A DNA stretch of 64,000 bases from Escherichia phage AV125. Each line of letters opens with the position of its first letter. Position 1 is the first letter of the stretch. Positions 1 through 64,000 of this stretch are shown here, in pieces. The stretch lies in the sequence record OR352955.1; one strand, written 5' to 3'. The notes beneath the pieces are model-generated. The model searched no databases. It was not told the origin of the DNA and worked only from the letters and a program-made list of their open reading frames with translations. Made by a program: the position numbers and the translations under genes.

Positions 1-1
1 T

Positions 2-313
2 CATGAAGGTAATTTTATTGAAAACTTAGACGATTATGATTTTTCTCCTAGCGCGGACGAACGGATCGCCCAGGATGTAACAGCCTTTATTAATGCTAAT
101 CTTGCCGCTATCTCTGAGGCAATGAGCGACGGCGCAACAGCCAACCAGATCGGGAATGATTTACATTTTACCCGTAACGGTCACGGCGTAGGCTTTTGGG
201 ATCGCCCTGAAATATACACCACTAACACGGCGAACCGCCTAACCAATGCAGCTAAGTTTATGCCGAACGTGTCGGCTTACATTGGTGAAGATAATTTGAT
301 TTATATTGAATAA
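2..313 (+). CDS. hypothetical protein, 3' portion (gene begins upstream of window)
   Basis: Reading frame is open from position 2 with no stop until 313; track ORF 122..313 is the tail of it. Confidence 0.5.
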   Translation, partial: HEGNFIENLDDYDFSPSADERIAQDVTAFINANLAAISEAMSDGATANQIGNDLHFTRNGHGVGFWDRPEIYTTNTANRLTNAAKFMPNVSAYIGEDNLIYIE

Positions 314-319
314 AAAGTA

Positions 320-347
320 TTGACACAGATCGCCAGTGTGCTAATAT
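320..347 (+). promoter_or_regulatory. sigma70-like early promoter (TTGACA-N16-TAATAT)
   Basis: TTGACA at 320-325, TAATAT at 342-347; followed by CCACGTAGGGC element shared with promoter at 1629. Confidence 0.55.
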
Positions 348-394
348 TTACCACGTAGGGCGGCAATGGTGCCGCCGATAATGAGGAAAGTAAA

Positions 395-694
395 ATGGAA
401 ACTATCGCTATTGTTACCGTAGAAAAACTGGTTGTTGGTGATGTATTCGCGTTAATGGTGCCTAACAGCAGCAAGCTGGGCGCTTATGAAGTAATGGATC
501 ATAAAAATGAATCATTTGGCGACGGTTGCACAATGGCGGTAAAATCTTTAAAGGATGGAATCATCCGCCAGGCTAACTGGCACAAAGGGAATCAAGTCGG
601 TTTAATATCAGCTAATTTCTTGCCAGAAGAGCAAACGTTAGACCAACTATCAGGCGGTAAGACGTTAGCCGAACTACTGGAAACAGCGATCTAA
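395..694 (+). CDS. hypothetical protein
   Basis: 99-aa ORF with GAGGAAAG RBS upstream; no recognisable motif. Confidence 0.55.
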   Translation: METIAIVTVEKLVVGDVFALMVPNSSKLGAYEVMDHKNESFGDGCTMAVKSLKDGIIRQANWHKGNQVGLISANFLPEEQTLDQLSGGKTLAELLETAI

Positions 695-738
695 TCAACA
701 AAGGGGCGGCAACGCCCCACATCAGAAAGGAAAAGATT

Positions 739-975
739 ATGAGTATTGCAACAGTATTAAACGCCGTTAAAACCGCTGAATCATCCGGCTTGCATGTTGA
801 GCTTATAGATCAACCAGGTGGCGATCTCCTTGTCCAGGTTTACCCGCCGAAAGTAGGGGATGATTATTATTGGGCTTATTCTGATACGTTCGAACAAGTA
901 GACACGAAAGCGATCACGGCTTTTATTTTAAAAGCTATTGAAGAAAATAACTTTCATCATAACATCAATCAATAA
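739..975 (+). CDS. hypothetical protein
   Basis: 78-aa ORF, RBS AAGGAAAAG; preceded and followed by GC hairpins (GGGGCGGCAACGCCCC, GCGGGGCGGTAACGCCCC). Confidence 0.55.
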   Translation: MSIATVLNAVKTAESSGLHVELIDQPGGDLLVQVYPPKVGDDYYWAYSDTFEQVDTKAITAFILKAIEENNFHHNINQ

Positions 976-1029
976 ACCATAAGCGGGGCGGTAACGCCCC
1001 ATTAAACGCAATAGGAAGAGGATAGACGC

Positions 1030-1320
1030 ATGAAAAAGATGATCGCAGTAGTTGCCCTGGTTGTTGGTATTAACGCGCCTGTACTGGCTAATGAGTTGCC
1101 AGAATCCATCACGCTAACCGATATCAACGCAATAAACCGGATCGGCGTTAATTATCGCCTATGCCTTGCCGCTAAAACTTTCCAGGACGGCACGACAGAA
1201 TACCACGGATTCGAGGGTATCCGCTGCGGTGAGCTTGCACGCGACCTTAAGGAAGATCCAGACCTTGAGGCCATACCGATGACCGTAAACGGTAAAGCTT
1301 ACGTAAACCGCCAACAATGA
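1030..1320 (+). CDS. secreted or periplasmic protein (N-terminal signal peptide)
   Basis: 96 aa; N-terminus MKKMIAVVALVVGINAPVLA is signal-peptide-like; RBS GGAAGAGG. Confidence 0.55.
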   Translation: MKKMIAVVALVVGINAPVLANELPESITLTDINAINRIGVNYRLCLAAKTFQDGTTEYHGFEGIRCGELARDLKEDPDLEAIPMTVNGKAYVNRQQ

Positions 1321-1451
1321 GAAAGGTAATCATCACAATGGGGATCATAGTAGCGACACTGGCGCTTATCCCCTTCATGGTTGAATATGTGCTGATCAGT
1401 GTTGTCCTGGTAGTCAGTGACCTATTGGAAACGGTTGGCAACTGGTTTTAA
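1317..1451 (+). CDS. small hydrophobic membrane protein (44 aa)
   Basis: ATG overlaps upstream stop (ATGA); translation MRKVIITMGIIVATLALIPFMVEYVLISVVLVVSDLLETVGNWF is one predicted TM segment; below track size cut-off. Confidence 0.4.
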   Translation: MRKVIITMGIIVATLALIPFMVEYVLISVVLVVSDLLETVGNWF

Positions 1452-1628
1452 AAATAAGAAAAACAGGACTTGTTTTTGTTCTGTTTTTTGTTATACTTAT
1501 TGAACGGGCGGCACCTGGAAGCAGGGGAAGATAATCACCGGAAGACCCCGCTATATATTGATAACTAACGCCTATCAAACAACAAAACATCAAAGGAATA
1601 AACTATCAAATCTTTACAATTCTACCTA

Positions 1629-1657
1629 TTGACACCGGATCACGCTTACACTATTAT
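1629..1657 (+). promoter_or_regulatory. sigma70-like early promoter (TTGACA-N17-TATTAT)
   Basis: TTGACA 1629-1634, TATTAT 1652-1657, then ATCACGTAGGGC; near-identical to promoter at 320. Confidence 0.6.
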
Positions 1658-1703
1658 TTATCACGTAGGGCAAACAATTTTAAACGGTAAACGAGGAATC
1701 ACC

Positions 1704-2087
1704 ATGAGCAATATCATCAACCTGGCAGCGACTGTAAACGGTAAAGACTTTAACGGCGCTGTAGACCGTGATCCTATGTGGTGCTTGTCAGTGTTTAAAG
1801 GCGATCTGGTTGAAGTTAGAACAACCGAAGGTTATAGCGATGATTATAAATGCGAGATTCATTTACATAATTGGTACACGGGTAAAACTTATGCGCTGAA
1901 TCACGCGTTTATCGGGAAAATTGAATATCGCGAGATGATCGACGATGAAACGGGGCAAGATTTTAGCGAAAACGTTTATATTCGTTCCGAGACATTAGCC
2001 GAACGTTTGATCGAGAAAATGAAAGCAAAAAATAAAATTAATTTATCTCATTGGATTGATATAACAAATGATCCGGCTTATCAGTAA
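1704..2087 (+). CDS. hypothetical protein
   Basis: Track ORF 1629..2087 would overlap the promoter; internal ATG at 1704 has RBS GAGGAA (MSNIINLAATVNGK...), 127 aa. Confidence 0.55.
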   Translation: MSNIINLAATVNGKDFNGAVDRDPMWCLSVFKGDLVEVRTTEGYSDDYKCEIHLHNWYTGKTYALNHAFIGKIEYREMIDDETGQDFSENVYIRSETLAERLIEKMKAKNKINLSHWIDITNDPAYQ

Positions 2088-2103
2088 ATAACATTTCATA
2101 CCA

Positions 2104-2130
2104 GGGCGCATCAAGCGCCCTTTCTTTTTG
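2104..2130 (+). terminator. rho-independent terminator
   Basis: GGGCGC-atcaa-GCGCCC hairpin followed by TTTCTTTTT. Confidence 0.7.
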
Positions 2131-2134
2131 CCCG

Positions 2135-3648
2135 AATAATGTTGATAGCTTTCGCCTATGAAAAACCGACACAGAACAAAACTGAATAAATCACGGTATC
2201 GAGCTAATCGACCATTAAACGAATAACCATACATCCCAGGGCAACAGGCTGTTAGAGAGCTATTTAGAGCGGTTAAAATCGATCAACAACCAACAACAAA
2301 CCATCAAAAACACCCTTTTACCTCTTTTCTAGTGCAATGATAACCATTATCATCTATCATTGATTATCTATTCAATATAAGTGCATAACTATAATGTTGA
2401 TAATAGTTCGCAACAACTAACCAACAAACAACATAAAACAATAAGCAAACTAATCATAATCAAAGGAATAATAGCAAGATGACTGATAACGACAAACAAT
2501 CAAACCATGATGAATATTAAACAAGATAACGATAACACGACAAAACAACCAACTAACGAACAATAACAAACGAAACCATTAAAAGATCAACTATTAGCAA
2601 AATAGTGTATATTGCCATAATAGTGACTGAATGAAATCATTACAAAACGAATCATTCCAAGGATCATCATTAGCACGCTACGCCGGACACGTAGCGAGCT
2701 AATAATAAGCCAACTACACCCCAACAATCATAACCATCGGTGATGGTTATTTCTTGTTACTGCGTAGCTTGCAATAATTGCAAGCGTAATGACGCTTACA
2801 CTTATTGCGCTGGCTTATTATTAGCATTATATGTAATTACTAAGATCATAACATTAGCGCAATAACAATAATCATTGTAATAGTTACAAGATGAGATCAT
2901 TAGCAAGATGAATAATTGCACGTAGCAACATGAGCGAATAGCGACAGGTTGCATAGTGTGCACATAGTGTATAAACATACAAGAAAATAAAGGCTAATCT
3001 TTTGGGGGCGAATACTATCGCTACGCGATATGTTGAGCACCTTCTCTTAAACGTAAATAAAATCAGAATAATCTTGATTTATTTTAGTTTTTATGTTAAT
3101 AAACGTTTAAATAATAATCATTCTCATATAAATAATAGTCTGCTTGTCATGAGCGGGATCAGTTGACAATGTTCCGTCATATGATGAAGTTGCCAAACCA
3201 TTGATAAATAAGTGTTTGTGTGATTTATAATCAAGTGGCCCACCTTGTCGCTACGTTGGTATGAGCCTTGCATAAGTCATTGAATACGAATGATAATTAT
3301 TCTCATTCGTATGATATTTGGGAATTGTCGCTGCGTGGACCTGACGGCCCGAAAATTCGCGTTAAGCACTTCTTACGTATGCGCCATGATTTTTGCCATA
3401 TGATATTGATTCTATTAGATATTCTTGCCATGATTGCCATGAAACAGGGTGTCCCGAAATAATCTCTCCCCGTAGATATTTTGGGTTACTTTTTATACAA
3501 GAGTGGGGTGTCAAAAATAATCGGTATATATAGGATAATTGATAGGAATCCCCTATGATAATTCGATTGTAATTCCCTAAGATTGATCGTATGATGTTGG
3601 TGATTGATGATTGCCATGAAAGATGGCTAACGATGAGAGGAGATTGTC
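2135..3648. other. 1.5-kb ORF-free region with strand compositional skew and short direct and inverted repeats
   Basis: No plausible ORF; 2280-2620 is A/C-rich and G-poor on the plus strand; recurring ATTAGC, TATGAT(A/G)TTG, GATTGCCATGAAA and GGGTGTC-N3-AAATAATC motifs; palindromes at about 2675-2705 and 3285-3325. Confidence 0.6.
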
Positions 3649-3993
3649 ATGCAAGAGAGTAAAAATGTTCCGTTGAGTAGTTTACGTCTAATGAAGTTTT
3701 ACAAAGCTTGGCTTGCTGGTGAGGTAGAAGGTCACACAACGAGTGGTTTGTGCATATGTTTGATTAAGTATGTAGAGGGAACATACCCTGATGAACTGTT
3801 ACCTCGTCTACAACAAGAGATGAAATCACAGTTTATTGGTGCAGGATTGGATTACAATTTCCCGTTTAATGAAGGTGGTTATGAGGAATACACCTTTGAA
3901 CATAAAAAACATATTTGCCATAAAAACAAACATCGTATACAATGGGTGCTAGATAGAATTCAAGATTATGAAGGAGAGAAAGATGACAAATAG
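3649..3993 (+). CDS. family A small protein (paralog 1 of 7)
   Basis: 114 aa; motifs FYKAWLAG, TSGLCICL, DYNFPFN, RIQWVLDRI shared with six other ORFs. Confidence 0.7.
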   Translation: MQESKNVPLSSLRLMKFYKAWLAGEVEGHTTSGLCICLIKYVEGTYPDELLPRLQQEMKSQFIGAGLDYNFPFNEGGYEEYTFEHKKHICHKNKHRIQWVLDRIQDYEGEKDDK

Positions 3994-4351
3994 TATTCCG
4001 TTGAGCAGTGCAACATTGCTTCGCTTCTATAAAGCATGGATTGCCAACTATCCTGCAATGAATCGCACAACGAGTGGCTTATGTGGTTGTCTGGTAGACT
4101 ATGTAGATGATTTTGTTGGTGATACACCTAGAGAAGAAGATAGAAAATGGCGTGATCATTTGTTGGACCGTTTGAAATATGAAATGAGGAAACAATTTAC
4201 ATGTGCAGGACTGGACTACAATCTTCCGTTCAATGCAGATTGCATGGATTACCTTTCAGAGTGTATAAACTTGGCGTGTCATACCAACACGTTACGTCTT
4301 CAGTGGGTGAAAGATCGGATTGAAGATGCAAATAATGCTTGCATTGAATAA
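3983..4351 (+). CDS. family A small protein (paralog 2 of 7)
   Basis: Start moved to ATG 3983 (RBS GGAGAG); FYKAWIAN, TSGLCGCL, DYNLPFN, RLQWVKDRI. Confidence 0.7.
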   Translation: MTNSIPLSSATLLRFYKAWIANYPAMNRTTSGLCGCLVDYVDDFVGDTPREEDRKWRDHLLDRLKYEMRKQFTCAGLDYNLPFNADCMDYLSECINLACHTNTLRLQWVKDRIEDANNACIE

Positions 4352-4400
4352 AGATGTTTGTATAATGGATGACATAACAGATAGCCAATGAGGAGATGAA

Positions 4401-4610
4401 ATGAAGAATTTGAAAACTGTCACAATGTTCTTGACTGATCCTACACGTGTGCAAGCACTGGCTAAAGCCAGCCGTGTAGCTGTAGAATTCCAAAACTTTA
4501 AGCCGTCCGTTGTGACAGGCAGTGAAACGTGTGTTATCGATTTCATTAACGAATACTTCCGAGGGAATCCGGTTGGTCGTTACTTTATTAAGGGTCTGAA
4601 GGATGCATAA
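4401..4610 (+). CDS. hypothetical protein
   Basis: 69-aa ORF, RBS GAGGAG. Confidence 0.5.
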   Translation: MKNLKTVTMFLTDPTRVQALAKASRVAVEFQNFKPSVVTGSETCVIDFINEYFRGNPVGRYFIKGLKDA

Positions 4611-4833
4611 CATGAAACGCATGAAAATTCGTATTGAGAATGATGGTGGTTATAAAGGATTGGCACATGCAAAATTTCCACTTGTGTTGGAAGCTACTGT
4701 GGAATACAGTGGGCTTGCTCATGTGCGATTCTCGAAGATGATGGAAGTGCAGGAATGGTTTTGGGACGAGATAGATGCACGAGAAGGGGAAGATTATGTT
4801 TTCTTTCCTCACGAATATGAAATTGTCTATTAA
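4603..4833 (+). CDS. hypothetical protein (paralog of 8920..9141)
   Basis: 76 aa; C-terminal EWFWDE...EGEDYVFFPHE matches EWFEED...EGCDYVFFSDE in 8920..9141. Confidence 0.5.
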   Translation: MHNMKRMKIRIENDGGYKGLAHAKFPLVLEATVEYSGLAHVRFSKMMEVQEWFWDEIDAREGEDYVFFPHEYEIVY

Positions 4834-4836
4834 GGG

Positions 4837-5085
4837 TTGTGTGCAATGATCACACCACAACAGAATGAAGCAGCAATGGATCTTCTCGATAGTTTGTATT
4901 TCGATAACTGGTACTCTGAATGTGAATGGATGAATATGCAAACTCTGAAAGAGAAGACAGAAGCGTTGATTACAGTAGATCAATTTCTTGCAGAGACGGA
5001 AAGAATGAATTATGATATGGCATCTCGCGCACGACGCGTTTCCATTTTCAATAAAATGTTAGCATTATGGGGAGGTAGAAAATGA
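4837..5085 (+). CDS. hypothetical protein
   Basis: 82-aa ORF in compact array. Confidence 0.45.
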   Translation: MCAMITPQQNEAAMDLLDSLYFDNWYSECEWMNMQTLKEKTEALITVDQFLAETERMNYDMASRARRVSIFNKMLALWGGRK

Positions 5086-5543
5086 GACAACCATCTATAC
5101 TGGAAGCGCATGTGCAATGTGTTGTAGATTATGTCAAAGAACACTCAAGTTTATTAAATGTAACCTGTGCAGTGCAAAATGATGTAGGCATTGTCTGTGT
5201 GCAACATATCTTATCTGAAACTCGTTATGAAGTATTTCGTGCCACGTTGTTTGGATGTGATCGAGTGCATGTAAACTTCCTGGACTCCAATTATCGTTAT
5301 GCTTTAGAAAATATTGATGATTATCTTCCTTGCTCTCCGACAGGATATGTAATGGTAACAGCAAACGAAGTAACACCAAGCAACAGTGAACGGGAAGCTT
5401 TGTTACGGAAGAAAATACGCCAACTGAAAATGCTGATGGAAATGCAAGAAGAGATTGAAAAAGAACTGAAAGAAGATTTTGGTATGCTTCCAAAAGACGC
5501 TTTGAAATGGTATGATGAACTAGGAGGAGAGAGCAATGTTTAA
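5082..5543 (+). CDS. hypothetical protein
   Basis: 153-aa ORF, start overlaps upstream stop; C-terminal charged coiled-coil-like segment. Confidence 0.55.
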   Translation: MRQPSILEAHVQCVVDYVKEHSSLLNVTCAVQNDVGIVCVQHILSETRYEVFRATLFGCDRVHVNFLDSNYRYALENIDDYLPCSPTGYVMVTANEVTPSNSEREALLRKKIRQLKMLMEMQEEIEKELKEDFGMLPKDALKWYDELGGESNV

Positions 5544-5994
5544 AGAAGGTCATGTCTACCGTTTCCAGGATGAGGATTATATGCGACTATATTCTACCTT
5601 TGATAACAGTATTGCGGCTATCATTGGAGAGAATTTTTTCGAGGTGTTGAGCACTGATGCAAATGGTAATATCTTGTCAATGGTTGTAATAGGTATGAGA
5701 GATGGTATTATCACTGCTGGTGATGGGGATCGTTACATAATCAATTCTGCTCATATAGATTATTTTGTTGACGGTGGTGTTCGTGGTGGTCGTGGAAAAC
5801 CCCAAGAAGAACCTGTTGATACAACAAAAGAAGAGTGGTATGTTGTAATGACTGATGACACCTGTATTTCTGGATTTGAAAGTTATGAAGAAGCTTTGAA
5901 AGAAGCAGCAGAGCATAAAATGGCTAATCCTACAGAAGAGGTTGAAGTTTATAAACGTATGGTTGTTGCTACCATCGGTGTATCTTTTGTTTAA
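5536..5994 (+). CDS. family B protein (tandem paralog 1 of 3)
   Basis: N-terminus MFKEGHVYRFQDED shared with next two genes (MFKVGFVYNFKSED, MFKANAVYCFKSKA); internal I(I/T)(E/A)AG motif. Confidence 0.6.
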   Translation: MFKEGHVYRFQDEDYMRLYSTFDNSIAAIIGENFFEVLSTDANGNILSMVVIGMRDGIITAGDGDRYIINSAHIDYFVDGGVRGGRGKPQEEPVDTTKEEWYVVMTDDTCISGFESYEEALKEAAEHKMANPTEEVEVYKRMVVATIGVSFV

Positions 5995-6006
5995 AAGGGG
6001 AATGTT

Positions 6007-6792
6007 ATGTTTAAAGTAGGTTTTGTTTATAATTTCAAATCGGAAGATACCAAAAAGAATTTTGGTAAAGCTAGTATTGGTAACGCTTTCTTTGTAGGTT
6101 GCATTCAAGATAGCAAGTTTAAAGTTTTGGATGTTGATTTTCTTGGTTCTGTATCTAAGGTGAAGGTATTAGACACAAATAAAATCATCGAAGCTGGTTC
6201 TGGGCTTTTCCCTGAAGGTTATAAGCTTGTAAGTTGTATGGATTATACTCGTTTTGAAGAACATACTCCTGAAGATTATGAAGATTCTCCTACAGGAGGC
6301 TGTGTCTTTGTAGAAGGTGGTGTCTATAAGTTTGCAAGTGAACAAGATCGTAAGCTTTTCGCCAATTATATTGACGGCGGACAAACGACAAACAATGTAA
6401 ACCGAAAAATTTCCGATCTTATTGGCGATGATCCTTTCGTGATCACAAAGATGGTTGGACAAGATGTAACAGCAATCCGTAGGCTTGTATGTAATACAAA
6501 TCATGTAGCAGGTGAAGGCTGGTTCAAGGAAGCTTGTGCGCTGCTAATCAAAAGCGATAACCCTTATTTTAAAAATATTAAAGATGTTGTTGAGCCTAAA
6601 CAAGAGGAATCCGCAGCGAATTTTAAACACTATGCTATTGTTAAAGGTATGAATGTCCAACTGGTGTCACATTCTTACGAAGAGATCGCCACAGAAGCAA
6701 AAAAGATGAAAGAAGAATACCCAATTTCTACTGTTGAGATCTATGAGCGTATTGGTGTTGTTAGTATTGAGCCTACTGCGGTAATAAAATAA
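6007..6792 (+). CDS. family B protein (tandem paralog 2 of 3, longer)
   Basis: 261 aa; N-terminal domain paralogous to 5536 and 6802 genes. Confidence 0.6.
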   Translation: MFKVGFVYNFKSEDTKKNFGKASIGNAFFVGCIQDSKFKVLDVDFLGSVSKVKVLDTNKIIEAGSGLFPEGYKLVSCMDYTRFEEHTPEDYEDSPTGGCVFVEGGVYKFASEQDRKLFANYIDGGQTTNNVNRKISDLIGDDPFVITKMVGQDVTAIRRLVCNTNHVAGEGWFKEACALLIKSDNPYFKNIKDVVEPKQEESAANFKHYAIVKGMNVQLVSHSYEEIATEAKKMKEEYPISTVEIYERIGVVSIEPTAVIK

Positions 6793-6801
6793 GGAGCTAT
6801 T

Positions 6802-7239
6802 ATGTTCAAAGCTAATGCTGTTTACTGTTTCAAAAGCAAAGCTGCATGTGAAGCTTTCTCTACAATCTCTGATGAAAATTTCAAAATGGCAGCTTTGATT
6901 GAAGGGTCTTGTTTCCGCGTCGAAGATGTTAGTGAATCAGGATCTGTTTGCTCGTTGACTTTATTGGACAGCGGAGATATTATTGAAGCTGGACAGTATC
7001 CGTTCAGAAGTTGGGAGATATTGTTAGCTCGTGGAGAGCGTAACTTTTTTATGTGCGTGTCTGCGGGGGAAGTTGTGAAAGAAACTAAGGATGTTTCTGT
7101 TTACAATTCTGAATTTATAAGTTATAGTGAGTATCAACATCTGGAAGGCATTGTTGGTCACTTGTTATCTCTGATTGACATTGAATGTGACTTGCCTGAA
7201 TCATTGAAAGAAGAGTTGAAAGCATTAGATCTGCTGTAA
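6802..7239 (+). CDS. family B protein (tandem paralog 3 of 3)
   Basis: 145 aa; MFKANAVYCFKSKA...DIIEAG. Confidence 0.6.
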   Translation: MFKANAVYCFKSKAACEAFSTISDENFKMAALIEGSCFRVEDVSESGSVCSLTLLDSGDIIEAGQYPFRSWEILLARGERNFFMCVSAGEVVKETKDVSVYNSEFISYSEYQHLEGIVGHLLSLIDIECDLPESLKEELKALDLL

Positions 7240-7266
7240 TGTTCCGCACAACGAAAGGAGAATAAA

Positions 7267-7566
7267 ATGAATCTGACCGAACAGTTACGCCGTATTGCAA
7301 AAGAAGCTTCCTTCAACTTCCCTGTTGAAGAAGTGATCGAGACATGTTTTGCTGAAGCACGAGCGGGAAACTCTTCAAGAAATTTCACGCCATCTGATTT
7401 TGGTCTGGATAATTCCCCTACCCACCCAGGGGAGATCTACAATCAGGTGAAGTGGATGGATGAAGCAGTAGCAATTCTTCGTGAGCGTGGGCTTATTGTT
7501 TATAAAGAAATGGATCTGAACGGGGCATACGAGTGGATCACTATTGATTGGTCGGAGGTGAAATAA
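7267..7566 (+). CDS. hypothetical protein
   Basis: 99-aa ORF, RBS AAGGAG. Confidence 0.55.
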   Translation: MNLTEQLRRIAKEASFNFPVEEVIETCFAEARAGNSSRNFTPSDFGLDNSPTHPGEIYNQVKWMDEAVAILRERGLIVYKEMDLNGAYEWITIDWSEVK

Positions 7567-7775
7567 TGGTTACTATCACATTGACAGTTACACAAGAGCA
7601 AGCAGAAGAATTACGTGATGCAGTGGCATACATGGGACGCTCTTATTATATGCCTTATAAATCACAAGATGTTTTTGCTACAGCCATTGAGAAAGCTTTA
7701 AACAAATATCGAGAAACTCATGCCGTTCCTAAAGTATCGGCGGAAGAGTTTGGCACTTGGCACGAAGTTCACTGA
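7566..7775 (+). CDS. hypothetical protein
   Basis: Start taken at ATG 7566 (RBS GGAGGTG); 69 aa. Confidence 0.5.
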   Translation: MVTITLTVTQEQAEELRDAVAYMGRSYYMPYKSQDVFATAIEKALNKYRETHAVPKVSAEEFGTWHEVH

Positions 7776-7785
7776 GGAGGTTTCG

Positions 7786-8019
7786 ATGAAAGGTAACAAG
7801 ATGAAAGTTAATCAAGTGCCGAGCGCATACACTTTGTGGCTTGCGCGAGCGTTACACCAGACGATCAAAAACCCTAAGAAGCCAATGAAGAGCGGGAAGA
7901 AGTTTATGTCTAAGGGCAAAACAACCTTTGGCTTCACTCGTATGTCTGTTAAGATGAAAAGACTGGGGTACAAGCCAAACTACGCTCGTTACCCTTCTGA
8001 ATACAACTGGTTTGACTAA
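7786..8019 (+). CDS. basic small protein
   Basis: Start at ATG 7786 (RBS GGAGG); Lys/Arg-rich 77 aa. Confidence 0.5.
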   Translation: MKGNKMKVNQVPSAYTLWLARALHQTIKNPKKPMKSGKKFMSKGKTTFGFTRMSVKMKRLGYKPNYARYPSEYNWFD

Positions 8020-8032
8020 AAGGAGGAAGATT

Positions 8033-8209
8033 ATGGCTACTTTTCAACAATTGAAAGATGTTTCACGTTTAGTAAGAAAAATCCGAGAAGCAGACGCTGC
8101 TGTGCGGAATGCATTAACGCCAGCAGAGCGTGAAGATCTTGAAGAGGAGGTTAAAACAGCCGAGAATGCTTTTGCTGTGTATCTTTCAACACTGTACACA
8201 GGGGGTTAA
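8033..8209 (+). CDS. hypothetical protein
   Basis: Start at ATG 8033 (RBS AAGGAGGAAG); 58 aa. Confidence 0.5.
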   Translation: MATFQQLKDVSRLVRKIREADAAVRNALTPAEREDLEEEVKTAENAFAVYLSTLYTGG

Positions 8210-8524
8210 ATGTCAGAAGAACTTAAAGAATTTTATCAAGCCTATCATAATTGGCTGTTAGCTGGTGCTCCAGATAATAATCCTTTCTGGCACGATAAAG
8301 GTTTGTGCAGTTGCCTCTATCTTTGGTCTGGTGGTTATGATGACCTAAATTATGAAATGCAAATGCAATTTCGAGAAGCAGGATTGTCTGAAGAATACCC
8401 GTTTGATGACGGAGACTGGTTTAAATATGATTTTGCACAAAGAAACGGGCTATTGCATTTGAATGCTGCCCGTATAAGATGGGTAAAAGATCATGCTACA
8501 CAGGAGGATGTGCAATGCCAATAG
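8210..8524 (+). CDS. family A small protein (paralog 3 of 7)
   Basis: FYQAYHNWLLAGAP, KGLCSCL, EEYPFD, RIRWVKDH. Confidence 0.7.
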   Translation: MSEELKEFYQAYHNWLLAGAPDNNPFWHDKGLCSCLYLWSGGYDDLNYEMQMQFREAGLSEEYPFDDGDWFKYDFAQRNGLLHLNAARIRWVKDHATQEDVQCQ

Positions 8525-8715
8525 TGTTTAGTTTCTTGGTAATTGTTATGGTTGTTCTTTTCGCGGCATGGCTTTGGGATTTTGACCCAGGAGCAGCGCA
8601 GCAAAGAGCTACAGACTGGAAAGAACAATGTATTGTGCTCAAACATGAACGAAATGCAGAGAAATTTCTTGACCTGGAGTGTGATCGCCTTGTAAGATAC
8701 AAGCAAGACAAATAA
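8515..8715 (+). CDS. small membrane protein
   Basis: Start at ATG 8515; MPIVFSFLVIVMVVLFAAWLW is one predicted TM segment. Confidence 0.45.
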   Translation: MPIVFSFLVIVMVVLFAAWLWDFDPGAAQQRATDWKEQCIVLKHERNAEKFLDLECDRLVRYKQDK

Positions 8716-8729
8716 CCTTGAGGTGCAAA

Positions 8730-8918
8730 ATGGTAATTGAGATTAAACTTGAGTATGCTGGCGCTGTTGCTCTGATCGCACAAATGCTTGGAGCAAAGAT
8801 TGAAGAAGTGTATATCAACGCTTGGAGCGTAGAGATTGATGTTCCTATGGACAACATTGCTAATCGCTTGCTGGTGGCAGAGTGTGAACGCACCAACATA
8901 ATCTACAAAGGAGCATAA
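8730..8918 (+). CDS. hypothetical protein
   Basis: Start at ATG 8730 (RBS GAGGTG); 62 aa. Confidence 0.45.
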   Translation: MVIEIKLEYAGAVALIAQMLGAKIEEVYINAWSVEIDVPMDNIANRLLVAECERTNIIYKGA

Positions 8919-8919
8919 T

Positions 8920-9141
8920 ATGAAAATTAGAGTTTGTGATGTATTGGGTTATGTTGGTTTTGAGAATGTTCAGATTCCTTTTGTTGTTGAAGCACATCTT
9001 GTTAGTGAGGATATGACAACATTCTTTGTTACGATAGAAGAAATGTCCAAAGTTGAGGGATGGGAGTGGTTTGAAGAAGATGTTTGGGAAGGTTGTGATT
9101 ACGTATTCTTCTCTGATGAAGTGAATGTTCTTTCGGAGTAG
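8920..9141 (+). CDS. hypothetical protein (paralog of 4603..4833)
   Basis: Shares EWF...DYVFF C-terminal motif with 4603..4833. Confidence 0.5.
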   Translation: MKIRVCDVLGYVGFENVQIPFVVEAHLVSEDMTTFFVTIEEMSKVEGWEWFEEDVWEGCDYVFFSDEVNVLSE

Positions 9142-9143
9142 GT

Positions 9144-9350
9144 ATGTCTTGTTTTACAAAAGCAGTATCCATATGTAAGAAACAGTATGAAAGTGATTAC
9201 GGAATATTTAATATTCCAGCGGATCATACAGAGTATTGTTCATGTGGTGGCAGAATGAAGAAAACAGTGATTTATGCGGATAATGGAGATGAACTTGTTC
9301 CGGTTATTGTTTGCAAAGCTTGTCATTCTGTTAAAACATTAAAAGCGTAA
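9144..9350 (+). CDS. small Cys-rich protein
   Basis: 68 aa; CSCGG ... CKAC spaced cysteine pairs. Confidence 0.45.
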   Translation: MSCFTKAVSICKKQYESDYGIFNIPADHTEYCSCGGRMKKTVIYADNGDELVPVIVCKACHSVKTLKA

Positions 9351-9445
9351 GGAGTCGGGACACCCGACGATTGGAGCTAAAAATTTTGCGTACAACCCTT
9401 TTCGCCCAACAGGGGCGCGTCGGGTAAATAAAGAGGAGAGTTTAT

Positions 9446-9844
9446 ATGAAAAAGATCATCGTAGGTTTCTTGTTACTCATTGCATCACTTGGAACAGCAA
9501 ATGCGTCTCAAGTTTATGAGTGTGTGTCAGATGTGGTTGTTAAAAATCTGAAAGGTGAAGTGATTTCTGGTCCTAAGAAAATGGCTTCTGTTGTCATTAA
9601 TAAAGATAACTCCTTTATCCTTAAAAATTCAGGCGGTGCTTTGATGAGTGGCATTCTGCAATACACAGGAGAAAAAAGTAAAGATGGTAGTGCTATGTAC
9701 GGTTCACAACAATTTATTGGCACTACTGAAGTTGTGATGATGCGCACAGAGTATCGAGACACTTTGGCTTGGTTTGCATTTCTAAAAAATGATAAAACAA
9801 TAACGAATGTTCTTACTCTAGAAGCTGATTGTACGCAACGATAA
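9446..9844 (+). CDS. secreted protein (signal peptide)
   Basis: 132 aa; MKKIIVGFLLLIASLGTANAS signal-peptide-like; RBS AGAGGAGAG. Confidence 0.6.
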   Translation: MKKIIVGFLLLIASLGTANASQVYECVSDVVVKNLKGEVISGPKKMASVVINKDNSFILKNSGGALMSGILQYTGEKSKDGSAMYGSQQFIGTTEVVMMRTEYRDTLAWFAFLKNDKTITNVLTLEADCTQR

Positions 9845-9854
9845 GGGAGTATTT

Positions 9855-10301
9855 ATGACTAAAGTGCGACATTATGCTGTAAACTGCAATGATGTTTGGC
9901 GTTTGTGTCCTGATGATCCGACAGAAGGCACATTTGTAAGATATGAGGATTATAAAGAGTTATCGGATGCTGTGATCGCATTGTTAACTGATATCCGTTC
10001 ACGTTATCCAGGACAAGATTTCACTTGCCCTCACATCAAACTTCTTGCTTGTCTGGTAGAAGGTGAGAAAGAAGTGGAAGATGGCTTCAAGCGTGTAGAG
10101 TATCAAGGTGAAACTTTAGAGGTTCCTGAATTTGTTAATTATATTGCAACAGATTCGAGTGGCGAGCGTTATGGCTACAGCCATAAGCCAGAGATTCCTG
10201 ATTGGATTCCCGCTTGGAGATATTCCGTTAGTACCGGAGACTATATCTTCCTTGGTGTAGGTAGTAGTAAGGATTGGCGTTTCTCTTTGACAGAGGTTTA
10301 A
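9855..10301 (+). CDS. hypothetical protein
   Basis: 148-aa ORF. Confidence 0.55.
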   Translation: MTKVRHYAVNCNDVWRLCPDDPTEGTFVRYEDYKELSDAVIALLTDIRSRYPGQDFTCPHIKLLACLVEGEKEVEDGFKRVEYQGETLEVPEFVNYIATDSSGERYGYSHKPEIPDWIPAWRYSVSTGDYIFLGVGSSKDWRFSLTEV

Positions 10302-10305
10302 TAAT

Positions 10306-10569
10306 ATGGAAGAAACATTGCCAGCAGCATATCGTTTGAATGATGAGCGTATTTGGGAGTGGACCGACGTTTCTTGTTTTTACCCTGAAATAGTTCAATA
10401 TTGGCGAGCGAAAGGGTGTGTTGTAGTTATCAACCCTTGTGGACCAGTAGATGAAGATTGCTTGTATCTCGATGGGAAGTGGCACAGTTATTGTCGCTGG
10501 GCTTTTGAGTGGATGTGTAAAGAAGATCTCCCAGAGGGTTGGGAGTATCCAAAAGCAAATAGGAGATAA
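10306..10569 (+). CDS. hypothetical protein
   Basis: 87-aa ORF, Trp/Cys-rich. Confidence 0.5.
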   Translation: MEETLPAAYRLNDERIWEWTDVSCFYPEIVQYWRAKGCVVVINPCGPVDEDCLYLDGKWHSYCRWAFEWMCKEDLPEGWEYPKANRR

Positions 10570-10570
10570 T

Positions 10571-10933
10571 ATGTCTAAAGATTTTGTTGAAGTATTTGTC
10601 AAAGATGAAGAAACTGGTTTAGGCACGGGTTTCATTTGTGAAGAAACTTTTAAGCGTGAACAAGAAAAAGCTATTCTTATGCACCGCTATGATCATGCAT
10701 TAGAACAATGGAAAAATGCAGAACAAAAATGCAAAAACCTTTATGCAGAAAATAGAAAACTACAAGATCAAATGGAGTTGTTAGCTATCAGTTTACGATC
10801 TCTCATTTTGGCTGTAGAAGACGGTTTTAAAAATCCAGATGGTTTTCCTGTGAGCGATATTGAACATGATTTGTATCTTGCTCGTGGTGCTTACTTTTAT
10901 GTTAAACAGAAGTCTGTAGAAGGAGAGAAGTGA
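10571..10933 (+). CDS. hypothetical protein
   Basis: Start at ATG 10571 (RBS GGAG); the track ORF 10451..10933 would overlap the upstream gene in another frame. Confidence 0.5.
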   Translation: MSKDFVEVFVKDEETGLGTGFICEETFKREQEKAILMHRYDHALEQWKNAEQKCKNLYAENRKLQDQMELLAISLRSLILAVEDGFKNPDGFPVSDIEHDLYLARGAYFYVKQKSVEGEK

Positions 10934-11130
10934 TGGAAGAAAAACTGGAACGTATTATCGAGTTAGCCATGTCTATTGGCTACGACGATTGTTTTCTCCA
11001 AACTATTGGAGAAACACAGAACGATTACGACTCTTGGGTGAAAGAGTTGGAAGAACTCAAAACTTCCTTGATTGCTGACTTTGCTGAAGCAGAGGATAAA
11101 GCGGATCGTTACAACTATCTGTGTCGATAA
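10930..11130 (+). CDS. hypothetical protein
   Basis: 66-aa acidic ORF. Confidence 0.45.
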   Translation: MMEEKLERIIELAMSIGYDDCFLQTIGETQNDYDSWVKELEELKTSLIADFAEAEDKADRYNYLCR

Positions 11131-11134
11131 ACCT

Positions 11135-11163
11135 TGACATTTCTTTTATGTATGGTATACATA
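11135..11163 (+). promoter_or_regulatory. possible sigma70-like promoter
   Basis: TTGACA at 11135-11140 with TATACA-like -10 about 16-17 bp downstream. Confidence 0.35.
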
Positions 11164-11192
11164 CATTATCAACGTGAGCAAGGTGGTGTAAT

Positions 11193-11465
11193 ATGAATAA
11201 AGATCGGTTTCTTTCTTTAGTCGCGGAAGCGCCTTTTGATGTTCTTGGGGTGAGATTATGGAAAGACAGAAACTATGGGTTAGATGTTCAAACATATTCT
11301 CTTTGGTTGGTTGGGGAGCACAGCTTAGATGAAAGCTTGTGCATGGGTAGGGATTCTCGTTCCCTTTGTTTAAAGTTTAGAAGCTTAGAACGCGCAAACA
11401 AAGAGCAAGAAAAACTAACGAGGTGGCTAAATGAAAACAAGCGCAGGGTTGATGGAGTTTTATAA
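11193..11465 (+). CDS. hypothetical protein
   Basis: 90-aa ORF, RBS AAGGTGG. Confidence 0.5.
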   Translation: MNKDRFLSLVAEAPFDVLGVRLWKDRNYGLDVQTYSLWLVGEHSLDESLCMGRDSRSLCLKFRSLERANKEQEKLTRWLNENKRRVDGVL

Positions 11466-11757
11466 AATTTATCTAGCATGGATTGATGTTGGTGCTCCTG
11501 ATGGTAAACCTTTTCGGCGGGATTGTGGTTTGTGTGCCAACTTGTTCGATTATGTGCACAGAGGTAATTACAATCCCCTTATAACAACCTTGTCAGATGA
11601 AATGCACGCACAGTTTTACCACAAAGGGTTGAGTCAAGAATTACCCTTCAATGAGAACTACGATGCATATGTCTTAGAATCAGATGCAGGGGTATGTCAC
11701 CTGAACGTGGACAGGATTAATTGGGTAAGAGATCGTATTGCAGAGGAGGATGAATAA
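11431..11757 (+). CDS. family A small protein (paralog 4 of 7)
   Basis: FYKIYLAWIDVGAP, CGLCANL, ELPFN, RINWVRDRI. Confidence 0.7.
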   Translation: MKTSAGLMEFYKIYLAWIDVGAPDGKPFRRDCGLCANLFDYVHRGNYNPLITTLSDEMHAQFYHKGLSQELPFNENYDAYVLESDAGVCHLNVDRINWVRDRIAEEDE

Positions 11758-11984
11758 TGTCGGATTATAACTGGTATGAACTTGAAGCTGTTTGTCAGTT
11801 TTATGATTCAATAGTTCTGCGTGATCCAATCTGTCAAGAATTAAGTCGCCGTGCAAGTGCATTGGCAATCCGTGTTAAAATAAACGGTTGGAACGCAGAT
11901 TTGGAAAAAGAGTTGGCATTTCTCTTAGAAAACACGCGGGTCTTCCGCAAAGTGTTCCCTGAATGGTTTGAGATGGAGGAATAA
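11757..11984 (+). CDS. hypothetical protein
   Basis: 75-aa ORF, ATGA start-stop overlap. Confidence 0.5.
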   Translation: MSDYNWYELEAVCQFYDSIVLRDPICQELSRRASALAIRVKINGWNADLEKELAFLLENTRVFRKVFPEWFEMEE

Positions 11985-11986
11985 CC

Positions 11987-12202
11987 ATGTGGATTGTCCG
12001 TCTTAAATATGATGGTCCAGGTTCTTGGGTGCATAATGTTTGTGGTTGCGATTCCGAAGAAGCAGCACACAAAGCAGGAAGAGCAGTAAGTGCCTTCTAT
12101 AATGACAAACCTCTTTGTTTAGAGATGGCAGGTGTGGTGAGCATGAGTATGTTTGAATACTACTCCTATGATATTAAAAAACATGAAGGAGAGTGGAAAT
12201 GA
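11987..12202 (+). CDS. hypothetical protein
   Basis: 71-aa ORF. Confidence 0.5.
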   Translation: MWIVRLKYDGPGSWVHNVCGCDSEEAAHKAGRAVSAFYNDKPLCLEMAGVVSMSMFEYYSYDIKKHEGEWK

Positions 12203-12519
12203 GCGAAGAACTATTAACATTTTACCGCACGTATTTGGCATGGTTGGAAGCTGGTGCTCCTGAAGGTGAACCGTTCACCCGTTGCACAGGTTTGTGCTCT
12301 AACCTCTATGATTTTTACGATATGGGGGAAAGCGAACGATACGAACCTGTACTGGATGAAATGCATGAGCAGTTCTACCGCAAAGATTTGGTTATGGTAT
12401 TGCCTTTCAACAGTAATTTTGGAAAGTACACCTTAGAAGCGGAAAAAAGCCGCTGTCATTTGAATGTGGATCGTGTGAACTGGGTAAAAGAACGTGTAGC
12501 AGAAGAAATAATTGGTTGA
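12199..12519 (+). CDS. family A small protein (paralog 5 of 7)
   Basis: Start at ATG 12199; FYRTYLAWLEAGAP, TGLCSNL, VLPFN, RVNWVKERV. Confidence 0.7.
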   Translation: MSEELLTFYRTYLAWLEAGAPEGEPFTRCTGLCSNLYDFYDMGESERYEPVLDEMHEQFYRKDLVMVLPFNSNFGKYTLEAEKSRCHLNVDRVNWVKERVAEEIIG

Positions 12520-12573
12520 CAGAAGGATCTGTCTTTGTCATAATCATCTCATCGAAACAGAGAGGAGAAAATC

Positions 12574-12987
12574 ATGAAAAAATTTATTTGCACCCGTTCC
12601 ACTAACAGTGATATCCTTGTAGGTAAGGTTATCAAAGGAGAACTCTTCCATGCAAATGGTAAGAAATATATCCTGCTGAAAGATTCTTTCAACGGGGAAT
12701 ATCCGCGCTGCACTTTCTTTAATTACAACACTCCATTTGCTTTAGAAGGAGATGCTTGGGAATGGGCTGAACTCAATCCTTGTTGTGAAGAAGAAGAATC
12801 TATGTTCTTAGGTTTAAACGTTTACCGTGTAGATTACACCATGTGCGGAGCGGAACATTCTGTTCGCGTAGAAGCCGAATCCAAACTACAAGCACCTTTC
12901 AAGGCAGGATTGACTTTGGGTCATTGTTTGGCAAACATTGAAGATGTTGTGATCCAAAGAGTTGTTTTAGAGAAAGAGGCTATTTGA
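12574..12987 (+). CDS. hypothetical protein
   Basis: 137-aa ORF, RBS GAGAGGAGA. Confidence 0.55.
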   Translation: MKKFICTRSTNSDILVGKVIKGELFHANGKKYILLKDSFNGEYPRCTFFNYNTPFALEGDAWEWAELNPCCEEEESMFLGLNVYRVDYTMCGAEHSVRVEAESKLQAPFKAGLTLGHCLANIEDVVIQRVVLEKEAI

Positions 12988-13041
12988 CAGAAGACGGTAC
13001 AATATTTAAAATATAAAGATTAACCACAAAAGGAGAGAAAC

Positions 13042-13341
13042 ATGCAAGTTGAAGACCTGATCAAGATTCTGAATAAAGCCAAAGAGAAGGGTGCTATCAA
13101 AGACTGGAAACGTGAAACAAGTGAAGACCTATCTCACTGTTGCCGAGAATTTTACATCGAAGGTATTGCTGACGATCATTATATTATCGAATGGTATATC
13201 AACTTAATGACTCTTAAGCACGGTTCGTTTGAGGTTTGGTTTGATGATATTGATGTAAATGGTTTTCATCCTGGCTATAAAATCGCTATGCAGTTATCTT
13301 ATCGTAGAGAAGTTGTAGCACATTTGGGTTTACATAACTAA
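13042..13341 (+). CDS. hypothetical protein
   Basis: 99-aa ORF, RBS AAAGGAGAG. Confidence 0.55.
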   Translation: MQVEDLIKILNKAKEKGAIKDWKRETSEDLSHCCREFYIEGIADDHYIIEWYINLMTLKHGSFEVWFDDIDVNGFHPGYKIAMQLSYRREVVAHLGLHN

Positions 13342-13351
13342 GGAGAAAAGA

Positions 13352-13675
13352 ATGCAAGCAGTTGTTAACGAAGCTATTATGAACTTATCCTTTTTGTTAG
13401 CTGGTTTAGGAGGTGTTCTCATAGGTTTGGCTCTTATCTGGTGTATTCGTCGATTAATCGGGTACCGACAAAAAGGTGTTTCATGTTTTGTATCTTACAA
13501 TTTTACAACTGCTTACAGCAATGAGGTTGGATCTGGCAATGCTCAAGCATTTTTACCAACATATCCTCCTACGGTGGAAGATATTCGAAACTTGGAAGTA
13601 GAACTTATGGGACTAAGTGATAACTATACATCTCTAGTTATTCAAAATATTTTTCGACTAAAACAGGAGGCGTGA
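13352..13675 (+). CDS. membrane protein
   Basis: 107 aa; LSFLLAGLGGVLIGLALIWCI is one predicted TM segment. Confidence 0.5.
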   Translation: MQAVVNEAIMNLSFLLAGLGGVLIGLALIWCIRRLIGYRQKGVSCFVSYNFTTAYSNEVGSGNAQAFLPTYPPTVEDIRNLEVELMGLSDNYTSLVIQNIFRLKQEA

Positions 13676-13888
13676 ATGAAGGTACATTACCCTCATCCCT
13701 TTGATCCTAAAAACAAAGCCGTAATTCTTCGTCAGTGGCAACGGGTTTGTCGTACTAAATGTCCAATCAATAGCCCACACAATGTAGACAAGGACTATCT
13801 TGGGACATTTGTTGAATACACTTACATAGACAAAAACAAGCGTAAACAACATGTCGAGGAATACTGCTTAAGAGTAGAATGGCTGTAA
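13676..13888 (+). CDS. hypothetical protein
   Basis: 70-aa basic ORF. Confidence 0.45.
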   Translation: MKVHYPHPFDPKNKAVILRQWQRVCRTKCPINSPHNVDKDYLGTFVEYTYIDKNKRKQHVEEYCLRVEWL

Positions 13889-13890
13889 AT

Positions 13891-13919
13891 AATAAATACC
13901 TTGACAAGTGTTTATTCGT
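13891..13919 (+). promoter_or_regulatory. sigma70-like promoter upstream of recombinase gene
   Basis: TTGACA 13891-13896, 17-bp spacer, TAAAGT 13914-13919. Confidence 0.5.
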
Positions 13920-13958
13920 TTTGTAAAGTGAGGATACAGCAATGGTTTAGGAGTGGTT

Positions 13959-14630
13959 ATGAAAAAGTTTGTTGTTTACAGTCGTCTTTCTAAACAGAAA
14001 AAAGGTGAGGCACAATATGGTATGGAGAGCCAAGAGAACGATATCCGTTACTTCTTAGACTCTGTGCCTGATGCGGAAGTTATTGGTCAATTTTCTGAAT
14101 ACTATTCGGGTAAGGGCGATTGGAAGCAACGTAAGGAACTGGTTAAAGCGGTTGAAATGTGTAAAGCTACCGGAGCAACTTTATTGGTAGCTAAAGTTGA
14201 CCGCTTGGGTCGTAACAACGCCTCCGTAGCAACTCTTCTAGAAATGATCGATGTTAAGATAGCCATCATGCCAGACGCAGATAAAATGGTTATACAGCTT
14301 CTGTCTGTTCTGGCTGAACAAGAAGTTAGAGGTATTGCTGATCGTATTAAAAAGGGTCTTGCTGTAGCAAAAAGCAAAGGTGTTTTATTAGGCAGTGCTA
14401 ATCCTAAAACTGCCGCTGCACGTAGAAAAGGAAAAATGGAATACAACTCTGTTAAAGCAGACGCTTTTGCAGAGACATTCCGTGAACGTTTGGAGATCCT
14501 TAGAGATTTAAATACACCTTACAAAACTATTGCTGAAAAATTCAATAGTAAGAAAATAGCAACAGCACGTGGTGGTAAATGGGATGCTAAAACTGTTTCT
14601 CGTTTGTGTGCCAGACTGAACATTAAATAG
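13959..14630 (+). CDS. serine recombinase (resolvase/invertase family)
   Basis: YSRLSKQ near N-terminus (catalytic Ser region), VAKVDRLGRN (DRLxR motif), C-terminal HTH-like TIAEKFN...TVSRL; 223 aa. Confidence 0.6.
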   Translation: MKKFVVYSRLSKQKKGEAQYGMESQENDIRYFLDSVPDAEVIGQFSEYYSGKGDWKQRKELVKAVEMCKATGATLLVAKVDRLGRNNASVATLLEMIDVKIAIMPDADKMVIQLLSVLAEQEVRGIADRIKKGLAVAKSKGVLLGSANPKTAAARRKGKMEYNSVKADAFAETFRERLEILRDLNTPYKTIAEKFNSKKIATARGGKWDAKTVSRLCARLNIK

Positions 14631-14638
14631 GAGAGGAT

Positions 14639-15061
14639 ATGAAACAAGAAAATGAATCTGTAGATCACTTAATCATGCTGTCAGCCCTTTTTGCCGGATG
14701 GGACGTATTTTTTGAAAATTTGTTCAATTCTGCTACAGATGGTTCCGATTTTATGCGCCAGTTTAAACGACGAACTGTTGAGGACTATGCTTTCTATTCA
14801 GGTCGGATTGAAAAAGGTTACGAAGATACAAATACAACACTCACCATTAAAGTTTTAGATGTGATGTTTAGTGTTATAGATGCTATCGACGAAAGTCTTC
14901 CGATCCTAGACAATTGTAATACGAAAGCCTATGTTTACAAAATAGCTCGTGCTTATGTGTCTGCAAACAGTTGTCTTCTTTCCACCCAGATTGCCGTGAA
15001 CAATCTTGCCAACTTGTTTGACGAAGGAGAAACTTTTTATGACAATCGATTTGAAGTGTAA
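14639..15061 (+). CDS. hypothetical protein
   Basis: 140-aa ORF. Confidence 0.5.
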   Translation: MKQENESVDHLIMLSALFAGWDVFFENLFNSATDGSDFMRQFKRRTVEDYAFYSGRIEKGYEDTNTTLTIKVLDVMFSVIDAIDESLPILDNCNTKAYVYKIARAYVSANSCLLSTQIAVNNLANLFDEGETFYDNRFEV

Positions 15062-15404
15062 GAGGATTCTTTTAGATTTCTATAATAATTGGTTAGAACA
15101 CCTCCGTCTCTTTCCAAGAGAAAGTGGTTACGCTGATGTTGGCTTATGCCGAGGTCTGCGTATGTATATAAGTGATGAATTTCGGTCCGAGCATTCTTTA
15201 GCATATTCTGTTTATGGTATGCAATTAGCCAGTTTTGAAAACGCTGGCTTAGATACAACTTTCCCATTTAACACAGCAAAATCTTTTGAGCAAGAGTGTA
15301 AGGAAAAACGTTGCATGTTTAATGAAAAACGTGTACAGTGGGTTAAGGATCGAGTTAAACAATTGGAACAAGAGTTGGATTTCTTTTATGACGAGGCAGA
15401 ATAA
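15039..15404 (+). CDS. family A small protein (paralog 6 of 7)
   Basis: Start at ATG 15039 (RBS GAAGGAGA); FYNNWLEHL, VGLCRGL, TFPFN, RVQWVKDRV. Confidence 0.65.
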   Translation: MTIDLKCKRILLDFYNNWLEHLRLFPRESGYADVGLCRGLRMYISDEFRSEHSLAYSVYGMQLASFENAGLDTTFPFNTAKSFEQECKEKRCMFNEKRVQWVKDRVKQLEQELDFFYDEAE

Positions 15405-15676
15405 TGGATAGACAAACCTTAAAAACAATGGCAGATGCTACTAATTCCCCGTACTTTGAAAAAGTAAGTAAATTGGTAGTTCAAGCCGCAGAGGAAGGAT
15501 ATTATAACATAAACATCCACAACCCAAATCTTATACTAGAAATGCCAAGCGATAAGAAGATACAAGAGAGTATCTGTGAAGGTATTGTTAGTTACTGGCG
15601 CGAGCGTGGGTGTGGTGCAAACATGGCTTTAGACAGTGCAAACATTGTAAGATATATAAATATTTCTTGGGGGTGA
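15404..15676 (+). CDS. hypothetical protein
   Basis: 90-aa ORF. Confidence 0.5.
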   Translation: MDRQTLKTMADATNSPYFEKVSKLVVQAAEEGYYNINIHNPNLILEMPSDKKIQESICEGIVSYWRERGCGANMALDSANIVRYINISWG

Positions 15677-15680
15677 TTTT

Positions 15681-16292
15681 ATGATTCAATGCACTCATAT
15701 CCAAATTACTTGGAGAGATGAACTTTACCATTTGGGACAATTTACTGTAGGGGAAACATACCCTGTCATTAAACATAATCCTAACATCGCAAACTTTGAC
15801 AGGATGGTTCTTGTTGAGGACGATCTAGGTCAAACTTATTCTTTAGATCTAAAATATCCGTTTTCTTACGGCTACGATTGGATCGTTACTTTTGAAGACG
15901 TGGAGGAAAATAAAGCAATGAACGAAAAAAATTCTTGGTATTATCGTTGTGAACTGCCGCCAGTAGGTGAAAAGGTTATCTTTGTTCCTGATTTGGAAAG
16001 ATATTCTTGGGACAGTTCTTATTCTGTTCCTAAAGAAGGCACCGAAGTTGAAGTTATTGCACATCGCACAACTTCACATGGTAACGATGTAGCAGTTGTT
16101 TTCTGGGATGATGAAGGCGCTGCTTGTGCAGGTGGCTTTGTTGCAGGTAATTTTGAACCCCTGCCAGATCCTTTGAAGGAGGCAATTTTAGGCGTAGCTT
16201 CTTTTGGACTCTCTTACACATCTGCACAAGAGATCGTAGAAGGTATTTTAAACGGTACCGTTCCAAACGAAATTTTTAAACAGATTAAATAG
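15681..16292 (+). CDS. hypothetical protein
   Basis: 203-aa ORF; followed by hairpin at 16299. Confidence 0.55.
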   Translation: MIQCTHIQITWRDELYHLGQFTVGETYPVIKHNPNIANFDRMVLVEDDLGQTYSLDLKYPFSYGYDWIVTFEDVEENKAMNEKNSWYYRCELPPVGEKVIFVPDLERYSWDSSYSVPKEGTEVEVIAHRTTSHGNDVAVVFWDDEGAACAGGFVAGNFEPLPDPLKEAILGVASFGLSYTSAQEIVEGILNGTVPNEIFKQIK

Positions 16293-16298
16293 TAGTTG

Positions 16299-16322
16299 CA
16301 CCCCGTTCTGCGGGGTGTTATT
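16299..16322 (+). terminator. stem-loop, possible terminator
   Basis: CACCCCG-ttctg-CGGGGTG hairpin then T-rich run. Confidence 0.5.
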
Positions 16323-16343
16323 GTATACGTAAAGGAGGCGCTA

Positions 16344-16703
16344 ATGTATTACACTGAAGACTACATATTGTATAACTTTTTTAAAGGCTGGTTGGAATGG
16401 GCGGAAAAAGCTCCTGTTGGAGATTGTGTTTTTCCTTGGGACTCTCGTCAAGGTTTGTGTCGTTGTTTGGAAGACTGGCTTATAACCACAAGCTACAATT
16501 CAGAGACTAAGAAATCTACATCAAAGAGACTAAAAATGTTATTTGAAGAAGATGGTTTAGATCCGATTTATCCTTTCGGTGCTGAAAGCTTCCACAATGG
16601 TCTTTTTCTTGGCACTCAACATTATGACAAAGATCGCGTAGATTGGGTAAAAGAAAAGGTAGCACAGTATGAATGGGGGCTAAGACTTATCATCGTTGGT
16701 TAG
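16344..16703 (+). CDS. family A small protein (paralog 7 of 7, most divergent)
   Basis: Start at ATG 16344 (RBS AAAGGAGG); FFKGWLEWAEKAP, QGLCRCL, IYPFG, RVDWVKEKV. Confidence 0.65.
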   Translation: MYYTEDYILYNFFKGWLEWAEKAPVGDCVFPWDSRQGLCRCLEDWLITTSYNSETKKSTSKRLKMLFEEDGLDPIYPFGAESFHNGLFLGTQHYDKDRVDWVKEKVAQYEWGLRLIIVG

Positions 16704-16873
16704 AAAGTTATATTAAGAAATGTGAACTTGGTGTTCCAGGCTATACTTACGACACGGACGAGATCCTTGATGAAATGGAAGTTTGGTTTAAAGATCCTCG
16801 TGAACTATTGGAAAACATTCTAATGGCTTGGGATGGTACGGCACAAAGCATTGAAGGAGGTAGAAATGAGTAA
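16673..16873 (+). CDS. hypothetical protein
   Basis: 66-aa ORF overlapping 3' end of upstream gene by 31 nt. Confidence 0.35.
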   Translation: MGAKTYHRWLESYIKKCELGVPGYTYDTDEILDEMEVWFKDPRELLENILMAWDGTAQSIEGGRNE

Positions 16874-17000
16874 GAAATTGTTTAATATTCGTGAGAACCG
16901 TGATGGATCGTTCTCTGTAGTCAATGAGTTTAACGTTTCGGTTGGGACTTTTATTACTAAACGTCAAGCAGAACAAGTAAGAGATACTTTAAACAAGTAA
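16866..17000 (+). CDS. small hypothetical protein (44 aa)
   Basis: ATG 16866 with RBS GGAGGTAGAA; MSKKLFNIRENRDG...; below track cut-off. Confidence 0.35.
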   Translation: MSKKLFNIRENRDGSFSVVNEFNVSVGTFITKRQAEQVRDTLNK

Positions 17001-17017
17001 ATTTTTAAGGGGGACTT

Positions 17018-17437
17018 ATGTTAGGTAAGATCAAAGCCTTTTTCAAACGTATTATCGAAGGAAGTCCAACAGAAGGTGCATTAGGAAGATCTCTAACAGG
17101 AGAACCGCTTGCCATAATTTCTATCAGTCGGTATGGTGGATATTCAATTAAACAAACACCTTTAGGTATAGAAGGTAGTATGCTTTCTTGGACAATATCT
17201 CAAGTTGGTGATAATAGGCTTGCAGCTATAGCATTGCTTCGTGGGGAGTATGACTATTGTTTATCAGCACCTTGTAAAAAGCACCTCATAGAGCACATTA
17301 GAGACAGAGTAGAAAGAGAAGGCGGATACTTCTTCGAAACTAAGAGAAACAAACAAGGAACTCTTGACTTCACTAAGGTTTACTGGGACAATCATACTCG
17401 TCAAACTGTTGAACAACTTCTGGAGGAAAGATGTTAA
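17018..17437 (+). CDS. hypothetical protein
   Basis: 139-aa ORF, RBS AAGGGGGA. Confidence 0.55.
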   Translation: MLGKIKAFFKRIIEGSPTEGALGRSLTGEPLAIISISRYGGYSIKQTPLGIEGSMLSWTISQVGDNRLAAIALLRGEYDYCLSAPCKKHLIEHIRDRVEREGGYFFETKRNKQGTLDFTKVYWDNHTRQTVEQLLEERC

Positions 17438-17640
17438 AAGCTTTTGCTATATACTCTACTGTAGGATTCTTTTATTGGATTATAGTTATTGTTGGATGTT
17501 GGTTAGGTTCTTGTGTTGTGATGGGAGAATGGTTAACATACAATGTATTTGAATGGGATGTAGTTTGTAGATCATTACTTGTTATATGGACTGTTATTGT
17601 TTGTTGGATAACTGTTAGTCTAACATTGGATCTATACTGA
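17431..17640 (+). CDS. small membrane protein (two predicted TM helices)
   Basis: 69 aa, strongly hydrophobic (FFYWIIVIVGCWLGSCVV ... VIWTVIVCWITVSL). Confidence 0.5.
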   Translation: MLKAFAIYSTVGFFYWIIVIVGCWLGSCVVMGEWLTYNVFEWDVVCRSLLVIWTVIVCWITVSLTLDLY

Positions 17641-17933
17641 TTAATAGATGGTAGATAGATGATCATAGTTTATCTACCTTCACTTACGTTTCATACCTCA
17701 CTATCGTGAGTAACATGAAACATTATTATATAGAAATCTACTACTCGCTATCGCTCGTAAACATATGTTTAGGGTACCATATTTTTTTGAAAAAGTCAAT
17801 GCTGATTCACCTATCAATTATCTGTTTAAGATAAGTCTTACCTATCAATCTAACTCTTAACTAGTATTGCACCTATAGTAAGACTATTCCTATAGTTATT
17901 AACCCTCTTCTTCTGTAGAATGTAATTAGATCC

Positions 17934-17962
17934 TTGACAAACTCACAAAGCTTATGTTACAT
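17934..17962 (+). promoter_or_regulatory. possible sigma70-like promoter
   Basis: TTGACA 17934-17939, weak -10 TTACAT 17 bp downstream, upstream of 18001 gene. Confidence 0.35.
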
Positions 17963-18000
17963 TGTGTCTCACAAGTGAATAATACCAAACAGGAGGAAGA

Positions 18001-18216
18001 ATGAGTTCCAATTTTCTATACAAAGCAAAAGATTCACGAGATGGAGAGAACCATTGGTGGTTGATCACAGCAGATGGTGTTATCATCCTACCGTGGGACG
18101 GAGAGACGAAAGTTCAAATACTAGAGAAAGTAAAAGGTGTTAGTTTTAATGTTAGTCATGATATAACAACTTTCAAAGCTTTTGCTATGAATCCTAGTCT
18201 TGTTGCTGAATGGTAA
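18001..18216 (+). CDS. hypothetical protein
   Basis: 71 aa, RBS CAGGAGGAAG; ends ...VAEW. Confidence 0.55.
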   Translation: MSSNFLYKAKDSRDGENHWWLITADGVIILPWDGETKVQILEKVKGVSFNVSHDITTFKAFAMNPSLVAEW

Positions 18217-18229
18217 TCCAGGAGAAGAT

Positions 18230-18448
18230 ATGACTAAAATGTATGCAGCCGTTGATAAGCTGGATGGGTCTGATTCTGTTTTTATTTTGAATAAAATGGG
18301 TGTCTTAGTTTATGCCCGAACTTCTCAAAACATAGAGCACCAAGTGGAAGCAGCACAAATTTTAGAGCAAATAACCCCTCCATACCTATACTCAAATGTT
18401 GAGCGTTTTAACGATGCACTTGGTTTGACGTTAATAGCGGAATGGTAA
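18230..18448 (+). CDS. hypothetical protein
   Basis: Start at ATG 18230 (RBS AGGAGAAG); ends ...IAEW like upstream gene. Confidence 0.5.
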   Translation: MTKMYAAVDKLDGSDSVFILNKMGVLVYARTSQNIEHQVEAAQILEQITPPYLYSNVERFNDALGLTLIAEW

Positions 18449-18648
18449 TAATGGCGAAAATGTTGAAAATTGATAATGTCGTAACAATCACTACGTCCAT
18501 ACCTTGTCCTCCTATGCCTTGCCCCTATTGTGGTGGTGCAGGATATGTTATGGCGGATGTAGGTCAAATTTACGAGTGTAACCCGTGCAAAACCACAGGT
18601 TATATCCAAATAGAATCAGAGGAGAAACACTATGAGCCAAAACGCTAA
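18442..18648 (+). CDS. small zinc-ribbon-like protein
   Basis: CPPMPCPYCGG ... CNPCKTTG, four Cys in two pairs. Confidence 0.5.
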   Translation: MVIMAKMLKIDNVVTITTSIPCPPMPCPYCGGAGYVMADVGQIYECNPCKTTGYIQIESEEKHYEPKR

Positions 18649-19081
18649 AGAAAAAGAAGTAATCACAGTAATCCGTCAGATGGAAGGTGCCGAAAACAAT
18701 GCTTTTGTTACTAAGATTCTTCTTAATATCTTTGAAGATGTTATTTTAAACAATCCTGGTCATAAAGATTATCAGTATGATGTTATGATGGGTGCTTTGC
18801 TTGAGATTAACAAAAACACTTTTGCTGAATATGAGCAACACATGCTTTTACCAGAGGAAGATCAGGATTATTTGTTATCTGGTGCTTTAAGTGCACAAGA
18901 AAATTTCTACCACGTTCTTAATATGGCTTATGCAGATGAACTTGCTGTTTCCCTTGAAGAGCGTATTCAAATGGTTCGTGATGTGATGAATGAACAAATC
19001 CAAGAAGTTGAAGACTTGGTAGCAGAACCTTTAGCAGAAATTCGTGCAGCTATTGAAAAACAAAAAGGAACTCAATCATGA
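18632..19081 (+). CDS. hypothetical protein
   Basis: 149-aa ORF. Confidence 0.55.
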   Translation: MSQNAKEKEVITVIRQMEGAENNAFVTKILLNIFEDVILNNPGHKDYQYDVMMGALLEINKNTFAEYEQHMLLPEEDQDYLLSGALSAQENFYHVLNMAYADELAVSLEERIQMVRDVMNEQIQEVEDLVAEPLAEIRAAIEKQKGTQS

Positions 19082-19245
19082 TGCAAGTAGGTGATGTGGT
19101 TTGCCTTAAAGGTGCAAACAAACAAATGACAGTAATAGAAAGTTATGGTGAATCTTGTAAAGTAACTTGGTTCGATGAAAACGGGGAATTGCAACACGCC
19201 ATATTCGATCAAAAAGCTTTGAGGAAGGTTGAAGAAAAAGAATGA
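19078..19245 (+). CDS. small hypothetical protein (55 aa)
   Basis: ATG overlaps upstream stop; ATGA overlap with next gene; below track cut-off. Confidence 0.35.
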   Translation: MMQVGDVVCLKGANKQMTVIESYGESCKVTWFDENGELQHAIFDQKALRKVEEKE

Positions 19246-19505
19246 GCCATCCGTCAATATTTTTCTGTTTTGTAGATCTTGAAAACGAGTCTTTAATCGT
19301 TGATAGTGAGGGTTACTTCACTTATTGGGAATCCGAGCACGAAACTATAAGTGTAGTGAAAGAAATTATGCAAACCAATCCAAGCCTACCAGCGCATAAG
19401 TACGGTATTGCAAAAGTGTTTGTTACTAAAACAGAGTACACAAAAGAGCGAAGCACTTTGTACCATAATATTGAAGTGATTCACTATTTCAAAGATGTTA
19501 TTTAG
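19242..19505 (+). CDS. hypothetical protein
   Basis: 87-aa ORF. Confidence 0.5.
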   Translation: MSHPSIFFCFVDLENESLIVDSEGYFTYWESEHETISVVKEIMQTNPSLPAHKYGIAKVFVTKTEYTKERSTLYHNIEVIHYFKDVI

Positions 19506-19513
19506 GAGGTTAT

Positions 19514-20122
19514 ATGGAAGAGAAGATTTGGGATGGTAAAGATCCTTTAGAAGTTGGACACGTAGCGCGTGTCAAAAAATCTACTACAGGTCCTGGTTTT
19601 TCTGGTTTGTATCATATACCAGAAGAAGGTCAGCACGTTACAATTTTGGCTCGTGACAAACAAAACGGAGCAACGCCTGTGTGGATTGTTCGTTGGTATG
19701 ACAAAGATCTTAACATTTGCTTGTCACCTATTATGGCTCATTTGCTGGAAGCCCCTTGCTCTGAAGAAGCTCTAATTTTTGTTTCGGCTTTTCAGAAAGC
19801 CACAGGTTTAACATTAGATGCAAAAGATGTGCAAAAAGCATTTGACATTATTCAGGAAGACAACGATACTACATCTAACGACGAACTGGTTGAAGTTACA
19901 ATCTTATCTTCAGCAGATATCCGAGAGATTGATAATTGTGATTTTCCAATCACATTTAAAATGTCGCAGAAAGACATGCAGTCATCTGGAAGTTGTTTTG
20001 GTATACCTCGTTGGTTTTTTGATTCTATCAAAAATTCTACTACAGAGGGATCAGACTATGATCAAGATGACGTGCTTTGGTTCTTAAAAAACCGAGAGAT
20101 TGTTCTCTCACCACTTAAATAA
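19514..20122 (+). CDS. hypothetical protein
   Basis: 202-aa ORF, RBS TAGGAGG. Confidence 0.55.
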   Translation: MEEKIWDGKDPLEVGHVARVKKSTTGPGFSGLYHIPEEGQHVTILARDKQNGATPVWIVRWYDKDLNICLSPIMAHLLEAPCSEEALIFVSAFQKATGLTLDAKDVQKAFDIIQEDNDTTSNDELVEVTILSSADIREIDNCDFPITFKMSQKDMQSSGSCFGIPRWFFDSIKNSTTEGSDYDQDDVLWFLKNREIVLSPLK

Positions 20123-20131
20123 GGAGAAATA

Positions 20132-20233
20132 ATGGTTTCATTTATCGTAGGTGTAGTTGTAGGCTATCTTATTAACAAATATCAAGACGTTATCACGGCA
20201 AAAGTAAAAGACATTTTAGACTCATCTAAATAA
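20132..20233 (+). CDS. small hydrophobic protein (33 aa)
   Basis: RBS AAGGAGAAAT, MVSFIVGVVVGYLINKYQ...; followed by terminator. Confidence 0.35.
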   Translation: MVSFIVGVVVGYLINKYQDVITAKVKDILDSSK

Positions 20234-20242
20234 TCTATCAAA

Positions 20243-20270
20243 GCTGCATCTTCAATAGGTGCAGCCTTTT
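20243..20270 (+). terminator. rho-independent terminator
   Basis: GCTGCA-loop-TGCAGC hairpin then CTTTT. Confidence 0.55.
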
Positions 20271-20285
20271 AAAAGGAGATATGGC

Positions 20286-20459
20286 ATGACTAAACGCACT
20301 GATTTTAAATGTATGCATTGTGGGAAATCTTTTGGGGATCATCAAGCTCGCACATTCAACTGTCCACGTAAAGGTCGCGGAAATTTTAAAGGTTTTAATC
20401 CCGCACATGTTTATTCTCCAGATTACGATAAGCCAGAAGAAGAAAAATTTGTTATTTAA
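20286..20459 (+). CDS. small Cys/His-containing protein
   Basis: Start at ATG 20286 (RBS AAGGAG); CMHCGK...H...CPRKG. Confidence 0.5.
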   Translation: MTKRTDFKCMHCGKSFGDHQARTFNCPRKGRGNFKGFNPAHVYSPDYDKPEEEKFVI

Positions 20460-20471
20460 TAAGGAGGTCAT

Positions 20472-20753
20472 ATGGAACTCGTTCAAGAATTGTATAATGC
20501 TTTAGGAGCAAAAGGAAAAGATTGGCCCGAACATGCGCTTATTGCTATAAGAGACTCCGATGGTGAGATTAAGTTTTCAAGCGTAAGTAAAGAGCACATC
20601 GTAGAAACAAAACTGGGTATTTACATGCGTGGAACTTATTGCTTATTCAACACCAGAATGGTAGAAGCCCCTGTTATCGAGGATGGAACAAAAGATTGCC
20701 CCACAATCGTAACAAAATCTGAATATGAGAAGTTTTTCTACGCTAAGGCTTGA
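20472..20753 (+). CDS. hypothetical protein
   Basis: 93-aa ORF, RBS AAGGAGG. Confidence 0.55.
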   Translation: MELVQELYNALGAKGKDWPEHALIAIRDSDGEIKFSSVSKEHIVETKLGIYMRGTYCLFNTRMVEAPVIEDGTKDCPTIVTKSEYEKFFYAKA

Positions 20754-20797
20754 CACAGAAACAATACTATAGGATAGTGATCCTATCGTAGCAATAG

Positions 20798-20820
20798 AAC
20801 CCGCTTCGGCGGGTTTTTTC
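20798..20820 (+). terminator. rho-independent terminator
   Basis: AACCCGC-ttcg-GCGGGTT followed by TTTTT. Confidence 0.75.
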
Positions 20821-20844
20821 ATATCTGTAGCAATAGGAGGTCGT

Positions 20845-21075
20845 GTGTTAAATAAAATCGAAGAAGGTTGTATGGCATTTTTGGTAGATAACCCGTTTCC
20901 CTTTATGGTTAAGGTCCATGTAGGAGAGTATTTAGGTTATGACGAATGGGATTGTAGTATCAATAGTGAAATGCACCACTACCAACCAACAATACTTAAG
21001 ACGGATCAAATGGCGCGTATTACAGTAGAGGATGAATTGATCATTGAGTTATACGAGAGAGCACTACCCAAGTAA
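20845..21075 (+). CDS. hypothetical protein
   Basis: 76 aa, GTG start after RBS AGGAGG. Confidence 0.5.
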   Translation: MLNKIEEGCMAFLVDNPFPFMVKVHVGEYLGYDEWDCSINSEMHHYQPTILKTDQMARITVEDELIIELYERALPK

Positions 21076-21120
21076 GCTAGAACCCACCTAAATCGAACAG
21101 AGACGCTCTAAAATAGAAAA

Positions 21121-21149
21121 GGCACCCACTTGGGTGCCTTTGTTTTATT
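21121..21149. terminator. bidirectional terminator between convergent gene blocks
   Basis: GGCACCC-actt-GGGTGCC hairpin flanked by A-run upstream and T-run downstream; sits where the plus-strand block meets the minus-strand block. Confidence 0.7.
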
Positions 21150-21417
21150 CTTCGTTAGATTGCGTCTCAGACGCGTTAAATTCGGTTTCAGTACAACTTG
21201 CTAGGTAACTTATATTTTGCATCACTACAACTACAGGTGTTTGAAGTTTATCTTCTAGCCCCGCAGCCACTTGAGCCAAGGCATTATCAATATTTGATTT
21301 CCTAACGCCTGTTCCATGTCCTGTTGCCAAGTAAAGATTACCTTCCCCTTTTTGTGTAGCATTGGCAAAGTAGTAAACGTAATGTGCAAGGTAGTAATCA
21401 CGGATTTCTTCAGTCAT
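21145..21417 (-). CDS. hypothetical protein
   Basis: 90-aa ORF, last gene of minus-strand block. Confidence 0.5.
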   Translation of the reverse strand: MTEEIRDYYLAHYVYYFANATQKGEGNLYLATGHGTGVRKSNIDNALAQVAAGLEDKLQTPVVVVMQNISYLASCTETEFNASETQSNEE

Positions 21418-21437
21418 TTTATTCTCCTAATAAGAAA

Positions 21438-21451
21438 GGGGCCGAAGCCCC
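21438..21451 (-). repeat. intergenic UUCG-tetraloop hairpin (GGGGC-UUCG-GCCCC on transcript)
   Basis: GGGGCCGAAGCCCC; same element recurs at 33531 and 39698. Confidence 0.6.
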
Positions 21452-21460
21452 TTGAGTGGT

Positions 21461-22276
21461 TTATTTGTTTAAGTGGTCTTCGACCATTTTAATGAAACCT
21501 TCATTGCTGAAGGCTGTTGCAGCTTTTTCTCGGTAAACAAAAACTCCACGATCTTCATAGAGAAGTGTTTCTTCGTAATTAACTCCAGGGTTAACTACAA
21601 CCATTTTTGTACCCATACTAAGTGCAGGAAATAATTCCCAATTAAAATTGATAACTTGGTTTGAACATCCTACTACTACAACCAAATCTTGCATGGTCAA
21701 AGTATCGAACAAGTGAGCCATATCTGCATACAAAGGTGCAGCCTCACCAAAAAATACAACATTAGGCTTCACCCAGTTATAATCATCTATGTTTATACTA
21801 TTGTAACCAATATCTACCAGTGTTTTGTAATCTCCAGGATGCATACGGTAAACTACTTCAGGAAGATATCCGTGTACGTGAATAACAGAATCTCTGTCTA
21901 CACCTGCTCGCTCTAGCAGATCATCAACGTTTGTTGTCAAGTTTACTATTTGGTTAGGATATTCCTTAAACCACTTTGCTATTTGAATATGTGCAGCATT
22001 AGGTTGTACATCTTTAAGCTCAACACGTCTTTTGTTATAAAATTCGTGTGTTTTGGCATACAAATCCATACCGTTCTCGTCTACACCACCGACCACTGGA
22101 AGATCTGGAGATGTTCTAACACGATAACCTGCTTGGAAAGCTCCAATATCGCAGACCTCTTCTAAATCATATTCTTCCCATAAAGCACGACCACTATCTG
22201 TGTCTGTTCTAAATGTTCGAATCCCACTGTCTGCACTTAAACCTGCACCGCTTACAAAAATCACTCGTCTTGGCAT
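21461..22276 (-). CDS. Sir2-family (sirtuin-like) protein
   Basis: VIFVSGAGLSADSGIRTFR (sirtuin GAGIS-x-GIP-x-FR motif), HVHGYL, VVFFGE, VVVGCSNQV; lacks the Cys4 zinc module. Confidence 0.65.
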   Translation of the reverse strand: MPRRVIFVSGAGLSADSGIRTFRTDTDSGRALWEEYDLEEVCDIGAFQAGYRVRTSPDLPVVGGVDENGMDLYAKTHEFYNKRRVELKDVQPNAAHIQIAKWFKEYPNQIVNLTTNVDDLLERAGVDRDSVIHVHGYLPEVVYRMHPGDYKTLVDIGYNSINIDDYNWVKPNVVFFGEAAPLYADMAHLFDTLTMQDLVVVVGCSNQVINFNWELFPALSMGTKMVVVNPGVNYEETLLYEDRGVFVYREKAATAFSNEGFIKMVEDHLNK

Positions 22277-22746
22277 TCTTCCTCCTCAAATGGATCATAA
22301 GAATTGTACTCGTAAGTATCATCTTCTGAAAATTCTACTTCGAAATAAATATCAAACTCTGCAAACAGACGTAGGATGTTAGACATGCTGTAATAATTAT
22401 CGTAGGCAGATTCAGCTTCATAGTAAACATAAAGCCAATGGTTAGCCTTATCATCTTCCAAATATTTCCCGTCTGCATACGCATAGTCTGCATATGCTTT
22501 ACCTGCATCTTCCACAAGAGAACGATCAAGCAGAGTAGGAAATGGTTTCTCTTTTTCTTTTAGTTTGCTCACTAACCAATGTGCAATATCATTCCATTCT
22601 GCATCCATACCACTAAAGCAACTTGCTTCTTCTCCAAAAGAAGCTTCTCCTAAATCGCCACTAATACGAATAACATTAGATGAATTATAGCCACACGTTT
22701 CACAATCAGAGTAACTATTATGCACATTGACATTTACTTGAAACAT
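22261..22746 (-). CDS. acidic hypothetical protein
   Basis: 161-aa ORF, Asp/Glu/Tyr-rich. Confidence 0.5.
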   Translation of the reverse strand: MFQVNVNVHNSYSDCETCGYNSSNVIRISGDLGEASFGEEASCFSGMDAEWNDIAHWLVSKLKEKEKPFPTLLDRSLVEDAGKAYADYAYADGKYLEDDKANHWLYVYYEAESAYDNYYSMSNILRLFAEFDIYFEVEFSEDDTYEYNSYDPFEEEECQDE

Positions 22747-22766
22747 ATTCCCTCCTATAAAAGAAA

Positions 22767-22787
22767 AGCCCCCTGAAACAGGAGGCT
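22767..22787 (-). repeat. intergenic stem-loop
   Basis: AGCCCCCTG-aaa-CAGGAGGCT, one mismatch. Confidence 0.4.
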
Positions 22788-22804
22788 TTGTTCAGATGTT
22801 GGCA

Positions 22805-23458
22805 CTATACCAGACTTTGTAGGTATTTGTCAAGGGCTTCTTGATCGCCTTGACAAACATAGCAACGGAAGTCTTGAGCCGAAGGTTGTTTATTTTCATC
22901 CCAGTCCCAATAAACATTACCCTTATAACGTGAACCAGGAAACTCAAAAGAGGCTGTATGTGTAATGTATCCTGGGCCACCAGTGAAATCACAGAATGAG
23001 AATTGGGGGTATGCCGCCTTTACTGCCTCAATAAACCAAGCTTTACGATCTAAAGCTTCATTGATGCTATACGCATGTCTCTCCATTTCTTCCCACGTTT
23101 TCCAGACACTTCTCTCATCAGGAGAAAAGACAAGCCATTCTGGAAGGTATAGAGTGTCATAGTAATCATCATATTCGATCTCGGAGGCGCACGAAGCTGA
23201 CTCCTCCAGTTTTGAGTAATCAAAAGCAGAATATACCCACCAACCATCTTCCAGTAACGCTTTGATAGGGACGAAGCCTTTATCAGCATATTGATCGAAT
23301 TGTTTGACACGGTGGCTTGTGCAGTCTTCAAACTCACATTCTAAACGATATGCACCTTTTCGACGAGCCTCAAGACCGTGTGTACTGAAAATAACAACAC
23401 TTCCTTCACCATCATTACGATCTACTTGATAAGCAACCACTGGTTTTGAATTTGACAT
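22805..23458 (-). CDS. hypothetical protein
   Basis: 217-aa ORF. Confidence 0.55.
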   Translation of the reverse strand: MSNSKPVVAYQVDRNDGEGSVVIFSTHGLEARRKGAYRLECEFEDCTSHRVKQFDQYADKGFVPIKALLEDGWWVYSAFDYSKLEESASCASEIEYDDYYDTLYLPEWLVFSPDERSVWKTWEEMERHAYSINEALDRKAWFIEAVKAAYPQFSFCDFTGGPGYITHTASFEFPGSRYKGNVYWDWDENKQPSAQDFRCYVCQGDQEALDKYLQSLV

Positions 23459-24141
23459 TATTTCTCCTTATCTAGAAGATTGTTAGACAAAAACACTGCA
23501 CGAGCAAAACCACGTGCGGTTAGTGATCTAAGTTGTTTTGTTTTTGCACTAGCTCCACCTAAGCTTTTCCAACCCCAGAAGCAGCCTATATGATCTACTG
23601 GTTTCTTCACTGGTTGAACAAAACCATTGCCGTGCCAAATACAAGTTTTCTTTGTATACCCATCACGGGTAGGCATTTTAGGATGAAAGCTTCCTTCCTC
23701 TTCAAACAAATACCCACCATACTCATAAGGATCAAAGTAAAAATCGGGTTTACGCCATAAGGTTGAAAGTTTACCTACTGGGTTCTCAATCATCCAAGGA
23801 ACATTATATTTGTTACCCAAAGCTTCCACTACACGAATATTAGCTAAAGCTTCATCCAATTCCTCTGTGCTGCGTTCGTGTTTGCTACCACTACCTGCTA
23901 ACATAGTGCAAGGTGGAAATCCAAAAATAATATCGGGTTTAGGTATCCCATGATCTTCAGGGTTGAATGTAGAATCTATCCAGGTATTCACATAGGTTAT
24001 GTTTGGGTGCTCCATCCTAACCTCGTATTTACCGTGATCCCCTTCATCAGCGTTTACACAAAAACACTTGTGACCTGCTTCGGCATAACGTAACACCATG
24101 ATCCCAGATCCGTCAAACATAGACAAAACTGTTTTACTCAT
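23458..24141 (-). CDS. compact cytosine-C5 methyltransferase-like protein
   Basis: Start at ATG 24141 (RBS GGAGGGG); LSMFDGSGIM (motif I FxGxG), GFPPCTMLAGSG (motif IV Pro-Cys), MIENPVG (motif VI ENV-like); only about 227 aa so little room for a target-recognition domain. Confidence 0.5.
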   Translation of the reverse strand: MSKTVLSMFDGSGIMVLRYAEAGHKCFCVNADEGDHGKYEVRMEHPNITYVNTWIDSTFNPEDHGIPKPDIIFGFPPCTMLAGSGSKHERSTEELDEALANIRVVEALGNKYNVPWMIENPVGKLSTLWRKPDFYFDPYEYGGYLFEEEGSFHPKMPTRDGYTKKTCIWHGNGFVQPVKKPVDHIGCFWGWKSLGGASAKTKQLRSLTARGFARAVFLSNNLLDKEK

Positions 24142-24547
24142 TACCCCTCCATTCAAGACAAGCCATAACTTTACGCCAATCACTTTCTGTAAGAAAAATC
24201 TCGTTTGCTTTCTTCCACAAATCTAAATCGTGAAGGGTTGGAATACGATATGTTAGTTCACAGAATCTATGCTCTTCTTCTGTAATATAACCAAAATGCA
24301 GAGCCACATCGTGAAACCAACACCAACCATGCATCTCTCGAACAACATGGTCATGCTGAGACATTGTTTTATGCCGTAAACCTAACCAACAAGGAACAGA
24401 TATTTTAGTAGTCTTTAATCTGTGATCAACAGTATTAGAGTATTCAATAATAGCTGTCAGTTTCAATCGTGCTTTTTCTAAATCCTCATGGGTCACTTTG
24501 AAATAACTTTCTGAAAGATATCCACACATATTAATAACCTCCTTCAA
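24134..24547 (-). CDS. hypothetical protein
   Basis: 137-aa ORF, Cys/His/Trp-rich. Confidence 0.5.
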   Translation of the reverse strand: MKEVINMCGYLSESYFKVTHEDLEKARLKLTAIIEYSNTVDHRLKTTKISVPCWLGLRHKTMSQHDHVVREMHGWCWFHDVALHFGYITEEEHRFCELTYRIPTLHDLDLWKKANEIFLTESDWRKVMACLEWRGNE

Positions 24548-25472
24548 AAGGCTTAACTACATGTTGATTAGCTTTAAAACGTTCAACATAGTCATTTTCG
24601 CCCATGTTTTCATATAGCTTAGTAACAACATAAAAGTTTTCCCAAGCATATTCCCTAAACCAACCACTAGTGATGGATGTGCAGACTTTAGATAAAGCCA
24701 TTATAAAACTTTGCTTAGGGGTTGGACCTCCAATCTCTTCACCGAAAGGAATTTGTGAACGTTCCAAAGCCAAAACACACGCTTCTTCATAAACACCTAA
24801 CAGGCGCACATGTTTTGGTTGAGCAAAAAACTTTTCTTTGCTGGTCATAACTTCACTTCCATCTTTCATATAAGATTTATATGCTGGAGCATCCATTAAC
24901 GCGATTGCTTCATGGATAGAATCATGATCATAAACATACGGAACCTCGTCACCTTTAAAGAAGTCTTTACTTTTTACGTTTAAGTTCGGATGAGAGTAAG
25001 TGTATGTTTCTTTCTCACGCAACTCATAAATACTCTTAAGATTTTCTGGGATCTTTGCGCCCAGTGACCGCATGAAATGAATATCTTTCATAGTTTTAAA
25101 GAAATGAGGACTATCCTTTTTAAAACGATGACTCATTTTAAGAAGGTAGAGCACATCTAAAGGAGCAACAACATGTCCAGCGTAAGTTCGACGAACATCA
25201 TCAGAATCTTCACAATAACTAATCAAAGCTTCTGTGCTATCTCCTTGAGAAGCAATATCGTATTCCAAATGTGCACCAGTTATCATTTTGACATGGCCTT
25301 TGTTTCCTTTACGTTCTACAAGTTCAACAAACTCCTCTTGAGAGAACATTTTTGATAATTCTTCCCACTCTTGTTCTGTACACAGGTAATCTAAATCTAC
25401 ACAAGGGCGATACAAGTCTTTTCCCATGTCCATAGCATGAATTTGCAATGCACGGCTACCAATTAACACCAT
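24531..25472 (-). CDS. hypothetical protein, possible Pol-beta-superfamily nucleotidyltransferase
   Basis: 313 aa; N-terminal LIGSRALQIH...CVDLDYL resembles the GS...DxD nucleotidyltransferase signature but spacing is atypical. Confidence 0.5.
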   Translation of the reverse strand: MVLIGSRALQIHAMDMGKDLYRPCVDLDYLCTEQEWEELSKMFSQEEFVELVERKGNKGHVKMITGAHLEYDIASQGDSTEALISYCEDSDDVRRTYAGHVVAPLDVLYLLKMSHRFKKDSPHFFKTMKDIHFMRSLGAKIPENLKSIYELREKETYTYSHPNLNVKSKDFFKGDEVPYVYDHDSIHEAIALMDAPAYKSYMKDGSEVMTSKEKFFAQPKHVRLLGVYEEACVLALERSQIPFGEEIGGPTPKQSFIMALSKVCTSITSGWFREYAWENFYVVTKLYENMGENDYVERFKANQHVVKPFEGGY

Positions 25473-25537
25473 AATATTTCTCCTCTATTGGTTGATAGGT
25501 TAAGTTTATCAAGCTTCCAGATTCCTGTCAATAAAAA

Positions 25538-25553
25538 ACCCGCCGAAGCGGGT
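25538..25553 (-). repeat. intergenic UUCG-tetraloop hairpin
   Basis: ACCCGC-CGAA-GCGGGT. Confidence 0.55.
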
Positions 25554-25562
25554 TATTATTTA

Positions 25563-25835
25563 CTAACACATTGAGGAAGAAGAGATCCAAACACCTCTTG
25601 TGGTTAAACCATTTTCATCCAACTCTACACCATAATCTTCACAAATGAAATCAATATAGTGATCTGCGGCTGGCGTTCCTGTAGGGTAATAAGTTTCTCC
25701 GTTACCGTAGTCACCTATCCAAGCTTGTTCCTGAAACTGTTCACAAAGTTCTTCAATTTCCTTACGAAACTTTCTTTGTGCTTGTTCCATCTCTTTAACT
25801 TTCTTTTTTATCAGCAGTTCGCCTTCAGACTCCAC
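25563..25835 (-). CDS. family C small acidic protein (paralog 1 of 3)
   Basis: 90 aa ending ...RGVWISSSSMC. Confidence 0.55.
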   Translation of the reverse strand: MESEGELLIKKKVKEMEQAQRKFRKEIEELCEQFQEQAWIGDYGNGETYYPTGTPAADHYIDFICEDYGVELDENGLTTRGVWISSSSMC

Positions 25836-25844
25836 AATCTCTCC

Positions 25845-26063
25845 TTAACAGCTACTACTGTGCCAAACGCCTTGAGAATTAACGACGAAACCATCATCAC
25901 CTTCACCATAACAAGAAGAGGATTGCCAATCTTCAAAACAGATTGCGTCATCTTCTAAACTAAGACCAAAACCAGCATCTTCAGCTTCTTTTGTAAGTTC
26001 GTCCACTAAAGCCATAATAGCTTGGGCTTTTTCAGTTAATTCTTCAACATTACGATAACTCAT
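25845..26063 (-). CDS. family C small acidic protein (paralog 2 of 3)
   Basis: Start at ATG 26063 (TAATG overlap with upstream stop); ends ...QGVWHSSSC. Confidence 0.55.
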   Translation of the reverse strand: MSYRNVEELTEKAQAIMALVDELTKEAEDAGFGLSLEDDAICFEDWQSSSCYGEGDDGFVVNSQGVWHSSSC

Positions 26064-26371
26064 TAGTATTTCTCCTCTGGTTGGAAAACGGAACGACAGG
26101 CCCACATAGAAGCTTCTTTCAACTTAGTCTTTGCTATTGAAATTTGGTCAAGGCGGGTGGATATATTGGTAGACTCTTCCAAATCTTCACAATCGTCCAG
26201 TTCAGCCCACAATTCAGACATTAGAGCATCAAAGATTAATCCTAATCGAACTTCAGCATCTTTAATAGCATTCACTTTACCAATTTTGTCATCGGTATGC
26301 GGTTTATAACCTTTGATATCTTCGATTCCCACTTTACCTCCTATTAACAACTTAAAGAAGATGGATGCCAA
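26063..26371 (-). CDS. hypothetical protein
   Basis: 102-aa ORF. Confidence 0.5.
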   Translation of the reverse strand: MASIFFKLLIGGKVGIEDIKGYKPHTDDKIGKVNAIKDAEVRLGLIFDALMSELWAELDDCEDLEESTNISTRLDQISIAKTKLKEASMWACRSVFQPEEKY

Positions 26372-26541
26372 TTTGTTCCAGTGTTCTCATTTTCGTCTTC
26401 TGGATCATAATAACCACCCATCCCATATTCAGGGGAGAAACGGAAACCTTTACCAGTCTCATCTGCTAACTGCTCTGCTTCCGCTAAAGCCTCATAAGCT
26501 GCTTTTACGGCTTCTTCTACTGTTTTAAACTTGGTCGTCAT
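26344..26541 (-). CDS. family C small acidic protein (paralog 3 of 3)
   Basis: 65 aa ending ...TNWHPSSLSC. Confidence 0.5.
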   Translation of the reverse strand: MTTKFKTVEEAVKAAYEALAEAEQLADETGKGFRFSPEYGMGGYYDPEDENENTGTNWHPSSLSC

Positions 26542-26815
26542 AAAATTTCTCCTCTCCTAAAGACATGTTGACATGAAATGCGCGGTATGTAAATTCGTTG
26601 TCCGTTGTGTTAGAATAAAACTCAAATTGAACAACACCGTCTTGAGAAGACAAATACATGCCAATTTGAACTGTTCCTTCTGGTACCAGGTAAGCATACT
26701 CTGGACGTAGTGTTACATTGTAAAAATAAAGTTCCCCAACACCCATTTCATCCCAAGCTTCCCAAGCGGTAACGAAGTTACTTTCAAAACTTGTTACTGA
26801 TCCGAACTCTGCCAT
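26525..26815 (-). CDS. hypothetical protein
   Basis: 96-aa ORF. Confidence 0.5.
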   Translation of the reverse strand: MAEFGSVTSFESNFVTAWEAWDEMGVGELYFYNVTLRPEYAYLVPEGTVQIGMYLSSQDGVVQFEFYSNTTDNEFTYRAFHVNMSLGEEKFYDDQV

Positions 26816-27306
26816 AAAACCTCCTCAATCTTGTAGTTTGACTCCATCTCCAACACATTTCCACGAACGTCTCTCCGAAGAAAGGCATAAGCTTTATTAG
26901 GTATTGTAGACTCATATTTAACCATATCTGGCACAGCAAAAGATACTACTACTCCTGCTGGGCTTCTGTCAAGAGCCTTATTAATATTTCTAAGGATATC
27001 GTTAGCCAAGATTTCTGCCAATTCTCCAAGAACAGTTTCTGTTATATCTTTATATCCCATTAAGTATTTGTTGATATCTTTCATCTCCGTATTGTTCAGA
27101 GTATAGTCCAAAGGATAGAAATTCAAAGCGGAGTCACTTTTATGTGTCCACATGAAATGCACCCGATCCGAGCAGAATCGTAACCCTCTTTGAAGAATAT
27201 CTTCTACAACAGGCAGAATTTCTTTTGTCACATCATTAACCATGTTGTAATCTAAGATTTCTGCCAAGTTTGTTCTTTGTTCACCACGTTTACGTTTAGG
27301 AATCAC
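26794..27306 (-). CDS. hypothetical protein
   Basis: 170-aa ORF. Confidence 0.55.
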   Translation of the reverse strand: MIPKRKRGEQRTNLAEILDYNMVNDVTKEILPVVEDILQRGLRFCSDRVHFMWTHKSDSALNFYPLDYTLNNTEMKDINKYLMGYKDITETVLGELAEILANDILRNINKALDRSPAGVVVSFAVPDMVKYESTIPNKAYAFLRRDVRGNVLEMESNYKIEEVLWQSSDQ

Positions 27307-27901
27307 TTGTTATTGCCCTCATTACCAAAGGTCGTAGAAAATCGTAAATCTCTTGTTTTGTTTTCCCACGAATGTTTAAACAAGGAACATTATTGGCTTT
27401 AGCTATCTTCCAAGCCGTAGCTGTTCCACCTTTTGCATCTCCATGTTTATCAGTATTAGCACAAGCCAACAAGAAACATGATGGAGCAGGATTCTCCAAA
27501 TCTCTACCTAACACTTGATGCACATTACGTTGGTGCAATTTTCTAGCACCCTGCTTAAGCTTTTCATAGGCTGGGTGAACATCTTTGATCCATTGCACAG
27601 AGATAGCATAGTTCATTGTATCTGGTTTTGCAAGAACAATAACATCCCCTGGAATCTGATTACCTTTGAAATTTTCCCAAGGAACATAAATCTCCTTGTT
27701 AGTAGGATTTTCAGACTCTTGGACACCTGTTTCAAAAGCAGAATCACTACCCTCTGCCTTCCCAGACCTTAATTTAAACCCAAGGTTTGAAAGCCATTTC
27801 CCTATGCCTACCATCAAAGCCCACTCTTCTTCGGATATGTCTCTACTTCCAACTCCCGTATAGAACAGTTCTGCCATAATCACCTCAACAAGTAATTTCA
27901 A
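27296..27901 (-). CDS. hypothetical protein, possible Rossmann-like (SLOG/DprA-like) fold
   Basis: 201 aa; YTGVGSR...SGKAEGSDSA pattern is only weakly diagnostic. Confidence 0.5.
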   Translation of the reverse strand: MKLLVEVIMAELFYTGVGSRDISEEEWALMVGIGKWLSNLGFKLRSGKAEGSDSAFETGVQESENPTNKEIYVPWENFKGNQIPGDVIVLAKPDTMNYAISVQWIKDVHPAYEKLKQGARKLHQRNVHQVLGRDLENPAPSCFLLACANTDKHGDAKGGTATAWKIAKANNVPCLNIRGKTKQEIYDFLRPLVMRAITSDS

Positions 27902-28193
27902 AAGGTGTATAGGGTTCCGTATTTCTCATGATCCAAGGACTGCTAGGATTGCTCGGATCATAAGGGCCAAAAGGTTTTATGGTAGGTTGTGTTTCTTTCT
28001 TCTGAATCTCTTCAAAAATACGACGAAGTTCAGAATATTCTTGATCCACCATAAGATTCGGTGCATCTGATTCTACAGCTTGCAGGTTATCTTCCTTAAG
28101 AACAATCTCACGAACAAGATTAACATCTTCTGTTTCTAAGATAACTTCTTTACGGATATTACCTACACTTTGAATAATTGTAATCTTATACAT
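27885..28193 (-). CDS. hypothetical protein
   Basis: 102-aa ORF. Confidence 0.5.
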   Translation of the reverse strand: MYKITIIQSVGNIRKEVILETEDVNLVREIVLKEDNLQAVESDAPNLMVDQEYSELRRIFEEIQKKETQPTIKPFGPYDPSNPSSPWIMRNTEPYTPFEITC

Positions 28194-28936
28194 TAATCCT
28201 CCTCAAGAGTTGAATAAAATTGAAGACCACCGTCCATATCGAAATAAGCAAATGTTAAGTTATTATTGAACACAGATCCAGTATCCATATAAACACGATT
28301 CGCATTGATAATAGGTGTTTTTACATAAGAGTGTCCATGAAACACATAATCCACACCCATCACAACAGGAAGTTTCATTCCCTCTTTAGCACAGTCTACC
28401 ATATCTCTGTCCCACATAAGTGCTTCAGCAAAACGGTTTTCCTGTGTTTTTGTCATCTTCGAAATGTATTCTGGAATATCTGTTACAGGGAGATATTCCA
28501 AAGAAGATGGATACCCACCATGAATAAACGCAAGTTTCATGCCTCTGTAGTTAACAATGAGAACAACAGGTAAATCTTCTGTCATCATTGCTAAGGCTGT
28601 AGCTCCTTCTTCACCACATTCTTCAAAGACCGTATATCCTCCATTTTGATACCAACACTCATAGTAGCTACGATCTCCTTCCAGCATACCTTTAATCATC
28701 ATGTCTTCATGATTGCCACGAATAGCGTAGCGATTGTGTTTACGAGTAAATTCTAAAACACAACGAAAGTTTTGCTTTCCACGGTCAGTAAGATCTCCTA
28801 GAGATACAACCACATCTGTATCTCGGATACCTAACTTTGCCTTTCCTTTTTCATACAAATTATAACAACCGTGTAGATCTCCAATTATAAAAAGATCTTG
28901 ATCGCTTTTAACAGTAATTTCTCTGTGTATGATCAC
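28193..28936 (-). CDS. Ser/Thr protein phosphatase-like metallophosphatase (PPP family)
   Basis: GDLHGC, GDLTDRG, RGNHED motifs in canonical order. Confidence 0.75.
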   Translation of the reverse strand: MIIHREITVKSDQDLFIIGDLHGCYNLYEKGKAKLGIRDTDVVVSLGDLTDRGKQNFRCVLEFTRKHNRYAIRGNHEDMMIKGMLEGDRSYYECWYQNGGYTVFEECGEEGATALAMMTEDLPVVLIVNYRGMKLAFIHGGYPSSLEYLPVTDIPEYISKMTKTQENRFAEALMWDRDMVDCAKEGMKLPVVMGVDYVFHGHSYVKTPIINANRVYMDTGSVFNNNLTFAYFDMDGGLQFYSTLEED

Positions 28937-29262
28937 TTATCCTCCTCAAAATCTAAGAAAATAAAAATATTCACCTTTCCTTCAATCTCTTGTTCTAAAA
29001 CAAGATCGGCAAATTCTGCATAAGCTTTCTCTTCAACTTTTTCAATATGTTCTGCGGCATCTTTAAAAGGCGTATCCCCATCCACCTTTACTAATAAGAA
29101 AAGAGATCGCATTTCGACGTTTTTACTGTTACGAGGAAGGAAATCTACAGCTTCAACAATTCTCCAACCCAAATAGCCAGGGGTTTTATGAATCTCCCCT
29201 AAATACTTTTCTAAGATTTTACGACCCTCGTCGATAAGGGCTTGTTCTGTAGTAATTTCCAT
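28933..29262 (-). CDS. hypothetical protein
   Basis: 109-aa ORF. Confidence 0.5.
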   Translation of the reverse strand: MEITTEQALIDEGRKILEKYLGEIHKTPGYLGWRIVEAVDFLPRNSKNVEMRSLFLLVKVDGDTPFKDAAEHIEKVEEKAYAEFADLVLEQEIEGKVNIFIFLDFEEDK

Positions 29263-29272
29263 TCCTTCCTCC

Positions 29273-29863
29273 TCAAATTATTAACGAAACCGCATGACTA
29301 AATCTTGGTTCAGATATAACCTCTGCTACAGTCACATATGTATCGTGCAGCCAAAAAGATTCTACTCTACAAACACAAATACCGTTGATAATGAAATCTA
29401 CACAGGCTTTATTATTTTCGCACACTTGTTGACTATAAACAACCCCTAAAGAGTCATAAAGTGATCTCACTGTTGCTACCATTTCATCTGTTTCGTCTTC
29501 CTGTGAAACAAAGAAAACGAATACAGACAAGTTATTAGCGAAAGTATTGCTATTCTCTACTTCAACCGACTTACAAGGTAAAAAGGAGTAATATTTACCG
29601 TTAGGTATCAATTTCGCCTCAACCTGGTTAAGTATGCTTTGAGATGGTTTTGTTACATAAAAAAGATTTTCTGTTGGGTTTTCAACATTACTCCTTACTA
29701 TGCAACGAGTGGGGTTCGAAGGATCAAAAACATGATCGAAATCGACACACACAGGTAAGTTAACAACTTTAAACTTTTTGCTAAGAATGCTTACTGCTGT
29801 AAAAATCAAACCAGCATTTATTTTGCCAGTGAAAGTTGAACGCATAACTACTCCTCGGATCAT
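29273..29863 (-). CDS. hypothetical protein
   Basis: 196-aa ORF. Confidence 0.55.
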   Translation of the reverse strand: MIRGVVMRSTFTGKINAGLIFTAVSILSKKFKVVNLPVCVDFDHVFDPSNPTRCIVRSNVENPTENLFYVTKPSQSILNQVEAKLIPNGKYYSFLPCKSVEVENSNTFANNLSVFVFFVSQEDETDEMVATVRSLYDSLGVVYSQQVCENNKACVDFIINGICVCRVESFWLHDTYVTVAEVISEPRFSHAVSLII

Positions 29864-30054
29864 TCTACCAAAGAGAATTCCGCCTCTTCCAGGTAGATTA
29901 CAGACCTTGTTGCATGATATTTAACGCTCCAGAAATTACCTTCGCGCCGTAAAAGTATCTCATTCACATCAAGATTGCTTAGAAAAACCATATAACTTAA
30001 AGCTTGTTGACGCGTTGAGAATTGTTTCTCTAAAAGTTCTTCTCCGCTCTGCAT
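29860..30054 (-). CDS. hypothetical protein
   Basis: 64-aa ORF. Confidence 0.45.
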   Translation of the reverse strand: MQSGEELLEKQFSTRQQALSYMVFLSNLDVNEILLRREGNFWSVKYHATRSVIYLEEAEFSLVE

Positions 30055-30070
30055 AATCCCTCCTTAAAAT

Positions 30071-30090
30071 ACTCCCTCCGAAAAGGGAGT
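30071..30090 (-). repeat. intergenic stem-loop
   Basis: ACTCCCT-ccgaaa-AGGGAGT. Confidence 0.5.
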
Positions 30091-30099
30091 ATAAGTATA

Positions 30100-30303
30100 T
30101 CACGTAGTTGTTATGTTGTCTTCTTGGATACTAGAATCCACTTCTGCAAACATATCTTCTGCACTGTAATTATTTCCAGTCCAGCGTGATAAAAGGATAG
30201 CACCAATCTCTTTTGCATGAGATTCGGACTCCGCATAAACGTTAGTCCCAGTGTCACCTTTTTTCTTTTCATGTGCATAAATGCAGTAATAATTGTAAGC
30301 CAT
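30100..30303 (-). CDS. hypothetical protein
   Basis: 67-aa ORF. Confidence 0.45.
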   Translation of the reverse strand: MAYNYYCIYAHEKKKGDTGTNVYAESESHAKEIGAILLSRWTGNNYSAEDMFAEVDSSIQEDNITTT

Positions 30304-30539
30304 TAATCTTCCCAGTCATTGCCCTCGGTAGAGTGAACTAAAGCTCGCACGATACCACCGTAATCTACTGCCTGATTTGCAGCATGTTCGGCATAAACTT
30401 CAATGGCTTTTTTGAAGAAAAGAGCAGTAGCTGCTTCAATATTATCCATTTCGCCATCTACGTCAGTAGAAAGTGAAAGGTTGAGGCTTTCATCTACTTC
30501 ATCAAAATCAATAGCCACTGTCATAATTAGTTTACCCAT
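30303..30539 (-). CDS. hypothetical protein
   Basis: 78-aa acidic ORF. Confidence 0.5.
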   Translation of the reverse strand: MGKLIMTVAIDFDEVDESLNLSLSTDVDGEMDNIEAATALFFKKAIEVYAEHAANQAVDYGGIVRALVHSTEGNDWED

Positions 30540-30551
30540 AGTTCACACTCC

Positions 30552-31061
30552 TTAAACAAAATAAAATGGTTGAGAGAGGCCCAAACGATTCTTTGGGTCG
30601 TATACATACCAAGCGTATGCTGTCTTATCTGTTCCACCTGCAACAAACGAAGGCCGTTCTGAAAGGACTATAAGGTTTGTTGGTGGATTCTTTTGATGGA
30701 ACTCTCGTCGTTTCTTTGACTCCAAGAAGCCCAACCGAAGAAGATAAATACAAACATCTGCCTCTTTTAAGCTCTTTTCCAAGAACTCCATTGCTAACTT
30801 AAATGGAGGATTTGTGATTATAATGTCGGGACGATTTTCCCATTCATGACTAAAATAATCTTTACCTTCTTCAAGTTCGCAATATTCTGAACCTTCAGGA
30901 AAATGGCGATAAATCGCTTCAGCTTCACCTCTGCAAGGTTCTGCAAAAACCCAACCTTCTTCCTTTAGATTTTTGAAATCTATAACACTAAACAAACTAT
31001 TGATTGCTTTTTGCGGTGTCGGATAATAATCGCTCGTTGGGCGATCATAATCTAATGCCAT
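30552..31061 (-). CDS. small DNA N6-adenine methyltransferase-like protein (phage Dam-like)
   Basis: DYYPTP near N-terminus, IIITNPPF (NPPF catalytic motif), 169 aa. Confidence 0.55.
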   Translation of the reverse strand: MALDYDRPTSDYYPTPQKAINSLFSVIDFKNLKEEGWVFAEPCRGEAEAIYRHFPEGSEYCELEEGKDYFSHEWENRPDIIITNPPFKLAMEFLEKSLKEADVCIYLLRLGFLESKKRREFHQKNPPTNLIVLSERPSFVAGGTDKTAYAWYVYDPKNRLGLSQPFYFV

Positions 31062-31479
31062 CTAAAATCTCCTCTTTTGTAATATTATCCAACTCTTTAA
31101 AGGATGAAATCTCGTTTAATAATCCTATTTGATCAGCTTCTAGCGGATAAGTGTTTTTATCTGTTTTTCTAGACAGAATATCTTCAACAAACTTATCAAT
31201 AGCCAAAGAAGAATCATAAAATTTTAAAAGTTGGTAATCCATAGGAGATATTTTGTCATCTCTTAGAAATATTTCTAACATGTTTTCAGGAGTATCGTGG
31301 TTTAGTTTATGTTCACCAAAAATATTAACTTCGTAAACATCTTTGCCAAACCAACGTTTCTTCTTTTCAACAGTATAGGTTTTTGCCACCAGACCATCTA
31401 AACAGTTTCTTGCCCTCTTACATGTTTGACGGTAAGAGTGGATAGCGCCTTCAACAAACTTAGCAGGAACTTGTAACAT
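31045..31479 (-). CDS. hypothetical protein
   Basis: 144-aa ORF. Confidence 0.5.
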   Translation of the reverse strand: MLQVPAKFVEGAIHSYRQTCKRARNCLDGLVAKTYTVEKKKRWFGKDVYEVNIFGEHKLNHDTPENMLEIFLRDDKISPMDYQLLKFYDSSLAIDKFVEDILSRKTDKNTYPLEADQIGLLNEISSFKELDNITKEEILDGIRL

Positions 31480-31503
31480 TATTAATCTCCTATGTTTAAG
31501 AAA

Positions 31504-31519
31504 TGCCCCCGAAGGGGCA
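31504..31519 (-). repeat. intergenic UUCG-tetraloop hairpin
   Basis: GCCCC-CGAA-GGGGC. Confidence 0.5.
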
Positions 31520-31524
31520 GTTTG

Positions 31525-32217
31525 TTAAATAGCGGTTCCTTCGAAATCCGCCACATTTACGAGATTAATATTTTCAGATTTAGAAGTCAAGTTGTTTTCT
31601 GCAACAGATTTTTCTTCAGTATCCGCCTCGTTACCTGCCACGTTACGAGGTTCTTCTTCACCGTAGGGATTACCGAATTTCAAAAGATTGATCAATTCTT
31701 CTTTGGAGAAGTTTTCTAAATCATCGTCTGTTAATTCAATAATCTCGTCTTGTTCTTCAATAAATGTTTCACCACCAGAAAAAGCATCTCGCTTTTTAGC
31801 TACTTCCATAGCTTGTTCTGGTGTTGCCCCTGCGTCAAGAGCAGCTAAAGCAAAGTCTGACCCACTTCCTACTGCATAATATTCTTCATCAATCGGATAT
31901 GCACGTGTTGGGTTGTTACCTTCGTGCAAGAAAATACGTCCGTCTGGATGAACAACAAGTGCAATAAACTCTTCATCTTCTTTATCTGGATCAGAGTGAA
32001 TCATCAAACCAGGGACAGCATCACGTGCTGCTTCGCACTGTAGATTTTGTTCAAACCATTGAAAGAAAGAAAGCACGGAGGTCAGACGACCAGCACCACC
32101 TACAAGGTAATCTCCAATTTTTCGGACCTTTTTGAAATTAATAGAATCTACACGTCCACCAAAAGTTACCTTACCATCACTCAAAATCTTATTTTTGGTT
32201 GCAATAATTGTCGTCAC
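31525..32217 (-). CDS. HslV-like (ClpQ) N-terminal-Thr peptidase with acidic C-terminal extension
   Basis: MTTII... start (Thr2 nucleophile position), NFKKVRKI and [21 protein letters not shown] align with E. coli HslV NVKKVRRL and [33 protein letters not shown] matches the HslV GSGG segment. Confidence 0.7.
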   Translation of the reverse strand: [230 protein letters not shown]

Positions 32218-32720
32218 TATTCTTCCTCCTCTGTTAATGTTTTAAGAACCGCTTTCCCGCCATTCACATATTTGCAGATGTATTCTATCGCACGTAGTGT
32301 CTCTTTGTCAACAAAAATTTGATCAGACGTTGCGAGCGGGTTATTAAGAAGATCACTACAATCACGAACAAGCAGTGCTTTCTTATTAAACAAATTACTT
32401 AAGAACAGTAACTTCGCCTCTTCTTCTGTTATGTGCAGAAGACTGGGATCGGAGCCAGCTATTCCTATTATACAATCAAACAAGCTTTCTTTACTATCAG
32501 AAAGTTCTTGAAAATGGTTTAAAAGCCAATCTTCTCCTAGACACCAACATTTAAACATTTCCAGTTTATCTCGGAGGGTCATATTCTCTAAAGTAAGAGC
32601 AATCTCTTTTTCAATATGGTTTACACAAATTTGACGAAATTCGTTAGGTTTTACGAGTCCCGTTTGATAGCACTCATCTATACCGCTTCTTCCGATAGCT
32701 ATTGTTGCTACACCCATCAA
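32217..32720 (-). CDS. hypothetical protein
   Basis: 167-aa ORF. Confidence 0.5.
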   Translation of the reverse strand: MMGVATIAIGRSGIDECYQTGLVKPNEFRQICVNHIEKEIALTLENMTLRDKLEMFKCWCLGEDWLLNHFQELSDSKESLFDCIIGIAGSDPSLLHITEEEAKLLFLSNLFNKKALLVRDCSDLLNNPLATSDQIFVDKETLRAIEYICKYVNGGKAVLKTLTEEEE

Positions 32721-32752
32721 TCCTCCTTATAAATGGCTTCCCTGCCACATTA

Positions 32753-33511
32753 TTAAATAAACACTTCAGTAATCAGTTTAGACAAACGTCCACGTTTATT
32801 ATCGTCCGTTGTCAGTTCAACGTATCCAATAAAATCTACAATTGGTTCACGAACACCTTCTTCATTTTCTGGATATAAAAGTTCCAAAATTTGATGCAGA
32901 CCATTGCTACGTTTTTTAATTGCATATGTCTGGCGAACATCGCCTAATACAATAACATGCGTATTAATACCTGCACGTTCAATAAGAAGTTTAAGTGTTT
33001 CTGTTGACATAAGTTGTGCTTCGTCAATAATGACGATTGTATTATCCAGGGTAGCCCCCAACAAATAGTTAGGAATATTCAATTCGATCTTACCTGATCC
33101 AATATCGTTTTCCAATTTGTTGGCTGTCATGAATTGCTGGAAAATACGTTTTGTAGATTCATAGTGTGCTGCTAGTTTATCTGTTTTATCCCCAGACAAG
33201 AAACCAATCTGGTCATCTCCGACTTCAGTAGGGTTCTTGATAAAAAGTAGTTTACGGAAGTCTCCTGAACGAAGCATCTGCAAAGCTTTCCATAAAGCAA
33301 CAGAGGTTTTACCAGTCCCTGCCGGAGCATTTACAACAGTCAGATCATTCCAGATCATGCTTTGAACAATCTTATTTTGGTCCCCTTCAGGCATAAATTC
33401 ATCTAAACGGTAATCGTCATTACCTACCGCTTTTGCTGCATAACGGCTTTCAATCTTTGCTGAATTAGCCAGTTTCTGCCGTTGTGTTTTAGCTGCGGTT
33501 TTATTTCCCAT
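32753..33511 (-). CDS. phoH: PhoH-like ATPase
   Basis: Walker A NAPAGTGKTSVAL; start moved to second ATG (33511) preceded by RBS AAAGGAG and an intergenic hairpin. Confidence 0.8.
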   Translation of the reverse strand: MGNKTAAKTQRQKLANSAKIESRYAAKAVGNDDYRLDEFMPEGDQNKIVQSMIWNDLTVVNAPAGTGKTSVALWKALQMLRSGDFRKLLFIKNPTEVGDDQIGFLSGDKTDKLAAHYESTKRIFQQFMTANKLENDIGSGKIELNIPNYLLGATLDNTIVIIDEAQLMSTETLKLLIERAGINTHVIVLGDVRQTYAIKKRSNGLHQILELLYPENEEGVREPIVDFIGYVELTTDDNKRGRLSKLITEVFI

Positions 33512-33530
33512 AGTAGCACTCCTTTTAGAA

Positions 33531-33544
33531 GGGGCCGAAGCCCC
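33531..33544 (-). repeat. intergenic UUCG-tetraloop hairpin
   Basis: GGGGCCGAAGCCCC between lysozyme stop and PhoH start. Confidence 0.6.
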
Positions 33545-33548
33545 TTTA

Positions 33549-34049
33549 TTAGTTGTAAGCATCTAAAGTTCCAGAAGTCAGAACTTTAATTACTCGTTCA
33601 GCACGGTTTGGCGTCTGGCTATACCATCGGCTTTTACGCATGTTTTTACCTGCTTGAGTATAATATGCATTGCTGATTAAAGTCAAGCTATTTTGAAACC
33701 CTTCAGCACCTTTTAACCCCAACTGGAAAACCATGTTGATTATTCCCAATTTACGAGTATCACTCACCTTATCATAGATTGGTGATAAGATAGCACTGTT
33801 TTTTATGTCTCTCTTCACTTTTGCAACATCGTCAGCAAAGATTTGACGGGCTTCTTTTTCTGTGATAACTCCATTAGTCTTACGACCAAGAAGATTATCT
33901 AAGATTTGAATAGCCTTTGCTTTATCTTTTATTTTAGTCAGAAGGTGTCCTATGCCGACTGTCCAATAACCAAGATGGTCTTGATAAACAGTAAGCTTCA
34001 GTCCTTCATCGACTCGTAGCATATCAAACTCATCTACTACTTTAGCCAT
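33549..34049 (-). CDS. e: T4-type lysozyme (endolysin, gene e family)
   Basis: FDMLRVDEGLKLTVYQDHLGYWTVGIGHLL and KSRWYSQTPNRAERVI align closely with T4 lysozyme (catalytic Glu/Asp/Thr positions present). Confidence 0.9.
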   Translation of the reverse strand: MAKVVDEFDMLRVDEGLKLTVYQDHLGYWTVGIGHLLTKIKDKAKAIQILDNLLGRKTNGVITEKEARQIFADDVAKVKRDIKNSAILSPIYDKVSDTRKLGIINMVFQLGLKGAEGFQNSLTLISNAYYTQAGKNMRKSRWYSQTPNRAERVIKVLTSGTLDAYN

Positions 34050-34057
34050 TTACTTCC

Positions 34058-34207
34058 TATTCGTCGTCTCCTACTCCGTGATCCAACTCGTTAAACAACA
34101 GATGTTCTGGAGAAGTTTCACGTTTTGGTTTCGTTTTCTTTATGTTGGACTTCAGCTCATTTGCCAAAGCACGAGAAAAGATCTTACGTTTCTGTTTACT
34201 TTTCATA
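34058..34207 (-). CDS. small basic protein (49 aa)
   Basis: RBS GGAG; MKSKQKRKIFSRALANELK...; below track cut-off. Confidence 0.35.
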
Positions 34208-34211
34208 ATTG

Positions 34212-34472
34212 TTACTCCGCAATTTGAGCCATGAGATCACGCAGTTCGGTAAAACCGCCTACGTATGTTACCTCCCCGTTCACTTCAGACAAAATTTGTG
34301 GAAATGTGCGTGGAGGAACTCCGGTAAGATCAACAACTGTTTTAGTCATTGATTCTAAATCGTAGTCTTGGTCAAGACTTAAATATTCAAACTGTTTATT
34401 GCGCATGGTTAATAGTTGTTTTGACATTTCGCAAAATTGACAGTTAGGTTTACCAAAAATTACAAATTCCAT
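34212..34472 (-). CDS. glutaredoxin-like protein (NrdC/NrdH-like)
   Basis: 86 aa, CQFC redox motif near N-terminus, TFPQI...GG fold signature. Confidence 0.75.
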   Translation of the reverse strand: MEFVIFGKPNCQFCEMSKQLLTMRNKQFEYLSLDQDYDLESMTKTVVDLTGVPPRTFPQILSEVNGEVTYVGGFTELRDLMAQIAE

Positions 34473-35314
34473 TACCTCTCCTTATTAAGTAATACTGCTA
34501 AAGACCGTTCAATACCTTTATTTAAATCTGATTTTGTAAGATAGTGACTGGTTACTAGTTGTGACTTCACCGGACGTGCTGCTGGAGCATTATAGGTTGA
34601 AGCTGATACCGCCGATATCTTAACAGGTTCTGGCATCTGTGTCAAGATCTTTTCCGCAAACTCCGCCCAAGAAATAAGATGGCTTCCTGCAAAATGGTAA
34701 GTCTTTACAGATCTTGACCAACCTGTTTTTAATACTTCAAAAATAGCTTCTGCTAAATCTGGGGCATATGTTGGACAAGAGAACTGATCTGCAACGATAG
34801 TAAAATCACGTTGTCCATCATTATAGCGAGACAACATAGTTTTTAGAAAGTTATTTCCAAATTCACTATATACAGACGCTGTTCGAATAATATATGCGTT
34901 CGGGTTAACTCCTCGCACCATTTTTTCACCGAGTTCTTTCGTATACCCATAATTGTTTATCGGGTTAGGTGTAGTATCTTCAAAAATAGGATGAGAATAA
35001 TTAAAAATATAGTCTGTAGAAATATGCACAAAATCAATTTTAAGTTTGCTGCACACTGCCGCAATATTTGCAGGGCCATAGGCATTAACAGCCAAAGCAG
35101 TAGCAAAATCATGTTCTGCTTTATCTACAGCCGTATAAGCAGCGCAATTAATAACACCATCTACATAATCTTCAATAATAGCGTTTCGCACAGCTTCAAA
35201 ATTTGTAATATCTACACGTTCTTTAGGATAAATTAAAGACACATTTGAAGGAGCCACTTTACGTAAAGCTTGTCCCAGTTGTCCATTACCACCCAATACC
35301 AGATATGTTAGCAT
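34472..35314 (-). CDS. rmlD: dTDP-4-dehydrorhamnose reductase
   Basis: MLTYLVLGGNGQLGQAL Rossmann start, length 280 aa, position after rmlC. Confidence 0.8.
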   Translation of the reverse strand: MLTYLVLGGNGQLGQALRKVAPSNVSLIYPKERVDITNFEAVRNAIIEDYVDGVINCAAYTAVDKAEHDFATALAVNAYGPANIAAVCSKLKIDFVHISTDYIFNYSHPIFEDTTPNPINNYGYTKELGEKMVRGVNPNAYIIRTASVYSEFGNNFLKTMLSRYNDGQRDFTIVADQFSCPTYAPDLAEAIFEVLKTGWSRSVKTYHFAGSHLISWAEFAEKILTQMPEPVKISAVSASTYNAPAARPVKSQLVTSHYLTKSDLNKGIERSLAVLLNKER

Positions 35315-35874
35315 ACACCCTCGCTACGTAACTGTTGAAAAGACTTAGCCATTGCATCTTTTGTTGATAAGATAGGTTTAAAATCTTCGTCAAAAATCAT
35401 ATCGAAGCCCCAATCAATCCCTATATCAGGATCATCCCAACGTAAACTTTGTTCGCTGGAAGGGTCGTATGGAGTTGTGCATTTGTATTCGAAGATAGCA
35501 TCCATACTCAACACTATAAAACCATGTGCCAAACCAGGTGGAAGCCAGAACTGTGTATGGTGTCGTGCACGAAGAACAACACCGTCCCAAGCACCGTAAG
35601 TAGGACTATCTTTACGTAGGTCTACAGCGAAATCCAATACTTCCCCACTTACACAACGAACAAGCTTACCTTGCGGATTATTTGTTTGAAAGTGCATTCC
35701 TCGCAAAACACCGAAGTTTGATTTAGACATGTTATCTTGAACGAAAGTTTGTCTACCAATGATATCTTCATATTTTTGTTCATTATATGTTTCTAAAAAG
35801 AAACCACGGTCATCTTTATAAACGTCTGGTTTGATAATTACCGCACCTTCAATTTTTGTTTTTTCTACTTTCAT
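35308..35874 (-). CDS. rmlC: dTDP-4-dehydrorhamnose 3,5-epimerase
   Basis: Start at ATG 35874 (RBS GGAGGG); RGFFLETY, RGMHFQ cupin motifs; about 188 aa. Confidence 0.8.
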   Translation of the reverse strand: MKVEKTKIEGAVIIKPDVYKDDRGFFLETYNEQKYEDIIGRQTFVQDNMSKSNFGVLRGMHFQTNNPQGKLVRCVSGEVLDFAVDLRKDSPTYGAWDGVVLRARHHTQFWLPPGLAHGFIVLSMDAIFEYKCTTPYDPSSEQSLRWDDPDIGIDWGFDMIFDEDFKPILSTKDAMAKSFQQLRSEGVC

Positions 35875-35950
35875 TTTCCCTCCGCTAATTTGAGTAGGTA
35901 TTGCCCGTACTCTGTTTTCTTCAGTGAGTTTCCATGGTAGACCAAAGTCT

Positions 35951-36748
35951 CTAAAGAAATCCACCCTTTTTGAAAGCAATTTCTTCCAGGCACGCAATCT
36001 TCAATCCTTGACAGTTCTCAATAGTCTGCACGAATTGACCAGCTTCCATCAGACTGGCGTGTGTTCCTGTGTCAAGCCAAGTAAATCCTCGTCCGAGAAC
36101 TTCTACTTGTAACTTCCTGTCTTCGAGGTAGCTGCGATTGATATCGGTGATCTCCAGTTCTCCACGCGCGGAAGGGGTTACTTCTAATGCACGTTGAATA
36201 ACAGAGTTATCATAGAAATATAAACCTGTGACAGCATAATCTGATTTAGGATTTTCAGGTTTCTCTTCAATAGAAATAACTTGACGATTACTCCCAAATT
36301 CAACCACACCGAATCGTTCAGGATCTTTCACCAAACACCCGAAGATACAAGCTCCGCCCCAAACATCTACCATCTCACTAGCGTTAATCAGTAGTTTACC
36401 AAAGCTTTGTCCGAAGAATAGGTTGTCACCTAAAATAAGAGCAACAGAGTCTTCTCCGATAAAATCTTTACCGATGATGAAAGCGTCCGCAAGACCTCGT
36501 GGCTCGGATTGGATTGCGTAAGTGAGTTTTATCCCAAACATAGACCCATCTCCAAGAAGATGCTCAAAGTCTTCCTGATCGCCTGGTGTGGTGATGATTA
36601 AGATATCCTTAATGTCAGCCAACATCAATACCGATAAGGGGTAGTAGATCATGGGTTTGTCATACACAGGGAGCAATTGCTTGCTCACACTGCGTGTTAC
36701 CGGATGAAGGCGGGTTCCACTTCCTCCCGCCAAAATAATACCTTTCAT
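35951..36748 (-). CDS. rmlA: glucose-1-phosphate thymidylyltransferase
   Basis: [18 protein letters not shown]...[18 protein letters not shown] signature. Confidence 0.9.
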
Positions 36749-36756
36749 AACCCTCC

Positions 36757-37749
36757 TTAAATCTTCTTACTCCACCATTGAGGGTTGTTTAAGTACCATT
36801 CAATCGTTGAGTAGAGATCTTGTTCAAATGTAGAGTTTGCACTCCAACCCAGTTCAGACTCTATTTTAGAAGGATTGATTTCATAACGCAAGTCATGTCC
36901 TTTACGATCTTCAACAAAAGTTATCAAGTTGGAAGAAGGGTAGGTTCCTGCTTCTGGATGTACAGCATCCATGTAGTCACAAACCATATAGATGATCTCC
37001 ATATTGGTTTTGGGATTACGTGTTCCAACATTATACGTTTGACCTGGTTCTCCACCTGTTGCCACTTGAAGAATAGCTCGCGCATGATCCTCAACAAAAA
37101 GCCAGTCTCGCACCTGATCGCCTTTACCATACACCGGAATCTCTTTATTCGTCAAGATACTTGTGATGATTTTTGGGATCAGCTTTTCTGGATGTTGATA
37201 AGGTCCAAAGTTATTGGAGCAGTTGGTTATCACAACAGGTAAACCGTAGGTACGGTACCAAGCTTTCACAAGATGGTCAGATGCTGCCTTAGACGCACTG
37301 TACGGGCTTGAAGGGGCATAAGCTGTCTCTTCGGTAAAGGGAACGCCAGAGTCTGCCATATCGCCGTACACTTCGTCTGTGGAGACATGTACGAACATCT
37401 TAAGTTTATTTTTTGGGAGGAGCCTTGCAGCTTCCAATAAATTGTATGTACCAATAATATTGGAGTCGATGAAAACTCGTGGATTCTTGATAGAATTATC
37501 CACATGACTCTCTGCCGCTAAGTGAATGATGAAATCGGGATTGCACTCTACTACTAAACTTTTGACCTGGGTTTCGTTTGCCAAATCTGTTATGCTTAGT
37601 TTAACGTGAGTGATATCGCCTACATTCTCAATATCTGCTGCATAGCCCATCTTATCAACGACAAAAACTTCGTTATTGGGATCTTGACAAAGAGAGCGCA
37701 CCACGGCACTCCCAATAAAACCAAGACCACCTGTTACCAGATAGCGCAT
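36757..37749 (-). CDS. rmlB: dTDP-glucose 4,6-dehydratase
   Basis: [17 protein letters not shown] Rossmann, SDR catalytic YxxxK region, 330 aa. Confidence 0.9.
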
Positions 37750-37758
37750 CAGTTCTCC

Positions 37759-38085
37759 TTACCAGACATGTTGAGAAATAATAGTTTCCGTTTTAATGTT
37801 ATATTTTTCAAGTAGCTTTGCATAGGCTTCTTTTGCATTCTCATTCAATTGCTCAAGATCTACAGCTATGCTTCCTTCTCCGCCTTCTAAATCAAGGCCA
37901 TATATGCAATAAGACTCATCCGCATCGTAGAAAGGAGAGATGCGGCTTAAGTCAAGACCTTCTTGTAAGAACCAGTTAAAATCTCCGTCAAATTCTTCTT
38001 CAATTCTAGGATCTTCTCCTACAGCCTCTTCCCACTTATTTAAAGGTGCACCCTGTAACATACGCCATTCGATATCAATACCCAT
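37759..38085 (-). CDS. hypothetical protein
   Basis: 108-aa acidic ORF. Confidence 0.5.
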   Translation of the reverse strand: MGIDIEWRMLQGAPLNKWEEAVGEDPRIEEEFDGDFNWFLQEGLDLSRISPFYDADESYCIYGLDLEGGEGSIAVDLEQLNENAKEAYAKLLEKYNIKTETIISQHVW

Positions 38086-38239
38086 TTTTCATCTCCTCCT
38101 CTTCTTGAGCAGCTTTAATAATTGCTTCATAAATATCGTAAGCAATGCCTCCACAACATCTAGCTTCGAAAGCTATTGCTTCTGCAATGTGATCTGTTAA
38201 TTCTCGTGGAATGCGAACATACTCTTTTTCACTCTCCAT
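38081..38239 (-). CDS. small hypothetical protein (52 aa)
   Basis: MESEKEYVRIPRE...; overlaps neighbours by a few nt; below track cut-off. Confidence 0.3.
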
Positions 38240-38381
38240 CTTCTACCTCCAACCCTTCTTTTTCAAAGACTACTACTCGTCCCTCACCATGACAATTCAG
38301 GCAAGGAAATGTTACCATAATTTCCACTTCCATCTGTCCCGTCCCACCGCACACAGGACAAAAAATAAGTTTTTCAGCCAC
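38229..38381 (-). CDS. small zinc-ribbon protein (50 aa, GTG start)
   Basis: RBS AGGAGGAATA then GTG; CPVCGG ... CLNCHG. Confidence 0.35.
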   Translation of the reverse strand: MAEKLIFCPVCGGTGQMEVEIMVTFPCLNCHGEGRVVVFEKEGLEVEDGE

Positions 38382-38590
38382 TATTCCTCCTTAATTATTT
38401 CAAATTTGGCAACACCATTTACAATAATATGACCACAAGACATAACTCCTAGCCAAGGATCGCCGTTTTTCTTCAGGCGTTTACCGAATACATCACAAAA
38501 ACCATTCTTCATTTCAGAGGCTTCATAAGAAACCCCTTTATCAAAAACGTCTTTGAATGTGTCGATTATACCAACACATTTCAAAATCAT
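38381..38590 (-). CDS. hypothetical protein
   Basis: 69-aa ORF. Confidence 0.45.
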   Translation of the reverse strand: MILKCVGIIDTFKDVFDKGVSYEASEMKNGFCDVFGKRLKKNGDPWLGVMSCGHIIVNGVAKFEIIKEE

Positions 38591-39675
38591 TCGAAGTCAA
38601 GCTCCTCATCATCAGAGAGATCTTTGTTAGCTGAATTCAATTTGTAGTTAGTTAACTGAATCTCTTGGGCTGCTGACTGAATCAAATCAGGATTCAACCA
38701 TTTTTCCATCCAAGCTAAAGGGCTATGTTTAGGTGCTTTAAACTTGGCTTTCATTTTCAATCGACGATAAATAGGAGCAGCATTGAAATAAACCCACTGT
38801 TTAGACAATTCGGCGTTAAGACCTACAATAAAACGACCTTCACTAAACAGGTAGTCACACCACTGTTCCTCTTGTTCAACAACAGTGTCAAGAATCAAAG
38901 TCAACTCTTCAATGTTGTCTTCGTAAATTTTACGCCAAATTGGGTCATGCATCAATGCATCAATTACAGCATAATCCATCTTAACATGCAAGATTTCATC
39001 TAGCATAATTTTCTGGATCAGTTTACAAGCTCCAACAAACAGTTGTTGTTCTGCCATAGCAAAAGTAGCAGAGAAGGAGGATATAAACTGAATACCTTCT
39101 AACCCAATCAGGGCTACCATCCCTTTAAGAATCAGCAGTCGAAGTTCATCGTTAGCTTCAATCAATCCTAGAGCATACTTATGACCAGCTTCTTCCAACT
39201 GACCCATGATATCAGCAATGATACCCATACGATTGAAAATTTTATCATTAATCATAATCTGATTGATGACTTCGATGGGATCTGGAGTACATTGACGGAT
39301 TATTTCAGAATACGTTAACGCATGGAGAACTTCCATTTCACTCTGCTTCATCATCATAGCACAGGCTTCATTGTTACTCAAGAATGGAGAGAACAAAGTG
39401 ATGATTGATTTTGCAAGAGAATCATTTTCCCATTGGAACGATAAGTTTTTAATCATAACATCATAGTTGTTTTTAGAACAAGCTACGAAATCTTTACGTG
39501 TCTGATCCAAGTTAACTTCGTTTTCATCCCAATCTTGTGCTTTTTGAAGTTTGTAGAGTTTGTGCATTTCTGGATAAGTCACGTTAACAGAATCAAAGAT
39601 CCCTAATTGCTCCCCCAAAAATACTGGATATTTCCCTGTCTTGTAAACTTCGTTGTGTAAATTAATTGCTGCCAT
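38587..39675 (-). CDS. nrdB: ribonucleotide reductase class Ia small subunit
   Basis: 362 aa, ferritin-like helices with conserved Glu/His iron ligands, adjacent to nrdA. Confidence 0.85.
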   Translation of the reverse strand: MAAINLHNEVYKTGKYPVFLGEQLGIFDSVNVTYPEMHKLYKLQKAQDWDENEVNLDQTRKDFVACSKNNYDVMIKNLSFQWENDSLAKSIITLFSPFLSNNEACAMMMKQSEMEVLHALTYSEIIRQCTPDPIEVINQIMINDKIFNRMGIIADIMGQLEEAGHKYALGLIEANDELRLLILKGMVALIGLEGIQFISSFSATFAMAEQQLFVGACKLIQKIMLDEILHVKMDYAVIDALMHDPIWRKIYEDNIEELTLILDTVVEQEEQWCDYLFSEGRFIVGLNAELSKQWVYFNAAPIYRRLKMKAKFKAPKHSPLAWMEKWLNPDLIQSAAQEIQLTNYKLNSANKDLSDDEELDFE

Positions 39676-39697
39676 TTAAAATTCTCCTCAATAAAAG

Positions 39698-39711
39698 GGG
39701 GCCGAAGCCCC
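39698..39711 (-). repeat. intergenic UUCG-tetraloop hairpin
   Basis: GGGGCCGAAGCCCC upstream of nrdB start. Confidence 0.6.
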
Positions 39712-39718
39712 TTTATAT

Positions 39719-40375
39719 TTAGCCTCGAAATACTGTTTTTGTTTCCGCCAGGTGCCAATAGAAATCCGCCTTGTTTACAAGAGTGTTGTACACCTCTGGA
39801 TAAAAATGTTCTTCCTCTTTGTAACGATCCGCTGTTTCCCTGATTGACTTAGCTTTATCCTTTAGCCAAGCGAAGTGTGCCTCTTCCTCTGTAGCGAAGT
39901 AGCCTAAATGTTTACCTTTACTCCCAGAAGCTTTGGCATAAATCTTACCATCTTTCCTAACATGTGCTCCTAGTAAGTATTTTCTTTCATACCTCTTAGC
40001 ATAACTTAAGAGTGTATTTATGTAAGGAGGAACAAACCTACAATATTCAGGACAATAAACAGTATTTCCTTCAAGAACAAGATCTTTATCTAAAACAAAG
40101 CCTTCAACATTGTGTTCTTGATACCAGTTATCAAAGTTTGAAAAGGTGAACCAAGCATCACACACAGTAACATCTTTATAACCTGGTCTAATGTTTTCCA
40201 TACGATATGCACGATTAAACATGCCTTTCCAAGCTGCATAGGAAGGGTCTATGAATGTATTAACCCTTTTCCCATTGATAACACCACCTTCCCACAATCT
40301 ACGTTCAACATCCACAATCAAGGGGATTTCTCCCCTCTCTGTGAGAACGGTAACTTTACGTTTACCCTTCTTCAT
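39719..40375 (-). CDS. free-standing homing endonuclease-like protein with AP2 domain, inserted between nrdA and nrdB
   Basis: KGKHLGYFATEEEAHFAWL is an AP2-type DNA-binding signature typical of phage homing endonucleases; placement mirrors T4 mobE. Confidence 0.6.
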   Translation of the reverse strand: MKKGKRKVTVLTERGEIPLIVDVERRLWEGGVINGKRVNTFIDPSYAAWKGMFNRAYRMENIRPGYKDVTVCDAWFTFSNFDNWYQEHNVEGFVLDKDLVLEGNTVYCPEYCRFVPPYINTLLSYAKRYERKYLLGAHVRKDGKIYAKASGSKGKHLGYFATEEEAHFAWLKDKAKSIRETADRYKEEEHFYPEVYNTLVNKADFYWHLAETKTVFRG

Positions 40376-40386
40376 CTGTTCTCCTA

Positions 40387-42630
40387 CTACATTTTACAGG
40401 CACTACACCCTTCGTCTTCAGAATCTTCTTGTGCTAAAGAATCTGCTGATTTTGTTCTACTATTAAGGTAATACAATGATTTGCCACCCAGTCTAGCAAA
40501 ATTCAGAATAAACTGCATCTCAGCTTTCACGGATAAACGTCCACCTACCAATTTAGAATAATCTAGCCAAGAATCACAAGAAATTCCTTGGTCAGTAAAC
40601 TTGGTAAAGATACCATACATTTCTGCAAGGTCTTTAGCCGGAGTATCCCAGGCAGATTGGTAGAACATTTTCAGTTTTTCGTAGTCTGGAACAATAAATA
40701 ATACACTACCTTTCTGACTTTGTTTATACATAATGGTATCACGAACAGGATACAGAGAGTTAGTAGTATTGCTTACCAAACTGCTGGACTCATTAGGTGC
40801 AATAGCAGCCAATACACTGTTACGGATACCACCTTGTTCAATGATTTCAGCACGTAAGCCTTCCCAGTCCATTTTAAGATCAAAATTACCGATACTATCT
40901 ACTGTTTTAGCATAGGTGTCAATTGGTAGCCAACCTTGAGGCCATTTGGTCTTATCGATCCATTCTGCATTACCTTTTTCCTTAGCCAGACGCAGAGAGG
41001 CTTTTGCCAACCAAAAGTAATGACGTTCTGCAAGTTCATGCATTAATTTTTTAGCATAAGCATCTGAATAATTTACAAAATTACTTGCCAAATAATGCGC
41101 TAAGTTTGTAATACCTACACCAATAGATCTACGTGCTTTAGCAGTTATTTCGTTATGTTTAAATGGATAATCCATTGTTTCAATAACGTTGTCAATTGTC
41201 AATACAGTGTAGTATGCAACATCCTCATATTCTTCAGGTAAGACACGACCAGCGACAATAGAAGATAAGAAGCATAAAGCCAATTCTTGATCTTCTGTAT
41301 TCTCACCAGTAAAGAGATCCGGCATATTGTGGAAAGCTTTAGTTGGTAAGAAGATCTCTTGACACAGGTTTGATTGATACACCGTATCCAGGAAAGGTGT
41401 ATGGTTGTTAACGTTGTCAGCAAAGAACATGTAAATACGTCCTGTTTCTGCACGTTGAACAATAATCTCTGTCAGAAGATCACGAGCCTTAACAAATTTT
41501 TTCTTAATGCGACGACGACTTACTTTGTCATAAACTGCATCAAACTCTTCTTCACTTTTATATAAAGCTTCATAAAGTTCAGGAGCATCATCACAACTAA
41601 CTAACATCCAGTCTTCGTTTTTTGCTGCTCGACGCAAGAACGAACGGTTAACAACAATAGAATAATCTAGTTTATCCACTCGTTTATCTATAGGTGTTGT
41701 TGGATTCTTCAGTCGAATCAGATCGTCGAAGTCTGGTTCAAGTATGGTAAAGGTAACTGTAGCACTACCTCCACGGCTTGCTTGCTTTGAAGCTCCAACA
41801 CTATCTTCCATCCATTTCAGATACGGAAGAAGACCACCGTGAATAATACGATTATTCTTAACACCTTGACCTGTGGCACGAGTTTGAAGATTAACACCAA
41901 TACCTGCGTTATTCAACGTATACTCATGAGCTAAGTAATTAGCAATGGCTAAAGACTCTGCCGTATCGTCTGCACGGAATAAACAACAAGACGCACTTCC
42001 TTTGATTGGAGTTCGTAGAGTTGTCAGATACGGCGATGGCAGATTAATCTTAAGATCGCTAACATAAGTATAAAGTTTTTTAATATCTTCTATACGGCGT
42101 TCTTTTGGTTGGATCTCCATAACCTTCATTGCGATACCAATGAAAAGAAACTGTGGAGACTCATGCACCACATCGTTTACTGCATCTCGAATAAGATATT
42201 TATCTACCATCTGACGTAAAACAGAATAACCATAAGTTAGATTTTTATTATGCTTTACAATCTTACCGATTTCTTTGATCTCTTCATCGGTATAATCCAT
42301 TTTAGCCCAATGTCCACGTTCTACCATATCATGATAAAAGGTATTCAGTGAAGGGATACTGTGGTATCCCCCATGAGCCTGTTTGTAAATCATACCCAGA
42401 AGAAGTCTTCCTGCCATATCACTGTAAGCTTGTGTTTTCTTGTCAATACACGCTGCAATCATTGCTTTATGCAGATCACGTGTAGACACACCGTCATAAC
42501 ACCGCTTCACAGCTTCTAATTCAATTTCAGACCAGTTTAGTTTACCTGCTGCAAATTCAGACCACTTACGAAGTTTTTCTGGATTAAACTCCTCTGTCTT
42601 ACCATTAGATTTAGTTACAAAACGAATCAA
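40387..42630 (-). CDS. nrdA: ribonucleotide reductase class Ia large subunit
   Basis: 747 aa, N-terminal ATP-cone (VTKSNGKTEEFNPEKL), conserved catalytic Cys-containing core. Confidence 0.9.
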   Translation of the reverse strand: MIRFVTKSNGKTEEFNPEKLRKWSEFAAGKLNWSEIELEAVKRCYDGVSTRDLHKAMIAACIDKKTQAYSDMAGRLLLGMIYKQAHGGYHSIPSLNTFYHDMVERGHWAKMDYTDEEIKEIGKIVKHNKNLTYGYSVLRQMVDKYLIRDAVNDVVHESPQFLFIGIAMKVMEIQPKERRIEDIKKLYTYVSDLKINLPSPYLTTLRTPIKGSASCCLFRADDTAESLAIANYLAHEYTLNNAGIGVNLQTRATGQGVKNNRIIHGGLLPYLKWMEDSVGASKQASRGGSATVTFTILEPDFDDLIRLKNPTTPIDKRVDKLDYSIVVNRSFLRRAAKNEDWMLVSCDDAPELYEALYKSEEEFDAVYDKVSRRRIKKKFVKARDLLTEIIVQRAETGRIYMFFADNVNNHTPFLDTVYQSNLCQEIFLPTKAFHNMPDLFTGENTEDQELALCFLSSIVAGRVLPEEYEDVAYYTVLTIDNVIETMDYPFKHNEITAKARRSIGVGITNLAHYLASNFVNYSDAYAKKLMHELAERHYFWLAKASLRLAKEKGNAEWIDKTKWPQGWLPIDTYAKTVDSIGNFDLKMDWEGLRAEIIEQGGIRNSVLAAIAPNESSSLVSNTTNSLYPVRDTIMYKQSQKGSVLFIVPDYEKLKMFYQSAWDTPAKDLAEMYGIFTKFTDQGISCDSWLDYSKLVGGRLSVKAEMQFILNFARLGGKSLYYLNSRTKSADSLAQEDSEDEGCSACKM

Positions 42631-42646
42631 CTTCTCCTCCCTATTA

Positions 42647-42901
42647 TTAATGCATATTCAAAACATCTACATCATAACCGAACTTCATTTCATTAAAAAG
42701 TCCATTAGCATATAGAAAACCTTCAAAATGAGTTATGTCATCAAACCCTTTTGCTTTTGCTCGACGGTCTGCTTCTTGTCTTTTAGGAGATAAACGTTTT
42801 GAAGTGTCTAGAATTACAGTTACATTACAACCAACAGTTTCATCAAAATAGACTTCGATTTCACAGCCTTCATATTTATTATCAGTCATTGTCCCTCTCA
42901 T
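42647..42901 (-). CDS. hypothetical protein
   Basis: 84-aa ORF. Confidence 0.45.
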   Translation of the reverse strand: MRGTMTDNKYEGCEIEVYFDETVGCNVTVILDTSKRLSPKRQEADRRAKAKGFDDITHFEGFLYANGLFNEMKFGYDVDVLNMH

Positions 42902-43341
42902 TGATTAGTATCATCTGCTTTCGCAGGATCATAAGAGTTACCGAAATCATCCATCTTAATATGTGACGCACCCCAACCTGTAAATTCTTCATCACCAAAA
43001 TGAAAAATATCATTTTCTTGATAGATTCGTTTAAAACCACAATTAGGTGAAACAGGGAAAGTGAAAAGCGTTGTATTTGCAAACACTACTCGCTTATCGT
43101 TATTGCTTCGGATATTCACATTACGCTCAACAGAATAGTGTGAATCTTCAGCCATACCCAGCATTACAAGCGACGCTCTAATAACAGCATTTTGTTTCTC
43201 GTGTGGGATATTGCCATTGTGTTTATTTGATTCTAGTTTCCAGATAGGGGTAGACATTACAGTAGACATGCTTACGGTAGCCCAAGTTGTAGTATTTACT
43301 AATGACATATTTTCTCCTTCATTTTGAATGGGAGGACTCAC
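42898..43341 (-). CDS. hypothetical protein
   Basis: 147-aa ORF. Confidence 0.5.
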   Translation of the reverse strand: MSPPIQNEGENMSLVNTTTWATVSMSTVMSTPIWKLESNKHNGNIPHEKQNAVIRASLVMLGMAEDSHYSVERNVNIRSNNDKRVVFANTTLFTFPVSPNCGFKRIYQENDIFHFGDEEFTGWGASHIKMDDFGNSYDPAKADDTNQ

Positions 43342-43406
43342 CTCCTCCCAGTATTGTGCTATATTATACTAAAACTAATACTAAAGTCAATAACTATTTA
43401 AACAGA

Positions 43407-44405
43407 TCACCATTTAGTATGATTTGTTAAAAGTTGACGATGTTGAATCCAGCCTTTGAAATTGCCAGACCAAAACTTACCATTACGATCTACATGGGTA
43501 ATACCTGGTTCCCAAGAGTTAAAATCCCAAGGAGCATTGATAAACAAATCTTCAAAACAGTTCTCTCCATATTGTTCGCATGTTTCTTGCATTGGAGTGG
43601 CTTGATGTTCAAACGGAGAAGCATGAACCTTGCGCCCAGTCAGCAAACGACCATAGATATCTAAAGCTTTATCTTTAGTTGCATTCAAACGACGATAGCT
43701 AACCTGTGCACAACACGAAGCTGAAATAGCTTTGGCTTCTTCCAAAGTAAGCACAACAACTTCTCCAGATTCATCTTGAACATAGTATCCACCAAAAACA
43801 AAATGATCGTCACCTTCTGTGCCAATATTATCATAGAAATGGTCTACATAAGGTGTGTGCCATTGCCCTGATTTCAGCACTTCTGGTGTAGATTCTTCAT
43901 ACTCTTTGTGCATCTCTTTAGCCAAAGCTTCGATAGTAGGATCGGCTTCTTTGTCATCACGTAGCCACCAGAAATTTTCATATTCTGTTGCTGTCAGAAC
44001 TGTTTTAATTCGTTGGAAAGGTTCCAGAAGACGGTTTGCAACTTGTTTGTGGTACCCTGCCAAAGAGAATTCTTCTGCAAAACGTGCTGCACTAAGCGCG
44101 GCAAGATCCCACCACTCTTGAGCAGTATAACCTGCATCAATAAGAGCGTCATGATCAACACCTTTATCCTGCATACCAGGTTGGTTAGCCCCAAAACGAT
44201 AAGGACGAGCAGGTTGATTTCGCACCATTTCAATCAGTGTTTTAACAGGTATAGCACGGCTAGAAGCAGCATTACGACTGAACAGGCGGTGAGTCATCAA
44301 TTCTGAATGAATAATACGTGGATATTCTAGTTCAAAAGTTACAATCTCTTTTCCGTCTTCAGTGATGGAATGCGCAATAATACTAGCCGAAATCTGTTTT
44401 GTCAT
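43407..44405 (-). CDS. ThyX-like flavin-dependent thymidylate synthase
   Basis: ELMTHRLFSRNAASSRA resembles ThyX RHR-x7-S signature (first Arg replaced by Thr); 332 aa. Confidence 0.55.
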   Translation of the reverse strand: MTKQISASIIAHSITEDGKEIVTFELEYPRIIHSELMTHRLFSRNAASSRAIPVKTLIEMVRNQPARPYRFGANQPGMQDKGVDHDALIDAGYTAQEWWDLAALSAARFAEEFSLAGYHKQVANRLLEPFQRIKTVLTATEYENFWWLRDDKEADPTIEALAKEMHKEYEESTPEVLKSGQWHTPYVDHFYDNIGTEGDDHFVFGGYYVQDESGEVVVLTLEEAKAISASCCAQVSYRRLNATKDKALDIYGRLLTGRKVHASPFEHQATPMQETCEQYGENCFEDLFINAPWDFNSWEPGITHVDRNGKFWSGNFKGWIQHRQLLTNHTKW

Positions 44406-44414
44406 TTTTTCTCC

Positions 44415-45023
44415 TTAGTTTTTAAAATTGTTCAAAGTGTTAAAAACATCCAAACATGTTAGCCACTGATCTTCTAAACCTGTGATCACAACATTTGGTT
44501 TTTTCTTTAGTTCTTCTAGATGGTTATCTTTATAAGGCGTATTAAAATATATTTTAACCACTTCATCTGGAAAATATAGTAGGTTATCAGCCCTGTCATC
44601 TATTGCTATATCACAAGGCAATAAGTATTTTTCTTTCGTAGCAAAAAAGCCGTTACCAGATCCTTTGCTAAAATCAATCGTATCTAACGTTCTTAAAACA
44701 TGCTTATGTTTAGAACTTAAGTGACCACCTTTTGTCACACTTGCGATCAAAAGATTGCTACCTTTCCTTGAAACATACTTTAAGAAATCTGGCATACCTG
44801 GAACAAAACCCATTGTATCATAGAGATGAGGATTATCCAGAAATCCGTAAGGATCTATATTGAACTCCTCCCTGAAACCAGGAAAGTAGTTGGTAAGATC
44901 ATAGTCTGCATTTTTTGTGAATGTGTCTATCTTAACACCAAGTCCACTAATCTTATTCAACCATTCTAACCAAGCAACATCTAATGGAGCCACAACTAAA
45001 TCCCAATCACATACTATCTGCAT
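44415..45023 (-). CDS. HAD-superfamily 5'(3')-deoxyribonucleotidase-like phosphatase
   Basis: IVCDWDLVV (DxDxV motif I), SKHK, IAIDDRADN (DD motif IV). Confidence 0.55.
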   Translation of the reverse strand: MQIVCDWDLVVAPLDVAWLEWLNKISGLGVKIDTFTKNADYDLTNYFPGFREEFNIDPYGFLDNPHLYDTMGFVPGMPDFLKYVSRKGSNLLIASVTKGGHLSSKHKHVLRTLDTIDFSKGSGNGFFATKEKYLLPCDIAIDDRADNLLYFPDEVVKIYFNTPYKDNHLEELKKKPNVVITGLEDQWLTCLDVFNTLNNFKN

Positions 45024-45059
45024 AAAACCTCCTCTCTCTTTTAGTATAGTTATCTTATA

Positions 45060-45635
45060 CTAACTTTCAATTTCCTGCAATAGGATTTTGACTATTTGTT
45101 TGCGGCGTTTCGCTACTGTGCTTTCAGGTTCTATTTTACGCTTCTTCAACCAAGCTTTATCTTTCTTAGCTCTACACAAAGCTATTGCTTCTTTTTCAGC
45201 TTTCGCTTCTTCAAAAGATATGCCTTGCTTGTCTGCATAAGCAAGAATAGAGTTGCACAATTTACAAACCATTCGCAAATCTTCTTCTTTCACATAGATT
45301 AAACGGAAAACAAAAAGAGGAATATCATCAAAACATTGAAGTTGTTTTGCTGCGTGAATATGATCCACTTGGAAGTCTTTCATTCCTCCTCTATGTCCAC
45401 ATATTTCGCACTCACAATTCCAAACTTGTTTTGGTTTTCCAGTTTTCTTGTCTATCATCACATTGCCGTCTTTATCTACGCGATCAACTTTAAAACGCCT
45501 TGCATTGATAACCTTAATTTTATTAGGGTGTCTCATCCATGCTTTTCTAAAACATCCTCTAAGATAAGTATAAAATTCCGCTTGTGTTTTCCAGGGTGTT
45601 CCTTCACCCCACATTATTTTTGGTTCACCTGCCAA
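45060..45635 (-). CDS. HNH endonuclease
   Basis: CECEICGH...DHIHAAK...CKLCN, HNH with zinc-binding Cys pairs. Confidence 0.65.
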   Translation of the reverse strand: MAGEPKIMWGEGTPWKTQAEFYTYLRGCFRKAWMRHPNKIKVINARRFKVDRVDKDGNVMIDKKTGKPKQVWNCECEICGHRGGMKDFQVDHIHAAKQLQCFDDIPLFVFRLIYVKEEDLRMVCKLCNSILAYADKQGISFEEAKAEKEAIALCRAKKDKAWLKKRKIEPESTVAKRRKQIVKILLQEIES

Positions 45636-45802
45636 TATTGCTCACCTTTTTAGCTGTATATTCCCCTGGTGGGATATTGTGTTTAAAAAACAAAAGGCGG
45701 TCTAACCCCGCCTTGCACATTGTTTCTGGAATAGTCAAAGTTAGTAAAAGTTTATCACCTTTTCGGTTGAATATTTTATAAACTTCTCCTGCTCCATATT
45801 GT

Positions 45803-46204
45803 TTAGTATTGCTCGCCACTAATACGTTCCTTAAGTTGTTTAATAGCTTCAACTGCATCTACATAAGAAGAGTTATACATGTGTTTCAGTGCCACTCGGA
45901 TTAAAGGATCTTTTGTGAAGAAATCAATAAGAAGCATAGCTTGATCATGTTTAGCTGCATTTGTCATAGATGGATAATTTTCACGAACCATATACGTGTT
46001 ATTTTGCATAAGGGTTCTTTCTAGTTCGATACAATGAATAGCTTTATCTAGGTTAATCTGACGTTCACCTTTAATACGTGTTGCGTATTTTGCCAATTTG
46101 CAAAAACAAGGTGTGCCACCAACCAAATAAGTTAGTTCGATAGGTTGCATTGCCATTTTTGTGTAGTGATCACCGTCAACCTGATTATCAAAAGCATTAG
46201 ACAT
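45803..46204 (-). CDS. conserved phage protein, DUF3310-like
   Basis: VDGDHYTKMAMQPIELTY resembles the HY...QPIE hallmark I recall for that family. Confidence 0.5.
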   Translation of the reverse strand: MSNAFDNQVDGDHYTKMAMQPIELTYLVGGTPCFCKLAKYATRIKGERQINLDKAIHCIELERTLMQNNTYMVRENYPSMTNAAKHDQAMLLIDFFTKDPLIRVALKHMYNSSYVDAVEAIKQLKERISGEQY

Positions 46205-46466
46205 AATTTTCCTCCTGAATTCCTACTGCGCCTTCTTCTGGGTAATCTGTATAATAAGCTACCCTACCTTGATAGATAACATCACCATCATTGTAGATTG
46301 CTGTATCTTCTTGAATTGTTATTTTAACGTCAAGTAAATCTGGGTCTTTCTCGATGGTGTAGTTTAAACCTAACATTTCAAACAGTTCGAAAATTTCATT
46401 ACCTGTTAATGTAATGCTCATATTTCCTCCTTTTATTGTGGTTAGCAGAGTATACACTAATATCAA
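46197..46466 (-). CDS. hypothetical protein
   Basis: 89-aa ORF. Confidence 0.5.
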   Translation of the reverse strand: MILVYTLLTTIKGGNMSITLTGNEIFELFEMLGLNYTIEKDPDLLDVKITIQEDTAIYNDGDVIYQGRVAYYTDYPEEGAVGIQEENYV

Positions 46467-46507
46467 ATTTTTGTCAATAAAAAAGGGAGCAATAAGCTCC
46501 CTGATTA

Positions 46508-47467
46508 TTAGATTCCAATAATAGTTGCTGCTCGTTTATCTTTGGATCTGGTGTTTGCTCTACTACGTGACAAACCTCCACAAGATTCACAACGAATGAT
46601 ATCGAAAGAACTTACCGCAGTGTGGTATTGTTTACCAGTAACAACGTGAACGTGATCACTGCCACAACGAGAACAACGGACCTTCTCATCTGGGTAATAA
46701 GCGGATAAGTTAGGATGCTGTGGAATCCACGGAAGGATTTTCATATACAAATCACGGAGCGAAACAACATCACCATCATTGTAAATCTGCATACGTTCAA
46801 AAGCATCACGATCACCTTCACAACATGCTTTCCATAAAGGGAACCCCTCGTTATCCAGTTTTTCACTTTCTGTTTCGAAATATGCTCCCATTTCTTTAAG
46901 GGAGTTGGAAGGAAGTGCAAATTGTTTCTTAGCTGCCTTCAATGTATCAACAACTACATAATTAGAAGGAGGAGCCATATCGTGATATGCAAATCGTTGG
47001 TTAATGTATGCACGGTCAAACTTATATCCGTTGTGTGCCACAACTACATCTGCCTCATTCAGAAGGTTCCAAAGATCTTGGCAAAGCTCCCAATCATCTG
47101 TATGATCAATATCAAAAAGAGGATAAGAAGACAAGTTCTTACCTTCCACTTCACCAGTATACAGGTCGGCAGAAGAGTAAGATAACAAATAACCCCTACG
47201 AATTACTTGATCTGGAGAAATGAAGGCTTTGAATCGACGGAAAGTATATGCAATCTCTGGTGCAGTTTCAACATCAATAATTTTAATAACTGGTTGTTTC
47301 TTTTTAACGGGTTCTTGTTTACTTCCACTGAAACGTGCAAGGAAATCATTTACTGTGCTTTTTCTTGTTGGGCTACCTAAAACAATTGCTGCAATATTTC
47401 GAGAAGACATACCCTCTGCACTCATACTAAGGATATCTGCTTTCTGCTCTTCTGTTAATCTGCTCAC
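46508..47467 (-). CDS. DnaQ-like 3'-5' exonuclease (DexA-like) with N-terminal HTH and C-terminal zinc ribbon
   Basis: Exo I IIDVETAPE, Exo II VVVAHNGYKFDRAYI, Exo III YNDGDV; CSRCGS...CESCGG. Confidence 0.7.
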   Translation of the reverse strand: MSRLTEEQKADILSMSAEGMSSRNIAAIVLGSPTRKSTVNDFLARFSGSKQEPVKKKQPVIKIIDVETAPEIAYTFRRFKAFISPDQVIRRGYLLSYSSADLYTGEVEGKNLSSYPLFDIDHTDDWELCQDLWNLLNEADVVVAHNGYKFDRAYINQRFAYHDMAPPSNYVVVDTLKAAKKQFALPSNSLKEMGAYFETESEKLDNEGFPLWKACCEGDRDAFERMQIYNDGDVVSLRDLYMKILPWIPQHPNLSAYYPDEKVRCSRCGSDHVHVVTGKQYHTAVSSFDIIRCESCGGLSRSRANTRSKDKRAATIIGI

Positions 47468-48153
47468 TCTGCCTCCTGTTGCGAGATGTATGACTGAAGC
47501 ATACTCTCAAATGTTGTATCGTCATTATCCCAGCGTTTCATGTATACCAACTGGAAAATTGTTTCTATCCATTCATCTGTTGTCATATGGACTTCTTCTC
47601 CATCCCAAGAAGTAAAATTAACACCATCTGGGAACCATGAGTAGTAAGTATCTTTAACTGTTTGGAAAAGTTCTGCTTGAGTTTTACAAGCTGAAAGAAG
47701 ATTAAAACAAGTAATATCTCCGAACTTAATATCAAAATCTTGATAAGGTCGGATACTATCTGTTTTATCTCCCATTAGCATCTGATATGCTAACCAGTAA
47801 CTGCCCCAACCTTTAACTTCTTTCTTTTTACCTTTATCTACGATCCATATATCGCCAATAGACTCGTCAATAAGAATTATATCTGGATTTTTAAATACTC
47901 CATCCTCTTTGTAGAAATTAAAAAGGATACTAGGAGTATGTAAACTATCTTTATCTATAGACACTACGATATAAGAAAATTTACCCGTCCTTTTATAATC
48001 TTTATAACCTTGGAAACCATACTTCTCTAACTCATCATCAGCCTCTATTACAGTAACAACATCACCATTGTGGAACTCCACAAGATAATCTTTGGTTTCT
48101 GAAAGCTGAAGTGGTTTGATATCTAATCGTTCAGACTTATATTCTACAGGCAT
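47464..48153 (-). CDS. FEN/RNase H-like 5'-3' exonuclease (ATG-initiated portion; frame is open a further 441 nt upstream)
   Basis: WLAYQMLMGDKTDSIRP resembles the FEN/T4 RNase H helix-3-turn-helix GDKxDN motif; acidic clusters ILIDESIGDIWIVD. Confidence 0.6.
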   Translation of the reverse strand: MPVEYKSERLDIKPLQLSETKDYLVEFHNGDVVTVIEADDELEKYGFQGYKDYKRTGKFSYIVVSIDKDSLHTPSILFNFYKEDGVFKNPDIILIDESIGDIWIVDKGKKKEVKGWGSYWLAYQMLMGDKTDSIRPYQDFDIKFGDITCFNLLSACKTQAELFQTVKDTYYSWFPDGVNFTSWDGEEVHMTTDEWIETIFQLVYMKRWDNDDTTFESMLQSYISQQEAE

Positions 48154-48594
48154 TTTGAAGGCGTGTCTGAAAGTTTTTCCTACGCCAATAACTCCGCAAT
48201 ATTTTTCTAAACGTAGATGTTTTAGAATACCTAAGACTTTTGTTTTAGCTGCTTGGAAGGTGTGTCCGATATCTTCTGGCGGGTATTGCTTATCAATGAT
48301 TTCGAACTCTTCCTTTGTGAAGGGACGTTTGTTTTTGGAGGCTCTTTCTGCATTTGTATCTCCTAGCCAACCTCCAATTTTAGTCTTGCTTTTACCCCAA
48401 AACTCTGTCTTATTTTTAAATTCCTTTTGAGCACCTGAAGGGATGTGCTTCGCAATGATTGTTCTTTTCTCTAATGCAGACGCTGCTTGGAAAGCGATCT
48501 GATCATAATCAATTGCAGCTATTGTTTCTTCGTTGACATATAAATGAAGATCTTCAGGTTTAATTAAAATATAACCGCTAATATTTCCCCCTAA

Positions 48595-48804
48595 TTATTC
48601 ATCGTCATCCTCTGTTGAGAATGTTTTAGTATACGGACATTGACGACTTTTCGGGATTGCTATAACTTCATCTTGGTTAGCGTTAGAATAGTAGCAATAT
48701 TTTGTATTGCCATTAACTTCAGAATCAGACAAGATTAAAGTAATTTGACCTGCTGCTACTGTGAAACTAAAAGCTAAAAGAACGACTGTCAGAATCTTTT
48801 TCAT
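48595..48804 (-). CDS. small secreted protein
   Basis: MKKILTVVLLAFSFTVAAGQ signal-like N-terminus, acidic C-terminus; RBS AGGAGG. Confidence 0.55.
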   Translation of the reverse strand: MKKILTVVLLAFSFTVAAGQITLILSDSEVNGNTKYCYYSNANQDEVIAIPKSRQCPYTKTFSTEDDDE

Positions 48805-48813
48805 AACGCCTCC

Positions 48814-48843
48814 TAAAAAGCCTACCTCATTAAGTAGGTAGGC
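48814..48843 (-). terminator. rho-independent terminator (minus strand)
   Basis: GCCTACCT-loop-AGGTAGGC then U-run on the minus-strand transcript, immediately before RBS of 48804 gene. Confidence 0.55.
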
Positions 48844-48876
48844 ATAATATCATAACTAATCCCGCAAGTCAAGAAC

Positions 48877-49755
48877 TTATTTAAGGATTGTTGCTTTGGT
48901 TAAATCTTCCATCAGACCTCGAATCTCATTGAAGCACAGAAGGACTGAAGCTTCAATACTGCCTTCTTCGTCTGCAAAATATTTCGGAAAACGTAGTTTA
49001 GAAAGTTTAAACTCTTTATCCACTACAAAATCTACAACACCATCATATTCAAGACCGATTGCAACCACATCTTTACCATCTTCTTTTAGTTCGACAGCTT
49101 TAGACTCGTATAGAGATTCTTTACTCCAAACAACAACACCCTCGCTATCCTCCATTTTGATATAATTTCCGAGAGTAATACGATCTGCTTCGTGATTCTC
49201 CAGCAATTCACCAAAACCTTTTACAATAGCTTCTTCGTGCACACTAAAACCTACCGAAGGGAAAGTCCCCAGAACGGAACGGAGGAAAGAAGTAATCTCT
49301 TCTGCAACCTTTTTACTTCCATTAAGAACATAAAGAAGATTCGTAGTTTTATCCAAGACAACATAATTAAAGAAATCTTCAGGTTCTGTTTCAGGCAATA
49401 GTGCAAATTCAATATCTTCCTTCATTGCTTTGACTACTTCTTTATCGACATAAAACTCTTTACCTTCGCTCTCCATGTCCTGACGCATTTCTTCTAGACG
49501 TTCATTCAAAATACGTTTAACTTTCTTTTTATCTACCTTTTTCACAGATTGACCTACATTAAGCAGTTCAAGATCTGAAAACTCTTTTACAAATTTAGAG
49601 TCATCTTCGAAACGAACAAGACCGATAGTGTGTGACTGGGAGCCTTCTGCTGTTACAAATTCCAGAGGAATATCTGTAATGCTGTTAATGGATGCTACAG
49701 AAGCATTGTCACCAACAACCATAGGCAGAGCGGATTTAAAAGATTTTACAAACAT
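48877..49755 (-). CDS. hypothetical protein
   Basis: 292-aa acidic ORF. Confidence 0.55.
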   Translation of the reverse strand: MFVKSFKSALPMVVGDNASVASINSITDIPLEFVTAEGSQSHTIGLVRFEDDSKFVKEFSDLELLNVGQSVKKVDKKKVKRILNERLEEMRQDMESEGKEFYVDKEVVKAMKEDIEFALLPETEPEDFFNYVVLDKTTNLLYVLNGSKKVAEEITSFLRSVLGTFPSVGFSVHEEAIVKGFGELLENHEADRITLGNYIKMEDSEGVVVWSKESLYESKAVELKEDGKDVVAIGLEYDGVVDFVVDKEFKLSKLRFPKYFADEEGSIEASVLLCFNEIRGLMEDLTKATILK

Positions 49756-49767
49756 GTTTCCTCCTAT

Positions 49768-50406
49768 TTAAAAACGGGTATTTAAAAAATAGTTAGACAT
49801 ACCTAACTCTAATGCTTCGAGATTGTAAGCTTCAGCCGCTTCCAACTCTGTAGTATATCTTCCTAAATATTTTGTTTTCTTATCGAAACAAATAAAAGCC
49901 AGCCATTTATTTTTAGCTTTGTCATAGGAGACTCCCCTAAAATTTGAATACTTGCTTTTTGTTTTACCTCTGTTTCGAATCTGTTCACTTTGTGTTGTCC
50001 ATCTGCAATTCTCTTTACTGTAACCAAGATCAACATTTACACGATCTAAACTATGGTTTTTAGGTCGCTTACCCATGTCTTTCAAGAAAGTGTTAAATGA
50101 TTTCTTCCAATCATCACAAACAGTAATTCCTCGTCCACCGTATCTATCATAGTGCTCACAATTTTCATTATAACACCTTTGTAGCATATTACGATAACTT
50201 TCGTAAGTATATCGTTCCTTATTAGATAGGCCATCGCCCTTACTACAATACATGCATTTCGGACTCTTTGATCTTTTCAGACTGGACAATGTTCTTAAAC
50301 TTTCTTTTTGGCATACCAAGCATAAACATACAAAAGTAGTTTGATTGTCAATCTTGGTTTCAGAAAGACGGGAGATTCTAAAATCTCCCTTTGTTGAACC
50401 TATCAT
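49768..50406 (-). CDS. HNH homing endonuclease with AP2 domain
   Basis: SLDRVNVDLGYSKENCRWTTQSEQIRNR (HNH), FRGVSYDKAKNKWLAFI...KYLGRYTTELEAAEAYN (AP2). Confidence 0.75.
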   Translation of the reverse strand: MIGSTKGDFRISRLSETKIDNQTTFVCLCLVCQKESLRTLSSLKRSKSPKCMYCSKGDGLSNKERYTYESYRNMLQRCYNENCEHYDRYGGRGITVCDDWKKSFNTFLKDMGKRPKNHSLDRVNVDLGYSKENCRWTTQSEQIRNRGKTKSKYSNFRGVSYDKAKNKWLAFICFDKKTKYLGRYTTELEAAEAYNLEALELGMSNYFLNTRF

Positions 50407-51128
50407 TTTTTGATAATAGCTGCAATGTTGGGTTTAATGAAACCTGACCACTTCATGATCTTGCCTTTATCATCAAAGAACACATACACTTTCTGTTTTT
50501 CATTATAAACAGCATGAACACCAGTGTATGCTCCTTCTGGACGATTGGCATTTCGTTCTTCAATTGCAGTGCATTCTTGTGCAATGGCTGAATCGATATC
50601 TGAAGTTTTCCAAGTTTTCAGCAACTGTTGTTTAGTTGGATACTTGGAATCATTACTTTTCAATACCTCTTTAATAACTTTCTTTTCTGGATATTTTGAA
50701 CGGATTAGAGTGTCACGAGACATACGCATAATACCAGCAGCCATTAGTGCCATTTGAACTGGCTCTGTAAATGTTTGTTCCAAAGCATCAAAATCAGTAT
50801 ACACAGTTGGAGTAAAAACATCGCCTACAGCATAGTCCAAGAAATTCATCGTATGTTCTTCACCAAAGAACATGTAGGTCAGATAACTGGATACTACAAA
50901 AATATCCGCTGCTGCATCCAAGAGTTCTACATGATCGTTTACTTTCGCGGCTGTTTCATACTCTTTAAGCTCTTCACGAACGAATCCGATTTGGGACATA
51001 AATAGCTCTTGAGTGAATTCAGGTTGTTCACCACCTCGTGCTTTAGCATTCCAATCAATCACGTGCTTCGCTGCATTTTTGAAAAATTCAGTATCGAACT
51101 TAATATCTTTAAAAAAATTCTCGATCAT
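50403..51128 (-). CDS. MazG-like all-alpha nucleoside triphosphate pyrophosphohydrolase (dCTPase/dUTPase-like)
   Basis: REELKEYETAAKVNDHVELLDAAADIFVV acidic EExxE...D helix pair. Confidence 0.5.
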   Translation of the reverse strand: MIENFFKDIKFDTEFFKNAAKHVIDWNAKARGGEQPEFTQELFMSQIGFVREELKEYETAAKVNDHVELLDAAADIFVVSSYLTYMFFGEEHTMNFLDYAVGDVFTPTVYTDFDALEQTFTEPVQMALMAAGIMRMSRDTLIRSKYPEKKVIKEVLKSNDSKYPTKQQLLKTWKTSDIDSAIAQECTAIEERNANRPEGAYTGVHAVYNEKQKVYVFFDDKGKIMKWSGFIKPNIAAIIKK

Positions 51129-51137
51129 TATAACTCC

Positions 51138-51320
51138 TTATTTAAAATAGCTTTCTAGAAAGTTGCTAATATTTACTACAGTCTCACCCATGTAAATTCC
51201 TGCGAAACCGAAAACAAGCATACGTGGAATATTGAAATACCATTTATCCGCTGGAAAAGATGCCAGAATTACAATAGCAATTGCTATCAGCATCATAAGA
51301 ATTGTTGCTAAAATTATCAT
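51138..51320 (-). CDS. small membrane protein
   Basis: Start at ATG 51320; MIILATILMMLIAIAIVILASF is one predicted TM segment. Confidence 0.4.
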   Translation of the reverse strand: MIILATILMMLIAIAIVILASFPADKWYFNIPRMLVFGFAGIYMGETVVNISNFLESYFK

Positions 51321-51511
51321 AAAAATGCCTCCAGGTATTTTGAACAATGATAAGCTAAGAAACAAGAAACTACCGCATACCCAACTCCAGACATACATGA
51401 ATCAATCACAACACATACGGTTCTTTTCTTTGAATTCTTAGGAAAGTTTTCCGAAGCAGTCATACAATAAAAAGAAAGCACACTGAAAACGATTAAAATG
51501 GCTAAGAACAT
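51317..51511 (-). CDS. small membrane protein
   Basis: MFLAILIVFSVLSFYCM hydrophobic N-terminus; 64 aa. Confidence 0.4.
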   Translation of the reverse strand: MFLAILIVFSVLSFYCMTASENFPKNSKKRTVCVVIDSCMSGVGYAVVSCFLAYHCSKYLEAFL

Positions 51512-51520
51512 TTTTCCTCC

Positions 51521-52648
51521 TTACTCTGCTGGTTCCCAAGTGCCTGGGATCATTTCTCGAATACGAACACCAACAGGTTTTGTTGGAATACCTTCATCTG
51601 AAAATTCTTCATACTCTATTTCAACGAACTGATTAATCAAGGTAGAAGCATTCTCTGCTTTACGATAATTGATAGTCTCATGAGCATCTTTACGCATTAA
51701 GAATTCGACTACTTTACCATTTTCCATCTCACCTGTCAACACTCCATCGCCATTTTTATCGCTTTTTGAATTTGTTACTTTAACTTCAAGGGTATGGCGA
51801 GGCTTACGTTTAATAACATCGTAAGAACGTTTATCAAATTCGTAAACTCCGTGAGCATTACGATATACTACACCTTCAGCTTTCTCAAGTAAAGCTTTTT
51901 CATAGAAAGCATCAAACTGTTCTTGGTTTTCAATATACTCTGTATGAACTACACAAATAAGCTCGTCAAGACCATAATCTTCAACTACTGCCTTAAGAGC
52001 AGCAAGAGCATCAACACGTTTTTCAAACGGTAGACCTGGAACTGGAATATCGTATACGTAATAATTCAGCAAAGGTGTATTTGCATTATGCTTCTTCCAG
52101 GCACTGTTAATTTGTTGCAGACTAAGGACACCTAACCCAGCAAACACTTCACCATCAAGAGGATGACCAACAACTTCACTAATAAAGTTTGGAATACCTT
52201 TCCAATGAGGTGGCAGGTTATACACTTCCCCAGCTTTTGATAAACACTCCCCTTTCATGTTAATCATAGAACGTAACCCGTTCAGTTTGTATTGTGCATA
52301 ACCAGGGAACACAACCCTTTCAGGATAATCTTTATAATCCTGGCATTTCATTGGTGTGGAAGGAACATGGTTTTCAGCTTCTTCTTTTGTTTTATAATAG
52401 CCATTCTTTAACTGTTTTGTCCATTTGGCAAAAGCTTCAAGTTCAGCTTGTTCTTCCGGTGTTGTTTCATTGGAACGACCAATGTTTTTTGCTTCTGCTG
52501 TATAAGATTTTTCTGTGATCTTTCCACCTACTCTTCCATGAGCTACAGTAACAACTGCACCATCTGTATACACTGTCCACTGTTTAAGTTTTCCTTTTGA
52601 ATCTTTACCATACAGCGTTTGATTTGTTTGTTGCATTAGTCCTCCCAT
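51521..52648 (-). CDS. ATP-dependent DNA ligase-like nucleotidyltransferase
   Basis: Motif I YKLNGLR (KxDGxR with Asn for Asp), motif III LDGEVF, motif IV EGVVYR, motif V VIKRKP. Confidence 0.65.
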   Translation of the reverse strand: MGGLMQQTNQTLYGKDSKGKLKQWTVYTDGAVVTVAHGRVGGKITEKSYTAEAKNIGRSNETTPEEQAELEAFAKWTKQLKNGYYKTKEEAENHVPSTPMKCQDYKDYPERVVFPGYAQYKLNGLRSMINMKGECLSKAGEVYNLPPHWKGIPNFISEVVGHPLDGEVFAGLGVLSLQQINSAWKKHNANTPLLNYYVYDIPVPGLPFEKRVDALAALKAVVEDYGLDELICVVHTEYIENQEQFDAFYEKALLEKAEGVVYRNAHGVYEFDKRSYDVIKRKPRHTLEVKVTNSKSDKNGDGVLTGEMENGKVVEFLMRKDAHETINYRKAENASTLINQFVEIEYEEFSDEGIPTKPVGVRIREMIPGTWEPAE

Positions 52649-52857
52649 TTAAAAACTGAAATTTTCAATCTGTTACACACTTCATCCAAATCTGCGTCGA
52701 GTAACGTTGTAGATGTTGCCAACATGTAATCAATGCTTGTGAAACCTTGCCCTTTGGCATAGTCAAGCATATCTTCATACATATCTTCAAGATCACCGTC
52801 ATCAAAAGTAGCTAGAAAATCCTCGTCTCCGCTACGAACATAAAATGCAGTACTCAT
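52636..52857 (-). CDS. hypothetical protein
   Basis: 73-aa acidic ORF. Confidence 0.45.
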   Translation of the reverse strand: MSTAFYVRSGDEDFLATFDDGDLEDMYEDMLDYAKGQGFTSIDYMLATSTTLLDADLDEVCNRLKISVFKWED

Positions 52858-53045
52858 TCTTCTTCATCCCAAGATTCAAAAGCACAACAATCATCGGTTT
52901 CTATAATACCGACACGTCCGCAGGTATTGCAAGTGATTTTATCCCCGTAGAATAAATAATTTTTATCACCCTCTGTGTTTACAGTTATGTCATTACTACC
53001 ACAAGGGCAAGTCAGCCAACCAACAACAACGATATCTTTTTTCAT
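52854..53045 (-). CDS. small zinc-ribbon protein
   Basis: CPCG ... CNTCG. Confidence 0.45.
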   Translation of the reverse strand: MKKDIVVVGWLTCPCGSNDITVNTEGDKNYLFYGDKITCNTCGRVGIIETDDCCAFESWDEEE

Positions 53046-53054
53046 AATCCCTCC

Positions 53055-53381
53055 TTAAGCGTTAAGTTCGTTGTTGAGTTCGTAAATCTCTTCTTGAAGA
53101 GCATCAATCTCTTCCTCCAAACGGGAGATCTCTTCTTTTAGATATACCATTTCAGATTCTTTCTCTTCTAATTCATTTTCAAATTTTACTTTATTTGCCT
53201 CATTTTCATAATGCAGTTCAGCGTAATCATCACGCATTTGTTCAATAAGATGAATCAGAGACAAGATATAATTGTCTCCCGTTTCATCACGCCACTCTTC
53301 ACCGTGACGGAGAACGGTAATTCGTCCAGTATCTTCATCTAAAATTGTCTCATATTTACGATCATCTGTATAAATCTGCAT
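53055..53381 (-). CDS. coiled-coil protein
   Basis: C-terminal heptad-rich EEISRLEEEIDALQEEIYEL. Confidence 0.5.
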   Translation of the reverse strand: MQIYTDDRKYETILDEDTGRITVLRHGEEWRDETGDNYILSLIHLIEQMRDDYAELHYENEANKVKFENELEEKESEMVYLKEEISRLEEEIDALQEEIYELNNELNA

Positions 53382-53390
53382 TATTTCTCC

Positions 53391-53795
53391 TTATTGAAGT
53401 TTAAGTGAACCACGAAGACGTTTCTCTTGCTGATCACGGATATATTGTGGAACCTCGTGAATTGAATCATTACCGTGCCTATTTTCAACAATTAAAGAGA
53501 TAACTTGATAACCAAACTCTTCAGCAAGAGCTAGATAAGGTTTAAGTTCTTTCTCTGTGGTTGAAGTATTAGAAACAATAATCTTGTTAAGATTAGATGC
53601 CATAGCATCACGAACAATATCCTGACACCATGCGTGTGCTTTACCTACATTTTCTGGCTTCCAATCGTAAACACCACTCTCTGTGTAATGATATTGATCT
53701 GCCTCACAGATAGGCCAATAACCTTCAGAAATAATTTCTGCTACTGTAGATTTACCAGCACCTGAAACGCCACGTAAAATGATAAGTTGTTTCAT
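53391..53795 (-). CDS. polynucleotide kinase-like P-loop kinase (kinase domain only)
   Basis: MKQLIILRGVSGAGKSTVAEII and IIVSNTSTTEKELKPYLALAEEFGY parallel T4 Pnk [22 protein letters not shown] and VIISDTNLNPERR. Confidence 0.65.
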   Translation of the reverse strand: MKQLIILRGVSGAGKSTVAEIISEGYWPICEADQYHYTESGVYDWKPENVGKAHAWCQDIVRDAMASNLNKIIVSNTSTTEKELKPYLALAEEFGYQVISLIVENRHGNDSIHEVPQYIRDQQEKRLRGSLKLQ

Positions 53796-54728
53796 TTATC
53801 CTCCAAAAAAGTTTTCGATTTTTTCACGTCGCTCTTGCTGATTTAAAGCAGCCCATTGAGTCTTCGTAAAATTATTTCGAATCCATTCTAACAAAGCGTA
53901 ATATTCTTCGTCAACCATTTGTTTGGCATTTTTTGGATTATCCCAAATCAGATCCCACTTTTTATCTCCACCGCGCATAAGAAACTTCTTAGTAAGGTAG
54001 TGTGGTGATTTAATTTTTAAAAGTAAGTTGAACGGATAGTTTGTTTCACGAACTACAAACCCTTCGTGTTTACAATGTTTAGACATTTCAACAACATCTG
54101 AAAACTTAACCATTGGATGAACTTCAGGACGCTTAAATTTGGTGACAGAAGCAATTCCATCAAGAGCACCTTCAGGTAACATAAAACTTGTCCCATCAGG
54201 ATTTTGAATTCTGGCACCAATTAAGTATGCACCTGGTTCTTCTTCGACAATATGCGGATCAGAAGGATCACAGATTTCAAAAAGGAAAGTTGCTTTTGCA
54301 CTCTCTGTCCATTTGATGAAATGTTCTATGTCATCACACTCTGAAACAATATGATTCTTTGCAATACTTGCAAAATCTGATTCAAGGCTTCCTGTTGTCG
54401 ATACAATAAGTTGACCTTTATATACACCTACAGAGGCCATAAAACCATTTACTTTACGAACCACATCTACAAGTTCATCCAATGGTAGATCTGTGCCATT
54501 CTCAAAACGATTAAAAATCTTAGTGAAAGGCCAAATAACAACATTGTCATCAGCATCAACAACGATTCCGCGACATTCTAGAAGACGAGAATCAATGCTC
54601 CATAAGTTATCCCAGAAAACTTTGTTCTTATACTTAAGAACAGATAGACCAGAATACTCTCCTTCTTTATATGTTTTCTTATGAACTAAACCTTTTTCAA
54701 CCAAATCGTCGCAATTAAATTTAGTCAC
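53796..54728 (-). CDS. RNA ligase-like nucleotidyltransferase
   Basis: VRKVNGFMASV (KxNG motif I as in tRNA-ligase type adenylyltransferases), HEGFVVRE (motif IV), LLLKIKSP (motif V). Confidence 0.5.
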   Translation of the reverse strand: MTKFNCDDLVEKGLVHKKTYKEGEYSGLSVLKYKNKVFWDNLWSIDSRLLECRGIVVDADDNVVIWPFTKIFNRFENGTDLPLDELVDVVRKVNGFMASVGVYKGQLIVSTTGSLESDFASIAKNHIVSECDDIEHFIKWTESAKATFLFEICDPSDPHIVEEEPGAYLIGARIQNPDGTSFMLPEGALDGIASVTKFKRPEVHPMVKFSDVVEMSKHCKHEGFVVRETNYPFNLLLKIKSPHYLTKKFLMRGGDKKWDLIWDNPKNAKQMVDEEYYALLEWIRNNFTKTQWAALNQQERREKIENFFGG

Positions 54729-54729
54729 A

Positions 54730-55281
54730 TTACTCTCCTTTGATTATTTTGTGATGGTCTACAGTCACGATATCTCGTTTACTCATCATAGAAATTATCT
54801 CATCAAAATGCAAGATTTTTCCGTGTGCATCCCAACCCACATCTAACATTTTACCATAAGCTTCATCAGGGAAAGATCCGTGGGAATGCCCGTGTAGCAT
54901 GATTGATCCACGACCTTGTTTATTCCAGGAGGCCATAGGGTAATGACTTAAGACGAAGAACAGCTTCTGATATTTCACTTCGTCATAATACACCACTTCA
55001 CCATACTCTGCAAGCACTTCTCGGTGTTTGCTGTAGTCATGGTTCCCAACACAGTAGGTGATATCTCCTTGGAGACGAGAAGCAATTTTACGGGTATCTT
55101 CTTCAGTTCCGAAACAGAAGTCGCCCAAATGCCACATCTTAACACCAGGAGTAGTAGCACATTTGTTCCATGCTTCGATCAAGGCTTCTGTCATGTGGTC
55201 CATATCTTCCCACGGACGATATTCAGGAGCAAACTCTCGAATACGTTTATGCATAAAATGCAAATCGCTTGTAATAAACAT
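54730..55281 (-). CDS. calcineurin-like metallophosphoesterase
   Basis: SDLHF, GDFCFG, GNHD, HGHSH metal-binding motifs. Confidence 0.75.
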   Translation of the reverse strand: MFITSDLHFMHKRIREFAPEYRPWEDMDHMTEALIEAWNKCATTPGVKMWHLGDFCFGTEEDTRKIASRLQGDITYCVGNHDYSKHREVLAEYGEVVYYDEVKYQKLFFVLSHYPMASWNKQGRGSIMLHGHSHGSFPDEAYGKMLDVGWDAHGKILHFDEIISMMSKRDIVTVDHHKIIKGE

Positions 55282-55637
55282 TAGTATAATCCCTCGCTAA
55301 ATAATTCATGGTCGTGACCATTACGCTCATGGTCGATCTGGTCAGCATTTTCCGCGATGATGTAAGCATCCGCACGACTCCACCAATTGTAATACTGATC
55401 GATAAAGCCTTGATTATCTGGTGTGCACAAAGTTTTGTTGATTACACCTGCTTCTTTCAACACGTTTAACTGTGCATATAGTACGGGATTTGCATGTCGA
55501 ACACAAGGAATAATTAACTCTTCACCATTATTCAAAATATACTTATTTGCAGCACAGACGATAACACGTTGCGCATAATGACCCTCACCCATCCAGGTAA
55601 GAGGTTGGTAACAAATATTGTTTTCAATACCACTCAT
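55281..55637 (-). CDS. hypothetical protein
   Basis: 118-aa ORF, ATGA overlap. Confidence 0.5.
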   Translation of the reverse strand: MSGIENNICYQPLTWMGEGHYAQRVIVCAANKYILNNGEELIIPCVRHANPVLYAQLNVLKEAGVINKTLCTPDNQGFIDQYYNWWSRADAYIIAENADQIDHERNGHDHELFSEGLY

Positions 55638-55796
55638 TGTTTCCTAATCCTCCTCTCTTAAGTTATCCTCGAAAAAACTAGTGTCTGGAAGTAAAAGATC
55701 ATTACTTGTGTCGGGCCAATCCTCTTCTTCTCGGTAGATAAAGTAACCTTCGTCCTCTTCTTGTTCCGACCAAACCGAATGATGCATGTTCTCTCC

Positions 55797-56141
55797 TTAG
55801 TAGTGCACACGAATCATTTTAATACCATAACGCAGCATAGATTCTTTTGCAAGCATGAATTTATCCCCAGCGGCGGGATTAGAAGTATGCACGAAAATGG
55901 TGGGTGAACCAAAGCAAGGTTTACCAAACGCCAGAAGTTCTTCCAGGTACAGGAAAACATCATACCCATCTTGGTCTGACTCCATACCTAAATCATTGTC
56001 AAAAGACCACTCGGTTACTCTTCGATACAGTTTAGCAGGATCGTTGAGAAAGGCCATAGCTTCTTGTGACGTTTTAAACCAAATTGCATCCTCCTGTCCA
56101 TAGTCGGCTGGGTTCCGCATATCATCTATCCAAACTTTCAT
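55797..56141 (-). CDS. hypothetical protein
   Basis: 114-aa ORF. Confidence 0.5.
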   Translation of the reverse strand: MKVWIDDMRNPADYGQEDAIWFKTSQEAMAFLNDPAKLYRRVTEWSFDNDLGMESDQDGYDVFLYLEELLAFGKPCFGSPTIFVHTSNPAAGDKFMLAKESMLRYGIKMIRVHY

Positions 56142-56151
56142 ATAACCTCCT

Positions 56152-56622
56152 TTAAGCTGGCATGATTAAAAAAGAACTTTCCACTTCAAAATGCCAATCA
56201 TCAACAAGCCCTGATTCCCAATCCTTCTCTTCATGGAAAGAGCAAATCCAACGGTACATACCTGGCGGTGTATTCTCAACATCTTCTGGCAACCCATAAT
56301 CCAAAGCTGTCTTACCGTTCTCTGTAAAACTAGGATGGAGATTAGGAGCCTTCAGTACAGAAACCATACCTCCAACATCCACAGCTACGATCCACTCTGT
56401 CATGTATGGGCTGTCATATTGAGGCTCATCAGAACCTACCTCAACAGCCTCTGTGCGTAAGATGATAATAGCCTGCTCTGTGATTGGGGCTTTGACAATA
56501 TAACCGTGGTCCTCAAAAAGATCGATAACCTCGAACTCATCGCCGTTTTCGACACCATAACTCTTATTCAAAGAGATAAACTTCGGGTTATCATCGTAAG
56601 CTTTAGTTACTTTAATTCTCAT
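56152..56622 (-). CDS. hypothetical protein
   Basis: 156-aa ORF. Confidence 0.5.
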   Translation of the reverse strand: MRIKVTKAYDDNPKFISLNKSYGVENGDEFEVIDLFEDHGYIVKAPITEQAIIILRTEAVEVGSDEPQYDSPYMTEWIVAVDVGGMVSVLKAPNLHPSFTENGKTALDYGLPEDVENTPPGMYRWICSFHEEKDWESGLVDDWHFEVESSFLIMPA

Positions 56623-56843
56623 TTTTCCTCCTTCACTTTAACCTCAAATTCTACAGGATTACCCTCAATGTAAAAACACTGATACTCTGTCTTATCATCA
56701 TCATCACGAGGCCAAGTTACCAAGGAGTTATAGCAATCTTCTGGTGCTTTGAAGATGGTTTTAGTCTCCACAGTAACATTCCCATTAAGTGTTGCCAATA
56801 CCACCCACCCAGCTACAGGGATCATAGTGCCTCCACTTTCCAC
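56619..56843 (-). CDS. hypothetical protein
   Basis: 74-aa ORF. Confidence 0.45.
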   Translation of the reverse strand: MESGGTMIPVAGWVVLATLNGNVTVETKTIFKAPEDCYNSLVTWPRDDDDKTEYQCFYIEGNPVEFEVKVKEEK

Positions 56844-57004
56844 GTTTTACCATTATCAACCAAGGTTTTTGCTACAGCATACTCCTTCCCATTAATAATG
56901 AAATAATAAACTATAAAAGATTTTCCGATTGTTACTGTCTTAGTAACCTCTACACGTTTAACACCTTGCATGTATTTCGCCTTACCGGAATAAAGTAAAA
57001 TCAT
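56822..57004 (-). CDS. hypothetical protein
   Basis: 60-aa ORF. Confidence 0.4.
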   Translation of the reverse strand: MILLYSGKAKYMQGVKRVEVTKTVTIGKSFIVYYFIINGKEYAVAKTLVDNGKTWKVEAL

Positions 57005-57282
57005 TTTGCATTCCTCTTATTGTTGATAACATCCATAGTAGTATATGGTTTATTAGTGCCATGATATTCCAGAATCATTGGAGAGCCTTCTTGCACTACT
57101 TCAAAAATACCATAAACAGAACTTTCAGCAAATACCATTTGCTTCGTGCCTTCATCGTTTACAACGAGAGAAAACTTCTTGCCTGTCCCGTTGAGGATCT
57201 CGTATTTCTTGCCAGCAGTGAATAATCCAGAGTACCACTCGTTATCTGTTGCTTTTACACACTTCAGGAAAGTCTTGATCAT
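57001..57282 (-). CDS. hypothetical protein
   Basis: 93-aa ORF. Confidence 0.5.
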   Translation of the reverse strand: MIKTFLKCVKATDNEWYSGLFTAGKKYEILNGTGKKFSLVVNDEGTKQMVFAESSVYGIFEVVQEGSPMILEYHGTNKPYTTMDVINNKRNAK

Positions 57283-57632
57283 TTCTTTTTGCTCCTCTTT
57301 TTAGATTTCTCATACAAACCTAACACAGCCGCTTCTTTTGCACAAGTAGGAACCGAAGTCATTCCCCTTCTTTTTGCTTCTGGTAGTTGCAAAGTCCATA
57401 TTCCCCACCAATAAATTTGGTCTGCCGTGAGTGGTTCAGCCATTGGATCTGCCTCCTGCTCCTCAAGACGTTGCAACGCTTCTTCAATCTTCTCGATTGG
57501 TGTGTCAAAGACGAATGCCTCCGTATCAAATTTATCTTTCTTAGGAACTGATTTGGCTACTTTGAGAACCTCGTTTTTCGGTTTCTTAGTAACGTTCTTT
57601 GGCTTTGATAACTTCTTCGGTGTTTTCGCCAC
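57279..57632 (-). CDS. Lys-rich basic protein (possible nucleic-acid binding)
   Basis: N-terminal MAKTPKKLSKPKNVTKKPK and C-terminal KSKKRSKKK basic tails. Confidence 0.5.
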   Translation of the reverse strand: MAKTPKKLSKPKNVTKKPKNEVLKVAKSVPKKDKFDTEAFVFDTPIEKIEEALQRLEEQEADPMAEPLTADQIYWWGIWTLQLPEAKRRGMTSVPTCAKEAAVLGLYEKSKKRSKKK

Positions 57633-57825
57633 TTACTACCTCCATACGATCTAAAAAGTCATTCACAAATCTCCAGTAACGTTGACCTGTTCTAAGATCT
57701 TCATAGATAACCACAGGATCAAACACTTTAGATATTCCGGCAGGTTTTGGAAATTCCACTACCGTATATAAACCACCTTTTGCTACACAAGAATAGGTTA
57801 CGCCTGTAATTGGATAGTTGCTCAT
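57586..57825 (-). CDS. hypothetical protein
   Basis: 79-aa ORF. Confidence 0.45.
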   Translation of the reverse strand: MSNYPITGVTYSCVAKGGLYTVVEFPKPAGISKVFDPVVIYEDLRTGQRYWRFVNDFLDRMEVVSGENTEEVIKAKERY

Positions 57826-58016
57826 TTCTTTACGTACTCCATGATTGGGGTATGGTCGCCAGTAAGCGTAACACGGCTGTAGGACACATCTTGTGTCTTC
57901 AGTGTATCAATCCACGCTAAGAAGTGTTCTTTCGCTTCTGTGTAGTTCTGTGTGCCTTTAACAACGTGTATACCATCTAGAGTTACACGGAATACCATTT
58001 GAATAACGTCTTTCAT
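57822..58016 (-). CDS. hypothetical protein
   Basis: 64-aa ORF. Confidence 0.45.
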   Translation of the reverse strand: MKDVIQMVFRVTLDGIHVVKGTQNYTEAKEHFLAWIDTLKTQDVSYSRVTLTGDHTPIMEYVKK

Positions 58017-58112
58017 TTCTTACCTCCTTTGTTGTCAAAATAACTTACCAGAACATCGTGAACCACACACATGGCAAAAATCAGAACAATTGTTGTCAGG
58101 ACTGGATTCTCA

Positions 58113-58436
58113 CTAATTAGTGCTATCATCTTTAACCACCTCCAATTGCCTTTCGAGTTTGACTTTGTTTGAGAACTGATAATGACACAACTTACATTGC
58201 ATGTCAACAATCTGATCGTGATTTAACCCTACAATTTTAACTTCCTTTGCACCATCCCACTCCAAATACTCAAAGCCATCCAAATGATTACTCTTGTCCA
58301 ACAGGAATGCTATCTGCTGCCATTCAATCTGAATGTCATTTAAATGATATGCTGCACAGAAGATATCCTCATAGTAAAAGACGATCATTGTCATTGCTTC
58401 GTCCAGCACAACTACCTCTTGTCTTGTAAATCTCAT
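58113..58436 (-). CDS. hypothetical protein
   Basis: 107-aa ORF, first gene of minus-strand block. Confidence 0.5.
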   Translation of the reverse strand: MRFTRQEVVVLDEAMTMIVFYYEDIFCAAYHLNDIQIEWQQIAFLLDKSNHLDGFEYLEWDGAKEVKIVGLNHDQIVDMQCKLCHYQFSNKVKLERQLEVVKDDSTN

Positions 58437-58479
58437 TCTAGCCTCCTAAACGCGTCTCTGACGCACTTTTATATATAAG

Positions 58480-58910
58480 ATGATAAATCACCTTACCTAG
58501 TAAGTGAACTTGCTCTACGAGCCTCTTATGAAGCTTATGTTATAGGCTATACTATTGCTACCTGTTTAAGCAAGGTTTTTGCACACAGAAAATAATTTTT
58601 AATAAAACTCTTGACTTTTCTGTTCGAAGTATGCTACCCTAGAAATCTATTAACGAGCGCAGCGAGTTAAGGTTTTAGGTTGTTGATGTAGTACTCTGTA
58701 CTCAAGTACTGTACTCCGTACTAGATTAATAATTATTAAATATTAATAATAAATAATTATTAGATCTAACAAACAGGTACAGTGTATCAGAACTGGTACG
58801 TACAGATCAACTTCTATCAATTAAAAATAAAATAATAAATTATTATAAATAATACTTGATCTATAGATCAGTATGAAGTACAGTACGGAACATCTTAACA
58901 AGAATGGAGG
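58480..58910. other. AT-rich intergenic control region with GTACT repeats and palindromes
   Basis: Five GTACT copies in about 40 bp near 58690-58730, AT-only palindromic tract, perfect palindrome TGATCTATAGATCA near 58858-58871, TATAAATA (T4 late-promoter-like) near 58843. Confidence 0.5.
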
Positions 58911-58916
58911 TGTGCA

Positions 58917-59102
58917 ATGATTAGCGAGAATCCGTGCAAATGGCATCATGTACCTATTAAAGATTGTATGTCTTGTAATCCACGTTCTATTTATAACATT
59001 GCATCTTATGACGATGACAATGTGTTAGACGATGATGAAGGCTGGGAGGATTTAGATTGGACTGGTTATGAAACCAAAAAGGATAAAATTATTCCTAGTT
59101 GA
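58917..59102 (+). CDS. hypothetical protein
   Basis: 61 aa, RBS GGAGGTG. Confidence 0.5.
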   Translation: MISENPCKWHHVPIKDCMSCNPRSIYNIASYDDDNVLDDDEGWEDLDWTGYETKKDKIIPS

Positions 59103-59139
59103 CTTAAGATATCCTTCGTGCTAAACTAGAAGTGAGGAG

Positions 59140-59391
59140 ATGCCGATCACTCCCCATTTGGGGTTCGAAGGATATATGCAAAATAGTTTTTATTTTAGGT
59201 GCCGTGCTTGTAATAGGCATTTGACAAACCACTCCAGACGTGATAAAAATGGAGTCATCAAGGAATCAGACCTCTGTTCTATTTGCACAGGTTTGGCTTT
59301 TGATGATAGTCCCGAAAGGGTTTATCAGCATCAATGTATAACAGACGTTCTCGTGTCAAACTTGGTAGAGGACGAACAACTAACAGATTAG
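59140..59391 (+). CDS. Cys-rich hypothetical protein
   Basis: 83 aa, RBS GAGGAG; CRACNRH ... CSICTG. Confidence 0.45.
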   Translation: MPITPHLGFEGYMQNSFYFRCRACNRHLTNHSRRDKNGVIKESDLCSICTGLAFDDSPERVYQHQCITDVLVSNLVEDEQLTD

Positions 59392-59399
59392 GAGGAACA

Positions 59400-59648
59400 A
59401 TGTCTCTATTAGAAAAACACGTGTTTGAAGATGGTAACGGCAATGCAGTTTTTCTTTTCCATCCAGAAAAATACACATCTGAAAACAATGGTACAACTTC
59501 TATTGTAATCACTAAAGATGTTAAAGTTATTGATTTCTTGGCTCTGATGCGAGAGATGGATCTTGAAATTAACACTTTTAACGCAGAAGCTTTGGTTGTT
59601 GCTCTTCTGGAAAAGAAAGATAGTGAAGAAGTAGCAGAATATGCTTAA
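59400..59648 (+). CDS. hypothetical protein
   Basis: Start at ATG 59400 (RBS TAGGAGGAA); 82 aa. Confidence 0.5.
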   Translation: MSLLEKHVFEDGNGNAVFLFHPEKYTSENNGTTSIVITKDVKVIDFLALMREMDLEINTFNAEALVVALLEKKDSEEVAEYA

Positions 59649-59655
59649 ATAACTA

Positions 59656-59684
59656 TTGACAAACGTATCCTTCATATGTTAGGA
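59656..59684 (+). promoter_or_regulatory. sigma70-like promoter overlapping a 9-bp inverted repeat
   Basis: TTGACA 59656-59661; AACGTATCC ... GGATACGTT inverted repeat; TAGGAT -10-like. Confidence 0.45.
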
Positions 59685-59689
59685 TACGT

Positions 59690-59890
59690 TCATCAAGTGT
59701 GGTAACAGGGTCGTTGACTTTTGTTAAGAGGGGCTTGCACTGCGGTAGTGTTAGAGACTACTTCTTCAGAGGTTAGCTACCAAAGAGGAAAAGGAATAGT
59801 CTCGGCTCAAGAACTTTTACGCTGAAAGTTGGGCTTGGTCTTAGAGAATGTAGCGGTTCTCTACAATCGTCAGCGTCTCTGTTACCACAT
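59690..59890 (+). ncRNA. candidate structured small RNA at head of tRNA cluster
   Basis: GTGGTAACAG near 5' end pairs with CTGTTACCAC near 59881-59890, enclosing about 180 nt with internal helices; no ORF. Confidence 0.35.
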
Positions 59891-59894
59891 TTAT

Positions 59895-59966
59895 GGCCCT
59901 GTAGCTCAATGGGAGAGCTGTCGGCTCATAACCGATAGGTAGCTGGATCGAAACCAGCCAGGGCCA
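59895..59966 (+). tRNA. tRNA-Met (anticodon CAT; could also be Ile2 or initiator)
   Basis: Cloverleaf folded by hand: acceptor GGCCCTG/CAGGGCC, anticodon loop CTCATAA, T-loop ATCGAAA; CCA encoded. Confidence 0.8.
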
Positions 59967-59971
59967 CCAAA

Positions 59972-60043
59972 GTCTTTATGGTGTAATGGATAGCACAGGA
60001 GTCTTCTAAACTCTTAGTCAAGGTTCGATTCCTTGTAAAGACA
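59972..60043 (+). tRNA. tRNA-Arg (anticodon TCT)
   Basis: Acceptor GTCTTTA/TAAAGAC, anticodon loop CTTCTAA, T-arm CAAGG-TTCGATT-CCTTG; CCA encoded. Confidence 0.8.
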
Positions 60044-60242
60044 CCAGAACATTTTAACATGAATTAGCTCAAGTGATTTGAACCCACTACTGATCATGGT
60101 GGCAGAGAATGAGGCAAGTATGTCAGACATTATAAACAAAGGCCACGGTTATATTAGAAGACATAAATGCTCGAAGAGCACCGTTCGTGGAGAACGGGGG
60201 TTGGTGGAGTCACCATTCATGGTAAAATGTTTTAAAAAACTA

Positions 60243-60271
60243 TTGACAACAAACATTATTTTATGTTAGAT
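60243..60271 (+). promoter_or_regulatory. sigma70-like promoter within tRNA cluster
   Basis: TTGACA 60243-60248, 17-bp spacer, TTAGAT; 10 nt before tRNA-Ser. Confidence 0.55.
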
Positions 60272-60280
60272 TATAAGTAT

Positions 60281-60368
60281 GGAAGGGCAAATCGATGTGG
60301 CGACGAAAACGGTCTTGAAAACCGCCGAGCTTGAAAGAGCCTTGGGAGTTCGACTCTCCCTCCTTCCG
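60281..60368 (+). tRNA. tRNA-Ser (anticodon TGA), class II
   Basis: Acceptor GGAAGGG/TCCTTCC, anticodon loop CTTGAAA, long variable arm, T-arm GGGAG-TTCGACT-CTCCC; CCA encoded. Confidence 0.8.
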
Positions 60369-60376
60369 CCAGATTA

Positions 60377-60459
60377 GGTAGATTGGTGAAATGGTAGCCA
60401 CGACAGTTTGCTAAACTGTAGTCGGAAACGGCGTGTAGGTTCGAGTCCTACATCTACCG
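60377..60459 (+). tRNA. tRNA-Ser (anticodon GCT), class II
   Basis: Acceptor GGTAGAT/ATCTACC, anticodon stem ACAGT/ACTGT, loop TTGCTAA, variable arm with GAAA loop; CCA encoded. Confidence 0.8.
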
Positions 60460-60461
60460 CC

Positions 60462-60592
60462 AAGTTCTTTTTAATGTAGCTTACTTTAGCAGAGTAAATC
60501 TTCGGCAAGTGGCGGTAACCACTTTACCGATACCTCATAGTTAGTGGTGTGAACACTGGCTATTTTAAAAAGAATTTAAATATTAGTATTTA
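60462..60592 (+). ncRNA. candidate small RNA between tRNAs
   Basis: 131-nt spacer with no tRNA fold and no ORF; internal GTGG...CCAC complementarity; T4 carries small stable RNAs at the equivalent place. Confidence 0.3.
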
Positions 60593-60677
60593 GGTGAGTT
60601 AATTCCGTAGGGGTAGCGGGGCAGACTGTAAATCTGTTATCATTGCGATTCGGGTGGTTCGACTCCATCACTCACCA
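60593..60677 (+). tRNA. tRNA-Tyr (anticodon GTA), class II
   Basis: Closely parallels E. coli tRNA-Tyr: GCAGACTGTAAATCTG anticodon arm, long variable arm, acceptor GGTGAGT/ACTCACC; CCA encoded. Confidence 0.8.
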
Positions 60678-60686
60678 CCAAATTAA

Positions 60687-60769
60687 GATGAGTTGGCTGA
60701 ATGGTTTAAGCGGCGGACTGTTAATCCGTGTTCGAAAGAACAATATAGGTTCGAATCCTATACTCATCG
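60687..60769 (+). tRNA. class II-type tRNA with GTT (Asn) anticodon by loop geometry
   Basis: Perfect 7-bp acceptor GATGAGT/ACTCATC, T-arm ATAGG-TTCGAAT-CCTAT, 3-bp D-stem, 15-nt variable arm (GTTC-GAAA-GAAC), anticodon loop CTGTTAA closed by GCGGA/TCCGT. Confidence 0.5.
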
Positions 60770-60779
60770 CCAGAATTAT

Positions 60780-60856
60780 GGACTTGTAGAGTTAAGGTAA
60801 ACCCCCAGTCGCCAATAGGCTTCTGGAATTGCAGGTATCGAATCCTGCCGAGTCCC
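60780..60856 (+). pseudogene. tRNA-like element with aberrant anticodon arm
   Basis: 7-bp acceptor GGACTTG/CGAGTCC and T-arm GCAGG...TCGAAT...CCTGC present, but no canonical 5-bp/7-nt anticodon stem-loop and no CCA. Confidence 0.3.
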
Positions 60857-60862
60857 AGCATT

Positions 60863-60934
60863 GCTCCTATAGTATAATGGCTATTACAACGGTTTTGTAA
60901 TCCGTGGATCTCTGTTCGATTCAGTGTGGGAGCA
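60863..60934 (+). tRNA. tRNA-Thr (anticodon TGT)
   Basis: Acceptor GCTCCTA/TGGGAGC, anticodon loop TTTGTAA with a 4-bp stem, T-loop TTCGATT; CCA encoded. Confidence 0.65.
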
Positions 60935-60937
60935 CCA

Positions 60938-61200
60938 ACACAACATTAAGAGCACTGTGATTGATCGTCGTATCCTGTGCACAAGGTCTGCTCGAAAGAC
61001 AGTGTTCTTAGTATTGTGTTGATCACAAAAAGAGTCACCCGAAACTTGACCGGAGTAGGGTTGGATGGGGCAAAATGAGAAGCGGCTCTCCCATCGACAG
61101 CAACGAAGAATAATATTTGACTTTGGTTTTGTATTATTTTAAGTTAGCTTACCGAACGTAGGGCTAGTCACCCAACGGGATACTCGTCACTGTCCCAATC
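60938..61200 (+). ncRNA. candidate structured RNA or spacer within tRNA cluster
   Basis: About 260 nt without ORF or tRNA fold; CACTGTG ... ACAGTG and other inverted repeats. Confidence 0.25.
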
Positions 61201-61210
61201 AATAAAAGTC

Positions 61211-61240
61211 TTGACAACAAATAGTAAAATGTAGTATAGT
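61211..61240 (+). promoter_or_regulatory. sigma70-like promoter within tRNA cluster
   Basis: TTGACA 61211-61216, 18-bp spacer, TATAGT; 11 nt before tRNA-Gly. Confidence 0.55.
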
Positions 61241-61251
61241 AAATATATATG

Positions 61252-61322
61252 GCGTTCTTGGTGTAGCGGTAGCATTCCGTCCTTCCAAGTCGGCGGCACG
61301 AGTTCGATCCTCGTAGAACGCT
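61252..61322 (+). tRNA. tRNA-Gly (anticodon TCC)
   Basis: Acceptor GCGTTCT/AGAACGC, anticodon loop CTTCCAA, T-arm ACGAG-TTCGATC-CTCGT; CCA encoded; D-arm not cleanly resolved by hand. Confidence 0.65.
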
Positions 61323-61423
61323 CCAAATTATTTAATAAAGGGTTGCCAGAAAACTTTCTCTTTTACTCATGGTTTTCTCCTTCTCTCACACTTCTTCTGG
61401 TTGCCCTTCATTAAATGATTTAT

Positions 61424-61496
61424 TGGTTTGTAGTGTAGTCCGGTAGCACACGACACTTTGACTGTCGTAGGTTTGGTTCAAATCCAGACAGACCAG
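61424..61496 (+). tRNA. tRNA-Gln (anticodon TTG)
   Basis: U1-A72 acceptor TGGTTTG/CAGACCA, anticodon stem CGACA/TGTCG, loop CTTTGAC, T-loop TTCAAAT; CCA encoded. Confidence 0.8.
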
Positions 61497-61592
61497 CCAT
61501 ATAACAAAGGTGAGTCACTACCTTAAGTGTGAAGTTAAAAACGAGGAGCCGCCGAACACTTTCTTTTGCGGTGTACCTTTAGAATGTTATCA

Positions 61593-61666
61593 CGGGACGT
61601 AGCACAGCTTGGTAGTGCGCTCGCTTTGGGAGCGAGAGGTCGAGTGTTCGAATCACTCCGTCCCGA
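61593..61666 (+). tRNA. tRNA-Pro (anticodon TGG)
   Basis: C1-G72 acceptor CGGGACG/CGTCCCG as in E. coli tRNA-Pro, D-stem GCAC/GTGC, anticodon stem CTCGC/GCGAG, loop TTTGGGA; CCA encoded. Confidence 0.85.
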
Positions 61667-61675
61667 CCAATTAAA

Positions 61676-61746
61676 TGTTTCGTAGTTCAATGGTAGAACC
61701 CACGACTGATAATCGTGAGACACAAGTTCGATTCTTGTCGAAACAA
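61676..61746 (+). tRNA. tRNA-Ile (anticodon GAT)
   Basis: Acceptor TGTTTCG/CGAAACA, D-stem GTTC/GAAC, anticodon stem CACGA/TCGTG, loop CTGATAA; CCA encoded. Confidence 0.8.
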
Positions 61747-61751
61747 CCAGT

Positions 61752-61821
61752 TTCCCGTTAGACTTACAGGATAAGAGTTCCACAGCTTATTGTGATGCTG
61801 GTTCGAATCCAGCACGGGATA
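61752..61821 (+). pseudogene. tRNA-like element with non-canonical anticodon region
   Basis: Acceptor TTCCCGT/ACGGGAT (6 of 7 pairs) and perfect T-arm GCTGG-TTCGAAT-CCAGC, but the central region only forms ATAAG/CTTAT with a 10-nt loop; no CCA. Confidence 0.3.
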
Positions 61822-61827
61822 CATAAT

Positions 61828-61903
61828 AGCGGGATAGAGGAGTCTGGTCGTCCTCGCCAGTTTCATATGCTGGAGATCATCGGTTCAAATCCGATTCCCG
61901 CCT
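61828..61903 (+). tRNA. tRNA with CAT anticodon (Met or Ile2), A1-C72 acceptor mismatch
   Basis: Anticodon stem CCAGT/GCTGG, loop TTCATAT, T-arm ATCGG-TTCAAAT-CCGAT, acceptor AGCGGGA/TCCCGCC; CCA encoded. Confidence 0.65.
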
Positions 61904-62021
61904 CCAAATATCGCTTGCCAGCGGTATCTTTGAAGACCTTGCCTGGTTCCTTCTAAGATGGAGGGGTGCGACTCCTTAACGCACAATTATAATAAAGCAT
62001 TTCAACTTAACAGTATTTACT

Positions 62022-62044
62022 AGCCTCCTTATTGGAGGCTTTTT
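62022..62044 (+). terminator. rho-independent terminator ending tRNA cluster
   Basis: AGCCTCC-ttatt-GGAGGCT followed by TTTT. Confidence 0.75.
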
Positions 62045-62063
62045 GCTATCTATTGAATAAAAC

Positions 62064-62092
62064 TTGACTTATTATTTTTTATATGTTAAGAT
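62064..62092 (+). promoter_or_regulatory. sigma70-like promoter
   Basis: TTGACT 62064-62069, about 17-bp spacer, TAAGAT; upstream of 62114 gene. Confidence 0.5.
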
Positions 62093-62113
62093 AAAGTTTA
62101 GGAGGATTTTATT

Positions 62114-62410
62114 ATGCCTAAACTAAAACGTGGTCGTGGAAGACCAACAGCCGAAATGCAACAGATCTACGCAATGGATGCGGCGCAAGCAAGTGTAAAA
62201 GAATTATTTGCAGAGCATTATTTAGAAGCTATGCGATATATTGTTGAACTTGTTAATGATAAGGATGCAGCAAAACCTCTCCGCTTCCAAGCAGCTAAAG
62301 CTATTAAAGAGCAAGTAGAAGAATGGTTAGAAGAACATTATGAAGCTATGGAAGAAGAAACTCCTGCCGTGCAGAATACAGATGACGTTCCTAAAAAGAT
62401 CGTAATCTAA
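62114..62410 (+). CDS. small DNA-binding-like protein with AT-hook-like N-terminus
   Basis: MPKLKRGRGRPT (RGRP AT-hook-like), acidic helical remainder; RBS TAGGAGG. Confidence 0.55.
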   Translation: MPKLKRGRGRPTAEMQQIYAMDAAQASVKELFAEHYLEAMRYIVELVNDKDAAKPLRFQAAKAIKEQVEEWLEEHYEAMEEETPAVQNTDDVPKKIVI

Positions 62411-62460
62411 TCCCTCTCCTCTCTTGGGGCTTTGCCCCCTCCTCCTTGTTATTTTTAACA

Positions 62461-62492
62461 CCCCTCTCCGAAAGGTTAGGGGCTTTTTTATT
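62461..62492 (+). terminator. rho-independent terminator
   Basis: CCCCT...AGGGG stem followed by CTTTTTTATTTTT. Confidence 0.6.
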
Positions 62493-62500
62493 TTTAATGC

Positions 62501-62530
62501 TTGCAATTGTATATACTTTTGTGATAAGAT
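62501..62530 (+). promoter_or_regulatory. sigma70-like promoter
   Basis: TTGCAA 62501-62506, 18-bp spacer, TAAGAT 62525-62530. Confidence 0.5.
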
Positions 62531-62551
62531 CAGATATGAGGAGGATAAAAT

Positions 62552-62728
62552 ATGCGCAATTTTGTAGTTAAAAATGATTTTAACCGTTCTTCTTATCATA
62601 AAGATAAAAAGAATGATTACACACGGGCTTGGAACTTGGAGGAAGAACTTTATGATGACAGAGAAGACGTGGGAAGAGATCCTAGCGGAGGCTCAACCGA
62701 TGGAAGTGAAGAAGATAGTTAACAACGC
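62552..62728 (+). CDS. small hypothetical protein (58 aa)
   Basis: Strong RBS GAGGAGG 7 nt before ATG 62552; alternative overlapping ORF 62652..62789 considered less likely. Confidence 0.4.
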
Positions 62729-62772
62729 CCCTTCTCTTCCTAAAATAAAATTTTATGAGGAAGTAGAAGATA

Positions 62773-63165
62773 ATGAATCTAAAGACTAAAACTGTATTAG
62801 GTTTTGTTTTAATTGTTGTTCTTATTCTTGCCGGAATGTTTGCTTATAACAAGATACATGAGTCTGGCTACAAAGATGGTGTTGCCTATCAAGCGCAATT
62901 ATATCAAGCAGCCCAAGCAAAAGCAAAACAGGATTTTGATGTTCTTCAAAAAAGAGCAGATGAAGAAAGAGCATTATTAAATACCCAAATAAACAACTTG
63001 TCTAAAAACAATGCACAATTAAAAGCAGATTTAGAGAAGAAGAAACAAACGATCAATGAGGATACAACGAATTATGCAAAAACTAATTCTGGCAGTATGT
63101 CTTGCTTTGCCCCTAATGATGACGGGTTGTTCATCATCAACAAAAGTTTCCCCAGTTCTTATTGA
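62773..63165 (+). CDS. i-spanin (Rz-like inner-membrane spanin)
   Basis: N-terminal TM helix VLGFVLIVVLILAGMFAY then coiled-coil periplasmic domain; contains embedded o-spanin gene in another frame. Confidence 0.65.
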   Translation: MNLKTKTVLGFVLIVVLILAGMFAYNKIHESGYKDGVAYQAQLYQAAQAKAKQDFDVLQKRADEERALLNTQINNLSKNNAQLKADLEKKKQTINEDTTNYAKTNSGSMSCFAPNDDGLFIINKSFPSSY

Positions 63166-63400
63166 TGAGTGTAAGGCTGTAGCCATAGAAAAGGTTAAAG
63201 GTCCAGATTCGGATTTGATGGATAAAGTATCGACACCTGTGCCATACACTAAAAATCAAATTGCAAAAGGGGTTAGTAGATCTGAAGTTGTTAACAACCA
63301 AACTCAAAACAACGCTCTTTGGGAGCAAGATAGACGAAAGGTTTTAGGTTTACAAACATATATTAAAACACTGCAAGAAAAAGGTATTATTGCTGAATAA
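63074..63400 (+). CDS. o-spanin (Rz1-like outer-membrane lipoprotein)
   Basis: MQKLILAVCLALPLMMTGCSSS lipoprotein signal with lipobox Cys; starts inside i-spanin gene in a different frame. Confidence 0.6.
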   Translation: MQKLILAVCLALPLMMTGCSSSTKVSPVLIDECKAVAIEKVKGPDSDLMDKVSTPVPYTKNQIAKGVSRSEVVNNQTQNNALWEQDRRKVLGLQTYIKTLQEKGIIAE

Positions 63401-63409
63401 GGAGGGAAT

Positions 63410-64000
63410 GTGGCAAAGAAAAAGGCAGCAGGTAGTTTAGCTGGAGTAGATATTGAAGTAAAGGCTCAACCAGGTAAACAGACTCTTGCAATGGATTTAA
63501 TGCCAGAAGTTATGATTTATGGTGGTGCCGCTGGATGTGTTTCTGCTGAAACGGAATATCTTACAAAAGATGGTTGGAAACAGATTAGTGAATATTCGGG
63601 AGAGGATATTTACCAATACAACCCTAAGAATAAGCGTTTAGAATTGGTAACACCTTACTTTGTAGAATACGATTTAAATGGAGATAATCTATACAGAATA
63701 ACAAATGGTGTAGGATTGTTCCAAGAACTTAGTATGGAACACCGTTTTGTATTCTATAAGAAAAAGAAATCAAAGAAACATTTCGAGATTCTTGTAGGAG
63801 ATCTTATTGCATTACAGCAAATAGGAAAACCCCTGCAAGGTTATGTAGAAAATCCATTCGGTAAACGTGTTCCTTTTAACATACCTGGTAAAAAGAGCAC
63901 TTACTTAAAAATACACGAGGTTATTTCAACAGATGATAAGAAATATTGTTTTGAGACTCCAAGCAGCTATATTGTCTTTAGACGTGGCGATCACTGCTTC
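63410..64000 (+). CDS. P-loop NTPase (possibly terminase large subunit) interrupted by an intein; 5' portion, continues past window
   Basis: N-extein ...EVMIYGGAAG then CVSAETEYLTKDGWKQI (compare intein block A of DnaE intein CLSYETEILT) and EHRFVF (block B-like TxxH); GTG start after RBS AAGGAGGG; no stop before window end. Confidence 0.55.
   Translation, partial: MAKKKAAGSLAGVDIEVKAQPGKQTLAMDLMPEVMIYGGAAGCVSAETEYLTKDGWKQISEYSGEDIYQYNPKNKRLELVTPYFVEYDLNGDNLYRITNGVGLFQELSMEHRFVFYKKKKSKKHFEILVGDLIALQQIGKPLQGYVENPFGKRVPFNIPGKKSTYLKIHEVISTDDKKYCFETPSSYIVFRRGDHCF

Follow-up and report, generated by a model that had tools for sequence, protein, structure and literature searches.

The presence of "tRNA-like stable RNAs with unknown functions" in phage tRNA clusters has been recognized since the 1970s-80s, and the tRNA operon of T4 contains two structured non-tRNA RNAs, species 1 and 2 (rnaC and rnaD). 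Such RNAs have been ignored by modern annotation. The closest described counterpart of one of the two elements analyzed here is RNA3 of phages T5 and BF23: the T5 record labels a homologous stretch of 73 nt immediately 3′ of tRNA-Asn (AY543070, 33877-33949) "rna3, putative tRNA-like RNA," and the BF23 record (NC_042564) words it "tRNA-like RNA with unknown functions." RNA1 and RNA2 of T5 are likewise annotated as tRNA-like. The T5 annotation of rna3 dates back about 20 years, and our searches of the literature turned up no function described for T5 RNA3 or for elements like it. We analyzed two elements of this sort, E1 and E2, and concluded that they belong, each as a single copy, to two distinct conserved families of nondecoding, tRNA-shaped RNAs.

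E1 and E2 lie in a 64,000-nt stretch of Escherichia phage AV125 DNA (OR352955.1; here called the window) whose tRNA cluster is that of a Phapecoctavirus (a phAPEC8-like E. coli phage). A preliminary description had reported two tRNA-like elements, at 60780-60856 and 61752-61821, beside "11 canonical tRNAs." Both elements are present (Table 1), and the count needs correction: ARAGORN at default settings called 10 tRNA genes in the window, E1 and E2 not among them, and with tRNA-Tyr and tRNA-Ser(UGA) the cluster holds 12 CCA-encoding tRNA genes. The only upstream promoter matches in a consensus scan were sigma-70-like, and the second of these stands before the run Gly-Gln-Pro-Ile-E2-Met. No convincing plus-strand terminator was found by scanning between the promoters and 62022; the only other plus-strand matches fell in the anticodon arm of tRNA-Gln and the D arm of tRNA-Met. 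The counterpart of this tRNA-Met in Mt1B1_P17 is labeled "tRNA-Pseudo-CAT." No conserved protein partner was found adjoining or downstream of E1 or E2, and the open reading frames that overlap the elements were rejected as coding, being only 30 to 82 aa long and overlapping true tRNAs in the same way.

Table 1. Features of the tRNA cluster around E1 and E2 (positions are those of the window)
Feature	Position	Strand	Description	Basis
Sigma-70-like promoter	60243..60272	+	TTGACA-18-TAGATT, TG extension; heads the tRNA run with E1	Consensus scan only
tRNA-Ser(UGA)	about 60281-60372			tRNAscan-SE call in ASO2A
tRNA-Tyr	60593-60677			Rfam, 39 bits
tRNA-Asn(GUU)	60687..60772	+	CCA end 7 nt upstream of E1	ARAGORN, Rfam
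E1, anticodon-less tRNA-like RNA	60780..60856	+		Fold, T5-only covariance model, alignment A1, T5 rna3
E1 acceptor stem	60780-60786 / 60849-60855		GGACUUG/CGAGUCC, 7 bp including one G.U	
E1 conserved D-like region	60787-60803		UAGAGUUAAGGUAAACC	
E1 closed central hairpin	60805-60826		CCAG..GCC-AAUA-GGC..CUGG, 4-nt apical loop	
E1 T stem	60831-60835 / 60844-60848		GCAGG/CCUGC, 5 bp	
E1 T loop	60836-60843		UAUCGAAU, 8 nt	
E1 discriminator	60856		C; no CCA; 3′ end ...C AGC	
tRNA-Thr(UGU)	60863..60937	+	Start 6 nt 3′ of E1	ARAGORN, Rfam
Sigma-70-like promoter	61211..61240	+	TTGACA-18-TATAGT, 11/12 matches	Consensus scan only
tRNA-Ile(GAU)	61676..61749	+	CCA end 2 nt upstream of E2	ARAGORN, Rfam
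E2, second anticodon-less tRNA-like RNA	61752..61821	+		Fold, nhmmer profile, alignment A2, blastn to A7_1 and LTH01
E2 acceptor	61752-61758 / 61814-61820		UCCCGU/ACGGGA, 6 bp + U1.U72 mismatch	
E2 D-like stem	61763-61766 / 61772-61775		CUUA/UAAG	
E2 closed hairpin	61781-61794		CACAG-CUUA-UUGUG, 5-bp stem, 4-nt loop	
E2 canonical T arm	61797-61813		GCUGG-UUCGAAU-CCAGC	
E2 discriminator	61821		A; trailer CAUAAU, no CCA; 3′ end ...A CAU	
tRNA-Met(CAU)	61828..61906	+	A1.C72 mismatch, initiator-like; start 6 nt 3′ of E2	ARAGORN, Rfam
Intrinsic terminator	62022..62040	+	Closes the tRNA cluster	Scan; annotated in ASO2A too

Each element retains the acceptor stem and T arm of a tRNA, together with a D-like arm whose sequence is invariant. 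The preliminary description had credited them with acceptor stems of 6 to 7 bp, and these were confirmed, each stacked on a 5-bp T stem; of the TCGAAT-type T loops that it gave to both, that of E2 is of the 7-nt UUCRANY type found in tRNA, and that of E1, UAUCGAAU, needs correction in being a nonstandard loop of 8 nt, YAUCRAAU throughout the family. The fold of E1 has a minimum free energy of -27.6 kcal/mol (z = -3.7). In the D region of E2, a candidate H-type pseudoknot (CUUA/UAAG with GGA/UCC) involves nearly invariant positions, with the register off by one in SonariX. As had been noted, neither element encodes CCA and neither can form a 5-bp stem with a 7-nt anticodon loop; the anticodon-arm site is occupied by a closed hairpin in both. 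A canonical anticodon arm (5 bp, 7-nt loop, U33, purine 37) is found in neither; the alternative loop that can be forced on E1, GCCAAUA, has C33 and U37 and is missing in its relatives.

Searches with tRNA models agreed. The Rfam tRNA model RF00005 gave no match to E1 or E2 even at an E value of ≤10, nor did any other Rfam family over the cluster at that threshold, and the homologs in T5, JLBYU50, A7_1, and LTH01 matched no Rfam family at E ≤ 1. A standard tRNAscan-SE call, which had been named beforehand as the observation that would count against the description, is absent at both sites from the tRNAscan-SE-annotated record of ASO2A, as are tRNA annotations of any kind from the records that we checked. 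Neither element is marked in any of the Phapecoctavirus, Justusliebigvirus, and Vequintavirinae records examined. Only when its thresholds were relaxed to 80% did ARAGORN force aberrant cloverleafs onto the elements, reading E1 as Leu(CAA), E2 as Ser(GCU), and A7_1 with a 4-base "anticodon"; these readings are mutually inconsistent, and we rejected them as artifacts. We concluded that neither E1 nor E2 can decode.

Sequence and predicted structure identify E1 as the T5/BF23 RNA3 ortholog. A covariance model made from seven T5-like copies of RNA3 only, with the window's own lineage left out, placed E1 at the top of the window (40.4 bits, E = 2.6e-10), above every true tRNA there, and blastn of the window against T5-like phages covered tRNA-Asn and E1 together at about 75% identity. 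tRNA-Asn(GUU) stands directly 5′ of E1 or RNA3 in every T5-like or Stephanstirmvirinae lineage examined (the window, JLBYU50, KMB37, Lindwurm, T5, S124, KookSpook, and BF23), and the tRNA-Asn-E1-tRNA-Thr block was matched by 558 records, of which 116 contain 80% or more of its length. While the stems changed between T5-like phages and Stephanstirmvirinae, two parts stayed near-invariant, namely the 17-nt D region, UAGAGUUAAG(G)UAAACC, and the T loop of 8 nt; compensatory evolution of E1 continued within Stephanstirmvirinae.

E2 is a member of a second, unannotated family that ranges over Phapecoctavirus, some Vequintavirinae, SonariX-like jumbo phages, and phiEB49. When six members from outside Phapecoctavirus were built into an nhmmer profile, it found E2 at an E value of 1e-15, with true tRNAs at 0.1 or above, and blastn matched E2 to A7_1 (84% identity, E = 1e-11) and to LTH01. 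Recovery of E1 and E2 by models made without the window's lineage is thus far from what chance would give. The phiEB49 member is annotated as "tRNA-Val(AAC)" (JF770475, 43830-43906). Its D region and T arm are those of E2 and its acceptor stem covaries, but it has a 4-bp stem with a 7-nt loop, UUAACAA, encodes ACCA, and passes ARAGORN, whereas the loop of E2 is only 4 nt long and its CCA is not encoded. On the Rfam tRNA model it scores only 24.6 bits, below the gathering score of 29 bits. The phiEB49 gene is probably one of these mimics and not a decoder, a practical point for annotation. A common origin of E1 and E2 was considered, their D regions being alike (UAGAGUUA... versus UAGACUUA...); however, each model scored the other family no better than ordinary tRNAs, at 17 to 28 bits, and we treated the families as separate. 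Pattern scans of IMG/VR, metagenomes, and 185,579 bacterial and archaeal species genomes added only close relatives (T5-like, Stephanstirmvirinae, and SonariX-like sequences), and no bacterial copy of E1 was found among those genomes.

The preliminary description had suggested that the elements might be decaying tRNA pseudogenes, which would have lost their anticodon loop and CCA and drifted neutrally since. The lack of CCA in the window copies and the U1.U72 mismatch of E2 would fit such decay, and the loop of the phiEB49 homolog, together with its passing ARAGORN, suggests descent from a real tRNA. Furthermore, E2 has accumulated more substitutions than the flanking tRNAs (within Phapecoctavirus, 9 variable columns versus 1 in tRNA-Ile and 4 in tRNA-Met), which implies a constraint weaker than that on real tRNAs. 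None of these 9 columns disrupts a helix, however, although about half of the columns of E2 are paired. Across families, 93.6% of the cells in alignment A1 (E1) and 95.9% of those in A2 (E2) are paired, compared with 25 to 44% and 34 to 44%, respectively, when the partners are slid. Changes on both sides were seen in 13 of 21 pairs of E1 and 8 of 20 pairs of E2; the alignments comprise only 11 or 12 distinct sequences from few lineages, so that many of the compensatory cells stem from few events. For A1, no shuffle out of 500 scored as high as the real alignment, and RNAalifold independently recovered the same helices from A1 and the same four-helix structure from A2. Decay is also at odds with the retention of rna3 at full length in 350 of 354 matching records, nearly all from T5-like phages, and with a central hairpin that is closed in lineages only about 70 to 84% identical and, in Vequintavirinae, has been lengthened by two base pairs rather than eroded. 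The covariation thus already largely refutes the pseudogene reading, which we regard as very improbable; E1 and E2 are members of two conserved families and not decaying tRNA genes. The further suggestion of a recombination site found no support; the covarying stems point to a constraint at the level of RNA. What held up was the proposal that tRNA-like structures had been kept for another purpose, and it is highly probable that these are conserved, selected, nondecoding tRNA-like RNAs, with E1 being RNA3.

If the elements were unusual tRNAs charged by an anticodon-blind synthetase, they could serve as amino acid donors outside normal decoding or could themselves decode in some unconventional way. 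Relatives in both families (T5 RNA3, phiEB49, and SonariX) do encode an ACCA 3′ end, the geometry of acceptor and T arm is undisturbed, and larger loops are kept in phiEB49 (7 nt) and SonariX (9 nt). However, they have neither the G3.U70 pair that is the established determinant for AlaRS nor the long variable arm that is the one for SerRS. Moreover, the discriminator of the E1 family is not conserved (C, A, or U), and 1.72 mismatches are frequent. In the lineages nearest the window, the plain hairpin that replaces the anticodon arm varies freely in length and in its 3- to 6-nt loop (4 nt in the window; CUUA, CUA, UUU, or UUUA among close relatives), and the 3- to 4-nt loops of the window lineage cannot present an anticodon. 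Charging seems to us barely plausible.

A different possibility, in line with the processing signal that the preliminary description had also suggested, is that the elements act only in cis, the fold doing no more than give RNase P a site after the upstream tRNA, whose 3′ end would thereby be freed from the following sequence, and the excised piece being functionless. Members of both families always adjoin the CCA end of a real tRNA, 1 to 7 nt away, and E1 and tRNA-Asn travel as a module. No further tRNA-like unit separates the element from an ORF or non-tRNA spacer in T5, phiEB49, Vequintavirinae, and SonariX, and it is at just such a place that one more RNase P site would be of use. The window and Justusliebigvirus, however, have a true tRNA starting 6 nt past the element (about 3 nt in JLBYU50), and a processing helper would be redundant, as it would be in Stephanstirmvirinae generally, where E1 lies between real tRNAs; yet the stems have undergone compensatory change there. 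In addition, RNase P needs only an acceptor/T minihelix, so that processing leaves unexplained the invariant D region, the T-loop sequence, the central hairpin, and the ACCA of relatives. We consider a purely cis-acting role possible but unlikely.

We lean slightly toward the reading in which E1 and E2 are tRNA mimics that cannot decode, are cut from tRNA polycistrons, and act through the tRNA body. Transcripts starting at the promoters at 60243 and 61211 would carry both elements along with the neighboring tRNAs. RNase P would then cleave at their own 5′ ends and at that of the tRNA 6 nt downstream, releasing pieces of ~75 to 80 nt; in the case of E1, the cut at tRNA-Thr would define the 3′ trailer. 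Trimming of the trailers would follow, and the host CCA-adding enzyme could complete the end; relatives in other phages encode ACCA directly. The product would be a stable, L-shaped tRNA mimic that, having no anticodon, would act through the acceptor, T arm, and elbow, most likely by occupying or diverting a tRNA-binding factor. Whether it acts in trans as a mimic, rather than only as a processing site, is to our minds about evenly balanced. Counted against this set of proposals are the lack of CCA in the window copies, the 1.72 mismatch of E2, and the fact that T5 RNA3 is itself "putative" in its record.

One purely conjectural candidate for the factor would be a host tRNA-targeting defense enzyme. 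E1/RNA3 and E2 would then be CCA-tailed, anticodon-less decoys that blunt an immune effector or stress sensor, whose recognition of tRNA would depend on the acceptor, CCA end, or elbow and not on the anticodon; we offer this as a rather improbable guess. T5 tRNAs neutralize the tRNA-cleaving PARIS defense system (PMC11464382), and large deletions in the T5 tRNA region are tolerated in the laboratory (PMC11464382, PMC12483538), so that any function must be conditional. The phage also encodes an Rnl1-type RNA ligase ~5 kb away, flanked by a kinase-like P-loop protein and a phosphoesterase, a cassette that fits a phage engaged in conflict over tRNAs. If the guess were right, the decoys would constitute an RNA-based counterdefense beside the nuclease-resistant tRNAs and RNA repair cassette of the same phages. 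The question is timely in that tRNA-targeting defenses (PARIS, retrons, and PrrC-like nucleases) and the tRNA countermeasures of phages are now being uncovered. Two families that span unrelated phage groups (Demerecviridae, Stephanstirmvirinae, Vequintavirinae, Drexlerviridae, and a jumbo phage), maintained by selection for their structure and equipped with a nonfunctional anticodon arm, provide a testable object.

Compared with T5/BF23 RNA3, E1 has the same site 3′ of tRNA-Asn, D-region motif, 8-nt T loop, and overall structure with covarying stems. It differs in its central hairpin (22 nt versus 18 nt in T5), in position 1-72 (paired versus U.U), in its discriminator C, in the absence of the ACCA that T5 RNA3 encodes, and in being followed by tRNA-Thr rather than an ORF. 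RNA1, RNA2, RNAI, RNAIII, and RNAIV of T5 are, like E1 and E2, structured non-tRNA RNAs within phage tRNA operons; unlike E1 and E2, the other stable phage RNAs, at 103 to 172 nt, are not single cloverleaf-sized units, and we detected no sequence similarity of E1 or E2 to other stable RNAs of phage tRNA clusters.

Outside phages, the mascRNA/MEN-beta RNAs have a tRNA-like fold with a degenerate anticodon arm, are excised by tRNA-processing enzymes and CCA tailed, and do not decode. RNase P and RNase Z process these eukaryotic RNAs, whose Rfam model (RF01684) did not match E1 or E2; the likeness is a working analogy and not homology. The tRNA-like domains of tmRNA and YrlA, like E1 and E2, retain the top half of tRNA (acceptor/T arm) without an anticodon, but E1 and E2 lack the tag reading frame and pseudoknots of tmRNA and the Ro-binding stem of YrlA. 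ARAGORN found no tmRNA in the window, and the sole Rfam YrlA match (61638-61699; 21.7 bits versus a gathering score of 69) falls on tRNA-Pro/tRNA-Ile rather than on E1 or E2. It has been suspected that the "tRNA genes" of phage Bas63 include YrlA-type RNAs (PMC11482910). E1 and E2 belong to an already known kind of RNA; the E1 family is annotated in T5, and the E2 family is unannotated.

From 59600 to 62100, the window matches Escherichia phages vB_EcoM_3A1_SA_NWU and ESCO13 at 100% identity and phAPEC8 plus ~145 other records at 95 to 99%; judged by this identity, the window is therefore a segment of a Phapecoctavirus (Stephanstirmvirinae) genome. ARAGORN at default settings called 10 tRNAs in its tRNA cluster, to which we added a tRNA-Tyr (39 bits with Rfam) and a CCA-bearing Ser(UGA) tRNA that ARAGORN missed and whose sole Rfam match was to the tRNA-Sec model (35.7 bits, against a threshold of 47); both are listed in the tRNAscan-SE annotation of ASO2A. 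The count is thus 12, rather than the 11 of the preliminary description, and CCA is encoded in every one of these genes. A sequence scan placed sigma-70-like promoters at 60243 and 61211; in the scanned region it found a single convincing plus-strand terminator, at 62022.

Features of the tRNA cluster and the RNA-repair-like cassette (z scores are against dinucleotide shuffles)
Feature	Coordinates	Strand	Remarks
P-loop kinase-like protein	53391-53795	-	AAA_33
T4 Rnl1-family RNA ligase	53796-54728	-	PF09511, 56 bits
Metallophosphoesterase	54730-55281	-	
RNA-repair-like cassette	53391-55281	-	~5 kb from tRNA cluster
tRNA cluster holding E1 and E2	59895-61906	+	
Structured leader/spacer	59686-59894		z = -5.1
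Structured leader/spacer	60047-60242		z = -3.4
Ser(UGA) tRNA	60281-60372		Rfam extent 60281-60367
Structured leader/spacer	60463-60592		z = -3.7
tRNA-Tyr	60593-60677		
E1	60780-60856	+	
Structured leader/spacer	60938-61210		z = -2.4
Structured leader/spacer	61326-61423		z = -5.5; long stem around CU-rich loop of ~45 nt
Gln-Pro spacer	61500-61592		93 nt, weakly structured
E2	61752-61821	+	
tRNA-Met(CAU), last	61828-61906		A1.C72 mismatch, initiator-like

The leader and inter-tRNA spacers fold strongly as RNA, each with its termini paired, and in kind are like the "stable RNAs with unknown functions" of T5 (rnaI, rnaIII, rnaIV, and rna2H), to which blastn found no similarity. In the Gln-Pro spacer, the close relative vB_EcoM_01 has an additional tRNA-Pro(UGG) (its positions 2406-2480), so cluster content is fluid among near-identical phages. 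The counterpart of the last tRNA-Met is entered as "tRNA-Pseudo-CAT" in Mt1B1_P17 and as tRNA-fMet in one Vequintavirinae record. In the JLBYU50 (Justusliebigvirus) cluster, some tRNA or tRNA-like sequences are absent from the annotation: one scores 38.6 bits on Rfam tRNA (999-1077, within 999-1080), and a weaker one lies at 3329-3411, between tRNA-Met and tRNA-Ile. Several records with near-complete identity to E. coli phages carry unlikely host labels and are probably contaminants or wrongly labeled, among them "Campylobacter phage B15" (identity to the window, 99.9%), "Listeria phage LM 4-11-1" (a T5-like fragment of 1.5 kb), and "Pseudomonas phage PsgM04F" (a Phapecoctavirus).

Inside the tRNA runs, spaced 2 to 7 nt from the adjoining tRNAs, lie the tRNA-like elements E1 (between tRNA-Asn and tRNA-Thr) and E2 (between tRNA-Ile and tRNA-Met). 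E1 has a 7-bp acceptor stem, a 5-bp T stem, and an extended central hairpin (CCAG/CUGG plus GCC-AAUA-GGC), and it folds with an MFE of -27.6 kcal/mol (z = -3.7); E2 has a 6-bp acceptor stem plus U1.U72 and the hairpin CACAG-CUUA-UUGUG. The preliminary description gave both a TCGAAT-type T loop; the T arm of E2 is canonical (GCUGG-UUCGAAU-CCAGC), and the E1 loop is corrected to a length of 8 nt (UAUCGAAU). As had been described, neither element encodes CCA. Covariance-model scoring, which the preliminary description had proposed, gave no match to the Rfam tRNA model for either element at E<=10. ARAGORN called neither at default settings and, with its threshold lowered to 80%, forced aberrant and mutually inconsistent cloverleafs on them, and the database records examined carry no tRNA annotation at either site. 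Folds, Rfam, and ARAGORN thus confirm two elements with acceptor and T arms and aberrant anticodon arms. Having failed the membership tests, both were rejected as tRNAs; tmRNA and YrlA were rejected as well.

A blastn search with the tRNA-Asn-E1-tRNA-Thr block matched three groups: Phapecoctavirus records, Justusliebigvirus (71 to 82% identity over the entire block), and T5-like Demerecviridae, in which the match spans tRNA-Asn and continues into E1. The homologous stretch of T5 (AY543070) is annotated "rna3: RNA3, putative tRNA-like RNA" and that of BF23 "tRNA-like RNA with unknown functions." RNA3 is full length in 350 of 354 matching records, nearly all from T5-like phages, and the element stands directly 3' of tRNA-Asn in all lineages examined. 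In an alignment of 12 distinct sequences, the D-like region was nearly invariant (UAGAGUUAAG(G)UAAACC), the T loop had 8 nt (YAUCRAAU), and the acceptor, T, and central-hairpin stems covaried. Paired cells made up 93.6% (25 to 44% with partners slid), none of 500 shuffles reached the observed covariation, and both sides had changed in 13 of 21 pairs, although with 11 to 12 distinct sequences from few lineages in the E1 and E2 alignments, counts of compensatory cells overstate independent events. RNAalifold independently arrived at the acceptor, T, and central-hairpin helices and showed compensatory change in 13 of 16 pairs. The central hairpin, 22 nt in the window, reads UCUAGA-AUUU-UCUAGA in JLBYU50 and GGUAGC-CAACCA-GCUAUC in T5, and no 7-nt anticodon loop is conserved. 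As an independent membership test, a covariance model built from seven T5-like sequences only found E1 as its best match in the window (40.4 bits, E 2.6e-10), above all true tRNAs (best, 30.9 bits). No member emerged when 185,579 bacterial and archaeal species genomes were scanned by pattern and then scored with the family model (top score, 23.6 bits). On all testable defining features, E1 belongs to the T5/BF23 RNA3 family.

By blastn, E2 has homologs in the Vequintavirinae A7_1 and LTH01 (80 to 84% identity), A73, and UPEC06, in Enterobacter phage SonariX (248,734-bp partial genome), and in the Drexlerviridae phage phiEB49; IMG/VR and metagenome scans added only SonariX-like and Phapecoctavirus copies. 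The element always adjoins the CCA of the preceding tRNA, which is tRNA-Ile in Phapecoctavirus, tRNA-Tyr in Vequintavirinae, tRNA-Gln in SonariX, and tRNA-Arg in phiEB49. The phiEB49 copy (JF770475, 43830-43906), annotated tRNA-Val, retains a 4-bp stem with the loop UUAACAA and encodes ACCA. ARAGORN accepts it as tRNA-Val(AAC), with an unusual A34, but its 24.6 bits with the Rfam tRNA model fall short of the gathering score (29); instead of decoding valine normally, it is probably a mimic of tRNA or a highly atypical tRNA. Across 11 distinct sequences, 95.9% of cells were paired and 8 of 20 pairs showed compensatory change; RNAalifold gave a cloverleaf of four helices, among them the D-like stem CUUA/UAAG. 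An nhmmer profile of six members from outside Phapecoctavirus found E2 at E 1e-15, with true tRNAs at E>=0.1. Within Phapecoctavirus, the hairpin loop varies freely (CUUA, CUA, UUU, UUUA), and E2 has nine variable columns (tRNA-Ile, one; tRNA-Met, four). All nine leave the helices intact, one of them changing G.U to A-U; with about half of the columns paired, we roughly estimate the neutral chance of this at ~0.002. E2 represents an unannotated sister kind, one member of which is probably misannotated as tRNA-Val. The D regions of the two families look similar, yet cross-family model scores (17 to 28 bits) are no higher than for ordinary tRNAs (true members, 74 to 94 bits), and we therefore treat E1 and E2 as separate families of one kind. 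Metagenome contigs L202 and L209 contain a short sequence, ...GUAGGCUUAAAGGCUAAGAAAGC UGUAGGUC GCGGG-UUCGAAU-CCCGC..., apparently with no anticodon arm at all and, in L202, ending with CCA, which may represent a further type of truncated tRNA mimic.

The tRNA-like structure of E1 and E2 is under selection, and in the lineage of the window both are without a decoding loop. We suggest that they would be cotranscribed with the neighboring tRNAs and excised by RNase P, which would cut at the 5' end of each element and at the tRNA that follows; trimming and CCA repair would then finish the 3' ends. The product would be a stable, L-shaped, anticodon-free RNA, able to act only through its tRNA body. 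It is also plausible that the elements serve only as processing signals, as the element is the final tRNA-like unit ahead of an ORF or spacer in T5, phiEB49, Vequintavirinae, and SonariX. However, the sequences of the D region and T loop stay invariant as the stems vary, which exceeds the needs of RNase P; the central hairpin persists and has even gained base pairs in Vequintavirinae, where it is longer; and compensatory change persisted in Stephanstirmvirinae, where a genuine tRNA a few nucleotides downstream of E1 (6 nt in the window) makes a helper site redundant. On these three points, we favor a trans-acting mimic.

An attractive candidate role for such a mimic is as a decoy for tRNA-directed host defense. 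T5 tRNAs neutralize the tRNA-cleaving PARIS defense system (PMC11464382), and T5 can do without its tRNA region in the laboratory (PMC11464382, PMC12483538), implying a conditional function. The idea also draws on the RNA-repair-like cassette of the window, whose kinase-like, Rnl1, and phosphoesterase genes are reminiscent of the T4 Pnkp/Rnl1 system. That system repairs tRNAs cut by anticodon nucleases.

Our analysis adds the distribution across phage families and evidence from covariation for maintained, deliberately anticodon-less RNAs. By analogy only, E1 and E2 would work most like mascRNA and other tRNA mimics that are excised and do not decode. Unlike E1 of the window, T5 RNA3 encodes an ACCA 3' end, as do the phiEB49 and SonariX relatives of E2, in contrast to E2 itself. 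Since tRNA-like stable RNAs have long been observed, without explanation, in the tRNA clusters of phages, our finding extends a known kind.
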